A stretch of 63,819 nt of DNA, the filler included, from Rozella allomycis CSF55 (lineage: Eukaryota), in NCBI GenBank assembly GCA_000442015.1. It is 7 parts of 7 records of this genome, joined end to end, with 100 filler letters (N's around TTAATTAATTAA, not from the genome) between each part and the next. Parts side by side here need not be neighbours in the genome. Positions count along the whole stretch, not along the records: positions 23,688 to 34,874 come from KE561072.1; 6 more parts are not named here. One strand, 5' to 3'. The translations under genes were made by a program, and so were the position numbers. Every line of letters begins with the position of its first letter. The stretch's first letter is position 1. This document shows positions 1-63,819 of this stretch, piece after piece. The notes under the pieces were generated by a model. The model was not told the DNA's origin, searched no databases, and was given only the letters and a program-made list of their open reading frames with translations.

Positions 1-1026
1 AACTAAGAACATTATCACTGCTCATGTTCAAAGACTTATTTCTTTCACTTTACGCGAAGAAGTATTTCCAGAAAGTTCAGACAAATCATTTGGCGCTATT
101 TTGGAGAAGGGGGAGGTGAAGTTGAGAACAACAGGTATGCCGCCTGGCAAAGAGNCCTTCCCTTCCATCTTTGAATGCTGAAAAACTATTCAAAACAGAA
201 TATGGCGCTGAAATGTCTCGTCGTGTTGCTTCTACCTTTCGTGTCGCTAATTTTAATCCAAACAAGGCTATCGATAAAATGAAGAAAAATTATGATCAGA
301 AACACGTTCCTGTATTCTTTAAAATTGGCCAAATTGTTCTAGTGTTCAAGCCTGTTCTTCAGAAAAATCAATCAAAAAAATTACGCCATTATTTAGGGGT
401 TCGTATACCATTCTTGAGAGACTAGATGACTTAAACTATCGTTTGAAAGAAATTAAAACTAAGAACATTATCACTGCTCATGTTCAAAGACTTATTTCTT
501 TCACTTTACGCGAAGAAGTATTTCCAGAAAGTTCAGACAAATCATTTGGCGCTATTTTGGAGAAGGGGGAGGTGAAGTTGAGAACAACAGGTATGCCGCC
601 TGGCAAAGAGGAAAATATTATTCAAGGGATACTGGAAAGGCACGCTTTGTTGAGTTGGTATTAGACCGTAGTGCACGACGGGATAATTCATGGCTGCTTG
701 GAAAGGGCAGGTATGCGCACTCTCAGAGTTATCCGGGGTCTAGGTCGATTGGTGGCGTGGACAGAGTCCCGAATTGTTAGGGATGCAGGGAGGAGATGAT
801 GTTGCTAGCACGGATAATAGGCTGGAGTTGTTGCGTCGGGAGGAGTCAGTTTCTGATGAATCTCGTGGTACCCTGAACGCTCAATATAAAGGCCGAGCTA
901 TATCTTCAATGGAGGTATCGCACTGTGAAAATAACCCAATTCGTCGCTCGCGGCGTATTTTAGCTCGAAGTAGGCCACTTCGGTTAGACTCTGAAAGAGT
1001 TGGCATTGACTCTCAAGAGGGAGGAG
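1..1026 (+). mobile_element. Ty3/gypsy LTR retrotransposon 3' internal region (degenerate integrase C-terminus plus polypurine tract)
   Basis: Frameshifted GPY/F-type integrase tail (FKIGQIVLV..KKL..G-YTILERLDDLNYRL..AHVQRLI). Purine tract AAGAGGGAGGAG (1015-1026) directly abuts an LTR starting TG. Bases 1-153 duplicate ~457-609 across an n join. Confidence 0.75.
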
Positions 1027-1259
1027 TGTCGCCGACGATCTTGAATTAATATCGGTACAATGAGTTCGAGACTTAGCCACGCGTATATAGATCAATTTTA
1101 CAAATTCAATAAACCCTGGTCATAATTTATTAACTTTTATGTCTTGTCCGTCTTCCCCAAGTTCTGGTTCCAAGCCCGCGTCTCTAGCTACCGCTGCTAC
1201 CCAGTCGGTTACTTCCTCTGTTTCTCATCGTCCCACGGCCTCTAACACTGTTCGCGACA
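1027..1259 (+). repeat. 3' LTR of the gypsy element (TGTCGC...GCGACA)
   Basis: TG..CA ends with 6-bp terminal inverted repeat, preceded by a PPT. Near-identical copies at 53510-53744 (-) and 59771-59807 (+, cut by gap). Confidence 0.85.
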
Positions 1260-1414
1260 AAACTGTTGCAAGACCTAAAGAACAAATAGTAGCAGATAAT
1301 GATGAATTATTGTCAAATGTAATATTAATATTATTCAAATGAGCATCAGTTGTGTCAGACATGTCGGTATTCGAATCAGAAGAAGAATCAGAACAAGATT
1401 GGACGCTTTTAGAT

Positions 1415-1597
1415 TCATCGGCATGTAGATTGTTGATTGAAGTGAGCGTTGTGAGGCTCCCCAGAAGAAAATTTCACAAATATTTTCTGACGCCGTTTAC
1501 ACTGACGATGTACACAATTACATTCACGCCACAAATGACCTTTTACTTCGCAACAGCGACACAAGGCATACTTCACATTCATATTATCAAGTACCAA
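1415..1597 (-). pseudogene. Zinc-knuckle ORF remnant, probably transposon-derived
   Basis: CRCCEVKGHLWREC fits CX2CX4HX4C; lies among transposon debris. Confidence 0.4.
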
Positions 1598-2253
1598 TTG
1601 ATCCAGGACGGGTAGAAATATTTACACCCGGGGTGTGCATTACCCCTGGCAAACTTGTCGGGGTAATGAAGAAGTATGATTGGGGGATGCTGGGCTGCGC
1701 CAAAATNATTGTCTCTTTAATTGTAATACAAAATCTTCATATGTTCTTAGCGTTTCATCAATGAGCCAATATGATTCTATAACCAATCGCACACCGGTTC
1801 TCGACAATATGAAGCTGCATAAATAATCCTCTTGTTTTCAGTGTTATACATTTGTTCATTCAATTCGAACACAAACTCTAATTGTCTCAAGAAAGCGGCA
1901 AGTTTCTTTGGATTTTCNGATATTTATGATATTTATCATCAATCCTCAAATCACATCACATTTCAATACACTGCATGTCTGTTAATTTACCTTAAATAAA
2001 AATGTCCATGTCTATGTCTACTACTCTGTCTACATTTACATATATATGTGATGTACTTTTTGAAGTTATTACCTTGCCAATATCTGATATATTTTGTCCA
2101 AAGTTAAACATCCAAATATGGAAACCATATGTCTAAAATACATGCGGCGGCATATTATTGAATCCCTAAATTACCCTAAATAGTCGCCCCCTGACTGTAC
2201 CTCATGTCTGCTCCAAGTTTTATGGACAATTTGACTGAGTATTGTGCACATAN

Positions 2254-2445
2254 AAGAAGCTCACCGGAATCTACAGAAGAAATTTTGTTGGAGTACTCGG
2301 CCTTGACAGCCTTTCGAAAATGGTCGATGATAGGAACAACAAGAGAAGAGCGTAAAATGGACGCGACAGTAGTTCCCTTGTACGGCTCCCCAGTAACAGA
2401 GTCCAAGAGCAGATACCAAACAAGAAGCGAAGAGGTGGATGCTGA
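2254..2445 (-). pseudogene. Crinkler (CRN)-like N-terminal domain fragment
   Basis: VWYLLLDSVTGEPYKGTT...IDHFRKAVKAEYSNKISSVDSGEL resembles CRN-type ubiquitin-like header domains. Bounded by n joins. Confidence 0.55.
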
Positions 2446-2599
2446 NCATCCAAATATGGACACCATATGTCTAAAATACATGTCGCGGCATATTATTGAA
2501 TCCCTTAATTACTCTAAATAGTCGCCCCCCTTACTGTACCGCATGTCTGCTCCAAGTTTTATGGACAATTTGACTGAGTATTGTGCACATATGATATGT

Positions 2600-3177
2600 T
2601 TCGTGGCCAGTTTAAAAGGTATGGGTTTACCTGGATCGGTTTTAAAGGAGCGTATTATATGCGAATCTAAGCTTTTTGGGTACACACTTGGTGTCCCTAG
2701 GTCAGGTCACGAGAAAATGCACCTTGCATGTAGCAAAACACGCTATCCGATTTGTCCCGCTAATGTGCGTATAAATTGTCTCAAAATGGCTGGGTTATTG
2801 TGGCTCATGTTTTTGAACATAATCATCCTCCATTAAACGACGTTAACGTTGAAGTATTTGATGTTCATGAGACATTACGCGCTTTTGTCCAGGCACACAT
2901 AAATTCTTTTCAAATTCATACTGTTTAAAAAACAATGTACCCTGACAAGGTTCTTCCCTTATCTACAATATCGCAAAAAATCCGCTCCTTAAGAACCGAA
3001 ATATTTGGCCCTTTAGGGAATGAATATGAAAAGCTCATTAAGAATTTAGAAGACGACAATGACAAAACCGTATCAATATTTGTTGATCGTGACTCTCTGG
3101 GTACTGTGCTGAAATTTAGGTGGGCGGACAAACGTGCTCTTTACATTATTGCCTCCACTAAGTGTGATTTTTATTAA
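2600..3177 (+). mobile_element. Degenerate MULE/FAR1-like transposase N-terminal region
   Basis: LKERIICESKLFGY..CSKTRYPICPANVRI and FVQAHINSFQIHT..MYPDKVLPL align with the ORF at 59334 (C..C..EHNH WRKY-type finger). Broken by stops and frameshifts. Confidence 0.5.
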
Positions 3178-6100
3178 TTGACACTACGTATAAAGTGACA
3201 AATTTTGATCAATCTTTAGCGCTTTTATTGTCACTGGACAAGCAGAACATGACTGTCAATCTCGCACGCATGGATTATTTTGCTGGCATCTGGAAAAGTT
3301 ATCAGCGTCTTTCGAAAATTATCTAAAGAAAATGACATTGTGGATTCGAAACTTTGTTTGTCGAAACCAAACTTCTTAGATTTCCAAATTCGAAAGTTGT
3401 AATTCGCATTATACACTCCAACATCAAATAGAAAATGCAAATCTTCAACAGTCGCCTGGTACGCATATTCCTGTAGCATGACATGCCTGGTCGAAATCCT
3501 GGGGTCCGACACTATTTAAAATACGTTTTCGACATGCAAGATAAATGTTAATCATAACNGCATGGTCGAGATCCTGGAGTCCAAAACTATTTAAAATACG
3601 TTTGCGGCATGCGAGATAATTGTTAATAATCACGCTATTAACAGAGTCAACATCTCTTCCAGATGACATTAGTCACTTGAAGCAGNGACATTGCGCGCTT
3701 TTGTACAGGCACAAATGAATGCTTTTCAAATTCATCATTATCTGCGTTTCATCTACCCGCAACAGGCGAGTGTCGCCTGGTACGCATTTTCCTGTAGCAT
3801 GACACGCATGGTCGAGATCCTGGGGTCCGAAACTTTTTAAAATACGTTTTCGACATGCGAGATAAATGTTTATCATCACGTAATTAACAGAGTCAACATC
3901 TCTTCCACATGACATTAGTCATTTGGTACCATGATTACTAATTTTCATACCTTTTTTCCATTTCATCACATATTTATTCATGTGTTAATTTAAAAATTAT
4001 ATATTCCTACTATACCAATGTCATTTTGGATGTTTCTTATAATCCCTTTATTTGTAACGTCTNGATTTACAACTTATATATTTCTACTACATTAATGCCA
4101 TTTTGGATGTTTCTTATAATCCCTATATTTTTAACGTCTATATTTAAAATTTCCATTGTCTGGCCATTAATGTTTCTTTTCAATATACAAGGTTATTCAC
4201 TTGTACAATTTCAAAGTTTCGTTACAACTGCCATTGTTTGTCTTTGTTTTTCATAGAGACCCCCTGGTCCATTTTTCAATGAGAAAAAGTATCTTCAAAG
4301 AAGCTCAAAAGCGCAGAATGAAGAGAGAGGTACATAAGAAATATCGTGCAGATCCCGCTTTTAGAAAAAAGCAGGAGTACAAAGAAAGACATAAGCCTGT
4401 GACAAAATATATCACTCAACGAATTAATCGTTTGACAAGCCCTCATCAAAATCTTTTCCATGGCGAGATTATGAAACTAAATCTTAATAAAACTTTTATT
4501 GATTTTTTATATCCTNCTTTGTTTCTTTACCAATTGAATTGACTATTTTATCCACATCCGAAACGATTAAAGCTCAGACGACAACGTATAAGCATTCATA
4601 ATAAAAAAATAATACTAATTATACCGAAGAAAAATGAGAATAGATTATCTCGGATTGTGTATTGCGTCGTTTATCAGAATATAGATCCATCAGTATAGAG
4701 ATCCTTCAAATGACAACCAATTACCATCGCAACCCCGCTTTTAGTATTACAGATAGTGTTGTGCTCGCTTCGCTCGCATTGTACCATTTTTAGCAAAAAA
4801 CATATTGTCGCTCCATGCGCATATAGTATCTTAATCCTCATAAATGGGATAGTAAATTAACAGATAAAAGAGTGAAACTGATGTCGATTGAGAATGGATT
4901 ATCCTCCGTTCGATTTATTGATATCTCCTTGGAGTTTTCTTGATCAACTCAGAAAATTTAATTATAATGGAAAAAAGTACCGTATTTTGAAAAAGATTTG
5001 CGACACAAATTGTGGCGTAACATAGACGTAACCCTTGTCGATTTTTGNTGACGTGATTAATAGCGCGTGAAACAACATTATTGTTTTTAAAATATAATAA
5101 TCAAAATTTAGGCATTTGGAAAAACTATTAAACTCATCTCTATTTTTTGTGAAGAGCTCCATGGCAACCAAGGTACCGTTCACNTTTTTTTTAAAATATA
5201 ATAAACAAAATTTAGGCATTTGGAAAAACTATTAAATTCATCTCTATGTTTTGTGAAGAGCTCCATGGCAACCAAGGTACCGTTCACNTGTTTTGGAGTT
5301 GAAAAAAGAAAGAGTTAAGAAATTAGAGAATATATGGCAAGTTGGCAACAAATATCAATTGAAAAATCACAGAGCAGATTAAATGAAAATGANATGAATC
5401 GTCATAACTCGTACAAAGGATTGCTGATGAAAGGAAGTATTGAAATTGAAGTAGTAGGTATTAAGAAGGGCTCAAATGGGCGAAGCTGTTTGGAAAACGA
5501 AGTATGTGGAGACTCATTAGAAATCAATCAAATACTTGTATGTGAATATACAATAGTAGAAGCGACGTGAGTAATCGGGAATGAGTGAAAGAAATCGCAG
5601 CCTTTCAGCGTTTGAGTAATACTTTTTTCCTGCCATTTTGGATTCCCGCCAAAAATGGTCCTTTTTAAAGGTTATAAAAACCCATAATATGAAATTTTGA
5701 AAAATATATTTATTCATTGAATTTGCAGTTCAAATTTATTGCGTAAAGTGCTATCAAAAAAGTGACTTTTGAAAAAGAGTTGCGAAAGTGGCGTTCCTTT
5801 TTCGCAACTCTTTTTCAAAATACATTGCGTTTCCGCAGTGCAAAACCATTCAATCATCAAAGTTGTTGCTTCAGCAAAACTTTACATGCACAGAAACATT
5901 AAAATATACAACAATTTGAACATACAAGCCGTCNAACTGCCAAAGATATACGTCTTTCCATCTTGAACAAAATCAACGAAATCAATACAAGACCAGAACT
6001 CGATGAACACCGATACGAGATTATCCGACTACCAAAAGATACACCAATTGTACACATGAAATTTGGAAACTTGCGATCTGGCCAACTAAATAAACCAAGA

Positions 6101-6216
6101 TTTTTGCGATCCGGCCAACTAAATAAACCAAAATTTTGAAACAAAACCCCAACCCAATTAATAACTCTTCAAATAAATATAAATTTATTTTCAACCTTGT
6201 TCCAATATCTTCACAA

Positions 6217-9200
6217 CTATTTCTTCTCAGCAGGCGAATAGCTACCATCGGGCGAGTATTGCGCATCAGGAGAGTATTTAGGAGTATCAGGAGAATAGTT
6301 CTGTTCATCGTCAGGAGAGTATTTTGGAGTCGAAGTGTATTTGCCAGTTGCAGAGTATTTTGGAGAATAGCCTTGATCGGGTGAATAGCCTTGTGGAGAG
6401 TACTTTGGACTGCCAGGTGAATACTGCGGACTTGTTGGTGAATACTGTGGACTGGTTGGCGAGTACTGTGGACTTGTTGGAGAATAACCACCCGAACCTG
6501 GAGTATATTTAGGACTTGTTGGAGAATACTGCGGACTTGTTGGAGAATACTTTGGACTAGTAGGCGAGTATTGCGGACTAGTAGGCGAATATTTAGGACT
6601 AGTTGGAGAATAACCACCAGACCCAGGCGAATACTTTGGACTTGTAGGAGAATATTGCGGACTAGTTGGCGAGTACTGCGGACTAGTAGGTGAATATTTA
6701 GGACTAGTCGGAGAATAACCACCAGAACCAGGCGAATACTTTGGACTCGTAGGAGAATATTGCGGACTAGTAGGCGAGTACTGTGGACTAGTAGGCGAAT
6801 AGTGAGGAGAAGCAGGTGAATATAAAGGACTTGTAGGCGAATAATTCGGACTAGTTTGCCTGTGCGACGGAGACGTTGGAGAATACGACATGTTTGGTGA
6901 AGCTAAAGGCGACGTTGGAGAATATGGTGATGGAGAGTAAGCGCCTTGGTTTGGAGAATATGGAGACGGAGAATAGCCACCTTGATCTGGAGAGTAACTT
7001 TGAGTTTGCCCTGGAGAATATTGCGTTTGGCCTGGCGAGTATTGTGTCTGGCCACTTGGATTGTAGACTGGAGAACCTGGTGTGTAAGATGGAGAAGCAG
7101 TACTTTTGAATCCTGGAGAGTAGCCAGAGCCGGGAGAGATATTGAAGCCGGGTGTTTTAGGAGAGTAGCCAGGAGAGACAGGCGCATAGGCAGGAGATGT
7201 TGGAGATAGACCAGGACTGAAACTGCCAGAATCATTAAATGGAGAAAATGAAGAATCGTGTGGAGTGTAAGCGCCCGATGGAGTTTGAGAGCCATTCCAA
7301 TAAGGTGTTTTAGAGTCAAGAAATGGTGTTTGAGAACCATTGTTTAGAGATGATAACAGAGGATGGTAATAAATGGGAATAGCTTGTTCAACTTGAGATT
7401 CATCCAACAGTAAAGAGAATTCGCCAGTGCCTAGAGGAGCCAATTGTCCCAGCATAACATTTTGAGAGACACCGTTGCAGTCGTCTAATTCAGCGAAAGA
7501 AGCCGCTTGTAAAAGAATATCAGAAGTTTCTTCAAAAGAAGCACGCATGAAAGCACCTGCTTCAGTTCTGTTTATGCCGTGCCTGTCAATACCCATAGGA
7601 ACGCCTTTGAATGTCATAACATCACACAGTAGAGCCAAGTGCCTGTAGTTTACATAAGAGCCATCAGATTCAATAACATTTCTTAATTCATTTAACAGAG
7701 AAGCTCTCATTGCTTCAATGCCTAAAACATTAAATATTTCCAAGACATCGTTTGAAATTGTTCTTGTGTAATCAATGTTTGGATGCGACATAACCTTTGA
7801 ATAGAAATAAAATTTATTACTTGTTTCAGATTGATTCCTTCAGTTTCCAAAGTCCAAAAATTGATTCTATTGAAATCACCATCAGCGTTTAACACTTCTG
7901 AATTCTTTTCAACGAGAAAGACTCTGTTGATACCAGGAATACCTCTGAGAGTGACAGTAGAGAGCATATTATTTTCTAATCTCTTTAAAAAGACATCTTC
8001 TTCAATTCTGTTTTCATAGTCATCTTCAGGGTTAACAATTCTGCATCTGAGAATTAATTTTTGAGAATTATCATCAGAAGCCAAACATCTTAAATCTTTA
8101 TCAAAATCCAAAGTAATTTTAGAAGCAACGTCAGCCATAGTTAATTTCTTATCCAACATTTTCGCTCTATCCAATTCAAATCTCAACAACCATCGACTCA
8201 ACTTTTTAGGGTCAAAATCTTCATCTGGTAATTCATAATACGCTTGCACAAACTCTAAATCTTCTTCTATTATAGTATTCTCTGGATCTGGATCATAATA
8301 AATACTAGAATTTGAAACAATCTTTCTTAAAGTTGTATGCTCCAATTCAACTTGAACTTGTTTAGCTAAATCTGCATTCTTGGAATATTCTCCCTTTAAA
8401 TAAATAGTCAACGATGGTGTCTTTATATTCTTTGCTAAACTTAATATTTCTCTCAATCTAGGAACACCCAACGTCATCTTCTTTGATGAAACACCAGCCA
8501 AGTGAAATGTATTCAATGTCATCTGTGTTGCTGGCTCTCCAATACTTTGTGCTGCTATTGTTCCAACCATCTCTCCTGATTCTACCTTGGAATTGCTATA
8601 CTTTGTTTCTATCTCTCCAATCAACCAATCAAATGCTTTATTATTCAAGTGAAATTCTTCTATCACTCTTTTAACACTGAGCAAACTTCTAACCAATATT
8701 TGAAACAGCAGTGATGAATTTATTTCCATTTGTTTAGAGGTAATTTCTTTTGAATGAAATTCTTTAGACTCTTTCAAACCTTCTTTCAAATTATCTCTCT
8801 TCACATTGCTACTTTCGATTCTCTCACATAAACTTCTCACTTGCTTATAAATCTTCAATGGACTCAAATCACTCGCCTTCTTGCCATCAATCTTAAACAA
8901 ACTCTGCGCATTCCATATCATCCTCTTCAAATTCAAAGGCAACGGCCACGATGCATCCCCACTAGGAAATATCTCCCGCAACATCATCTTATCAACACTC
9001 AACTGCTTATACTCTTTATCCAATGCTATCTGCACAAGCGGATTCGAATTCACTTCCTCTATAATCTCCTTTTGCAAACAACTCTCATTCAAACTAAACT
9101 GCTTCACACTAAAATCAACCTTGTATTTCATCTCAAATTTCTTATTGTTCAGTCGAAGTGAATCAAACGTTTGCTTTTCAATCTTCACTGCATCCATCCC

Positions 9201-12016
9201 ATCTTCCCCATACTGGAATTGGATAATCTCCCCAAGTGAATTTCTAACAGTGCCATCATACTTTATCATCACATCTTCCAACGCTTTAACCAACTTTCTC
9301 TGAATATACCCAGTCTCTGCTGTCTTCACAGCTGTATCAATCAACCCTTCTCTACCTCCCATCGCATGGAAAAAGAACTCTTGTGGTGTCAACCCTCGCA
9401 AATACGAATTCTCAACAAACCCTCTACTCTCAGGGCCATAATCATCCTTTTAAAACAATTTCATTTAAATTACTTTGGTGAAATGTGGTAATGTTCTGTA
9501 TCTAAATCCAAATGGTATTCTCTTCCCTTCAACGTTCTGCTGTCCAACACACGCTGTCATTTGAGAGATATTAATATAAGACCCCTTAGATCCAGCAACT
9601 ACCATTTGCTTCACATTGTTTTGCTCTTTCAAACTACTCTGCGCACTCTTTCCAGCTGAATCTCTCGCTTTATTCAATGATTTATTCACTTTGCTTTCAA
9701 ATGTTTCTCTTAAAGTCATTCCAGGCTCACAACTCAACATCCCCTTTTGGGCCATTTGAATAGTCTTCTTCACTTCTTCCTTTGCCACTGCAATCGTTTC
9801 ATTAATATTCTTCATTGTTTGTCTATCAGCAATCGTATCGCCTATCCCAATACTAAACCCATTAATCAACAACCAATTATTCACAACTGTTTGAACTCCA
9901 TTAAAAAACTTTCTTGTCACATCTGGCCCATGCTCATTAAATATTACATGAATCAACCCTCCAGCGGCAGGTCCAACAGTCTTCTTACATACAATACCTA
10001 CTCTATTGAATTGTTTATTATTACCCATCAATAATTCACCATTCTCAATCAACACTTTGGTATCACCAGGTGATATATCGCCAATCTCATTATCAGGATG
10101 CGTTGAATGAAACGTAACACAATTCACTCCACTAGGAATCAACATTGAAAATATTTGCTTTCCACTCCACAATGGAACTGGCTTGACAATACACGGCTTC
10201 GGTAATCTTCCATCCCATTCAGGCATCCACATCACCAAATTCATAACCATGGCTCTCGTCAAGAAACACTCTCTTCTCGTAAACTTTCTCACTCCACACA
10301 GAGTATCCTGAACAATACCCATACATGGCTTATTAGACTGAGGTGACACTATCTGTGTTGGCACAAGCGCCAACTCTATCAACTCTGCTTTCGCTTCAAC
10401 TGACTGTGGAATATGCAAGTTCATTTCATCTCCATCAAAATCAGCATTGTATGGCGTTGTTACACTCAAATTCAATCTAAACGTAGAATATGGCATCACT
10501 CGGATTCTATGCCCCATCATTGACATTTTATGAAGCGATGGCTGTCGATTAAACAATACAACATCGCCATCATTAATATGTCGCTCAACTATATACCCCG
10601 GTTGCAACACTACATCTGTCTTAAATCGCAAATCTATTCTATTCCCATCATCTCTAACAACATATCTTGCTCCAGGATGCTCACTAGGCCCATTATTAAC
10701 CAACTTTTGCAAATGCTCAATGTTAAATGCAGTAACCAACTCTGGATACGTTAATGTTTTAGCAATTGTTCTTGGAACTCCAACTTCATCCAGTGACAGA
10801 TTGGGATCAGGCGTAATAACTGTTCTAGCTGAAAAATCTACTCTTTTGCCCATCAAATTGCCTCTCAATCTACCTTCCTTTCCCTTCAATCTGGCACTAA
10901 TAGACTTCAATGGTCTTCCACTCTTCTGGATAGCCTTAGGTAGCCCCGGTATACTATTCTCCATATACGTTGCAACATGAAATTGTAACAATTGTTCATA
11001 TTCAGATATAACATGGCCAGGCGCTCCTTCCATCTCACACTTCTTCAAATGCATATTCGCTTTTATTATATCAGCCAATTTATGCGTCAAATCATCTTCT
11101 CCTCTAGATGATGCATCCATTTGAATAGAAGGTCTCACTTGTGGCGGTGGCACTGGCAAACACGTCAAAATTAACCAATCTGGTTTTGCGAATTCAGGAT
11201 TCAATCCCATAGCCAAACAATCTTCATCAGATATCTTTTTCAATATTTGATACGCATAAGATGCATTTACAAACCTTTCATCATCATATATTATAATTCT
11301 TACACTTTCCCTTCATTCCCTGTCTCTTCTCCACTGCCTTGCTTAAACTGTGCTACAATCTTCACTCCCTCAAATCTAAACGTTGGTTGTCTAGATCCAC
11401 ATCCCAACTTTTTTCTCCCTTCAACAGGCTCTTTCTCTTCTTCTTCATCATCCAACGAACTTTCACATTGAAGCTTCCCCTTGCATTGATTCCACACAGT
11501 TTGGAATCTATATCTAGCTTCTTTTCCACTCTTAGCAGGCTTCAACCAACTTTCATTCTCATTCACTTAATTAATTCATCTTACTGGCAACACTTTCAAC
11601 CTAGAACAACTGAAACACACACATTCCAATATCTTCTTAACCTTTCCTCAAAACAGCATCGTCTTCTTACCTGTTTAATAAACCCAATATGAAACATCGG
11701 TCTAACCAATTGTATATCTCCAAAATGTCCCTGACAATTAGTCATCCCTTCACCACACGTAGCACAAACATAATGTCTGTCAACAGTCCCTATCTTCTAC
11801 CACTTCTATACTTACCAAGTCGAAGGTCAAGTAACCCTCCTTTTTTAGGAACTCCATTTTCATATGTTTCAGGATGCTCAATCGTCGCTACACTCATGCC
11901 ACGCTTACTTTATCCAAATCAACTAAAAATACCGTTTCATCAGGTGACATGACACCAAATTGCACCCTATTCACTTTTTTCAAAGGAGCAGAAGACGCAG
12001 GAAACGGTAAATTCAT
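6217..12016 (-). CDS. RPB1: RNA polymerase II largest subunit (multi-exon)
   Basis: [10 protein letters not shown] active site, [55 protein letters not shown], and a YSPTSPx CTD. ATG at 12016 ([21 protein letters not shown]). Several ~27-30 nt GT-AG introns (e.g. 11932-11904, 10024-9998). Confidence 0.98.
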
Positions 12017-12232
12017 TTCTACTCTTCAAAACATTCGTTACTCTTTACCCCTTATTACTAGGGTTTTACGAAAATTACGAGATCTTATCCAAATGCCTTT
12101 TTCACCAATTATCATCCATTACATCTCATAAACACATTCTACACTTTTTTCTCTTTACAATCCACACCATTTCCCATTCTACAAAAAAGGAATAGTCATG
12201 TCTCCCCAAGCCACCGTGTCTGGGTTTCACAA

Positions 12233-13324
12233 ATGACCGAACAAAACCCAGCGCTTATTGCTGCTGACCAATGCGACCCAAAAACAAAGCCAAAACGCAA
12301 ACAGGTGCGGAATGCATGCGGTACCTTTTCACACCTCGTCTCACCTAGTCAACTGCCAAAAAGCATGCAAGAAATGCGACGACGGGAGACCTTGCAATCG
12401 CTGCATAAAATATGGAATAGAACACTCTTGCGTCGATTCCCAAAGGAAACCCAGAAAAAGGACAAAACGCGGGCCATATAGCGCTAATAAGAACACGGAG
12501 AAACAAGATTTTGCTGGTAAAAATGTTTTTAATGGATTATAGATTTTTATCCCTCGGTTGATCCGTCTTTGCTATACTCTACAGAGACTCTCGGTGAGTC
12601 ACTTATACCACAGATAGATATGTCCATTTATCAAGTAAATTGATTTGGCATTTTATATAGCAACCTAACAGGCAGCTCGAAATTAAAAGAGCCACTTCTG
12701 TGCCACCTGAATCAATGATAAATAGCTACCAAATGCCTTTGCAACAAGACTTGTCCCTTGCATATCCTGCTCAACAGACTCCAGCACTACGGCTATGCAA
12801 TCCTTATACTCGATTCCCCATGCCTCGATCTGTTTCAGTTGCTTCTACTCCCAATACACCAGTCGTCGCTATTATACCAGTTCCAGTCGACTCAAACGGT
12901 GTTCCAGTCATGCAAGAACAAAGCGCTTATCCATGCTTCTACGTGCCCGAAGAGCAAGTTTGTAACATTCATTAATTACTTTAAATTAGCACAGTCGTTA
13001 TCATGGCAAGATATTTGCAAACGAGGGTTTCAAGAGAACTTTAACGATGCTTTTTGTGGATTATCTCGAAATAATTCAACCGAATTAGTTTTTGATTTAC
13101 AGAATTCTTCAAGTTTACCTGAAAGGCAGGCAACCCCCGGTATTGCCCTTTCGTCTAAACTGAATGTTTTGAGTCAGCTTTGCACAGTCGCTTTGAATCA
13201 GTACGATGGAAGCAGTCAGCCCAACTCCAAACCACAGTCGGAAATCGGTTCTGACAAAGACAAAGACAATGACCCGGACGCTACAGAGGTGGAAGATTCC
13301 AAGGTCGAGTCGACGCTATCGTAG
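12233..13324 (+). CDS. Zn(II)2Cys6 fungal transcription factor (multi-exon)
   Basis: KRKQVRNAC|VNCQKACKKCDDGRPCNRCIKYGIEHSC after removing the 28-nt intron 12321-12348; low-complexity C-terminus. Downstream exon boundaries approximate. Confidence 0.85.
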
Positions 13325-13516
13325 ATTCGAAGAAATAAAACTTATTTATTTTGATTATGAATTTTTTTTAGAATAATGAAAAAAAAATTATTTAGTATGA
13401 ATTATCATTTATCTTTATTTATGGTTTTGACGATGAGGTACTAAAATTTATACTGAGTCTGTATTGATTCAAGTGCAAAGGCTTTCCTTAGTGTTCAAAT
13501 ATAATTTTACATTGGA

Positions 13517-16458
13517 ATGCCGTTCACAATTGAATCGTCGGGACATTACTGCATTTTGGATTTTTCCGATGTTCAATGTGACGAATTCTGACGTGAATGT
13601 CGTCTTTTCTTACTTTGGTTCTTCCCCAACAACAGGTTTAACAAATGAACAAGTAGATCAGAGACTGAAAGAATCAGGATACAACGAATTTAACGAAGAC
13701 AAAACAGAGACAATTTTATCTAGAATATTAGATCAACTAAAGAATCCTTTAGTACTTTTGTTACTTGGTTCCGCAATCATATCTGTTTTTATAGGAGAGT
13801 ATGAAAATGCGTTTAGCATTATTGCTGTAAGAAAATGCAATGAATGTAGTGTTAGGCTGTCACTATTGTGTCTGCAGTTGCTATAATTCAGGAATACAGA
13901 TCAGAAAAAAGCTTAAATTCATTGAAAAAACTGGTACCACATGAGTGCACAGTTATACGTGAAGGGAGAATGTGTCACATCAATTCTACATTTTTNCATG
14001 AATGTAGTGTTAGGCTGTCACTATTGTGTCTGCGGTTGCTATAATTCAGGAATATAGATCAGAAAAAAGCTTAAATTCATTGAAAAAACTGGTGCCACAT
14101 GAATGCACAGTTATACGTGAAGGGAGAATGTGTCACATCAATTCTACATTTTTGGTAGTTGGCGATATTGTGTTGCTAGCTCTTGGTGATCGAGTTCCAG
14201 CGGACCTGAGACTGATAGAAGTAATTTTCACAATAATTGTTTAGGAGGCGGTAGATTTGGAAATCGATGAAAGTATGTTGACAGGTGAAAATAAACCACG
14301 AAGAAAGTCGGTTGAAGATAAAGAAAGAAATACGGCGTTTATGGGTACATTGATTAGGCATGGGCATGGAATGGGAATTGTTATTGCCACTGCTGTTGAT
14401 ACGGAGTTTGGAAAAGTTTTTCAAATGTAAAAAGACAATTTGATGATTAAAGGATGCGAGACACTGAGGATGCAAAGACTCCTTTGCAAATGAAAATGGA
14501 TTTTCTTGGAAGGCAATTGTCACTGATTTCTTTTGGTATTATCGCACTTATTTTAGTTATTGGTTTGATTCAAAAGAGGCCATGGCTGGAAATGTTTACT
14601 GTAGCTGTTAGTTTAGCAGTTGCAGCCATACCCGAAGGGCTACCTATTGTAGTCACTGTTACTTTGGCACTTGGTGTAATTAGAATGGCAAAGAAGAATG
14701 TTATTGTGAAAAAGATGCTATGTTGGAATCGCTTGGTTGCATTGATACGTTATGTCTTGATAAAGTAAAATGTTATTTTTTTAAAGAGAGACTGGGACTA
14801 TTACGTTGAATAAAATGACTGCGACTAAAATATTCCTACCTTCAAACAAGTCGGTCATCAATGCCGAAGATACCAAACTTGACGAATCGACTAGAAGACT
14901 TTTATTAATAGCTAATTTATGCAACAATGCCTATTTTGTCAAAGATGAAGTTTTGGGAAACGCAACAGAATCAGCGCTTCTTCGATTGTGTTTACAAGTT
15001 GGATTAGAAGATGAAAGAATAAATTATGATAAAGTTGATGAGATTCCATTTTCCTCTGAAACAAAATTTATGGCTGTTAAATGTGCTCATAAAATATCTA
15101 AAGAAGAAATGTATTATGTTAAAGGTTCATTTGCTACAATTATTCAACGATGTCCTCATTTAGATGAAGATATGAAAAAGGAATATTATTTTCAATATCA
15201 AATTCTTTGTTCTCAAGGTCTGAGAGTTTTAGCTTTTGGATTTGGACCATCAATAAACTTTTTGGAATTTTCGGGATTTATTGCTTCACTTGACCCACCA
15301 AGACCAAATGCAGCTAAAACAATTAATAAACTTCAAAAGATTGGAGTTAGAGTAGTTATGATTACTGGTGATTCTAAAGAAACTGCAGAAAGTATTGCCA
15401 GATCTGTTGGGATTCAATTCAGCGGATTAAATTGTTCAGTATCTGGATCAGAGTTGGAAGCGATGCCAGAGCACATGTTGGTCAATCAAGCTCCACATAT
15501 TTCAGTCATTTATAGAGCTACACCAAAAAATAAAATGGAGTTCATTAAAGCGTTGCAGTCTAAAGGACATGTGGTTGGAATGTCTGGAGATGGCGTCAAC
15601 GATAGTAAACTTTGCACTTACAACTAATAAGGTCCTGCATTAAAAGTAGCAGACATTGGAATATCGATGGGTGAAAGTGGAACGGATGTGTCTCGTGAAG
15701 CAGCTAAAATTATTCTAGTGAAAGATGATTTAAGTTGCTTTCTGGATGGGATTGAAGAAGGGAAATCTATTTATCACAACGTTAGAGGATTTTTAAGATT
15801 CCAATTAAGTACTAGCATTGCTGCATTAATGTTAATTTCTGTTTCTACGTTGTTTGGCTTCCCAAGTCCATTAAATGCCACTCAAATCTTATGGATAAAT
15901 ATTATAATGGATGGACCACCCGCGCAGAGTCTTGGTGTAGAGCCTGTTGATCCTCAAGTATTCAAAGAACCCCCAAGAAATAGAGATGCTGCAATTTTGA
16001 CTTTTGCTTTGCTAAAAAGAATATTCTTATCTTCTTTTATCATTTTACTTGGCTCTTTATTTATTTTCATATCCGAATTGAAAGATGGAAAGGTACCTTC
16101 ATCCCTTTGTTTAAATAAATAGGTCACTTCTAGAGACACAACAATGACTTTTACTACTTTTGTCATGTTTGGAATGTTCAACGTAATTTCCTGTAGATCA
16201 GAAACTAAATCAATCACTAAACTTGGCATTTTTACAAACATTCCCCTTTTGCTCTCTATTGTTGGTTCCTTGTTGGCCCAGCTCGTTGTTATCTACGTCC
16301 CTTTCTTTCAAAGAATATTCTTAACAGAACCAATTTACATATGGGACATTTTGAAAATCGTGTTCTTATCGTCTTCTTTACTACTTATTGAAGAATTCAT
16401 TAAAGCTATTAGAAGATCTAGAAGTAACCAGAATTACGTGTTAATCAGCCCTATATAA
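13517..16458 (+). CDS. PMR1: P-type IIA Ca2+/Mn2+ ATPase, secretory-pathway type (multi-exon; start uncertain)
   Basis: [36 protein letters not shown] (split by intron), MITGD, GDGVND and [21 protein letters not shown] (SPCA/PMR1-type). Assembly duplication at n 13996; apparent 1-nt frameshift near 14720. Confidence 0.93.
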
Positions 16459-17702
16459 ATAAATTATAAATTGTTTTTAGATTATTACAAGGTTTACTAA
16501 TTACCCTTACAGATAAGAGATAATCATAAATTGATGCCAACGCCTTGGTAATTAGCTATATTATCAGACCTAATCTATTGCCTATTTAAATGGTGAAATC
16601 AACCTGACCTAGATTGCGCTCTTTCAAAATTTTGCGACAGCGGCAATTCGCGTAACGTCTCCTCGGGCCTCCTCCTGGCTGAATTAAAACGTATTTACTC
16701 AGAAACGACCTATATAAAGGGGGATATTAAGTTCAATTTTTGTTCAGTACAAATGCTCTGCTAATTAATTGATGATTGTGACATTAGTAATGAAGGATCT
16801 GAAAGAAATATTGTTTATTTTGGCGAAGAGCTACTACACGAATGTCAATATTTCTACCGCGAAACCCCACCTCATACTCTATTCCCGGGGTCAGAGCTAA
16901 GCGAGGACGTTCATTTTGCTGGTTTATTGGCTAGTGCTTTTTAAAGACCATTTCCTGATATCTTGCCGGCTATATCTAATGCATTAATCGATTTATTCTT
17001 TATGTCTTTGGCAATTAAACCTAGGCTGTCACAAACCCGCAAGGCTCCCGGTCTACCATTTATCAATTATTTCGCGCTTTGGCTACTGCAAATATAATAT
17101 GTCATATGATACTAACTTGCTTGATTGCGATCGCTATTCAAATACAATTGGCAACAAAGTCCAATTTCTTATGTTATAAATGGCAGCCATCAACATCAGT
17201 GGAAAGCAGTCATTTATCTTGAACGACATCAAAAGAGAAATTAGAAATGGGGAAATGTCACTCATATTTTGAACATTAAGATATCGAATCAACCAGATAG
17301 TGACACCGGAGGTCGTGTCCGACAAAGAATTTTCAGCATTGTCGTACCTAGCCCATGGGGGACACCTGTAGTAAGGTCGGATATCAAACNTATAATTCAT
17401 TGTTCCAAAGCTATTACAGGGATTTGTCTCTTTTTGACCGGCTTGAAATAGCAGAGGGAATAGTGGACAAAATGGAGAGACATAACTTTGGGTATATTCC
17501 GAAACGATAAACACAAAAGGCCCCATATCAGTACTGTTTGAATATTGCAGAAATTAAATTGGTTACCACCAAAGCGGAGCACTTAAAATTTTCGTTGGCT
17601 GAAAGTTAAAATATTAAAGGCAAAAAACAATCTCTCGATAAACAGGAATAAAGTTTATAATTCTTGAAAGCTTTACATTGGGCTGATGATGGTGGCTGAC
17701 AG

Positions 17703-17775
17703 TGAAATGAAATGAAATGAAATGAAATGAATGAAATGAAATGAAATGAATGAAATGAAATGAAATGAAATGAAA
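17703..17775. repeat. (GAAAT)n pentanucleotide microsatellite
   Basis: About 15 tandem TGAAA units read directly. Confidence 0.9.
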
Positions 17776-18587
17776 ATTTATTTACGAGAGGGTTCCGGTC
17801 GCATCAACCANCACACATTATTATATCCATTAACATTTAGCTTATACATAATAATCAAGTAATCATCCAGTTTGATGCTTGGCTGCACATTATTATCATA
17901 TACATACTATAAAGAATGANATTAATTAAGATGCAGTATTTTTAAAAAAAACCATTGTGCTCTTTTGACTGTTTATCCCTTAATCGCTTTTTCCCACAAA
18001 TATTCCCACACCACAATGTTTGTTTCAAATAATTCTTCACCTCGTTATATTTAATCACTAATTAGTCATACACATTCCAAAATAATCATCGGTTTAGATG
18101 AACCTCTCTTTTCTTGTAAAANTTTTTTAAATTTTAGTTAAGCGCAAGTATGGAGTACCGATGCCTCTCAAGGCAATTGCAAAATCATATCATGATTACC
18201 ATCTGGTATGTATATTATAGTATTAGTTTTATCTATGCGAGAAATTCGAACACAATTCAGTTTCTTAATACGAGCGAAGCGAGTACAACCGCTAGTNCAT
18301 TATTATCCCATCTATACTACAAGCTTGGTACTTTACTTCCGGGATAATTAAGATAATCAACATTTTCATGAATGGAACTATCGAAACAGATAGGAAATTT
18401 CATTATCTTAAAACGCCTNAATTATGATTATATATATGTACAAAAAATGGTACTTATCTCCGGGATAAACTTCATTTTCAGGAATGGAACTATCGAAACA
18501 GATAGGAAATTTCATTATCNAATAAAGTTTTTCTGTGCATGATTTTTTTGTTGATTAAGCGGTACGATTTTGTGGCTTGTCGCAAAA

Positions 18588-18753
18588 ATGAGTTTGAACG
18601 AGTTTGCAGAGAACGATGACTTTATAGCTTTTGACTTTGAAGAAGAAGAAGACCCAGAAACTACTGTGAATTCAAAAAAGCGGAAAAGAGAAGATTTGAG
18701 GGATTCTAACATTGGCACTGTTAGTCTTTTGAAGGACTCTCCTTGGTGGACAG
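18588..18753 (+). other. Fragment resembling the N-terminus of Trf4/Trf5 non-canonical poly(A) polymerase
   Basis: MSLNEFAENDDFIAFDFEEEED..KKRKRE..PWW recalls the fungal Trf4 N-terminal DFIAF...PW pattern. Truncated at an n join. Confidence 0.35.
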
Positions 18754-19325
18754 NGCAAATAATCACATATAATAATCGGGTCTCCATTCCGTATGAGACT
18801 TGCCATACACATTGTTATATCCACATGAACACCCATATAATAATCAAGTGATCACTCNCGGAGTTTTATAATCGACCTTACTACAGGTGTCCCGCCCATG
18901 GGCTAGGTAGGACATAAATAATCATTATTCACAAAATATAGAATTGAATGATATTAAAGTCATATTTTTTATATATCAACTCTTTTTATTGACTAGAAGT
19001 TGTACTCGATTCGCTCGCATTAAAACGTCATATTTCTCGCATTGATAAAACCTAAAGATGATAAACATCGTCTATCGTATGAGAGGGTCTGTACTTCATA
19101 CTTGCGCTTAACAAAAAACATTTTGTCTAACGGTTTTCATCGCATTAATAGACNTTCAGCACATCGGCAGCGTTGGCTGTGGCTTTTCTTTTTTGTAGTA
19201 GAGCGTTTCAAATTTGGATGACAAACCTAACCCAGTTGCAGAGACCGATTTTGGTACTTATATCACCTGACTGATTCTTTCATTTAGCAATCTTCTTTCT
19301 ATATCATCGATTGTCAAATGCGTGN

Positions 19326-19435
19326 TCAATATGCAAAATATTGAAACTAATGTGGTATATCACAGGCTCAAATTAAAGATCAGTTTCACATTGGCAAAAA
19401 GGAATGCATCCATGATTCTGAGAAGACTGGCATAA
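19326..19435 (+). mobile_element. 3' end of a CRE/R2-like (restriction-like endonuclease) non-LTR retrotransposon
   Basis: Encodes LKLKISFTLAKRNASMILRRLA*, homologous to 53896-54120. Confidence 0.5.
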
Positions 19436-20151
19436 ATACCTTAAATAAAATTAGTTTTGCTTTCATATGTACGTAAAATTTATTTTTTTCCTTTCTTCTT
19501 TTTGTTGAAATTAAAATCCAAAGAATCAAAATTTACGAGCTTGAAATCTCAATGGAACACTANATTAATAGACTTAAAATATCCGGGTTCGCACGCTAGC
19601 TAGCATATAAGGCCCCGGGTTTGCACGCTATCGACCATAGTTAGGGAACTTAGGGTTTGTACTCGCTTCAACAGACTAATAAACAGAATTTTGTTTATTT
19701 ACGCATTCCATTAGGTTTGGAATAAGCAAGCATTCACAAAAAAATATGTCGCTCATTAATATTTGGCATCATGAAGGTTCAAGTTTATTGTACTCGCTTC
19801 TCTCGCATTAAAAATGGATTGTGTTCGTTATAGATAAAACCGATACCTCATACTTGCGCTTAACTAAAAAAGTTTGTTTCTAGGGTTGTCCTCATAGATC
19901 GCATATGTTTTTCACGGGTTCGCACGCCAGTCGAGGCTTTGCGCTTCACTCACTTTCACTGTTTCACATTGAAAAAGTGTTTTTTATAGACTATTTTCCT
20001 GATGATAAGGCGAGATTAACAACTAACAAAGCGAAGTTTTGTTTATTTACCCATTGAATTGACTATTTTATCCACATCCGAAACTCTTAAAGCTCAGACA
20101 ACAACGTATAAGCATTCATAATAAAAAATACTACTCATTATTGGCAATATN

Positions 20152-20415
20152 TCGTTACTACTCAACTCTTTTTAAGGTTTTAATAAGTTTTCTTTTATTA
20201 ATTGACTAATAATAATAAGAAAAATCAAATCAATCCATACTAAGAAAATACAATTTATTAATTTTAAGAGAGTTATGAGCTTGAATAGGAATCCAGATTC
20301 TTAATTTTAATAAATGTGTTTTCTTATTATGGATTGATTTGTTATTTCTTATTATTATTAATTAATTCCTAAAGAAAAACTTAATAAAACTTGAAAAGAG
20401 TTTGAGTAGTAACGA
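20152..20415. repeat. Long imperfect inverted repeat (foldback/MITE-like)
   Basis: TCGTTACTACTCAACTCTTTT... pairs with ...AAAAGAGTTTGAGTAGTAACGA; ~118-bp arms around a ~30-bp spacer. Confidence 0.8.
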
Positions 20416-21296
20416 TTGTTTATTTATTNATTTGCGCTTGATTGAAAAGTTTGTTTCTAAATTCTAGCTAAACATTAATAGATTTTCATATGTTTTTTAA
20501 CACATCCGTTATACTCGCTTCTCTTGCAAGTCGCATTAAAAATGAATTGTGTTCAGATTTTTCTCGCATAGATAAAACTGATAGAAACAGAAAATATCAT
20601 CAGCAAAAGAAAATGCCCTTAAATATGAAAATCNTACTCCGTATTTGCGCTTAACAAAAAATACTTGTTTCTAGCGGTTGTTCTTGCGTCAGTTCACATA
20701 AAGGATTACACAGGTATTGTTATCACAGCCGGGTTCGCGTGCCATAGTTGGGTTTGTACTCACTTTACTCGCATTCACATTGAGAAAATGCTTTTTATAG
20801 ACTATTGAACTTTGTAAAAGGCGCCACTAACAATTTGAGGGTCTATACCCGCTTCACTCGCTATCACGTTGAAAAAATGCGTTGAAAAAATGTTTTTTAT
20901 ACACATTAGACTATGGTACTGAGGCTAAGGCGAGACTAACAACTAACAAGGCCAAGCATTGTTTATTTACCCATTGCATTGTATTGACTATTTTATCCGC
21001 ACGCATGATACATCAGAAACGCTTAAAGAGTAGTTTGGGCTCAGACGACAACGTATTAGCATTCAAAATAAAGAATACCACTCATTGTTGGCATCATGGA
21101 AGGTTCATCTATATTCTTGACAGCCAAGCAACTCCGCTTTTTGTATTACAGACATTATGTAGGACGTTAACTTTTAGTTATTTTTCTTCAGAGATTTAAA
21201 TGATGGATGAAAATCATCAAATATTTACGCATAGAGAATTAAGGGATTAGGGAATTCTGTAAATTTCCTAGTCACATTTTTTGTTGCTTGCACTTT

Positions 21297-21933
21297 ATGA
21301 CCACTCTACGCCTGTTGAAACCAATCGATTTATTGAAACTTCAAAACATTAACTTAGATTATTTAACGGAAAACGTACAGATATCAACTATTAATTTGTA
21401 GTATACAATTGGATACTATTTGAATTATTTATTACGATGGCCGAAGTATTTTATTATCGCAGAAAACATCCACAAACGACCAATGGGTTATAGTAAATAT
21501 ATAAAAATCTATTTACATATGTCATGGGAAAAGTAGAAGGTTTGGAGAAAAGTTGGCATGGCCATGTATCTGCCTTGTCTGTGGCGTTTGAGTATAGACG
21601 CTTAGGAGTTGCTTCTTTCTTAATGACGTTTCTGGAGAATGTTACAGATAAAATGTATGTTATGCTGTAGTTTGTAATAACAGAGATGGTGGCTACTTTG
21701 TCGACCTTTTTGTTAGAAGAAATAACCAATCAGCTGTGGATTTTTATCATAAAATCGGTTACACCATATATAGAGAGGTTTTGAATTATTACTGCGACGG
21801 CGAAAACGCTTATGGTATACTGTATGTATTTGCCCAAATAGACATGCGAAAACCAATGGACAGGGATATTTTTAAAGATAGTTTACGCAACTCAGGTGCG
21901 AAAGTAACAGTGGATGAGCTTACATTTAATTAA
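21297..21933 (+). CDS. NAT3: NatB N-terminal acetyltransferase catalytic subunit (NAA20), multi-exon
   Basis: MTTLR..NINLDYLTEN|Y...W, YVMGKVEG..WHGHVSALSVAFEYRRLG, FVDLFVRRNN..AVDFYHKIGYTIYREVLNYY..ENAY|DMRKPM. Confidence 0.9.
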
Positions 21934-21954
21934 TAAATTTTCATAAATTCAATA

Positions 21955-23309
21955 ATGCCAATTACCCTAAAAAACTATTCTTTCACCCAAACTGAAAAGT
22001 ATGTACATGTAAGCATACCCTTTCCGAAGCTGGTGACTCCGAAAAAAATGGAGATATACTGTACTAATTATGTCATTAGTTAAGAAGGCGACAACTTGTT
22101 TGTAAAAATCAACCACCATCCGTACATCTTTGAACTTGATTTGGCGAAAGAAATTAATCATGAAGATTCAACATGTGTTTTTAGAGATAATATTGCATAC
22201 TTTACTTTGGTGAAATGTACTGAAGAAATTTGGCCCCAGTTGGAATGGAAGTCAAGCGACTTTGGAGAAAGGCTTAAGAGGCGTAACGATTCGCACGCGA
22301 AATTCATTGAATATCACAAATTGGTAAAGTGAACCATGGTCAATCAGAAGAAATCAGTGGAAAGAAAAGAAACCTTGTCTATGACCAAACAAAATCTAAT
22401 AAAGAATCAAATGAAATTGGAAGATGAAGAAAGAAAGCTATATGAATACAGAATACAACAGGAGATACGATCTGCATTTGTAATTCTTCAATAATTGTAA
22501 CATAGGCAAAGGATGATGATGAATGGGAAGAAATCGAGTATTTTGAAGATGCATCTAATGATTTTGATGTTTCAGAAGCACCAGAGTCTGTAAATACTAT
22601 AATTAGGAAGATTACGATGCCATCTATTAGAGAAAATGCAACAATTTCCGTTAAGTTTACTAAAATTGAGCAAATGCCACAGCAATCTGTAGCTAGAAGT
22701 TCGATAAACGGTAATTAAGCAAATTAATATGAAATAGATATGAAAAACAGGCTAAACGATTCTAGGATGTCTATGGGTAAATTTCTTTGACCTCTTGTAA
22801 ACTAAAGACAAATTATGGAAAAAGGCTATTGCATTCATAGATAATCAAAATTACCATTCTGCCATAAATGTCTTAACCGAGATTATCGACAAAAGATTTG
22901 ATTTTTTAGAGTAATTGTTACAAATCAATACAAGTTTTAGGGCTAGAATCAAAAGATCTTATTGTTATAAATCGTTAGAGCAATATGATAATTCATTAAA
23001 TGATAGTGCCCTCGCTCTTCAAATTTTGGACTCAAAATCTTTGAGAGATTTTGGTGACGGAACTCTTGAAAGGCCATTCAACACTAACCCAGATATGATT
23101 CAAGAAGAAGAATTCCGTGATAAGCAAAGGGCAATGCTTTTCTTAGAGAGAGCTTCCGTTTTCGTCTCTTTAAATGATAAAAAGAATGGTAATGATATAT
23201 TTTCGACTAGAAAGCACAATTTGAAATAGAGAGGGCCATGAAATTAAAGAAAATTGATGAAAAGATTCAAGACGATATAAAAGAAATAAAGTTAAAATTA
23301 GTATCGTGA
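21955..23309 (+). CDS. DNAAF4: Dynein axonemal assembly factor 4 (DYX1C1/PF23)-like, CS domain plus TPR, multi-exon
   Basis: MPITLKNYSFTQT..FVKINHHPYIFELDLAKEINHEDSTCVFRDNIAYFTLVK..W resembles the DYX1C1 CS domain; PSIRENATISVKFT motif; C-terminal TPR-like helices. Confidence 0.75.
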
Positions 23310-23524
23310 CATTCCTTATTTTTGCATTACATGATCGACTGTCATAAACCATAAAACATGACCTAATAATAGCATTATAGCAATATCATATTTTGATTAT
23401 TTAAATTACACAATCTAAATCTATTAATGATTAAATTACGCTAATTTTTGTATTTCGGTTAATTACCATCTACCAAGCCACTGGGCCAGGGTGTGCAAAG
23501 GTATAAATAGGAAAGCACCAAGGC

Positions 23525-23587
23525 ATGGGTATCGAATTTAGTAATGCAAGAAGAAGTCGCCGCACTCGTTATTGACAATGGTTCTGG
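23525..23587 (+). CDS. ACT1: Actin, 5' fragment cut by gap
   Basis: EEVAALVIDNGSG. Start is either ATG 23544 or ATG 23525 followed by a short intron. TATAAATA upstream at ~23502. Confidence 0.85.
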
Positions 23588-23687
23588 NNNNNNNNNNNNN
23601 NNNNNNNNNNNNNNNNNNNNNNNNNNNNNNNTTAATTAATTAANNNNNNNNNNNNNNNNNNNNNNNNNNNNNNNNNNNNNNNNNNNN
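23588..23687. other. Artificial scaffold linker N-TTAATTAATTAA-N (also at 34919, 52789, 55387, 59852, 62183)
   Basis: Identical 12-mer carrying stops in all six frames, embedded in N runs six times. Confidence 0.97.
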
Positions 23688-24919
23688 ATATATATATATA
23701 TTCTATATATATATATTTATTTATACTCCCCCTCATTTCTATTTTCTCCCCCTCAAAGATAGATTTATATACATTTATATACTTATTAATTACTATACAT
23801 CTTTATATATTTAATTTAATACACTTATATACCCCCCTATATATCTATTTATTAATACTATACATACTTTAATTATATACATTTATACATTTATTTATTT
23901 ATATATCTATTAATATATACTCTATACACTTAATTAATTATTTTATATATCTATATTTATATATATTACCTATAACCTAATACATTAATATATTTATCTA
24001 TATAATTATCTATATATCTATTTCTATTTATTTATTATTACTTAAATAATAAATTTATATATCTTTATCTATTATCTATTATCTATATTTATATCCTACC
24101 TAAAAAATCTATATATCTATTCTATTTAAAATTATATAATTTTATACTTAAGACTTAATACATAAATATACTTATAATTATATATTCTTTATTAATACTT
24201 TTATGACTATTTTTATTTATTAGATACTATATATATATTAAAAACTTATTTACTCTATACTTATATATTTATATATATATATATTATTTAATCTTTCTAT
24301 ATATATATTATAATTATATATATTAACTTATTTAATTTATTATTCTATTACTAACTTATTATCCCTACAAAAAACTACATATATTTAATTATTAAATATC
24401 AATTATAAATAATTCTTTTATAAATTATTCATTTATATATTATCATTATAATATATATATCCTATACTATTTATATATTTAATTATATACTTTATTCAAT
24501 ACTTAAAACTAAATACATTTATATATATATATTTATTTATATACTTATATTATTATTTATTTATTATTATACACCTTATATTATTAATTTATATATTTAA
24601 ATACTTATATTATACCTATATTTATATATTTATATATTATTATATTATTATATTATTATATTACTCTATTATTATATTATTATATTATTATATTATATCT
24701 ATATCTATTACATTATATATTAATTATACATTATACCCTATACCTAAATCTATTTATATATATATATATTATTATATTAATCTATTATTATATATCCTAT
24801 ATATATCTTTATATATATCTTTATTAATATATTCCTATTAATATATTAATTATAAACTTATCTTTTTATATATTATATTATTAACTTACAGACTTAAAAA
24901 CTATATATTATTTACTATA

Positions 24920-24987
24920 GAGGTTATCTAGGTAGAATTATAGATTCATTATCTATTTATTGATAGGTTCAATTCCTATATACCTCA
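24920..24987 (+). tRNA. trnM: mt tRNA-Met (CAT) with reduced D arm
   Basis: Acceptor GAGGT/ACCTC, anticodon arm ATAGA-TTCATTA-TCTAT, T arm ATAGG-TTCAATT-CCTAT. Confidence 0.85.
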
Positions 24988-25000
24988 CAATATATTTATA

Positions 25001-25723
25001 ATGTTATATATTTATTATTTTAACTTATTAGAAATTAGTATATATCCAATTATATGTTGTATTATACTATATATTATATTATTTTCATTTATTATAAATA
25101 TAGAGTATTATATTAAGATTTATATATTCATTATGGAATTTATTATTATATTTATTATAATATATTTATGATTATTAGATATAGACATTGAAATAGAGAA
25201 TACATTTATTTATTGGAAAGATTATATTTTATATGGATTTATTTGATACATAGTAAGTGAATTAATTATATTTCTTACAATATTCATTAGTTATTTATAT
25301 TATTTATTTAATTCATCAATATTTACATTTAATAATTATTCTATTTACTTAACCTATTCTAAAATAGGTTTATCTATATTAAATTTATTTATTATTATCC
25401 TAGGAGGATCATTTATGACTATTAATTATTATAGTGATATTATTAACAATATAGAAGAATTATCTATAGATTCACAAATATTATTATTATTTAGTTACAT
25501 TCAATATATAGAATATTATATATCATTATTATCAATTACAGATAGTATATATGGGAGTATATTTTATTGTATTACAGGGTTACATGGTATTCATATGTTT
25601 ATTAATAATTATATTATTATATATTCAAAATCAGAAATAATTTTAATTAATAATAACTTACTTTATATTAATATTCATTTTTTAGACATTATTTTTATTA
25701 TCATTTATTTAATTATTTACTAA
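25001..25723 (+). CDS. cox3: Cytochrome c oxidase subunit 3
   Basis: Open from ATG 25001 when TGA=Trp (YLWLLDIDIE; GFIWYIVSE). SITDSIYGSIFYCITGLHGIHM and HFLDII. Stop overlaps the cob ATG (TAATG). Confidence 0.9.
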
Positions 25724-26874
25724 TGTATAGATTATTTAAGAAAGATAGTTTATTTATTATATTTAATAAATATTTATATGACTCACTTATAAATTATAAC
25801 ATTACATATATATTTAACATAGGAAGTTTATTAGGTTTTAGTATTTTAATTCAAATAGTTACAGGTATATTATTATCATTATATTATAATTCTATATTAA
25901 TCAATAGTTATGATAGTATATATTATATTATGTTAGAAATAAGAAATGGATCATTAATTAGATTTATTCATATTATAGGAGTTTCATTAATATTTATATT
26001 ATTATATTTACACATTTATAAATCATTATACTATAATTCATATATTTATCCTAAATCTAATACCTATTATATAGGTATATTTATATTTATAATTATTATT
26101 ATTATATCCTTTTTAGGATATTCATTAGTAGGTGGACAACAAAGTTATTGAGGGATTGTAGTTATATGTAATATTTTATCTATTATTCCTTACATTAAAG
26201 AATGATTTACATATTATATATGAGGTAATTATTATATTAGTAATGACACAATTAATAGATTATTTAGTTTTCATTATTTACTAGGACTTATTATACTAAT
26301 TTTTATAATTATTCATTTAATATATTTACATACAAATGGAGGTAATAGTATATTAGGTTTAAATAATAATTCATCAATGATTAATTTTAATATATATTAT
26401 ACAATTAAAGACTTATATTCATTATTTATATATATATTTATTCTTCTATATATATCATTTTATATACCCTACAATTACATAGATAAAGATAATAATAATA
26501 TTTATAATTCAATAATAACACCTATTTCTATAGTACCACATTGATATTTATTATATTTTTATTGTATATTAAGATGTTTTTATAATAAACATATAGGAGT
26601 TATAATTATGTTTAGTTCTATTTTAATATTATTTATATTACCTTTTACAAATATATCTTTTATTAAATCAAATAAATTTAAATTATTTAATATATACTTT
26701 CTAAATTCTATTATTTATATTTATTCAATACTAATTTATATAGGTAGTTGTCATATTAATAAATATTATATTATATTAAGTAAAATCTTAATTTTATATT
26801 ATTTTCTATATTTTACAATATTATTATTCTTATTAAATCTATTAAACAATATCTTATATTATTATTCTAATTAA
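25723..26874 (+). CDS. cob: Apocytochrome b
   Basis: NIGSLLG, RFIH..YLH, FLGYSL..QSYW(TGA)G, RLFSFHY..IHLIYLH. All four heme His present; continuous frame with TGA=Trp. Confidence 0.96.
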
Positions 26875-27349
26875 ACTTATATATTCCTAACTATATTTAT
26901 AAATATCTAAATCTTTTATATTACATTATTATTAATATCTATACTTATATTTAAATCTCTTTATTAATAATTATTATATTCAAATTTAATTTTATCTATA
27001 TGTTATGACACTAATTATACTAATTTAATTAAGTCTCTATAAATATTATTCTTACTTAACATATAAATATCTAAATATATTTTAATTAGACTTATTAAAC
27101 AATATATATCTTCTAAATCTTGTTAATATATACACATATAAACTAATATAATTCTAACTATCTGAATATTTGATAATACATACATATATTAATAAATTAA
27201 ATTATAACTGACTATCTTTATATATATATTTATATATATATATTATTAATACATATTAGACTATAATAATATAGTAGACAGAGTTGATATTTAATAAAAT
27301 TAATTCACCTATATCAACATTAATTTTATTAAAATGTCTACTATATGCA

Positions 27350-28395
27350 CTCAATGAATCTATTATTTTGGTTATATACTTTATTCTTACTTTATCTATA
27401 AAATTTACATTAAGTTAAAATTTATGCATTATACATTATTTATTCATACTAGAATATTTATTCAATCTAAATATTAATATATATCTATATTAATTAATTA
27501 ATTAAATTCTATATTTAATTATATATTAAAAACTTATTAGACTCATATTAAATATATCAAATTAAAAGTTATCTTTATTAGATTATGTAGAATAGAAATT
27601 TATACAATATTATATATATAATGATATATTAATGTATATTATCTTAAGATATAAATTATTATACTTTTTTATAAACTAATTAATTAATGTTCCAGAATAT
27701 TCGGTTAAACATAAAAGTTTTAGTATAAATTATTATTAAAGGACTTACTTAGTTAATATAAATTATTAAATGTTAATAATTAAGTATATATAAAATATTA
27801 TTATTAGTTAAATAATAAATAAATATAAAATATTATTATAAATAAAGAAATATACAGAATATTATTAGTATTAAATTTAATTAAGCATTATTTTATAAAT
27901 TGGATTAGAGACCCAAGTAATAATAGCAGTTAATTATAATAAATTTATTTATAAATATGAAAATAGAAATATTATTCCTAGAGAATAAAATAGCAATATT
28001 TAAAATTAATAATGTTAGATAGTATATAATTAAGAATTTATGACTTATCATTTTTAATATGAAGATACACATATAAATTATACATATAATAAGATATATT
28101 GCATGATTATTTTTAGATTATTATTTATTATTATATATTCATTAGAATATATATATTATATATTATTAAAATAAATAATATGATTTATTAAATATGGAAA
28201 CAGATAAGACTAATTATTTCTACATATATATATATGTATTATTAATAGAAATAAAAAGTAAATTATTATAATAAATTATAGAAATTAGAATAATTGAATA
28301 TTAAATTTATATATACTTACAGCCCATCAATAGAGTATATTTATATATCTATAAGTTGTAACAAGGTATTAGTTCAAGAATGAGTTAATAAATAA
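27350..28395 (+). rRNA. rns: Mitochondrial small-subunit rRNA (ends approximate)
   Basis: Degenerate universal motifs in order: TGTTCCAGAATATTCGGTTAAAC (530 loop), GGATTAGAGACCC, TTGCATGATT, TACTTACAGCCCATCA, AAGTTGTAACAAGGTA. Confidence 0.85.
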
Positions 28396-28399
28396 ATAA

Positions 28400-30250
28400 A
28401 TTAATGAATTGAATATTATATTAATAAATAAATTATAGACATTATATATTATAGAAAAAAGAAATATTTAAATTAGAAGTATCTTTATAATTAATTAGAT
28501 TAATTATAATTAAATAAAAAATATATTTTAGTAAATAAATAAATAATTATATTAAGTATTAAATAAAGAATTAATATATTAGAATAAAAATTAAATTATA
28601 AATTATATTATATTTATATGTCACTAATAAAGAAAAAGTACTGAAAAGGAAAATTAATTATATTTATATATAAATTAAGATATTTATTATTATATTGTAT
28701 TATTTAAGTATTGTTATTATATATAAAATTATATTACTATTGTATAAGTATTTAAGTAGAGAAATATATATATAGAATTAACCATTATTAATATTTATAT
28801 TTAAACTAGAACATATAAGAAATTAAATAAAATTTATTTTTAAATTTAGAATATAAGAAATTAATGTTGCATTATTATTTTATAATTTTATTTAAGTATA
28901 GAAATTATTATCGATTATATAACTATTTAGTTAAATGAGAAATATATATTAGTATAGTCATTATTTTAGAATTATATTATATAATTATTAATTAGTATTA
29001 AAATAGAAATAATGAAATAGATTTAATTATAGTGTGTATATAAATCTAAATATATAAATATAAAAATTAAATTAAATATAAATAAATATATATAAGTATT
29101 ATAACTATTATTATTAATTAATTAAAATTAATATTCTTTCTACATATCAAACCTTATTTATTAAAATAGAATTTATTAATTCTTATCAAATATATAATTA
29201 ACCTTATTATTATATATATATATAAATTTTTATTGTTATCATTTATAATTATTTAAATTAAAATAATTATATATATCTTATATTGAGTAATCAAACCTAA
29301 TTAAATCCTAATTAAAATATATCTATCTACATCTATATTAACTTCAAGTTAAATTATATTTATTAATGGAAAAATAAATATTATAAATAATTATATTTAA
29401 GGAACTAGACAATAAATATATTAATATATTTGTATATTAATAAATAAAACTATATATATCAACTGTTTATCAAATACATAAGATATAGCTCTATTAATTG
29501 TATTATATATGATTTCTTCTCAATAATATTATTATTAATATTAAATAGAAAGTTTAACTATAAGACTTATTAAAGTATAAATATAAATTAATTGTTTATA
29601 AATAGAATGAAAAAATGAATATACTAATGTCTCAAATATAAATTATATGAAATAAATAAATTTGTGAATATTCAAATATTATAAAAAAGAAGTAGAGTCC
29701 CTATGAAGTTTTACTATTAATATATATATCATTTAATAAATTAATATTATAAGTTAGTTTAAGTTGGAAACTATTATATAATAAGAAAATATATAATATA
29801 AATAGATTATTAAATAAATTAATAAATAAATAATAATTATACTAATAGAGAAATATTTATAATTAGTTATATATATGTATTATATAAAGATCTACATTAT
29901 TATTAATATGTACATAAAAAATATAAATTACTCTAGGGATAACATAATAATATTTGTATTAAATAAATAAATATAAATGTTTATTAATCCGTTGTTGGCT
30001 TACATTAATAATTATATATAGAAATATAATTATATAGATTGTTCATCTTATAAATCATGTTCATTAGCTGAGTTAATTCCATTGTAAAATAGGAAGGATA
30101 CTATCTTTTTATTAATTTAAATTATATATTTTTAATATAGTATGAAAAGAATTATTATTATATACCTCTATTTATTAAATTAAATAATTATTATATGTAT
30201 AAATAAATAAATAAATAATGAATATATATAAATTATATATTTTTATATAA
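28400..30250 (+). rRNA. rnl: Mitochondrial large-subunit rRNA (ends approximate)
   Basis: AAGTACTGAAAAGGAAA, AAGGAACTAGACAA, ACTGTTTATCAAATACATA, TTACTCTAGGGATAACA and TAGCTGAGTT (peptidyl-transferase region); sarcin-ricin loop TAGTATGAAAAGAA. Confidence 0.85.
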
Positions 30251-30331
30251 TTTAATTTCTATTATTAGTAAGAATAACTAATTATCTCCTTTATTATTTT
30301 ATTAATCTCTAATTATAATATTTATAACATT

Positions 30332-30416
30332 AAGATAGTTACATAGGGTAATGTATATTGTTTGTAAAACAATTATTAATTTAATCTTAATAGCAGTTCA
30401 ACTCTGCACTATCTCA
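30332..30416 (+). tRNA. trnY: mt tRNA-Tyr (GTA), long variable arm
   Basis: Acceptor AAGATAG/CTATCTC (A1:C72 mismatch), D arm ACAT/ATGT, anticodon arm ATTGT-TTGTAAA-ACAAT, T arm GCAG-TTCAACT-CTGC. Confidence 0.85.
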
Positions 30417-31100
30417 TTAATATTTATACTTAAATCTCTAACATTCTATATATATGAAATTCTGATAATCAATACATAAATTTATCTACACATATATGAA
30501 TATTTATATCTTATATCTAACTATATATCTAATTTTATATCTTAACATACTAAATAAATTTATTTAAATCTAACTTTAAACTTTTATAACTATATCTAAC
30601 TACCTAAAATAAATAAATCTATAACAATATCATATTTAAATCTAACTTTATACTTTTATTATTAATAAATCTCTAACAATAACTTATTTAAATTTAACTA
30701 TTAAATTATATAACATTCTATATAAGTGAGATTCTGATAAGCTATACATAAATTAATAATTCTATATATATATTAATATTAATATTTCTATTAGACTAAA
30801 TTAAATTATAATTATTACTAAATAATTATTACTATATAAATATATTACATTCCAATTAGACTAGGTTGATATTAATAAAATTAATTCACCATATCAACAT
30901 TAATTTTATTAAATTGTATCTTTAAGCAATCATCTTATCTATTATTATATTTATTTTTATAAAATTTTATTAAAATTTGATTCCCTATAGTATTTTTATG
31001 ATCTACCTATATAGCATTTTCTATATAAAAATATATTTTAATGTACTATCCCCTTTTAAAAAATTAATTTTTTTATAATTTTTTATAATTTTAATAATTG

Positions 31101-32010
31101 TTATATATTAATCATACCTGGATTTGGTATTATAAGTGAAATTATATCATATTTAACATCTTCAAGAATATTTGGTAATTTAGGAATGGTTTATTCTATT
31201 ATATCTATCTCTATATTAGGATTTATCGTTATGTATCATCATATGTTCTCTATAGGTTTAGATATTGATTCAAAAGTATTTTATAATAGCTCTACAATTA
31301 TAATTGGTTTACCTACAGGAATAAAAATATATTCATGGATTACATCATTATATTATAAAGAAACTTATTCTCAAGAGAATTGTATAGAATATTTAATTTA
31401 TATATATTATTTTATATCATTATTTATTATGGGAGGTGTTACAGGAATAATATTATCAAGTTCAATAATAGATTTATCATTACATGATACATACTTTGTA
31501 GTAGGTCATTTTCATATGGTATTAAGTATAGGAGTAGTTATGTGTGTTTTATTAGGTATATATTATTATTTAGAATATATATTAGGTATATGAATTATAT
31601 ATGAAGAAATAATTATTAATAAAGAAGTTATAGAATATATAAATTTATACATATGATATATTCATTCAATATTATTATTTATAGGAGTCAATATTACATT
31701 TATTATTATGCATATTATTGGATTAAATGGTTTACCTAGAAGATATAGTGACACTAATATTAATTTTAATTATTATAATACATACATTACATTAGGATCT
31801 ATTATATCATAAATATCTTTAATATTATATTTTATAATATTAATTAATAAATTATCAAAATGTCTAAATAAAAATAATTATTATTTTATAGATAGATTAT
31901 ACATAAATAGATATATCTTTTATTATATCAATATAAATAGATTTAATTCATTACATTATTTACATAATTCTTTTAATTATCATCATACATTAGAAATACC
32001 TATTATTTAA
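31101..32010 (+). CDS. cox1: Cytochrome c oxidase subunit 1, 3' exon (contains in-frame TAA at 31810-31812)
   Basis: (V)YILIIPGFGIIS, HHMF, PTGIK, GGVTG, HDTYFVVGHFH, GLPRRYSD. Homology starts abruptly at G|T-TAT and continues past the internal TAA to HHTLEIPII*. Confidence 0.92.
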
Positions 32011-32031
32011 TTAACTTATCTTTATATATAT

Positions 32032-32253
32032 ATGGAAAACATAGGTAAATATATTGGATCAGGTTTATGTAGTATAGGATTAGGAGGATCAGCTATAGGA
32101 GGAGGAATAGTATTAGGATGTGTAGTTTATTCAATAGGTAGACAACCATCATTAGAAAATAAATTATTTAGTACAGGGATGATATATTTTGCATTAATAG
32201 AGAGTATGGGATTATTTTCATTAATTATATCTATTATTATATTATATGGTTAA
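32032..32253 (+). CDS. atp9: ATP synthase subunit c (9)
   Basis: KYIGSGL..IGLGGSAIGGG..RQPSL..FALIES with the conserved proton-binding Glu. Confidence 0.95.
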   Translation: MENIGKYIGSGLCSIGLGGSAIGGGIVLGCVVYSIGRQPSLENKLFSTGMIYFALIESMGLFSLIISIIILYG

Positions 32254-32323
32254 TCAGATAATATAAATTTTATTATATTAAGTTGCAAACTTAAAAATAT
32301 TAGTTAAAGTCTAATTCTGTTCT
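32252..32323 (+). tRNA. trnC: mt tRNA-Cys (GCA)
   Basis: Anticodon arm TTAAG-TTGCAAA-CTTAA, T arm ATTAG-TTAAAGT-CTAAT, acceptor AATCAGA/TCTGTTC, U73 discriminator. Overlaps the atp9 stop by 2 nt. Confidence 0.8.
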
Positions 32324-32326
32324 AAT

Positions 32327-32399
32327 ATATATATAGTTATAATAACAAAAACATTTTATTCCAAATAAAAAATTATTGGTTAGAATCCAATTATAGAGA
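32327..32399 (+). tRNA. trnW: mt tRNA-Trp (CCA)
   Basis: Anticodon arm TTTTA-TTCCAAA-TAAAA, T arm ATTGG-TTAGAAT-CCAAT, acceptor ATATATA/TATAGAG. Confidence 0.8.
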
Positions 32400-32415
32400 T
32401 ATATTAATTATTTTA

Positions 32416-33141
32416 ATGATTTTATATAATGCAATTAATGAATTTCAAATAGATTATATTATTACATTATTAATAGATGACAAGGAATTATATTATTCAA
32501 TATTTAATATTTATATATTATTTATTATATTATTTATTTTATTATTATTTATTATATATAGAAACAAATATGATTATTATTATTATATTAATTATTATTA
32601 TTATTATAAAGATTTTATTATTATAAATTTAATTAGTTATCAATATATATATAATTATTTAATTAAAGATAACTTATATTATATACTTATTAATTATTAT
32701 TATTATATTATAGGAAATATATTAGGTATTATAAATGATTCATTATTAATTACAAATCAACTTAAAATTAATATTTTTATTAGTATTATTTATATTTTAT
32801 ATATTACAATTAATTCATTTATTAAATATGACATATTCTTTATATTTTTATTAAAAAATAATATTTTTATATCTTTATATTTATATCTTATAGAAATTAT
32901 ATCTCATATATCTAGAATTATATCATTAAGTTTTAGAATATCTTATAACATATTATGTGGACATTTATTAATTAAAATTATTATATCAATAATTTTATTA
33001 TTTATATATTTAAATATATCAATTTATATATTTATTTATATTTTTATTATATTAATTTATTCATTAGAATTATATATCAATTATTTACAATGTTATATTT
33101 ATATTACACTCTTACATATATATACAAATGAATTATTATAG
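32416..33141 (+). CDS. atp6: ATP synthase subunit a (6), highly divergent
   Basis: IEIISHISRIISLSFRISYNILCGHLL (essential Arg) and LELYINYLQCYIY. Confidence 0.9.
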   Translation: MILYNAINEFQIDYIITLLIDDKELYYSIFNIYILFIILFILLLFIIYRNKYDYYYYINYYYYYKDFIIINLISYQYIYNYLIKDNLYYILINYYYYIIGNILGIINDSLLITNQLKINIFISIIYILYITINSFIKYDIFFIFLLKNNIFISLYLYLIEIISHISRIISLSFRISYNILCGHLLIKIIISIILLFIYLNISIYIFIYIFIILIYSLELYINYLQCYIYITLLHIYTNELL

Positions 33142-33172
33142 ATTTATATTTATTTTACAGAGAAATAAATTT

Positions 33173-33865
33173 ATGTATATGGATTGACCTATATTTATAA
33201 ATTATAGTTTTAACGAAGAAGGTGTATTTAATTATATAGATAGAATTGAATTGTATGATGTTTATCTCTATTATGGAATATTAATCATTATATCCATATA
33301 TTTTATATTATATATTATACTTATATTTAAAAATAACTTTATTAAATTATCTCAATATGAAAAAATAGAAATTATTTATATATTTATTCCAACTTTACTA
33401 ATTATTATTATATTTTTACCTTCTATTAATTTATTATATTCAAATGATAAACTTATGTATATTAATACTTATATTATGATTATAGGCTATCAATGATATT
33501 GAAATTATAATATATTAGAATATGGTTATATAGAAATATATATTACAACTTATAACAATAATGATTTATATAATATATTAGAAAATTATATAGAACTAGA
33601 TAATATTATTATTTTACCTATTATTTATAAATGTTGTTATTTATTTACAAGTGGAGATGTTATTCATTCATATGGAATATTAAGTTTAGGTATTAAAATG
33701 GATTGTATACCAGGTATTATAAATATTAATTATATTATTGTATTAAAAAAAGGTATATATGTTGGTTATTGTAGTGAATTATGTGGATCTTATCATAACA
33801 ATATGAATATTTTATTAAATTATACTTATTACTCTTGATACATTAAATATTTAAATTATTATTAA
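33173..33865 (+). CDS. cox2: Cytochrome c oxidase subunit 2
   Basis: GYQWYW (both TGA), DVIHS, GIKMDCIPG, CuA motif CSELCGSYHNNM; open frame with TGA=Trp. Confidence 0.95.
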
Positions 33866-34662
33866 AAATAAATAATGATAGGACTTAATATATTTATTAT
33901 TAATTGATCTCTTATTATATTATATTACTTATTAATACATATTTACTTATATTTCTATCTCTATTATATTAATATTCAATTAACTTTATAATTTTATTTA
34001 TTACTTATAAAATTATATTATATCTAACTCTATTTATTAATTTATATCAACTTATATTTCTATTTATTAATATATCAATATACAATTTAATTTATAATCT
34101 TATTAATTTATTATTTTATATATAACTTATAAAATAATACTATACAACACTAACTATTTATTATTATCTAACCTAATTAATTTATATCTAACCTAAAAAA
34201 GATATATAGTCCATCATAACCTCTCAATTTATATAATTATATCTTACTTTTAAATTTATAATTTTATATATTATCTTATAAAATTATATTATACATCCTT
34301 AATAACTTATTTATATCTAACATTAATTATTAATTTATATATATACATCTTAAAAACAATATTAACAATGATTAACTTAAATTTATCCTAAGAAAGATAT
34401 ATATGAATTTATTATTTTATATAATTATATCTACCTCTAAAAATGATACTACCGATCATCCCCTATTGAAATTAATTATTATCCTGATTTATATTTATAT
34501 ACTAATAAAAATAACACTACCGATCATCCTCTATAGATCTATTAAAAATATCGTTACCCATCATCCCTTATTGATTATATAAATACTCGTTATAGAGTAT
34601 TTATTTATTATTAAAAATATATATACTGTTATCATTCACTATCATTTAATATATTTATATAT

Positions 34663-34874
34663 ATGACTAGAATATATAGACAATTATGTAGTACTAATGC
34701 AATAGACATTGGAATTATGTATAGTTATTTAGGAATTATTAGTGGTATTATTGGTACATCTTATTCATTTATTATTAGATTAGAATTGATTAATTCAGGT
34801 ATTAAATTAAATTATATTAATATATATGGATCTATTTATAATAATATTATTACAAATCATGGTCTTATTATGTT
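34663..34874 (+). CDS. cox1: Cytochrome c oxidase subunit 1, 5' exon (runs into gap)
   Basis: STNAIDIG.MY, GIIGTSYSFIIRLEL, YNNIITNHGLIM (heme a His). Confidence 0.93.
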
Positions 34875-34993
34875 NNNNNNNNNNNNNNNNNNNNNNNNNN
34901 NNNNNNNNNNNNNNNNNNTTAATTAATTAANNNNNNNNNNNNNNNNNNNNNNNNNNNNNNNNNNNNNNNNNNNNGTCACCCAGCCCCGCGGCA

Positions 34994-37848
34994 ATGCTAG
35001 CGATTGGTGGAGAGCAAGGTTCTGCGAATCCTATCAAGAATATTTTGAAGAAAAGAGCGAGTATGGACAAGTCATCGCCGGCATTTTCGCCGAATCCTAT
35101 AATCAAGGAGAGATATGGACATTTATTTGAAGACGATCGATCAAAGGAGCAGAACCAGTTTAATGCGTTTCTGTATCAGGCATTGGACCCGAACAAGCAA
35201 GACAGGAATGTGAATTTGACGTCTAATTTCATGCCTGACGAGCTGCAGCTTGTGACAGCTGGACTGGAGTTACCAATTGCGACTAGTCCATCAGGTGGGT
35301 TTGCGAGTCTGCGTCCGAATACGAGAAAAGAGGTGCTTCTTCTCCGCCACGCAATGGACACTATGCTGAACAGGATAGGCTTGTCATCAGCTGAAGATTA
35401 CCCTACGGAGATGCATACATTGCTAGCGATAATACAAGAGGAGCAAAAGGTGTACGATATGGTGTTCCGCGAGATAATCCGGCAGGTATCAATCCACATG
35501 CACGAGCGGGGCCAGATTTTATCGGATTTGCGGGAGCGGTATATGAAGATGTTTAACAAGATTCCCAAACAGGTGCGCAGTCTGCATACTGAGCTGATAG
35601 CGCAGCGAAAGTTGAATAGACGGTTGAGCGAGGAGCTTGTGAAATCGCGGGACAATATGGGCGAACTGCTGCGAGAGCTTGAGCAGGTGCGAAGGCATGA
35701 CCAAGAGGTGACGAGGCAGGCGCAGGACGCGCAGCAAAAGCTGGTTGCTATTCTGACGCAGTCTGATACGACTGATGAGATACTGGAGGAGTATCATAAG
35801 CTGTATAGGATGCAGAGGGACAGATTGGATGAGAATTCCAAGACGATGGACCGGGAGCGGAAGATGTGGATGGATGCAGCGACTAATTTAGCGTTGCGGA
35901 TTGGTGTTGAGCATGGGCTTACTGAGATTAGTGATTTATATAGATTTGAGCATACGAGGCTGAGGGCTGTGAATCATATTATTGTGCATATTAGTGCGAA
36001 GAATGAGTTGGATGTGCAGGAGCTTGAGAAGCGGGTAGGGGTGTGGAGGAGCCGAGTGTTGAAGATATCGCAGCGGGTGACTGATGAGGATAAGATGAAT
36101 ATAGAAGTGTTGGCGAAAGTGCAGAAGCTGATGAGGGAGGTGATTGTTAGTTTGGGGGATGCCGAGGAGGAGATTGTGACTGATTTCCCAGCGCTTGCAG
36201 CGTTTGAGTTGCGGGATGTGAAGGGGGTTGGGGAGGCGTTGTTGTCGTGGACGCAGCAGATAACGTCAGTTGCTACTAGGTTTACGAGTGACCATGATTT
36301 GGGGTACCGGGAGGAGATTAAGCAGTTGCGGCAGGTGACTGATGGATGGATAGATTTTTCGTATTCGATATTTAGCCGACTGGAGAAGACGTCGAAAGCC
36401 AAGGAGTATGTGTCTTTGAATGAGTTTATAGCGCCGATGCATGTTGAGGTTGAGGAATGGTTGAAGCGGTTGGATATGAGGGTTGCTGGAGAGGATGGGA
36501 TTGCTGGGTTGATTATTAGTTTGCAGAACCAGTTGGAGGATACGTAAGTAGATTGAGGTTTGAGTGATAGGTATACGTCGTATAGTGTGCGTGATTATGA
36601 CAAGGCGTTGATTTCTACTGAAAAGGCGACGTTGAAGGGGAAGATTGAGGAATGGGAGCACCAAGTGTCTGCAGTGATTAGTAAAAGAGTTTAAATAGAA
36701 TGAAAGGTATCTTGTCAGAGACGTTTGAGAGGGAGCAGTCGAAAGTACCGTTGACGATTGAGAATTGGATATCGCGGATATTGGATCGATTGAATACAGA
36801 CACTGACATTAGAAACGATGGTATGAATTAAAAATTTTTGATGAAAGAATCAATGAAGCTTCATAATTCAATAATATCATGGCTAGTTCAATTTCTAGTG
36901 AAGAATGATAAACCTTTGGAGATTGATGTTGATCTTCAGCATTTGCATCAAGAAGTAATTTGTTTAATCTAGTTTAAGAGATTCGTGTGTTTAATTCTGT
37001 GTTGATGAAAGATGCTGATGATTTAGAATTGTCTTCTGATGAACAAACAGATCTCAGAAAGATATTAATGTAATCGTTTAAGTTTCTCTTTAAGAAAGGA
37101 ATAGCAGTGAAAGTTGGATGTTGATTTCAAAGAAATTGGTTAGAACTGAATTAAAAGGTTACAAAAAGAAANGAAAGTTGGATGTTGATTTCAAAGAAAT
37201 TAGTTAGAACTGAATTAAAAGGTTACAAAAAGAAAATGGAATACAAATTAAAAGATGAATTAGTGAGAGATGGAAATGATTTCAAAGAAGAATCTGGAAA
37301 AGATTTAAAAGATGAANATTCCAGAAATAAATTTTGAATTGAAACAAGAAAAATTAATTCGACCAAAAAGCAATAACAAAATTTCAGATAATTCAAATCT
37401 AAAACCATCAGCCTCTTTTGCCACTGACAATTCTTCTATTAGATCTTCAGACACTGAATCTGATCTACCAAAAAGAAGAGACAAGAAACATGAAAAGATT
37501 GAAGACAAGAAACATGATAAAACAGAAGAAAAGTCACGCGATAAAACAGAAGAAAAGAAACTTGATAAAATAGAAGACAAAAAGTTCACTCAACACGAAC
37601 CATTGCTACACGCAGATTTGGGAAGCAGAAGAAGCTCAAACTCTTCACGAAGATCTTCAATGAACAATGATGCTTCTCCAATGTTTGATAGAAACGAACG
37701 AAGAATCTCTCAAAGTTTAGCAGAAGAAAAAGAAGTCAATTTCATCGCTAGCGAGAGAATGCCAAGCGCTGGAACTGAAAGGAGAATGTCTTACAATAGA
37801 AGGCATTCGGTAACTGTAGCCTCTAGCAGACTTGGTTCTCCCCAATAA
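34994..37848 (+). CDS. Axonemal dynein light chain domain-containing protein (AXDND1-like), multi-exon, 5' end possibly truncated
   Basis: p28-type motif EEQKVYDMVFREIIRQVSIHMHERGQILSDLRERY preceded by LRPNTRKEV; long coiled coils; charged low-complexity tail. Confidence 0.7.
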
Positions 37849-38051
37849 ATGAATTAAATGGATTCAATGGAATAAAAAAGAATTCGTTAAAATGTAAATT
37901 CAAAATATTATTTCTATAATTATTTAAAATAATTTAAACCTTTTATTTCTCTTCGAAATTTTCTGGCACTCCTCCCATCACTGTCGAACCAATGGTCACG
38001 TCTTTACATTTACTTTTGAAAATCTTTTATTTTACTTTTGAACCATTTATC

Positions 38052-38108
38052 ACTATTAATTATTATAGTGATATTATTAATAATATGGAAGAATTATCTA
38101 TAGATTCA
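38052..38108 (+). other. NUMT: 57-bp nuclear copy of mitochondrial cox3 sequence
   Basis: 55/57 identical to 25418-25474. Confidence 0.88.
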
Positions 38109-38168
38109 ATTTGGTATGAGCCACAATAATTATGACGAAGATGGCGAAAAAAACTAAGCCACATAAAA

Positions 38169-41113
38169 ATGTTGCTATCCGGTGTTCTGGCACTTGTCTT
38201 ATGTTTTAAAAATATCAGAGTCTTCGGCCAAAGCAATGAAAGCACCTCTTCATCTTTATCTGACTTATTTGTCATCGAGTCAAAAGAAAAGATATCATTA
38301 GAGACTGACTTTAACACTTTGAATGCCAACTCTGACAAACCAATCGTAGACATATTGTTACTTGAATCGGCTGTGAGTTCATTTATTAACATACTGAGTT
38401 TTGAAAACGAATACGTGAAAATGGCGTGCGATGCTTTCAGTCGCTTAGCACTGTCAGTTAGTGAAGACCTTTTCAGAAACCAAGGAGATGCACCATTAAC
38501 CAGTTTGTTAAGCGAAATTGACAAAATAACAGAACACATGGACTTGGAGGATACTTTTTCATTTTTTAAAGCTATGGTTCGCTTGATAGACAAGTCAACC
38601 AAAAAAGATGAATATTCTGTTAGATTAATGAACTTGCCTAATAAAATGTTGGCAGAAATAAGAGAATCCAAAATGGAAGATATTTTGGCCGTTGATGACA
38701 AAACGTTTAAGATTTCGAAGGCGTTAAAGATGTATGCTGGTGCAATGGATGTGCATTATACTTGCCTTATTTCCGAGGATTTAATAATCGTTTATGATGA
38801 AATCAATGACTTTGTTTTAAATTCATCTGACGATACAAATGCTACACAACTGAAAAAACTGAAGCAGGAATTTCTGATACTTTTACTTGAATACTTGAAA
38901 AATTTAGACCATTCAGAAAAGCAAATAATCTTTAAATTGCTTTATGTTTTATTTAAAAAAGATTATGCCTTGAAAGATAATGTTCTGAAACATGAAACGG
39001 AAAACGAGTACAACTTTAACGATTTTCTAGAGTGGTTTAATATTTTTTCAAAAGATAATGAAGTGCCTAAAAATGCACTGGAAGACTACAGAGCGGAATT
39101 TGCAGTTGTTGCCATTCACCATTTGGGAAAATCTGAAGATGTGTTAAATTATTACAATTATTTTGAAAGATTTCTCAATTTTTTAGTTCATGATGAAAAT
39201 TTCTTACATCAAAAAGAATTTTTGGATGGCTCAATCCTTGTTTATCACCGCATTAGATCACAAATTAGAAGGTCTGATAAATCTGCTGTTGATGTTTTGA
39301 AAAAATGCAGAGGAGAAATATTAAACCTCATTGAAAGCTCTTTAAAAAGAATTCATCTTAACAAAGAGCGATCAGTTCAAATATTTTTAAATGTTATCTA
39401 CGATGATCTTATTGATGATGAAAATTCCATACTTGACAAACAATCATTAAATCTTTATTTAAATCTTTTATCTGCCAGTAGACAGAATCAACAGACTTTA
39501 TTTTTCGACGATTCGGGAAAAAGTACTTTAGATATTATTTTTAGTGAAGAAAGTTTAGGAATAACAGAAATTCAAGCCGAAATTTTGAGATTCATAGATG
39601 TACTTGGTGATTTATATGATATGCCAAGGGATAAATTTAATCTTGTGAAAGACAAAGTTCTTTTAGTAATGAGCCATAAAAATGAAGAAATTTCTAATGC
39701 GGGGTTAAAAGCATGTTCTAAAATTTTAGAAAAGATTTTAGAATTGTATTTCATGCCAGTTTCAAAGAATAATTTCTACCAAAATCATATCTTTTCAATC
39801 TTGAACCATGTCGTGTTACTCATGGCTGATGGAAACTATAAATCTAGTACTACTTTTACCTTTTTCATAATTTAGGTTTTTCTCAACAAGCTTCTCTGCT
39901 TTTTAATTTTTTGAAAGTGGTCAAAAATAAGCATATAAATCTTCCCCTAGCGATTGACGATTATTGTTCCACTTTTCAACATGATAAATTCAAGCAAGTC
40001 TATAGCTTCTTTGCTGAAAGCAGTGATTTAGACACTTTTATGTCTCGTTTGAGTATATTTATACAATCAATTCAAAACAAAATAATAGAAAACGGACCCA
40101 CGCTCCCCAAAAAAGCAACAAAGATGGCAAGGATCGCATCGTTAATAGGTTTGACAGCGTTCGGAGCAATATCATTCCTTGCAAATCAAATTTATGATCA
40201 TTCCTTTACTCCCAATACGGTCCGTGATACGACAACGATTGGTGCAAAGTGCACTACAGACAAAGATTCAGGTATCATTTTATCAAATGAGTTTCATTCC
40301 GTGGATTCACCAAAATTACCTTTTACTGTATCTCAAAGCGTTGCATCGAGTGCAGAGACTCTTACAGAATCACCACCTGTTAGTGCCAGTGATACAAAAA
40401 CGCCTAATAATCTCGACGATCAAATAATCGACATTAAACACGTGGTTAATCAGGCGTTAAATCAAAATAACGGTGTCGTATTAAATCACCCAAGTTTGTT
40501 ATAGGGGCTTCTGAGCCAAGTAAACTACTTGAAGATGTTACCTCATCTGTTCTCATCAAAGTTGAGTCTAACGCGACACTTGAGCAAAAATCAAAAGCTT
40601 GGTCGCTTGCTGATTACTTCCATCGTGAAGGTTTAGTTTCTGTAAAGGACAAGTAAAAACTTTAAAAGTGATTTAACAAGTTATGGCCTCTATCTTGTTC
40701 TCTTGTATTACTTGGTTAATGGCTTGGCTGGTTTAGACTTCGTATCGGTTTTCAAGAGAGGATTGATCCCTAAAAAAATTAACAAACCCAGCCCAAAAAT
40801 CATCGAATCTAAAGATGATAATACAATTGGCGATTTGCAATCAATGTCCCAAAACACAATCGAGAAAGTAATGTTGTTGGACTCCGTAAACAAGGATCCC
40901 GTCATGGTTAAAGATGTAGCGGCTCAAGATAACGGTTTTAAAACAGAAAACAACGATGATAAAACCAAAGAATTCAAATATGAAGTCCAAGGCCCTGTCG
41001 AGGAAAATAGCGGTGCTTTAAATAATACGATTGTTCTTGGATCCATCCTCGTTAGCTTTGGCTTGATCGGGATTGGAACTTTGGCATATAAAAAGCATAA
41101 AAAGGCTATTTAA
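38169..41113 (+). CDS. Orphan multi-exon protein: signal peptide, helical domain, hydrophobic segments, C-terminal TM plus KKAI
   Basis: Consecutive + strand ORFs (568, 197, 136 aa) separated by short GT-AG gaps; hydrophobic N-terminus; paralogue at 46173-47345. Exon boundaries not fully resolved. Confidence 0.65.
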
Positions 41114-41602
41114 TTATTTAATAAATACTGGTTTAAGAATCTCTGTGTTTTCCAACATTTTTTTAGAAAGAATACATCAAATCTAGAGTATTTTGGAGAA
41201 ATGCGTGGTTTTAAATTCACAACAGCCCGGTTGAAACGGATGGATGCTGCTGTTGACAAGCGGTGTAGCACACCCGGGGTGAATTTGCGTTCTAAGATAA
41301 TGGAGATTCGGGATTCGAAGGAGGGAAAGGGTCAATGACTAGGTCACGAGGGTAAGAAGAAAGCGGGAAAATAAATGAGTCAATGCCCTGAATTGTTTTT
41401 GAAAATAGATATCGATTTAATTTTAGACGAGAGCAATTGGTCACTGCAGCCACTAGCAGACTTGGTTCTCCCCAATAAAATATTAGTTAAAATGTAAATT
41501 TAACCTATTTATCTCTTTAAATACTCTAACCTTTTTATTTCTCTTTGTTCACTTTCTCTCACTAAAGTCTTTCTTTTAATGACGTCTTTTAACCCTGGTC
41601 TA

Positions 41603-43476
41603 ATGTTTGTAACAATTCGTAGGGCAATTCAACGCCAAACACCCAAATTCCCCTTCCCAGTGGTAAGTTCCTTTAATCATCCCCTTCTCTCCATCAAAAC
41701 TAATTAATCCTCTCTTATAGCTAATTCTAGGCACTGCAAGCGGCCAGGTACATCCACTGCAGCATACCCAATTACTATGCAAAAGCAAGTAACAAACACT
41801 ATTTCACATATACAGCTACCTCCGAGGTAACATCTGTTCTCGAAGAGCGCATTCTCGGCACAACCAATGCCTCTGATTTCAATGAAACTGGCAGAGTTTT
41901 GTCTATCGGAGACGGTATCGCCAGAGTGTATGGGCTGCGCAATGTGCAAGCGGAAGAGATGGTGGAATTTTCAAGTGGAGTGCAAGTATTTTAGTTATTA
42001 AGGGTGTATAGGGAATGGCACTGAATTTGGAAGCGGACAATGTCGGTATCGTTGTCTTTGGCAACGATCNTCGGTATTGTTGTGTTTGGCAACGATCGGC
42101 TTATCAAGGAAGGCGATACGGTCAAGAGAACAGGGAGTATTGTTGATGTGCCCACCGGCGAGGGTATCCTTGGCCGCGTCGTTGATGCGCTTGGCAATCC
42201 GATTGATGGAAAGGTAATCATGCATAAGTTAGTTGAAAGGGGCCATTGGCGAATGTTAAGAGACAGAGAGTGTCGGTGAAAGCACCTGGCATTATTCCGC
42301 GCCAGTCAGTGAGAGAACCTATGCAGACTGGGATAAAGTCTATTGATTCGATGGTTCCTATTGGGAGAGGGCAGCGTGAGTTGATTATCGGTGATCGTCA
42401 GACGGGAAAGACGGCTATTGCGCTTGATACAATTATCAACCAAAAGAAATGGAATGATGGAACAGAAGAAGGTAAATATCTATTATGAAATTTATAGCGA
42501 AAAAGTTGTATTGTGTTTATGTTGCGGTGGGTCAGAAGAGATCTACAGTGGCACAGTTTGTTCAAACCCTTGAAAAATATGGTAAGAATTGAAAGTATTT
42601 TCTACAATAGATGCATTGAAGTATTCAATTGTTGTTGCAGCTACTGCGTCTGAGCCAGCGCCAATGCAATATTTAGCGCCATACACTGGATGTGCGATGG
42701 GTGAGTATTTTAGAGACAATGGGAAACACGCACTGATTATTTATGACGATCTTAGTAAACAAGCTGTTGCGTATCGTCAAATGTCGCTTCTGTTGCGTCG
42801 TCCACCAGGGCGTGAAGCTTACCCCGGTGATGTTTTCTATCTCCATTCAAGACTTTTAGAAAGAGCAGCTAAAATGAACAAGGCGTTGGGTGGTGGCTCT
42901 TTGACTGCATTGCCTGTTATTGAAACACAGGGTGGTGATGTTTCTGCGTACATTCCAACAAACGTTATTTCAATCACTGACGGCCAAATCTTTCTTGAAG
43001 CTGAATTGTTCTTCAAGGGTGTGCGTCCAGCTGTCAACGTTGGTCTGTCTGTCTCACGTGTTGGTTCAGCCGCTCAGATCAAAGCAATGAAACAAGTGGC
43101 TGGTTCCCTCAAACTGTTTTTAGCTCAGTACCGTGAAGTCGCTGCCTTTGCACAATTCGGTTCTGATTTAGACGCGTCCACTCAGTTCTTGCTCAACAGA
43201 GGTGCTCGCTTGACTGAATTGTTGAAACAGTCGCAATACAAGCCACTTCCAGTTGAACAACAAGTAGTCATCATCTATTCAGGCGTCAACGGGTTCTTGG
43301 ACAAACTCGATGTTAAAAAAGTAACCTCTTATGAAGCAGCTCTTATTCCATTCATTCAAAACAACCATCCTGATATCTTTGAAACTTTACGCAAGGACGG
43401 TCAAATTAAACCAGAACTAAATGAAAAACTCAAACAAGTTCTCACAGAATTCACAGCCTCCTTTACTGGTCAATAA
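41603..43476 (+). CDS. ATP1: Mitochondrial F1 ATP synthase alpha subunit (nuclear, multi-exon, with targeting peptide)
   Basis: [61 protein letters not shown]; Arg-rich N-terminal presequence. Confidence 0.97.
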
Positions 43477-43516
43477 AATTACTTGATTTCTTACAATATT
43501 TATTCTTGAAATTTAC

Positions 43517-44945
43517 ATGTCCAAATCCTGCAAGGTAAATGATCTCGCCTCCAATTACAACACATACTCGACGCTGAAAACACAGCTAGAAAATCACGAA
43601 TTTTTATTGCGATCAATAGATTTACACTATGCGTAACATTGCTCCTTTTGTCTCACTAGAGCCATATCCTATCCCCTTCAGAGCGCACTATATTCTACGA
43701 ACGCGAATCTGAAGAAATTCAAGATATACTATCAAATCTACAACAATTTCTTCGCAAGGGCGGGTATTTCCTTGCAAACGTTCGCAAACGCAAATCATCC
43801 TCATCATCACTAATGCAAATGTTTAATTCATTCTCCAACTCCAAATATTCCCTCTTGCACATCTCCAATGGATATATTTTCATCTACACAAATGTCAAAA
43901 TTAATCTTGTGGAAGCTACATCTCCAATCGAACAAAAGATGAACAATGAACGGTGTAATGCTTTATGTGTCGCATAAAAGTTCACGAAGAATGCAAAAGT
44001 GTTAGTAGTATTGATCTGCTGCTGAATGGGAATGCCAAGTATCATGGCGAATCGTCGAAAGAACAGGTTATCGTAGCGACAGAGTAATCGGTGACTGTAG
44101 TCTATATTGTAGGAGGTCTTTGCTGATGAATATTTACCAAATCCACTCTGTAGAGAAAACGCTGGGAGAGTAAGTTGATTAATTGGTTTTAATTGAATCA
44201 ATATAACTACAAATGACCACCATCATATTTTTATAAAGTGCCCTGAATACACTCAAATTTACGGTAAATTTGATTTGAATCAAAGAAAGATATGATCATT
44301 GATATGATCGATCACAATGAAAATTTGAAGAATTCTCTACTGGACGACCTGCAAATTAAACACGAGCTAATGCAAACAAAATTTAATGGCGACGACGACA
44401 AACACGTCAGCCTTTTGAAAGAGCTTTGGAGCACATTGTTTCCAGAAAATCCGGATATCGACCATGTATCAGAACACTGGAAATTTTTGGGGTTTCAGGT
44501 ACCGCCTCAATATACCTTTCTTAGAATCACTCGCCTGCCACTGATTTCAGGGGCATGGGGCTACTGGGATTAACCAATTTGCTATATTGTGCGCAAAATT
44601 ATACTGAAGCTATTCGCGGCATAATCATTCACGATGATTTGCACTATCCGTGGGCCGCCACCGGAATAAATGTGACCGCTTACCTTGTGAAATTGCAAAG
44701 TATTCAAATTAATGGTTTACTATAGATTCCAGTGTGCATTCTGAAAACTTTATTCGATTGCTCTTGTTTCTGAGATGGACAATGGCTGACCCGATGGAAG
44801 AGGTATTTTGTATGCTTATGGATACTCTGTATTTGGTGTATGCTAAACAAAATGCAACGTATATGGACTTTCCGCGGATATTTGGACACATTCAGATCAA
44901 ATTTGAAAAGTGTATTCAGAATGCCATGCCATTGACCGAGATCCA
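43517..44945 (+). CDS. ELMO/CED-12 domain protein (ELMOD-like), multi-exon; start uncertain
   Basis: HVSLLKELWSTLFP..WKFLGFQ|..PATDFRGMGLLGLTNLLY..YPWAATGINVT. Confidence 0.75.
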
Positions 44946-45213
44946 NNNNNNNNNNNNNNNNNNNNNNNNNNNNNNNNNNNNNNNNNNNNNNNNNNNNNNN
45001 NNNNNNNNNNNNNNNNNNNNNNNNNNNNNNNNNNNNNNNNNNNNNNNNNNNNNNNNNNNNNNNNNNNNNNNNNNNNNNNNNNNNNNNNNNNNNNNNNNNN
45101 NNNNNNNNNNNNNNNNNNNNNNNNNNNNNNNNNNNNCTATTTTTAGAAGGGATGCCCCTATATAACCGAATCTAATCTCCAGTGGCTAAGGTCATTACCT
45201 CAACTTGAACCCA

Positions 45214-45829
45214 ATGATGATGGCCATTGACACAGAAACTCGTCCCAAAGGCCATGTAATCTGGCTAACTGGTCTCTCTGGTGCTGGCAAATCAACTCTC
45301 AGCAAATATCTACACGAACACTTTTCCCAAGTGGGTGTTCCATCGTATCAGCTCGATGGTGATTTACTGCGCCGCGGAATCAACAATGATCTCGGTTTTA
45401 CAGCCAACGATCGTGCCGAGAATATCCGAAGAGTATCTCATGTAATATTACTATTGTATTTTGATAGATTGCAGCGTATATGGCTGATGCTGGACTTGTT
45501 TGTATAGTGAGCTGCATAAGTCCATTTTCCAAGAACCGAAAGTTTGCGAGACAAGTTTGTGCGGATATGGGTGTTGGATTTGTGGAGGTATGATGGAAGT
45601 TACTTTTATATAGGTGTTTGTTAGTGCACCATTGGAGGTCGTGGAGAGACGAGATGTGAAGGGGTTATATAAAAAGGCGAGATCGGGGGTGATTAAAGAA
45701 TTTACAGGCATTTCATCGCCGTATGAGGTTCCGGAAATACCGGAAATGGTGGTGGAGACTGATGTTTTCAATGCTGAAAAATGTGTTGAACAGATTGTGT
45801 CATTTTTAGAATCCGAAAAGATAATTTAA
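45214..45829 (+). CDS. MET14: Adenylyl-sulfate (APS) kinase, two short introns
   Basis: [56 protein letters not shown]. Confidence 0.9.
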
Positions 45830-46172
45830 AAAGAATGATCGAATTAATAAAGTTTTTGCAAACTTACACTTCCGGCTGCAATTTAGAATATAAATTATTA
45901 AAGGCAAGTGTAATTAAATTTCTAAACTTTCAAGTAGCCTAGGTTCTATTCCACTTTAATTACCTGCTTTGTATATTCTAGCTAGAACTCAATGTTCAGT
46001 CACTGTCCAAGAAAAGAGATGTTCAGAATTTTTCCACAAAATAACTTGATACCAATAATCTGAGAATATGAGATTTTTAATCTCAGTTCCCTGCTTCTCA
46101 AAATGTAAGCCATTCAAAATATTACTCATAGAGTAAAAAGATTTAGAATTAAATAGAATTTATTGAGTTAAA

Positions 46173-47345
46173 TTAGATGACCTTCTTTTGCTTCTTGTAT
46201 GCAAAAGATCCAGCTCCTATTAGTCCAAGGCCAGCAGCAATACTCCCTACAATAATACCCGAATTCCCGACATTATCGCTATCTTCTGCGACTAAACTAT
46301 CTAAAATCGAACTTGACTTTGTATTTTCGATTGATATATTTCTGTCTATCGTGGAATGCACTGTTTCTTGAGTCTCAAAAGTATTTTCATTGTCTTGAGC
46401 AGTTTCTGGTTCTTGAGCATCAATGTGGTTTTGAGTGTTTGAGAAGCCATCAACTTGAGCTTCATTAACTGCTAGTGCGCGATTGAGAAATTTCTTGTTC
46501 AATTGGAACTAGACCCTAATCCACGTGGTTTTCAAAAACATCATCAATGTGGTTTTGAACGACGTTTGCCTTTTCATTAATACTTGCTTTCTCATTAATA
46601 TTTGAGTTCTCATTAATATTGGACTTTTCAATAACATTTTCTTTTCCAATGACACTTGCTTTTTCAACTTCTTGGTGGCTATTTGNGTATTTTCGATTGA
46701 TATATTTCGGTCTATCGTGGAATGCACTGTTTCTTGAGTCTCATAAGTATTTTCATTGTCTTGAGCAGTTTCTGGTTCTTGAGCATCAATGTGGTTTTGA
46801 GTGTTTGAGAAGCCATCAACTTGAGCTTCATTGACTGCCGTCGTGCGCGATTGTGAAATTTCTTGTTCAATTGGAACTAGACTCTGATCCACGTGGTTTT
46901 CAACAACATCATCAATGTGGTTTTGAACGAAGTTTGTCTTTTCATTAATATTTGTCTTTTCATTAATGTTTTCTTTTTCACTAATATTTGCTTTCTCATT
47001 AATATTTGCCTTTTCATTAATATTTTCTTTTCCAATGACACTTGCTTTTTCAACTTCTTGGTGGCTATTTGAATCTCTCATGGTGGTTGCTTCTTCTACC
47101 TTCACTGAAGGAGCTTCCATGTTATTAATCGTTTTATTTTGAATAGTTTCCAAAAGTACTTTCATGATATATGAATAATCAAGAGTAGCTAATCCATTAG
47201 CCAAGTAATACAAAAGAATTAAATAAACGTCAATCTAATATGAATAAACCGAGTTACTTTTCAGCAAGGAAAATATACCTTGAATAGTGACTGGTTCAGT
47301 CAAGGACCAAGCCTTCAATTTTTGTTCAGGGGTTGATCGTCCATN
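46173..47345 (-). CDS. C-terminal part of an orphan membrane protein paralogous to 38169-41113
   Basis: Shared EQK.KAWSL, LLYYL.NGLA.LD and C-terminal TM plus AYKK.KK.I. Contains (N/S)EK(A/E/T)NI repeats. Internal duplication across n 46687. Confidence 0.65.
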
Positions 47346-48524
47346 TCGCAGTGCTCGTTAAATCGGACGGGGAGTTTATTATTATCAATAAATTTTCTCA
47401 CGCAAAACAACTGTTTTCTACCTGATTATTTTTTCACTTTAGTATATCTCGCCTAAAATAAAATCTATCTATATTCAAAACATTCAAGAATTAATTTTCC
47501 GAAGATTCAAAAGCAAGGTCATAATCCTCTGAAGAAGGAGATTTCAAGGAAGAGGACTGAGGAGGACGATGAAGAAGAAGAGGTTGAAGATGAAGATGAT
47601 GCATTAACGCTTGGATCAGCAATGAAGCAAAAGCAAGATATTAAGAGAAAGATTGACATGTTACAAAAGGAAGCGTTAGGTCACCAAAAAAATATACCTG
47701 CATCGGAATCAGCATCGTAGTAATCATGCTTCTTCTCTCCTCACTCTTGTGTCTTGTTCCTATTGAAAACTTGAAATTTGAAGACAAATTGCATTGAATT
47801 GGGAGAAAAACTCGAAAATACTTTTTACCACAATTACCGTGAGATTAAAAAAATGAGTAATGAGTAATAAAATATCAATTATCAATAATAAATTTCTTGT
47901 TATTTGTTAACTTTTAAGATTTATCTCTCGGCGTTATCATTGTATTCAACAATATCAGCGTCATGAACGGATGACACCCTTTGATTAACTTCAGTGAGTT
48001 CTCAATTTAACACCATATTATCGAATCAAAATAATCTCTATGTCAATGTCGATGCTGTCTTGCATCACCTCATTGATACCATCAGCGAAAGCNTCTTTAG
48101 CCGCATCATAGTAATCATTTATCTTCTCTCCCCACTCTTTTTCCTTTTGAAAATTTGAAATATGAAGACAAACTGCATTGAATTGGGAGAAAAACTCGAA
48201 AATGCCTTGTATCACAATTACTGTGAGATTAAAAAAGTGAGTAATAAAATAGCAATTATCAATAATAAATTTCTTGTTGACTTTTATCTCTCGGCGTTAT
48301 CATTGTAAACAACAATATCAGCGTCATGAACGGATGGCACCCTTTGATTAACTTCAGTGAGTTCTTCAATTTAACACCATATTATCCAATCAAAATAATC
48401 TCTATTTCAATGTCGATGCTGTCTTGCATCACCTCATTGATACCATCAGCGAAAGCNCAAGTTAAATTATTATAGATTAAATTAATAGTTTATTTATGTA
48501 ACAAAAAATGGATGCATAGAATCA

Positions 48525-50250
48525 TTAGGGATTAGGAAAGAGGGAATTTTCAAGAATGTTTAAAATGTTACCATGCAGAGGAACAGGAGCATTTATGGAG
48601 AGATTATTTGCAGAACTTTTTAGCGAAGAGTTTAGGGGGATATTTTTGAGAGAATCAATGTTTAGTTCATCAGATATTTCAGAGTTGCGTTTTTTGATTT
48701 CTGATTCAAAGCCAGATAAAGCTCTTGATTGCAATTCAATGATTCTCTTTTCAACGTCAGATTGGTTTGATTTTAGTTGGGAATCTTTTTTGGCTTGAAC
48801 GAGTTGTTTTATTTTGGATTGGCGTTTGAGTTGGTAAGAGTTGAAAATAGATTGAAGATTTTTTTGGTATTCTAATTCAATTTCAATTATTTCTGGGTGT
48901 TGATCAAACTCTGAATCTGGAACGGGAGAATCTAGAATTGGAATTGAAGAAATTGGAGAGTTTATCATTATTGGATTTGTAAAGATAGTCATTGGCGGAT
49001 TAAAGATAGTCATGGGTGCCTGATTTTGATTTAAATCAGATAAAAGTGATCCTTCACTGTGGAGATTTAAAGTATTACAACCCTCAATAGTCTCAGTGGG
49101 GCTATCAATGCCTTGTTTTACATTACTATCCATAGTTTGAATTGCATTACTCTCAGTTGCGGTTGCTTTCTCAGATGGTGATTTTGACAGAATTGGCTTT
49201 TCATCAAATGAAATTATTTCACTTTCAATCTTTAAATTACTAAAAACATCAACAATCTCATCTTTAATCTCTTTTGTAGTTTGTGTGAATTCTCTAGTTC
49301 CATCTATTCTAGTTCCATCTATTTCAGTCTCTTCCACTTTAGTCTCTTCCACTTTATTCTCTTTTACTCTATTCTCCTCTACTGTTTCATTAACCTTCAA
49401 ATCTTCCACGTCACTTTCCTTTACTGCATCCACATCATTCACTTCCTTCACTACCTCGATATCCTTCTCTTCCACTTCTTTTGCTCCTTCAACTCTCTTT
49501 TCATCCCCTTCCATTCTCTTCTCTTCTCCTTCTAATCCNAATCAAGCAAGTTTGCAGAACAGACATAATCATCAAGGATAGTGACATTTGAAGTACTGTT
49601 AGCCAAAGAAAAAGCATTATTTCCGCTAGGCTTTTTACCTACTATTCTATCGACACTTTTTTTGAGTTCATTTAATTCATGACTAGTTTCTCTTATTTGA
49701 TCATCTGTAGGCACTGAGGAATTGTTATTGCTGGTAGGTGTCGTATCATATGGTTTCTTCTTGTCAACAGTTAAACCAGTACCCTGGCCAGCAACATTTT
49801 TTCGATCTTTTCCTTTTTCATCACTCCCACTATTTGCTAATCTATGAATCTGTCTATCTTTTGTTTGAAGGGAAGCATTTAAAGGATCATGAGGTAATTT
49901 AACAGCAGGAAAGGCATTAATATTAGTATCAAAATTACCACTAGGAAGCCCTTGAGGCAGTGCTACNTGAGGCGATGCTACGAGAGAGGCATCGGGATGG
50001 CCACTCGCAACAACTGCGCTTACATCTTGAGTATCAGGGTTGTTTTTGAACAAGAAGGGCGACAGAGCGGCTAATACCACAGTAGCGCCTTCCATGATCT
50101 TGCCTTTAATTGTGGATCCTTTTGAGACATTGTTATTCTTGTCCTCAGGTTTACTTACTTCTGCAAATCCAACATGCCTTGTGTGTGTGCGCTACTTTCA
50201 TGTTCATCATGTTCATCATCATCTATTTCACTTTGCTCTTCGTCAGGGTT
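48525..50250 (-). CDS. Low-complexity coding fragments, at least partly the C-terminus of the WNK kinase
   Basis: Long ORFs on the same strand downstream of the kinase with a terminal coiled coil (EIIEIELEYQKNLQSI). Linkage broken by n joins, so it may include another gene. Confidence 0.4.
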
Positions 50251-50768
50251 TAAAAACAACTTTAAATGTCTTTTAAAAGATTTTGAACCTTTTTCAATGT
50301 AAACGAGTCCATATCGGACGGGTCGGTACGACCCGGACTTCAGGACGTATGAAAAAAATCACTTTAATGAAATCATATTAATCACTATTCTTAGGCATTT
50401 GCTTCTAATTATGGAGCCTTTACAAACTTTTATTGAATCTGTTGAAACATGTGTACGGTAACCGACCGGGTAAGTTACTCTAATAGTCTAATATTTGCAA
50501 ATGTTGAAAAACTTAATCAGATACAGATCATGATAATTATTTGTTAGCGAAAATAATCCATGCCCAAGAATATATTTCCACAATTAGAAACAAGTTCTAA
50601 GAATAGTAAGACTCACGCTCATTGGTTAACCCGGCATTTATAACAAACATGATCACGGGGCGCCCCGGTAAAAACTTCTACTTTCAATATGCGTGAGACA
50701 TCGTTTCTTTTAAAGGCTTACTTTGAGCAAGTATTTTATGGTTTATCTTGCTTCATTTTCGGATCCAN

Positions 50769-52526
50769 TCAACTTGCTTGGTTAGGCTTGTTAATTCTAA
50801 ACTAGAAACAGATCTTCTATGCAACGATCTCCCCCTGCTAACCCTCTCTTTAGTCTTTTTAAAACTCAAAGATCGACTTCTATTATTAGCTCTAAACAAA
50901 TGCACAACAATTGGCTCTTCCTTAAACGTTGACTGAATCATCTGAACAGCCTCTTCAATCTTTTCCTGTGCTAGAAATCTATCTTCAAATGAAATTATAT
51001 TCTCTCTAACCATCTCCAACACAACATTCGCTGAAGTGTCATTCTTCAAATGGAATGGAAACTTTATCTCATGCTGGTTGGCTCTGTCACGCTCATCCAT
51101 CTTGAAATACTTCATCCGTATCTCAACTTGGAATGTTTCTCGCGTCTTGTCTGTGGGCAGTATTTCTATATCCCCAATCGCCTTGTGCTCCTCTGACATT
51201 GGCTTCAACGCTTCCACTATCGGGCTATTCCCTATAGAAAACAATGTTCCTGAATAATTATCATTAAATCTATTTCTTCTCTCCACCATTGCATTTGTAT
51301 TTATTGAGTTTATTGAATTGTTTATTGAGTTCATTGTTGCATTGTTCATCCCCATCGTACTGTTACCATTCATCTTCACGTATTGATCATTCTTCATAAA
51401 CATTGTTGGCATCGATAAACTTCTCTTGTGGGATTTCCTATCTCTTCCTCTCTCTTTCACTCTTTCATCTCTTCCCCTCTCTATTCTCTCCGTCATCCCA
51501 TTCTCTATCTTTCTATCCCTCACCCTTTCCCTCTCTCCAACTTCTTCCATATCAACCAAAGCTCCAACAACAGCCGGTGAACTCTCTTCTATCCTCAAAA
51601 ACGGATGCTCCAACAGTTCATCACTACTAGGCCTCGTCTCAGGATTATGGTCAATACACATCTCTATAAACTTTCTAATCTCCTCATCCTCAATACTCCC
51701 CAACGCAGCCGGCTTAATCCCCTGCGTCACCTTCCTAAATATCTGCGCTGGATTCGTACACTCACTATACGGATACTCCCGCGTCACCATCTCCAACACA
51801 CACATCCCAAACGCATACAGATCAACCTTTTCATTATACTTTTCATCATACAACTCTCTCACATCACTCAATCACTCTTACCTGGCGCCATAAACGACGG
51901 CGTACCAATCACTGAACTCACATGGTCCCTATACTTGAACGTCGCAAGCCCCAAATCGCCAATCTTCACCTGCCCATTATTCCCATTCACAAAACAATTC
52001 TCAAGCTTTATATCCCGGTGGATAATCGGCGGACTTTTCGCATGCAAATACCGCAGCCCATTCAATATCTCTCACAAAAAACTCAACCCTCTTACCTGCC
52101 GGCACCACTGCTTAATCACCCGCGTCTTGATCGCTCCCTTGGTCCTCTTCACATAGCTGCTCAGCGTCCCACTCGTCATCAGCTCCGTAATAAAATATAT
52201 CCTCTCTTTCCCCTCACTCACATCAATCCACGAATGGTAGAAATTAATTATATTCTCGTTGCGCAGACTTTGCAGGATCTGTATCTCGCTCAAAATCTGC
52301 TGCGCATCGCGCCGGTTCAGATTCTCGACCGTCAACTGGTTCCACGCAACCTCGACGCCATTCTCCAAATCATACCTATTTTGCTACAGTTGGGGTATTA
52401 CGCCTTGTACACACGCTTGAAAGCACCCTGACCGAGCAGAATGTTCGTGCGCTCGAATCGGCCGCTAGGGTCCGTGGCTGTTATCGTCTCGGGTATCGAC
52501 TCGCCGAAATTATCGGGAACTTGCAT
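50769..52526 (-). CDS. WNK-family Ser/Thr kinase (multi-exon)
   Basis: [18 protein letters not shown] (Lys in subdomain I), [77 protein letters not shown]. Confidence 0.92.
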
Positions 52527-52844
52527 ACAAGGGGGGCGTGGCGAAGCTCACGCGGATTTGCTCATTGCTGGAGAAATAAAAATAGATTTGATTAGTGGGA
52601 AAGGTTAGATGTATGATATTTATTTTTTTGAGATGGGATGGAGTGATGTTGGTGACTAGATTGCTAGGTGTCAACTGCCTTTGGTGACAGTATAATATAA
52701 CAAAGTTAAGGAAATACATAAATATAATGACTAATGGATATTACNNNNNNNNNNNNNNNNNNNNNNNNNNNNNNNNNNNNNNNNNNNNTTAATTAATTAA
52801 NNNNNNNNNNNNNNNNNNNNNNNNNNNNNNNNNNNNNNNNNNNN

Positions 52845-53744
52845 TTTCTGCCTTTATTAAAGCTTCTTCAAGGGACTTGCAGCCGTATTCTAAAATCTTT
52901 GCTCTCACGTAAGAATCACGGAGGCCACTAATAAACTCGGTAAAATTTTCCTACTAAATTCTTGGTCATCAACTTGATCCAAATAGTGAGAGATAGTTTG
53001 CAGACGTAAACAATGAACCCTTGCAGTTTCAGAAGAACTTTGTTTTCTTTGATTAAACAGATTCCAGTAATGCAACGCAGGATCTTGAGGACCAAATGTT
53101 CTTCTAATAATTTTCGTCAAATCATTAAAACTCAAATTCTCTTTAAAAGCACCAGCCATTCGTAACAAACCGATACAATCTCCATTGAGAAAAAAGATAA
53201 GTTGAGACGCCTTTTCATCATCAGACCAATGCAAAGCGCTTGTTTTCGCATCGTAAGACTCCAACCAGTTATCAAGCGCATCTAGGGCAATCGGATACGG
53301 AATTTCAGACAAATTGAGCTTCTTAGGATCCAGTTTGCGTGGCGTAGCAGGAAATGAGCCACCAGGAAAATTTTTCACTCCAGGGTCTTCTTTCGTAAAG
53401 GACAAAGTTTTGATCGGCGAAACTTCAAAAGGTGCTCTCGTCTTCAGGCAACGTGCTTTCTTCACTGAACGCCTGTGGGATCGACCTTTAGTTTCGTGCG
53501 CTGCTACCATGTCACGAATCGTCTTGGAGGCCGTGGAACGATGAGAAACAGTGGAAGTTAGCGACGGGGTAGCAGCTGTAGCTAGAGACGCGGGCTTGGA
53601 ACCAGAACCTGGGGAAGACGGAAAAGACATAAAAGATAATAAATTATGACCAGGGTTTATTGAATTTGTAAAATTGATCTATATACGAGTGGCTAAGTCT
53701 CGAACACAAATTGTACCGATATTAATCCAAGATCGTCCGCGACA
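52845..53744 (-). mobile_element. Gypsy element 5' end: LTR (53744-53510), tRNA-iMet-type PBS (53509-53499), gag ORF (from 53630)
   Basis: LTR matches 1027-1259; TGGTAGCAGCG follows immediately; gag-like ORF with WL..Y...W.D.EK..L.G and RKQ...E motifs. Confidence 0.8.
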
Positions 53745-53895
53745 ATAAAGGAAGTAATTATAATAATGACAACTACATAATTTTGTGTTCCAAAAACAGG
53801 AGTTTAGAGCTATGCCTATTTTGAGCATAGTTCTGTGCTTAAGTAATTAATTCATATGGGCTTTGGTAATGTATTATTCAATATATGGTTACGTT

Positions 53896-54120
53896 TTAAA
53901 AAGTTAAATTCTCAAAATCATTGATGAATGCATTTCTTTTTGCTAATGTAAAACTTATCTTTAATATGAGACTGTAGTATACCACATTTAATTCAATCAC
54001 TGCATGCGCGATACATTCAAGGAAAGCCAAAGAATCTGCTTCCATTCCTCTAGTTGAATCTATGAAGAAAGGGAATAATATTAAATTTTTTGCCTCACAC
54101 TTGTCAAAATATTTCTTCAT
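53896..54120 (-). mobile_element. C-terminus of a CRE/R2-like REL-endonuclease non-LTR retrotransposon
   Basis: KYFDKC..FPFFIDSTRGMEADSLAFL..LKISFTLAKRNA matches the F.P...E/D..G....A..FL...IS..L.R.NA tail. Confidence 0.55.
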
Positions 54121-54227
54121 GTTAAAGCACTCGGTAAGATCTTGAATTCATTGTCAAACCAAGGCCACTAACAGGTACCACATTAAGAGCCAACGTCTAG
54201 TTTTTGTAAAATGATCTTTTTTGTTAA

Positions 54228-55342
54228 ATGAGTAAAGTCACACAAGAAGAATTTTTCACACCTGAGAATGCTAGAACCGAACCAATAACAAGAAGATCTT
54301 ACATACCTATGAGAGTACAACCACCACGAGAATCAAAAACTATGAATAGATCTTATGCGGAAGTCGCAGAAGCAAGTGAAAAAAATTTTCAGGAAATTTC
54401 CAGTATCACCGTGGTAGAAGAACACTTAGAAGAATTTGTAAATTATATGAATATTAAGAAAAAAATTGAAGATGATATATCAAGAAATGAAAGTATTATG
54501 AACGATGAGGCAAATTTATTATGTTATGAAGAATTTGCCGCCGTGGCAGACATCGCTGAGCCAAACAATTATAAGCAAGCAATAAATAGTAATGAAAAGA
54601 AAGAATGGGAAGAGGCAATGAAGGATGAATATAATTCATTAATGGAGAATGAAACATTGAGACTAGTAGAACTATTAAAGGGAAGAAAAGCAGTTCAATG
54701 TCGATGGGTATTCAGAAAGAAGAGAAATAAAGATGGATCAGTAGAAAGATATAAAGCAAGATTAGTATTAAAAGGATATAATCAGAAAGAAGGAATTGAT
54801 TAATTTGATACTTTCTCACCAGTGATAAACATGACAAGTGCGAGAATTTTTATGTCAATTATTGTTCAGAAAAAAATGTTTACAGCTCAATTAGATGTTA
54901 CAACAGCATATTTGAATTCAGAAATGGATACAGTTTTATATATGACTCAACCCGAAGGATTTTTTTGATACGGAACAACCAAACAAAGTGTGTCTGTTGT
55001 TGAAGAGTCTTTATGGAGCAAAGCAAAGTGGTAGAAATTGGAACAACACATTGCATGAAAATTTAACACAATACGGATTTAATCAATGCCAGAATGATTG
55101 GGGACTTTATGTAGTGAGACGTGGCTCAGACCTGGTCATNATTTGATACTTTCTCACCAGTGATAAACATGACAAGTGCGAGAATTTTTATGTCAATTAT
55201 TGTTCAGAAAAAAATGTTTACAGCTCAATTAGATGTTACAACAGCATATTTGAATTCAGAAATGGATACAGTTTTATATATGACTCAACCCGAAGGATTT
55301 TTTTGATACGGAACAACCAAACAAAGTGTGTCTGTTGTTGAA
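54228..55342 (+). mobile_element. Ty1/copia reverse transcriptase region, pseudogenised
   Basis: EPNNYKQA..WEEAMKDEYNSL, CRWVFRKK..ERYKARLVLKGYNQKEGID*, DTFSPV, QLDVTTAYLN, LKSLYGAKQSGRNW; premature stop and frameshift. Confidence 0.9.
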
Positions 55343-55442
55343 NNNNNNNNNNNNNNNNNNNNNNNNNNNNNNNNNNNNNNNNNNNNTTAATTAATTAANN
55401 NNNNNNNNNNNNNNNNNNNNNNNNNNNNNNNNNNNNNNNNNN

Positions 55443-55900
55443 ATCTCTCGTCCACTTTTCAACTTGTTCCGTCACGATTGTTGTTAGACGGGGAGCGATT
55501 TGGTATTCCTTCTTAAAAGCCGGAGGGTTGATACCTGTATCTATCCTAGTGTATGCATTCGGGAGTGTGCAGAATCCTTTTATGGATTGGTTAATTTCTA
55601 ATAAAGGTTTTAGGTGATGTTTCAAATGATCTGCATATGCCTCAGTAAGAAAATCGAAGTCGTTTGAAGTTGTTTTATTATCATCCAAGGATGCGATGGT
55701 CTGTTGAAGGTTTGGTTTAGGACCAGTATATCCCTTCTCTTTAATCTCCTCCTTAGCTACTTCAGGCTGATGCTTTTCATTTGGGAAATGGACTCGGAGT
55801 CCTTCAATGACAATCCCACGTTTCGACATTGTATCAAGTCCTAGGACGATATTAATGGGGATGCCATTATCATCGCCCATATCGAGAACCTCGAACTGAT
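55443..55900 (-). mobile_element. Gypsy pol fragment (protease end to RT start)
   Basis: IVLGLD..; IDTG..PAFKKEYQI......EQVEKW. Confidence 0.6.
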
Positions 55901-58900
55901 GCTTGATCTACTTTTCTCCGTGGCATACATCTACTTCTTCAGTGATTCCTTTCCTTGGCGTAGTGGATGATCCTTCAGCCAAGTGCCCTTTACAGCCTTA
56001 AAATGCGTGCCTATAAACCAAAATTTCCAAATCGAATTTTCATTGGCACTAAAAATGTTGATTTTAATCTGTGCTACATATTGTTATAGTTTCCGCGAAT
56101 CAGAAACCATTTCCTGTTAAAATATGGTCAAAATGTTTTTCGTGGCTCAACTCATGACACACCCTGTCAATGGAGTTTTGAGCAAAAAGACTTTCAGAAC
56201 AAAATTTTGCGTGACGATGTTACTACATATAGTTACACGAACAGATCTTATTCCAGTTAAGGCGTGAACGAACGTTTTAATCAATAGGTTGTAACGCAAA
56301 CACCCAAAGAATCTAATTTGAAGTGGAATTTAATACAACATAAGCCGTTTATATTATACTATTTCTATTTTATATTGTTGCAACCTCGAGTCTTAAAGGA
56401 AATCAAGACTCAAATTGGTTTAACAAAATTAAGAGGAAATCAGAACTTATTTACGAGAATTCATACAATACATTTAAAGGAAAAGTAAAGAATTGATGAT
56501 TAAAGATAAATACAGGCCAAATTTATTTATGTTATCTTATTCAAGTTAACTTCATATTTCCGAAAATTCAAAAAAGAGACAGCGTCAATCTGGGACGAGA
56601 TCAGATGTCGATGCTAAATACCCTAATGCTGCAGAGATAATTACAGTAATCAATTTATGATAAGTAATCAAGTAACTGTCAGATCTATGAGTTATTTATA
56701 GATTATTAAGACCTTCAGATCCATATTGAACCAAATTTTTACTGGTACGACATCACCCCCTTTCAGTAGCTGGAGGCGTTTTGGATGTTTGGATGGGAAT
56801 TGTGTCTTTGGTTGGGGAATTTTAGTTTTTTATTCACATTCATTTGATTTATATTACACGATATCAACTTTCAAGATCTTTTGAGCCGGCTTTTCTGACA
56901 GTGATTAAAGTGCTGGAATACAAATTGGAGAATCTATCTGCTTTAAAGAAACTTTTTTTGCTAGCTATGTGATTAGTAAATAAAAATCTATAGATTTAAT
57001 AGGTTTTATTGACAATTCTTTTACTCTCGCTGAGATTTAAGTAGAATTTAGGTCAATAATCCTTTGAGTGAGAGCTCTGTGTGGGAAATGAATTGTCTGT
57101 TTTCATTTCTTTGGGTTTTTTCAGGGAAACTAATGTTGAACCTTTTCTCGTTTTAAGGTTGAATATTTTAGATCTATTTTTGTTGTTCCAATATTTTCTT
57201 ATCTGAGTGATGTCCTGGAAATCATTTTCTTTAACATACTGGTTGAATGATGCATCATGTCTTTTCCATTTAACTAAATGCTCTAGAGTGTGGTTATCTG
57301 AGCCGGGGCGATGCCGCGATGATCCAAAATCATTTTTACTTCAACAATCTTGGTGTTATCCGGATTTTCTGGAGTTGCTTCAAATAGTTTGAGAGCATGT
57401 GGTGGACATATGTAGAGCTAAATCTTTAACCCCCCGGGTGCTTAAACACCCCCGGTAGGATTTACGCGTATTTAAGTGAATGTGATTGGAGGATGCTGGG
57501 CTGCGCCGTAATGGCATATGACATGTCATTATTAACGCGGGGCCCATTTCTACTTAGAAAAAAATTAATATCTTTCGTCAAAAATAAATTTATTTAATAC
57601 TAAAATTATAATTATTACATGTAAAGATGTACTTTATTTCGCTTTAATGTTAAATCTTGTTCTCAATGACTTCCAGTCCTCTCTCATCTTTGAAGCATAA
57701 ATTACCTTAATATTGCCATGTTGTCTACCATATATAAGAAAGTACTCTATAAAATACTCAACAGCTTCATACGCTGCTTTAGAACCTCTTGCAAAGCCTG
57801 ATCCCATCTTGATGTACCTTAACATATACGAAAGCAACTTTTACCTCTCTATATGTTCGCAGTCATTAAAATAAGCAAAATGTGGCCCAACTAAGATTGC
57901 TGCTCCTTTTTTTTCAAAGACAGTAACAACCGCATGAGGTATAAGGGGCTTGAACGATATTGCCGTACCCGGCATTTGAATAAAAACTTTCGGTTTGTAT
58001 TCAATTTGAAAGTAGCTTAAAATATTAAAAAAATTATTTTTACGATTCTAGTTCACGTTCATTGCATGTGTAAGATGAGTACTTGCACTTGTACGATTTA
58101 ATTCGTTCCCAGAAGAGCCATATTTTTGCCATTTTGACTTTTGCTGGCAGTAACCACGCAAAGTTATGCCCCATATCAACGTGGCGATACGTGATATGGT
58201 CCTTAAAATGCACAAATGCCGTAAATGGTGGTATGCATACCTCTTGACAATTCTTTTTAATCTGAATGTTTTGCATTTCGACAATATTTACCTTTCATGA
58301 TAATCATCAAATATATTTTCAATATATAATTGAGCGTCGTTTTGCTCCCTTTTTACAACATCTTTAATTTTCTCGAGCAATTTTGTTTTTGTTGTTCCTA
58401 TATGTGAGCTTAAAAATAATATGTTACCAAAGTCTTGATAGGTGTTTCCAATCCACAGAACAATGTCTCGTTTGTCACTAGCTCACTTACTTATATCAAA
58501 CACGCCTCTGTCTACAATGCTTTCTTTTGACTGAAAGGGGACTGCTAGTATCTTTCGAATTTGCGGACTTAAACTAGGTTCAAATCCTATTTTTTTAATG
58601 AACTCTCGGTCTTTGTTTTGTATTTTCATACAAGCCACTTAGTCTAAAACACAACTTGTCTTGACACATTGTTACCATTTTGTACACTAACCTCAAATCT
58701 AATTAATAATTATGGTTATGTTGCTAGAGTTTTACGTCAACTGCGTACTACTTTTCAAATGGCAACCTCGTAGACCCAACTCTGACATGTCAATGAACGC
58801 AATATACCGTATCGGTCAGGGCGGAAGCCAGTGGCTTTGTACCAAAACAGCAGGGTTTTACAGGGGTTGTTGGCTTGGACGGCAGCATAAGACTTTTCCC

Positions 58901-59333
58901 TGCCTCCTTCCAAAACGCGAAAATAAATAAAAATAAATTTACAGAATATTTTTAAAAGTTATTTACAAGTAGCTGGTATGTCCATGAACTTTGTTAATGT
59001 TTTAGCTTTTGACAGACCTAGTTTAAATATATTTCTTTGGGATCTCCTGGTCAATGTCTTCACCTAAATCTATTGGACTGGTTGCCTATACACTATTTCG
59101 CATTGAATCTTTATAAATATGATTTAGTTTTGATTTTGGTCTATAGGTTACTTAGTTTATTGCTGTTGCTTGAGTAATGAAGGGTATTGTTTTCTGACAT
59201 TGCAATTTTATGCCTTTGCCATATTATACTTTTATCTACATACAATATTTGATCACAACATGCTTTAAATTGAGTTTTTAATAGGTAATACCAATAAAAC
59301 AATTATTGATTGGTGTCTGCTTGACAACGATAC

Positions 59334-59770
59334 TTGTATCATATGGACACAAACGACGGCTTCATTTGCGACCCCTCATACGTATCTCATATGAATTCTT
59401 TTGTTAATGAACTTAATGATCTTCAACTAAACTCTGTAACGATTAAGGACAGAATTATATCCGAATCAAAATCATTGGGCTACGCTCTTACTGTAATTCG
59501 TACCGACACGAACAAGATTATTTTGTCCTGTAGCAAGTCCAAAGATCCAAGCTGCCTAGCGAAAATTAGAATATGCAATTACAAATCTGAAATCGCAAAA
59601 GTTGGACTTCATGTTCTTGAACATAACCATGCACCTAGTGATAAAGTTTTACCTCTTCCTGACAATGTTGATGCAGCTATACTTAGCTTCGTGCAAGCTC
59701 AGATGAACTCATTTCAAATACATACCGCACTCCAAGTAATGTATCCAAACAACCAAGTCCCGTTAACAAC
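59334..59770 (+). mobile_element. MULE/FAR1-like transposase N-terminus interrupted by a gypsy LTR at 59771
   Basis: CSKSKDPSCLAKIRI...EHNH; homologous to 2600-3177. LTR start TGTCGCGGACGATCTTGG follows directly. Confidence 0.55.
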
Positions 59771-59907
59771 TGTCGCGGACGATCTTGGATTAATATCGGT
59801 ACAATTTNNNNNNNNNNNNNNNNNNNNNNNNNNNNNNNNNNNNNNNNNNNNTTAATTAATTAANNNNNNNNNNNNNNNNNNNNNNNNNNNNNNNNNNNNN
59901 NNNNNNN

Positions 59908-60300
59908 TACATTATGGTCTGAAGCTTTAGCAATTCAAGTTTACATTTACAACATCTCTCCAACGGAAAAGGTTATTACAAAAGAAATTAAGCTCAACAT
60001 ACAATTGCTTTAGAAGGTTCGTAGAGATGGTAGAAACAAGTGACGGCATCCCCATTAATACTTTCATCTCAGATAATGGAGGGCAATCTGCATCCAATGA
60101 ATTTAAGAAATATCTCGAAGAAAAGGGAATCAGTCGTGGCATCACCGCACCATACAGGCCATACCAGAACGTTATAGCCGAACGCAAGAACAAACTATAC
60201 TCGAATGCGTAGGCCCCATGTTGTCATCAACAAATCTTGAGAACCATACTGGGCAGAAGCTGCACAAACAGCTGTGTACACTTGAAATCGTATAGCCTAG
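59908..60300 (+). mobile_element. Copia-type integrase core fragment, degenerate
   Basis: SDNGG..SNEFKKYLEEKGI...TAPYRPYQNVIAERKN, followed by YWAEAAQTAVY in a shifted frame. Confidence 0.8.
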
Positions 60301-61917
60301 GGCAACACTACATACGTTTATGAAAAATCCATTGAAAGAAACAACATCCTTATCAACTTGTTGGCCTTTCACCAATTCCCTATAGATATTCGCACTTGAT
60401 GTCAAACCTTGAAACCATTCATAAATATCAGAGTGACTTTGTAATTTTTCCTTGGAGAGCGANCTGGAATGCAGAATGTTTAATAGAATCAACCCTGAAT
60501 GGATGGGCATTTTAGATTTAACTTAATCTTTAAATTCCTTGTGAGTATTTGAAAAAGTCTTTTTGAATTTTATNTTCGTATTAAATTAAGGCTTTTTTAA
60601 CGTAACGGTTTCGCGTCTCTCTTGAACACCATGTTATTTCTCTAATTTCGGAAACAATTTTTCACTTAGGCCAGGGCACAGTCTCTTTCCTTAATAAACT
60701 CTCGAAATTATTGTTATTCAATTGGTGAGTTTGGTTATGAATTTAAAACCCCCTTTTGGTAGGTTTCAACATGTGACTGAAACGACTTTGCAGTTTCAGC
60801 ATCCTCTTGTGCTGGGTACCCAAGCAGTGGAGGAACAGGAATGAGCATATTCGACTTAGTAAAAGTATTCATAAAATAAAAGACAGGGTTTTTTAGAAAA
60901 GATTTTCTTGTTATTCAGTTTAGGTCAAATAGCAATGCCAAAAGCACAACCTGTGNAGTCCCGGTTTTCTACAAGGGGTGTGTCACACACGGGGTGATTT
61001 TGTCGTTAGCCATTATCAAAATAATCAGATTGAAAAGAAAGATATAGAAGATTTTATTCATTAAAACAAAAATACTTTGAACCTTTCTCTTTATTTTCTT
61101 CTTGNTATGTTCAAAAACATAAGCCCCAATAACACAACCATTTTGAGTACAATTTATACGGACACATCGGATAAAGTGTTTTGCTTCTTGCAAGCTGTAT
61201 CTTGTCTTGACCTAACCTAGGGCCACCAAGTGTGTACCAAAAAAACTAAGATTCCCTTCATTCCCTTAGCTCTCGTCTCGGTCTAATACCGGTGCATGTC
61301 AAGTAATGTATTAATTTATCACTTATATATATATTATATATATACTCAACATAGTTAGCATCGTCCCTTGTATACGGAATATGGTTTTCGATCAAAAGAG
61401 TTTCAAAGTCCTTTGCCCTTGCTTATACTGGATTTGAAAAATCTCAGTTAGCTTATTGATCTCCCAGTGTGGCTATAGAAGATGACCTATACCTAGATTG
61501 AAGTAAATTTCAAACTAGCTGGGTAATTCAACGTCTGAAAATGTACGTACTATGTATGCTACGTAGGTTGTTGAAGAACAAAAATTATGTGAGCCGACTC
61601 GTGACCAGTCATAGCAGACCCGAAGTGCATGTAGATTTAGAGGAACAGAAGGGAAATTACATCGAGTTTATTGAAAATAAATTAGAAGATGTATCAGTTG
61701 CCATGGTAGTTAGCGGTTGTCAAGAATAAAATCGACGACGCGTTAAGCCCTAATTAACTATTTACCAATATTAATGTATGTAGAACGATCTGATAATTGA
61801 ATCTGGACATTAAATTTACTCTACCGTTGCAGCGCCTCCTATAAAAGAAATTGTAAATAAACAAACTTCCTCTTCGTTATGTTAAACGTTGTAGTACAAA
61901 CTTCTATTACTGAAATN

Positions 61918-62138
61918 ATATGACTATCATGCCGATGAAAATACTGATGATGCTTTTAATGACAATAACTTGATCGCCGATTTGAATTATTCGGCGGAAG
62001 AAATAGATGCAGGTTTGCAGAATATCGAACGATTAAATGCTCAACAACAAGCCGTTTTTGACCATGTTACTAACTTAGTGCTTAACGGTGGCGATCATAA
62101 GAGTTGTTTTGTGGATGGCCCAGGTGGCTCTGGCAAGA
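61918..62138 (+). mobile_element. Helitron PIF1-type helicase fragment
   Basis: LNAQQQAVFDHV....CFVDGPGGSGK (Walker A in Helitron-like context). Confidence 0.7.
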
Positions 62139-62238
62139 NNNNNNNNNNNNNNNNNNNNNNNNNNNNNNNNNNNNNNNNNNNNTTAATTAATTAANNNNNN
62201 NNNNNNNNNNNNNNNNNNNNNNNNNNNNNNNNNNNNNN

Positions 62239-63108
62239 GTTAAACATTTGTAGCAAAACCACAATGAATTGAGTAATAAGTAACTATTGAATGAGTTAAA
62301 AGCTTCTCCGGATTCTTCAATAATGTGATAGTTTTTCCTTAAATGTTGTCCCATGATATGTGTTCTCATGCTTGACATCTTCAACTCTTTTTTACAAAAC
62401 GGGCAGAGGACATAATTTGGCCGAGATGACACCTGTTGTCTCCTTGATTCAACAAAGCACTCTATTTGCCTATCATTGGACTCATTAGCGGGCATAGTTT
62501 CACGAGGTTCTGCTTCGTAAGTTACGTCTGTNTTGTTGTCTTCTTTATTCAACAAAGCACTCTATTTGCCTATCATTGGGGTCATTAGCGGGCATAGTTT
62601 CACGAGGTTCTGCTTCGTAAGTTACGTCTGTCCGAGATGCTGATACTTGAGAAACGTCTGGATTAGGTACTGATACTTGAGTGTCGCCTACACGAGGACC
62701 TGAGTCTTGAGTAGCGTTCCGAATTGAGGCAATGTCGCAACTTGAAGTTGATATTTCTTCCAATCCTGCTATCTTCCGTTCCTTTTCATTTGCAAAATCT
62801 ATCTTCCGTTCTTGTTTATTTGCTAAATCCTCACCAAAGATGGGATGTATGGCTTCCTCTAGCCTATTTGTCCTCTCTTCTGCTTCAATACTCGTCGAAC
62901 TACGNTTTGCCGATGCGATTTGATTCCTTGAGCGCATTTCCTGAACAGGCGATGTGGAAAAACTATTATTATTTGTTGCGAATGGATGGGGGACTCTTCT
63001 GTCTTGCCGATGCGATTTGGTTCCTTGAGCGCATTGCCTGAACAGGCGATGTAGAAAACCTATTATTATTTGTTGCGAATGGATGGGGGACTCTTCTGTC
63101 TTCTTCTA
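62239..63108 (-). mobile_element. Possible 5' ORF region of a non-LTR retrotransposon with C2H2 finger
   Basis: CPFCKKELKMSSMRTHIMGQH...LWFCYKC resembles the N-terminal fingers of CRE/R2-like elements; fragmented by n joins. Confidence 0.4.
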
Positions 63109-63819
63109 GNTTTAGTTTTATTGAAGTTATTAAATTTTCGATATTTTCAATATATTTTATCGAAATCTTCTTCTTCTTCGACGGGTTGATTTGGCATTGT
63201 TTCTCCCTGCGACATTATCTGCCCAATTTTTATTGCTTCGAGTTTGTTATGTTTACCGTATTCTCTATCTTCACTTACGTTTGTCACGCTTTCGCTTGCG
63301 CAGTTACGAATACTCCTTTTTTATCACTTAGTTTAGTAGAATTTAGTTTTATACTCTCCATCAACAATTATTCGAGTGGTATTCGTNTTCTATAATTAGT
63401 ATCAGAATAGAGATCCGTCAGGATTAAGAGATCCTTTGAGAGTTATGACTCCTCTCTTTGATAATTATTCTAAGGAAGGTGGGATGAGAATCCCTCTATG
63501 AAATGGGATGAGAATCCCTGGTACGACAAAGAGGAAAAATTACTTCCAAATAAACAATCTTGATAAACATTTCACAAGTCAGAGACATATTTACCAGAAG
63601 GTGAGGCCTCTAAAATGACCAGAATCTATTACGCTGGATCTATTATTCTCGAAAGTCGAATTTTCAAGGATTCAAATGCGCAACAAATTACATGAATTAT
63701 TTTGAAGGTAGTCAGCCTTGCCTGTCAGCCAAACTAGAGCGCGAACCCGGAAATATAAAAGTCTATCAACGTTAGCGAAGCGATGACAATCGCTAGAAAC
63801 AAAAAGCTTTTCGTAAAGC

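What the first reader, a model, noticed from the sequence alone, without database searches (positions are those of the whole stretch)
31040..31140. cox1 is split at the canonical position-731 group I intron site with other genes between the halves: trans-splicing
Seen: the 3' half starts ...AATAATTG|T TAT ATA TTA ATC ATA CCT GGA, i.e. the last base of the Val codon of HPEV|YIL, preceded by G. Upstream in frame there is a stop (31057) and no ATG. The 5' half begins at 34663, downstream; even on a circle trnM, cox3, cob, rns, rnl and trnY lie between the halves. Known: group I introns end in G and follow an exon U; this HPEV site (yeast aI4) is a common insertion site and carries trans-spliced group I introns in a few unrelated lineages. 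The CuB His and its cross-linked Tyr lie on opposite sides. Inference: trans-splicing (or a giant gene-containing intron). I cannot find a convincing P7/S core in the 200 nt upstream, so the ribozyme may be extremely degenerate, multipartite or protein-dependent. The split may already be annotated in the reference mtDNA.
Basis: partly seen in the sequence, partly recalled or inferred. Interest (0 to 1): 0.8.

Follow-up and report, generated by a model that had tools for sequence, protein, structure and literature searches.

The report
Known split cox1 in Rozella mtDNA
The cox1 gene of the Rozella allomycis mitochondrial genome really is in two pieces, broken at a classic group I intron site, but this split is already annotated in the reference genome, so it is a confirmed known oddity and not a discovery.

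Summary
The window is several contigs joined by N44-TTAATTAATTAA-N44 linkers. Positions 23688-34874 are one 11,187-nt, ~13% GC mitochondrial contig of Rozella allomycis: its COX1 pieces are identical to UniRef R9R6P3 apart from one TAA. COX1 homology starts at Y (31102). T31101 completes a split Val codon and is preceded by G31100. TAA at 31057 closes the frame upstream. The ATG of cox1 lies downstream at 34663, and the contig end, not a scaffold gap, cuts exon 1 after 70 codons. On the same strand, trnM, cox3, cob, rns, rnl and trnY separate the pieces.

The reference mtDNA (NC_021611, 12,055 bp) already lists this intron as cox1 P731, group I, and a later paper cites James et al. 2013 for cox1 trans-splicing. 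P731 is the site where bipartite group I introns broken in loop L8 occur in Gigaspora and Trichoplax. Yeast aI4 is at P720, not P731.

Rfam finds no group I core, but it also misses this genome's rRNAs, so that negative is weak. One possibly new detail: most of the spacer before exon 2 duplicates the cob-rns spacer plus the first ~90 nt of rns, leaving about 150 nt as the candidate 3' intron piece. No RNA evidence could be obtained.

The parts
23588..23687 (.). Contig-joining linker (N44-TTAATTAATTAA-N44). Sequence to its left is an unrelated nuclear contig.
23688..34874 (+). Stand-alone Rozella allomycis mtDNA contig: 11,187 nt, ~13% GC, all genes on the + strand.
23688..24919 (+). Non-coding, almost G-free AT-rich repeat region. 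In the circle it would lie downstream of the missing exon 1 end and 5' intron piece.
   Evidence: Rfam found nothing here.
24920..24987 (+). trnM(cau), a weak call.
   Evidence: Rfam 22.6 bits, below gathering; ARAGORN -mt; anticodon read from the sequence
25001..25723 (+). cox3
   Evidence: PF00510, E 2.4e-16. Start codon chosen by eye.
25723..26874 (+). cob
   Evidence: PF00033, E 6.4e-51. Start codon chosen by eye.
27057..27375 (+). cob-rns spacer plus the first ~90 nt of rns. This is the source (or sister) copy of the duplication found upstream of cox1 exon 2.
   Evidence: The rns position is inferred from recalled SSU motifs found at 27904 and 28353.
27279..30300 (+). rns then rnl, with approximate limits. 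Not detected by Rfam.
   Evidence: short motifs; no Rfam hit
30331..30417 (+). trnY(gua)
30439..30582 (+). Repeat copy A of the pre-rns element. It is tandem to copy B.
   Evidence: family D10; score 54.5 against 30711-30862
30628..30954 (+). Repeat copy B plus a pseudo-5' end of rns. The core, 30857-30946, matches 27275-27367 at about 85% identity.
   Evidence: score 71.2; 30 shuffles, max 25.7; score 86.1; 50 shuffles, max 31.7
30947..31100 (+). Candidate 3' piece of the split intron: the only unique sequence upstream of exon 2. It ends in G31100. It contains S-like words CTATAGTAT (30985) and ATATAGCAT (31008) and a possible hairpin at 31008-31027. None of these is statistically supported.
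   Evidence: fold z = -0.91; no Rfam hit
31101..32010 (+). cox1 exon 2. T31101 is the third base of the split Val codon, followed by residues 249-550. An in-frame TAA at 31810-31812 stands where the reference protein has Leu.
32032..32253 (+). atp9
32253..32400 (+). Two tRNA genes, called trnC(gca) and trnW(cca).
   Evidence: Rfam 35 and 31.1 bits; ARAGORN -mt
32416..33141 (+). atp6
   Evidence: Start codon chosen by eye.
33128..33865 (+). cox2
   Evidence: Start uncertain.
33866..34662 (+). Spacer of about 800 nt before cox1 exon 1. It holds C-rich 37-nt repeats (34505-34592) and four ATCTAAC words.
34663..34874 (+). cox1 exon 1: the first 212 nt (70 codons plus 2 nt), cut by the contig end.
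34875..34974 (.). Contig-joining linker. Unrelated nuclear DNA follows it.

Best explanation
Positions 23688-34874 are a draft contig of the 12-kb Rozella allomycis mitochondrial genome. In that genome cox1 exists as two pieces on the same strand.

Exon 1 covers codons 1-247 plus GT of Val248. Only its first 212 nt are in the window, at 34663-34874. Exon 2 is 31101-32010. The break is the group I intron site cox1 P731, phase 2 in the Val of H(P/I)EV|Y.

A full-length mRNA must be made by RNA splicing. The most likely agent is a very A+T-rich, degenerate group I intron that has been broken into two pieces:
- a 5' piece following exon 1, outside the window;
- a short 3' piece of about 150 nt or less (30947-31100), ending in the terminal G at 31100.
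The two pieces would associate in trans, as in Gigaspora and Trichoplax at the same site.

tRNA and rRNA processing of any long precursor would separate the halves even if they were co-transcribed.

What is shown: the DNA arrangement, the exact exon 2 boundary, the terminal G, the organism, and the prior annotation.
What is inferred: the end of exon 1, the ribozyme fold, splicing itself, and trans versus cis.
For: Organism and product. The 550-aa R. allomycis COX1 (UniRef R9R6P3) matches the two pieces at 70/70 residues, and at all of residues 249-550 except one TAA. It reads straight through ...GHIEVYILIIPG....

Boundary. Homology to COX1 starts at Y31102 (Pfam profile position 215). G31100 precedes T31101, TAA is at 31057, and there is no ATG in between.

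Separation of the pieces. Exon 2 lies 2.65 kb upstream of exon 1 in the contig. Going round the circle, trnM, cox3, cob, rns, rnl and trnY lie between exon 1 and exon 2.

Prior annotation. PMC7325650 Tables 1 and 3 (passages read) list NC_021611, 12,055 nt, with one intron, cox1 P731, where P means group I. PMC8632527 (passage read) cites James et al. 2013 for cox1 trans-splicing.

Same site elsewhere. PMC3873408 Table 3 (passage read) lists trans-spliced cox1 introns at 'site 773' in Trichoplax, Gigaspora margarita and G. rosea, all broken in L8, with S. pombe intron 2 as the cis-spliced orthologue. PMC7325650 lists the second S. pombe cox1 intron as P731, so site 773 equals P731.

Size of the 3' piece. 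An L8 break predicts a short 3' piece. Only about 150 nt before exon 2 is unique, because the rest duplicates the pre-rns region.
Against: No group I core was found. At E<=10 Rfam gave 0 group I hits among the 4 matches in the whole contig, 0 among the 1 match in 30418-31130, and no matches at all in 23688-24950.

The 321 nt before exon 2 fold no better than shuffles: z = -0.91, and 16 of 100 shuffles fold at least as well.

The R- and S-like words I saw are not significant. TTAGACTA is partly explained by the repeat, and 7 of 100 shuffles reach its count.

These negatives are weak, because Rfam also returns nothing for the rns region of this genome, and the 5' intron piece is not in the window.

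No cDNA or RNA evidence for the junction was obtained. The end of exon 1 and the 5' splice site were not seen. James et al. 2013 and its supplements could not be read.
Confidence: 0.75

Rival explanations
1. Giant cis-spliced intron. The circle is transcribed as one long precursor, and exon 1 is joined to exon 2 across about 7.75 kb holding trnM, cox3, cob, rns, rnl and trnY. The intron is formally continuous.
For: All genes are on the + strand, and on a circle exon 1 precedes exon 2. The interval is about 337 nt missing from the window plus 23688-31100; this assumes the 12,055-nt reference is colinear with the 11,187-nt contig. PMC7325650 simply lists 'one intron'.
Against: Two tRNA genes and both rRNAs lie inside the interval and must be cut out of any precursor, which would sever the halves. 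This rests on general knowledge of mitochondrial tRNA punctuation and was not tested here. A duplicated copy of the pre-rns region sits directly upstream of the 3' piece, which is compatible with its own transcript start or processing site. PMC8632527 refers to separate RNA molecules.
Confidence: 0.15
2. No splicing. The two pieces are translated separately, and two polypeptides assemble into subunit I.
For: In-frame ATT and ATA codons, which table 4 allows as starts, lie between 31060 and 31101. No RNA junction has been seen here.
Against: The break falls exactly at a known group I insertion site, inside a codon, directly after a G. It separates the CuB His from its cross-linked Tyr (the role of these residues is recalled). 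A protein-level split has no reason to respect an intron phase. The depositors annotated a joined CDS.
Confidence: 0.04
3. Assembly artefact. The contig is chimeric, and cox1 is contiguous (or has an ordinary intron) in the real mtDNA.
For: The contig ends inside exon 1 and is a draft. It carries one in-frame TAA that is absent from the reference protein.
Against: The independently finished reference genome is listed with an intron at exactly this site. The protein is otherwise identical. No cox1 sequence for residues 71-248 lies upstream of exon 2; instead there is trnY and repeats.
Confidence: 0.02
4. The pieces are joined by something other than a group I intron: a group II intron in pieces, or a guide-RNA or ligase system as in diplonemids.
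For: No group I core was detectable.
Against: No group II match either. The sequence before exon 2 ends in ...TTG, not the AY typical of group II (recalled rule). The site is a classic group I site with trans-spliced precedents.
Confidence: 0.04

Closest known systems
Reference annotation of Rozella allomycis mtDNA (NC_021611; COX1 = UniRef R9R6P3; James et al. 2013)
   Same: Same organism and same gene. The protein is identical over the two pieces present, and the intron site is the same (cox1 P731).
   Different: The window holds a draft contig that lacks about 868 nt, including 531 nt of exon 1. It has TAA where the reference protein has Leu (31810-31812). I could not read the primary paper or the GenBank record, so I do not know how the authors drew the intron.
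Trans-spliced group I intron 4 of cox1 in Gigaspora margarita / G. rosea and in Trichoplax adhaerens ('site 773')
   Same: Same insertion site, linked through S. pombe intron 2 = P731. The exons are dispersed in the mtDNA. A short 3' piece is expected from an L8 break, and here about 150 nt or less is unique.
   Different: Those introns have modelled group I folds. Here no core is detectable and the 5' piece is unseen. In Rozella both pieces are on one strand of a 12-kb circle.
Cis-spliced group IB introns at cox1 P731 (S. pombe cox1 intron 2, Emericella nidulans intron 3) with a LAGLIDADG ORF in L8
   Same: Same site and same phase.
   Different: Those are continuous and carry an ORF. No LAGLIDADG remnant or ORF was seen before exon 2.
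Prasinoderma coloniale trans-spliced rnl introns
   Same: Dispersed repeats lie next to the intron breakpoints and were proposed as recombination substrates. Here a duplicated pre-rns / 5'-rns segment abuts the 3' piece.
   Different: Different gene, site and lineage.

Membership tests
Group I intron | Intron ends in G (omega-G) immediately before the 3' exon | tested here: met
   G31100 precedes T31101, the first exon base
Group I intron | 5' exon ends in U (G.U pair in P1) | not testable with these tools
   The end of exon 1 is outside the window. A U is implied by the split Val codon GU|U in the reference protein and by phase 2 of P731.
Group I intron | Conserved catalytic core (P3-P9, P7 guanosine pocket, R/S elements) | tested here: inconclusive
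   Rfam gave no group I match at E<=10, and the fold is not better than shuffles. Rfam also misses the rns of this genome, and the 5' piece is absent from the window.
Group I intron | Insertion at a site occupied by bona fide group I introns in other taxa | tested here: met
   P731 is listed for S. pombe, Conidiobolus heterosporus and Isaria cicadae, and equals site 773 with its cis and trans examples
Group I intron | Exons are ligated in RNA | not testable with these tools
   No RNA run holds the stretch, and laying reads returned nothing
Trans-spliced (bipartite) group I intron | The two exons with their intron halves are not contiguous in the DNA and other genes lie between them | tested here: met
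   Exon 2 is at 31101-32010 and exon 1 starts at 34663. Seven genes (cox3, cob, rns, rnl, trnM, trnY in one direction; atp9, 2 tRNAs, atp6, cox2 in the other) separate them.
Trans-spliced (bipartite) group I intron | Halves are on separate transcripts | not testable with these tools
   No RNA data. Indirect hints only: tRNAs lie in the interval, and a duplicated pre-rns element sits before the 3' piece.
Trans-spliced (bipartite) group I intron | Break in a peripheral loop (L8 at this site), so that the 3' piece carries P8'-P7'-P9 | tested here: inconclusive
   Unique sequence before exon 2 is only about 150 nt, which fits. No P7'/P9 assignment is statistically supported.

The most novel reading that the evidence does not exclude
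The 3' intron piece is about 150 nt or less, has no recognisable group I core, and sits directly behind a duplicated copy of the rns upstream region plus the first ~90 nt of rns. On this reading, exon 2 acquired its own transcript start or processing signal by copying the rRNA leader. The residual ribozyme is so degenerate that splicing needs a third helper RNA or dedicated proteins, as was once hypothesised for Gigaspora rosea. That would make Rozella the most reduced natural group I trans-splicing system.
Probability: 0.15. Interest if true: 0.55.

Novelty: already known. Interest (0 to 1): 0.25.

Why it matters
This is a third lineage, after Gigaspora and Trichoplax, in which the same cox1 site (P731) carries a fragmented intron. 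That supports the idea that this site, with its L8 loop, is a hot spot for cis-to-trans conversion.

It also occurs in the smallest and one of the most A+T-rich fungal mtDNAs, so the ribozyme must work with almost no G-C pairs.

The split itself is already in the reference annotation, so nothing new is established here. The exceptions are the repeat structure next to the 3' piece and a caution for the scan: this window is a chain of unrelated contigs, and apparent 'gaps' in it are linkers.

Tried and rejected
RNA and read evidence. The look-up of sequencing runs listed 14 runs, of which 8 hold the stretch or part of it. So there is no read-level check of the junction, of contig continuity or of the TAA.

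Whole genome and earlier findings. Neither is held or open for this window.

Recovering the missing ~868 nt (rest of exon 1 plus the 5' intron piece):
- An exact 25-nt pattern from the contig end found 0 matches in metagenome contigs and 0 in viral contigs.
- The search for related loci with COX1 gave 1 locus from 240 pattern matches: L001, 42% identity over residues 6-48, 30% GC. It is not a relative.
- A protein search for short proteins covering residues 1-260 gave 113 hits, the best 51% identical over the full length. None was from Rozella. P0233-P0235 were inspected and are irrelevant.

Group I detection. Rfam at E<=10 was run on the contig, on the 713 nt before exon 2 and on the contig start. 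It found nothing, and the control on rns also found nothing.

R/S-like words. TTAGACTA occurs 6 times in the window; 7 of 100 shuffles reach that count, and two copies belong to the repeat. I do not count it as evidence.

Yeast-type promoter word. ATATAAGT (recalled motif) gave 18 matches, but only 2 are on the + strand of the mt contig against 12 on the - strand. I rejected it as a general promoter signal. The 26-28-nt core of the repeat occurs only at its two tandem copies with up to 5 substitutions allowed, so it is not a genome-wide motif.

A lax blastn self-comparison aligned everything at 60-65% and was uninformative. I replaced it with composition-weighted alignment plus shuffles.

Literature. 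James et al. 2013 and Haag et al. 2014 are not held. Searches found no open paper describing the Rozella intron structure. Supplements were not consulted.

Full report
What the window is.
The window is not one molecule. Six N44-TTAATTAATTAA-N44 linkers are present (the 12-nt core was read at two of them), and they join separate contigs. Between the linkers at 23588-23687 and 34875-34974 lies an 11,187-nt block of 7-22% GC, whereas its neighbours are 30-52% GC. What follows it is unrelated nuclear DNA.

Organism and gene map.
The 3' cox1 ORF, translated with table 4, finds one 100%-identical database protein. This is the 550-aa 'Cytochrome c oxidase subunit 1, Rozella allomycis' (UniRef R9R6P3). 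The next hit is 44% identical.

Pfam confirms cox3, cob, atp9, atp6, cox2 and both cox1 pieces, all on the + strand. ARAGORN finds trnY. Rfam finds two tRNAs at 32252-32399 and a sub-threshold one at 24920-24987. ARAGORN in mitochondrial mode calls these Cys, Trp and Met, alongside obvious false positives inside genes.

rns and rnl are placed only by short SSU/LSU motifs that I recalled: a 790-loop-like word at 27904 and a 3'-end-like word at 28353, each with 4 mismatches.

The observation.
The sequence reads ...AATAATTG|T TAT ATA TTA ATC ATA CCT GGA, with G at 31100 and T at 31101. TAA at 31057-31059 closes the frame upstream, and no ATG follows before 31101.

tblastn of the reference protein against the whole window gives only two real matches:
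- residues 1-70 at 34663-34872, 70/70 identical;
- residues 249-550 at 31102-32007, identical except for TAA at 31810-31812 where the reference has Leu.
The BLAST row itself spans residues 234-550 at 304/317, because it runs into non-homologous upstream codons. All remaining rows are composition-driven matches of 54% identity or less. Residues 71-248 are absent from the window.

The Pfam COX1 profile enters at position 215 exactly at Y31102.

The reference protein reads GHIEV|YIL. So the Rozella motif is HIEV, not HPEV. The Val codon must be split GT|T, but the GT is not in the window.

Arrangement.
In the contig, exon 2 (31101-32010) lies upstream of exon 1 (34663 onward), with atp9, two tRNAs, atp6 and cox2 between them.

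If the contig is colinear with the 12,055-nt reference (size from PMC7325650 Table 1), about 868 nt are missing. Of these, 531 nt are exon 1 and about 337 nt follow it. Going round the circle from exon 1 to exon 2 then takes about 7.75 kb. That interval contains a 1.2-kb nearly G-free repeat region, trnM, cox3, cob, rns, rnl and trnY. These lengths are inference.

Is it known?
Yes.
- PMC7325650 (passages and tables read) lists R. allomycis NC_021611 with exactly one intron, cox1 P731. P denotes group I, and 731 is the site in Tolypocladium numbering (731 = 3x243+2, phase 2).
- The deposited protein is the joined product.
- PMC8632527 (passage read) cites James et al. [quoted passage not shown]
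I could not read James et al. 2013 or its supplements. How they modelled the intron therefore remains unknown to me.

The site in other lineages.
PMC3873408 Table 3 (passage read) lists trans-spliced cox1 group I introns at 'site 773' (Mesostigma numbering). They occur in Trichoplax adhaerens (intron 4), Gigaspora margarita (4) and G. rosea (4), all broken in loop L8. Cis orthologues are S. pombe intron 2 and Emericella nidulans intron 3, which carry a LAGLIDADG ORF in L8.

PMC7325650 lists the S. pombe cox1 introns as P386 and P731. Hence site 773 equals P731. The neighbouring pairs 762/773 and 720/731 are both 11 nt apart, which agrees.

The equation with yeast aI4 is not. S. cerevisiae has P720 as its fourth cox1 intron and has no P731.

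Is there a ribozyme?
Rfam at E<=10 gives no group I or group II match in the whole contig, in 30418-31130 or in 23688-24950.

The 321 nt before exon 2 fold at -35 kcal/mol against -31.8 +/- 3.5 for shuffles (z = -0.91).

I saw words resembling the recalled R (GACUA) and S (UAUAGU) elements. TTAGACTA is not significant, and two of its copies belong to a repeat (below).

As a control, Rfam also returns nothing for the 1.6 kb that must hold rns. In this 87% A+T genome a negative from Rfam therefore says little. In addition, the 5' piece, which at an L8 break would hold P1-P8, lies outside the window.

Membership in group I thus rests on the site, the phase, the terminal G and other people's classification. 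It does not rest on a fold shown here.

A detail that may be new.
Composition-weighted local alignment shows that 30628-30954 is a copy of 27057-27375. That source segment is the cob-rns spacer plus the first ~90 nt of rns.
- The score is 86.1, against 22.3 +/- 2.7 (max 31.7) for 50 mononucleotide shuffles.
- The core, 30857-30946 versus 27275-27367, is about 85% identical and scores 71.2, against a maximum of 25.7 in 30 shuffles.
- A further partial tandem copy lies at 30439-30582, scoring 54.5 against 30711-30862 (also family D10 and the alignment).

Of the 683 nt between trnY and exon 2, only about 150 nt (30947-31100) is therefore unique. That is the size expected for a 3' piece left by an L8 break.

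The duplication could have supplied a transcript start or processing signal. It could also be the footprint of the recombination that broke the intron, since dispersed repeats at breakpoints are described for Prasinoderma. Both ideas are hypotheses. The repeat core is not a genome-wide motif, and a yeast-like promoter word is not enriched on the coding strand.

Mechanism and rivals.
Most likely (0.75): RNA-level joining by a bipartite, degenerate group I intron.

A formally cis 7.75-kb intron (0.15) cannot be excluded from DNA alone, because everything is on one strand. However, tRNA and rRNA excision would sever such a precursor.

Separate translation of two polypeptides (0.04) is unlikely. 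The break sits inside a codon, at an intron site, directly after a G.

A chimeric contig (0.02) is unlikely, given the independent reference annotation at the same site.

A non-group-I joining system (0.04) has nothing positive in its favour.

What could not be done.
No run on record as RNA holds the stretch. The junction, the contig's continuity and the TAA at 31810 therefore remain unchecked against reads.

Attempts to recover the missing 868 nt or any relatives from public collections failed.

Verdict.
The feature is already annotated and cited, so novelty is 'already known' and interest is low (0.25). The residual interest lies in the unseen, possibly extremely reduced ribozyme and in the rns-leader duplication next to it.

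Noticed in passing
window 31810-31812: There is an in-frame TAA inside cox1 exon 2 where the reference protein has Leu, so a one-base difference (TAA versus TTA) is implied. It is probably a draft-assembly error or a polymorphism. It is the only difference from the reference over the 372 residues present.
   Followed up: partly
window 23588-23687, 34875-34974, 52745-52844, 55343-55442, 59808-59907, 62139-62238: Six N44-TTAATTAATTAA-N44 linkers show that the window is a chain of separate contigs. Adjacency across them means nothing. There are also many single N positions and one run of 191 N (44946-45136).
   Followed up: yes
window 32326-32400 versus 31591-31593 and 31654-31656: The only tRNA-Trp call has anticodon CCA (ARAGORN -mt), yet cox1 uses TGA for Trp at two conserved positions. 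Decoding UGA would need anticodon editing or modification, or an imported tRNA, unless the tRNA call is wrong.
   Followed up: no
window 26875-30300: Rfam at E<=10 detects neither rns nor rnl in this mtDNA. The rRNAs are so A+T-rich and reduced that only short motifs locate them.
   Followed up: partly
window 30515-30646 and 34022-34321: All 8 + strand copies of ATCTAAC in the mt contig fall in the two spacers that precede the two cox1 pieces, four in each. By my own composition estimate about one would be expected in the whole contig. A 30-nt repeat family (D16) links the same spacers. This may be a shared processing or regulatory signal, or a dispersed repeat.
   Followed up: partly
window 34376-34600: There are three copies of a C-rich ~37-nt unit (CTACCGATCATCCCCTAT-like) just upstream of the cox1 start codon. 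Similar C-rich words occur in the 150 nt before exon 2 and at the contig start (23727-23760).
   Followed up: no
window 23688-24900: This 1.2-kb non-coding stretch has almost no G on the + strand (GC skew down to -1.0) and is built from 8-nt and ~60-nt A+T-rich repeats. It is the largest non-coding region of the mtDNA.
   Followed up: no
window 23540-23587: The nuclear contig to the left ends in an ORF start reading MQEEVAALVIDNGSG, which looks like an actin N-terminus. This was read by eye and recognised from memory. The contig end cuts it.
   Followed up: no
L001 1916-2044: A 44.6-kb metagenome contig (30% GC) matches only COX1 residues 6-48 at 42% identity. It is perhaps an intron-rich or fragmented cox1 of an unrelated organism.
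   Followed up: no
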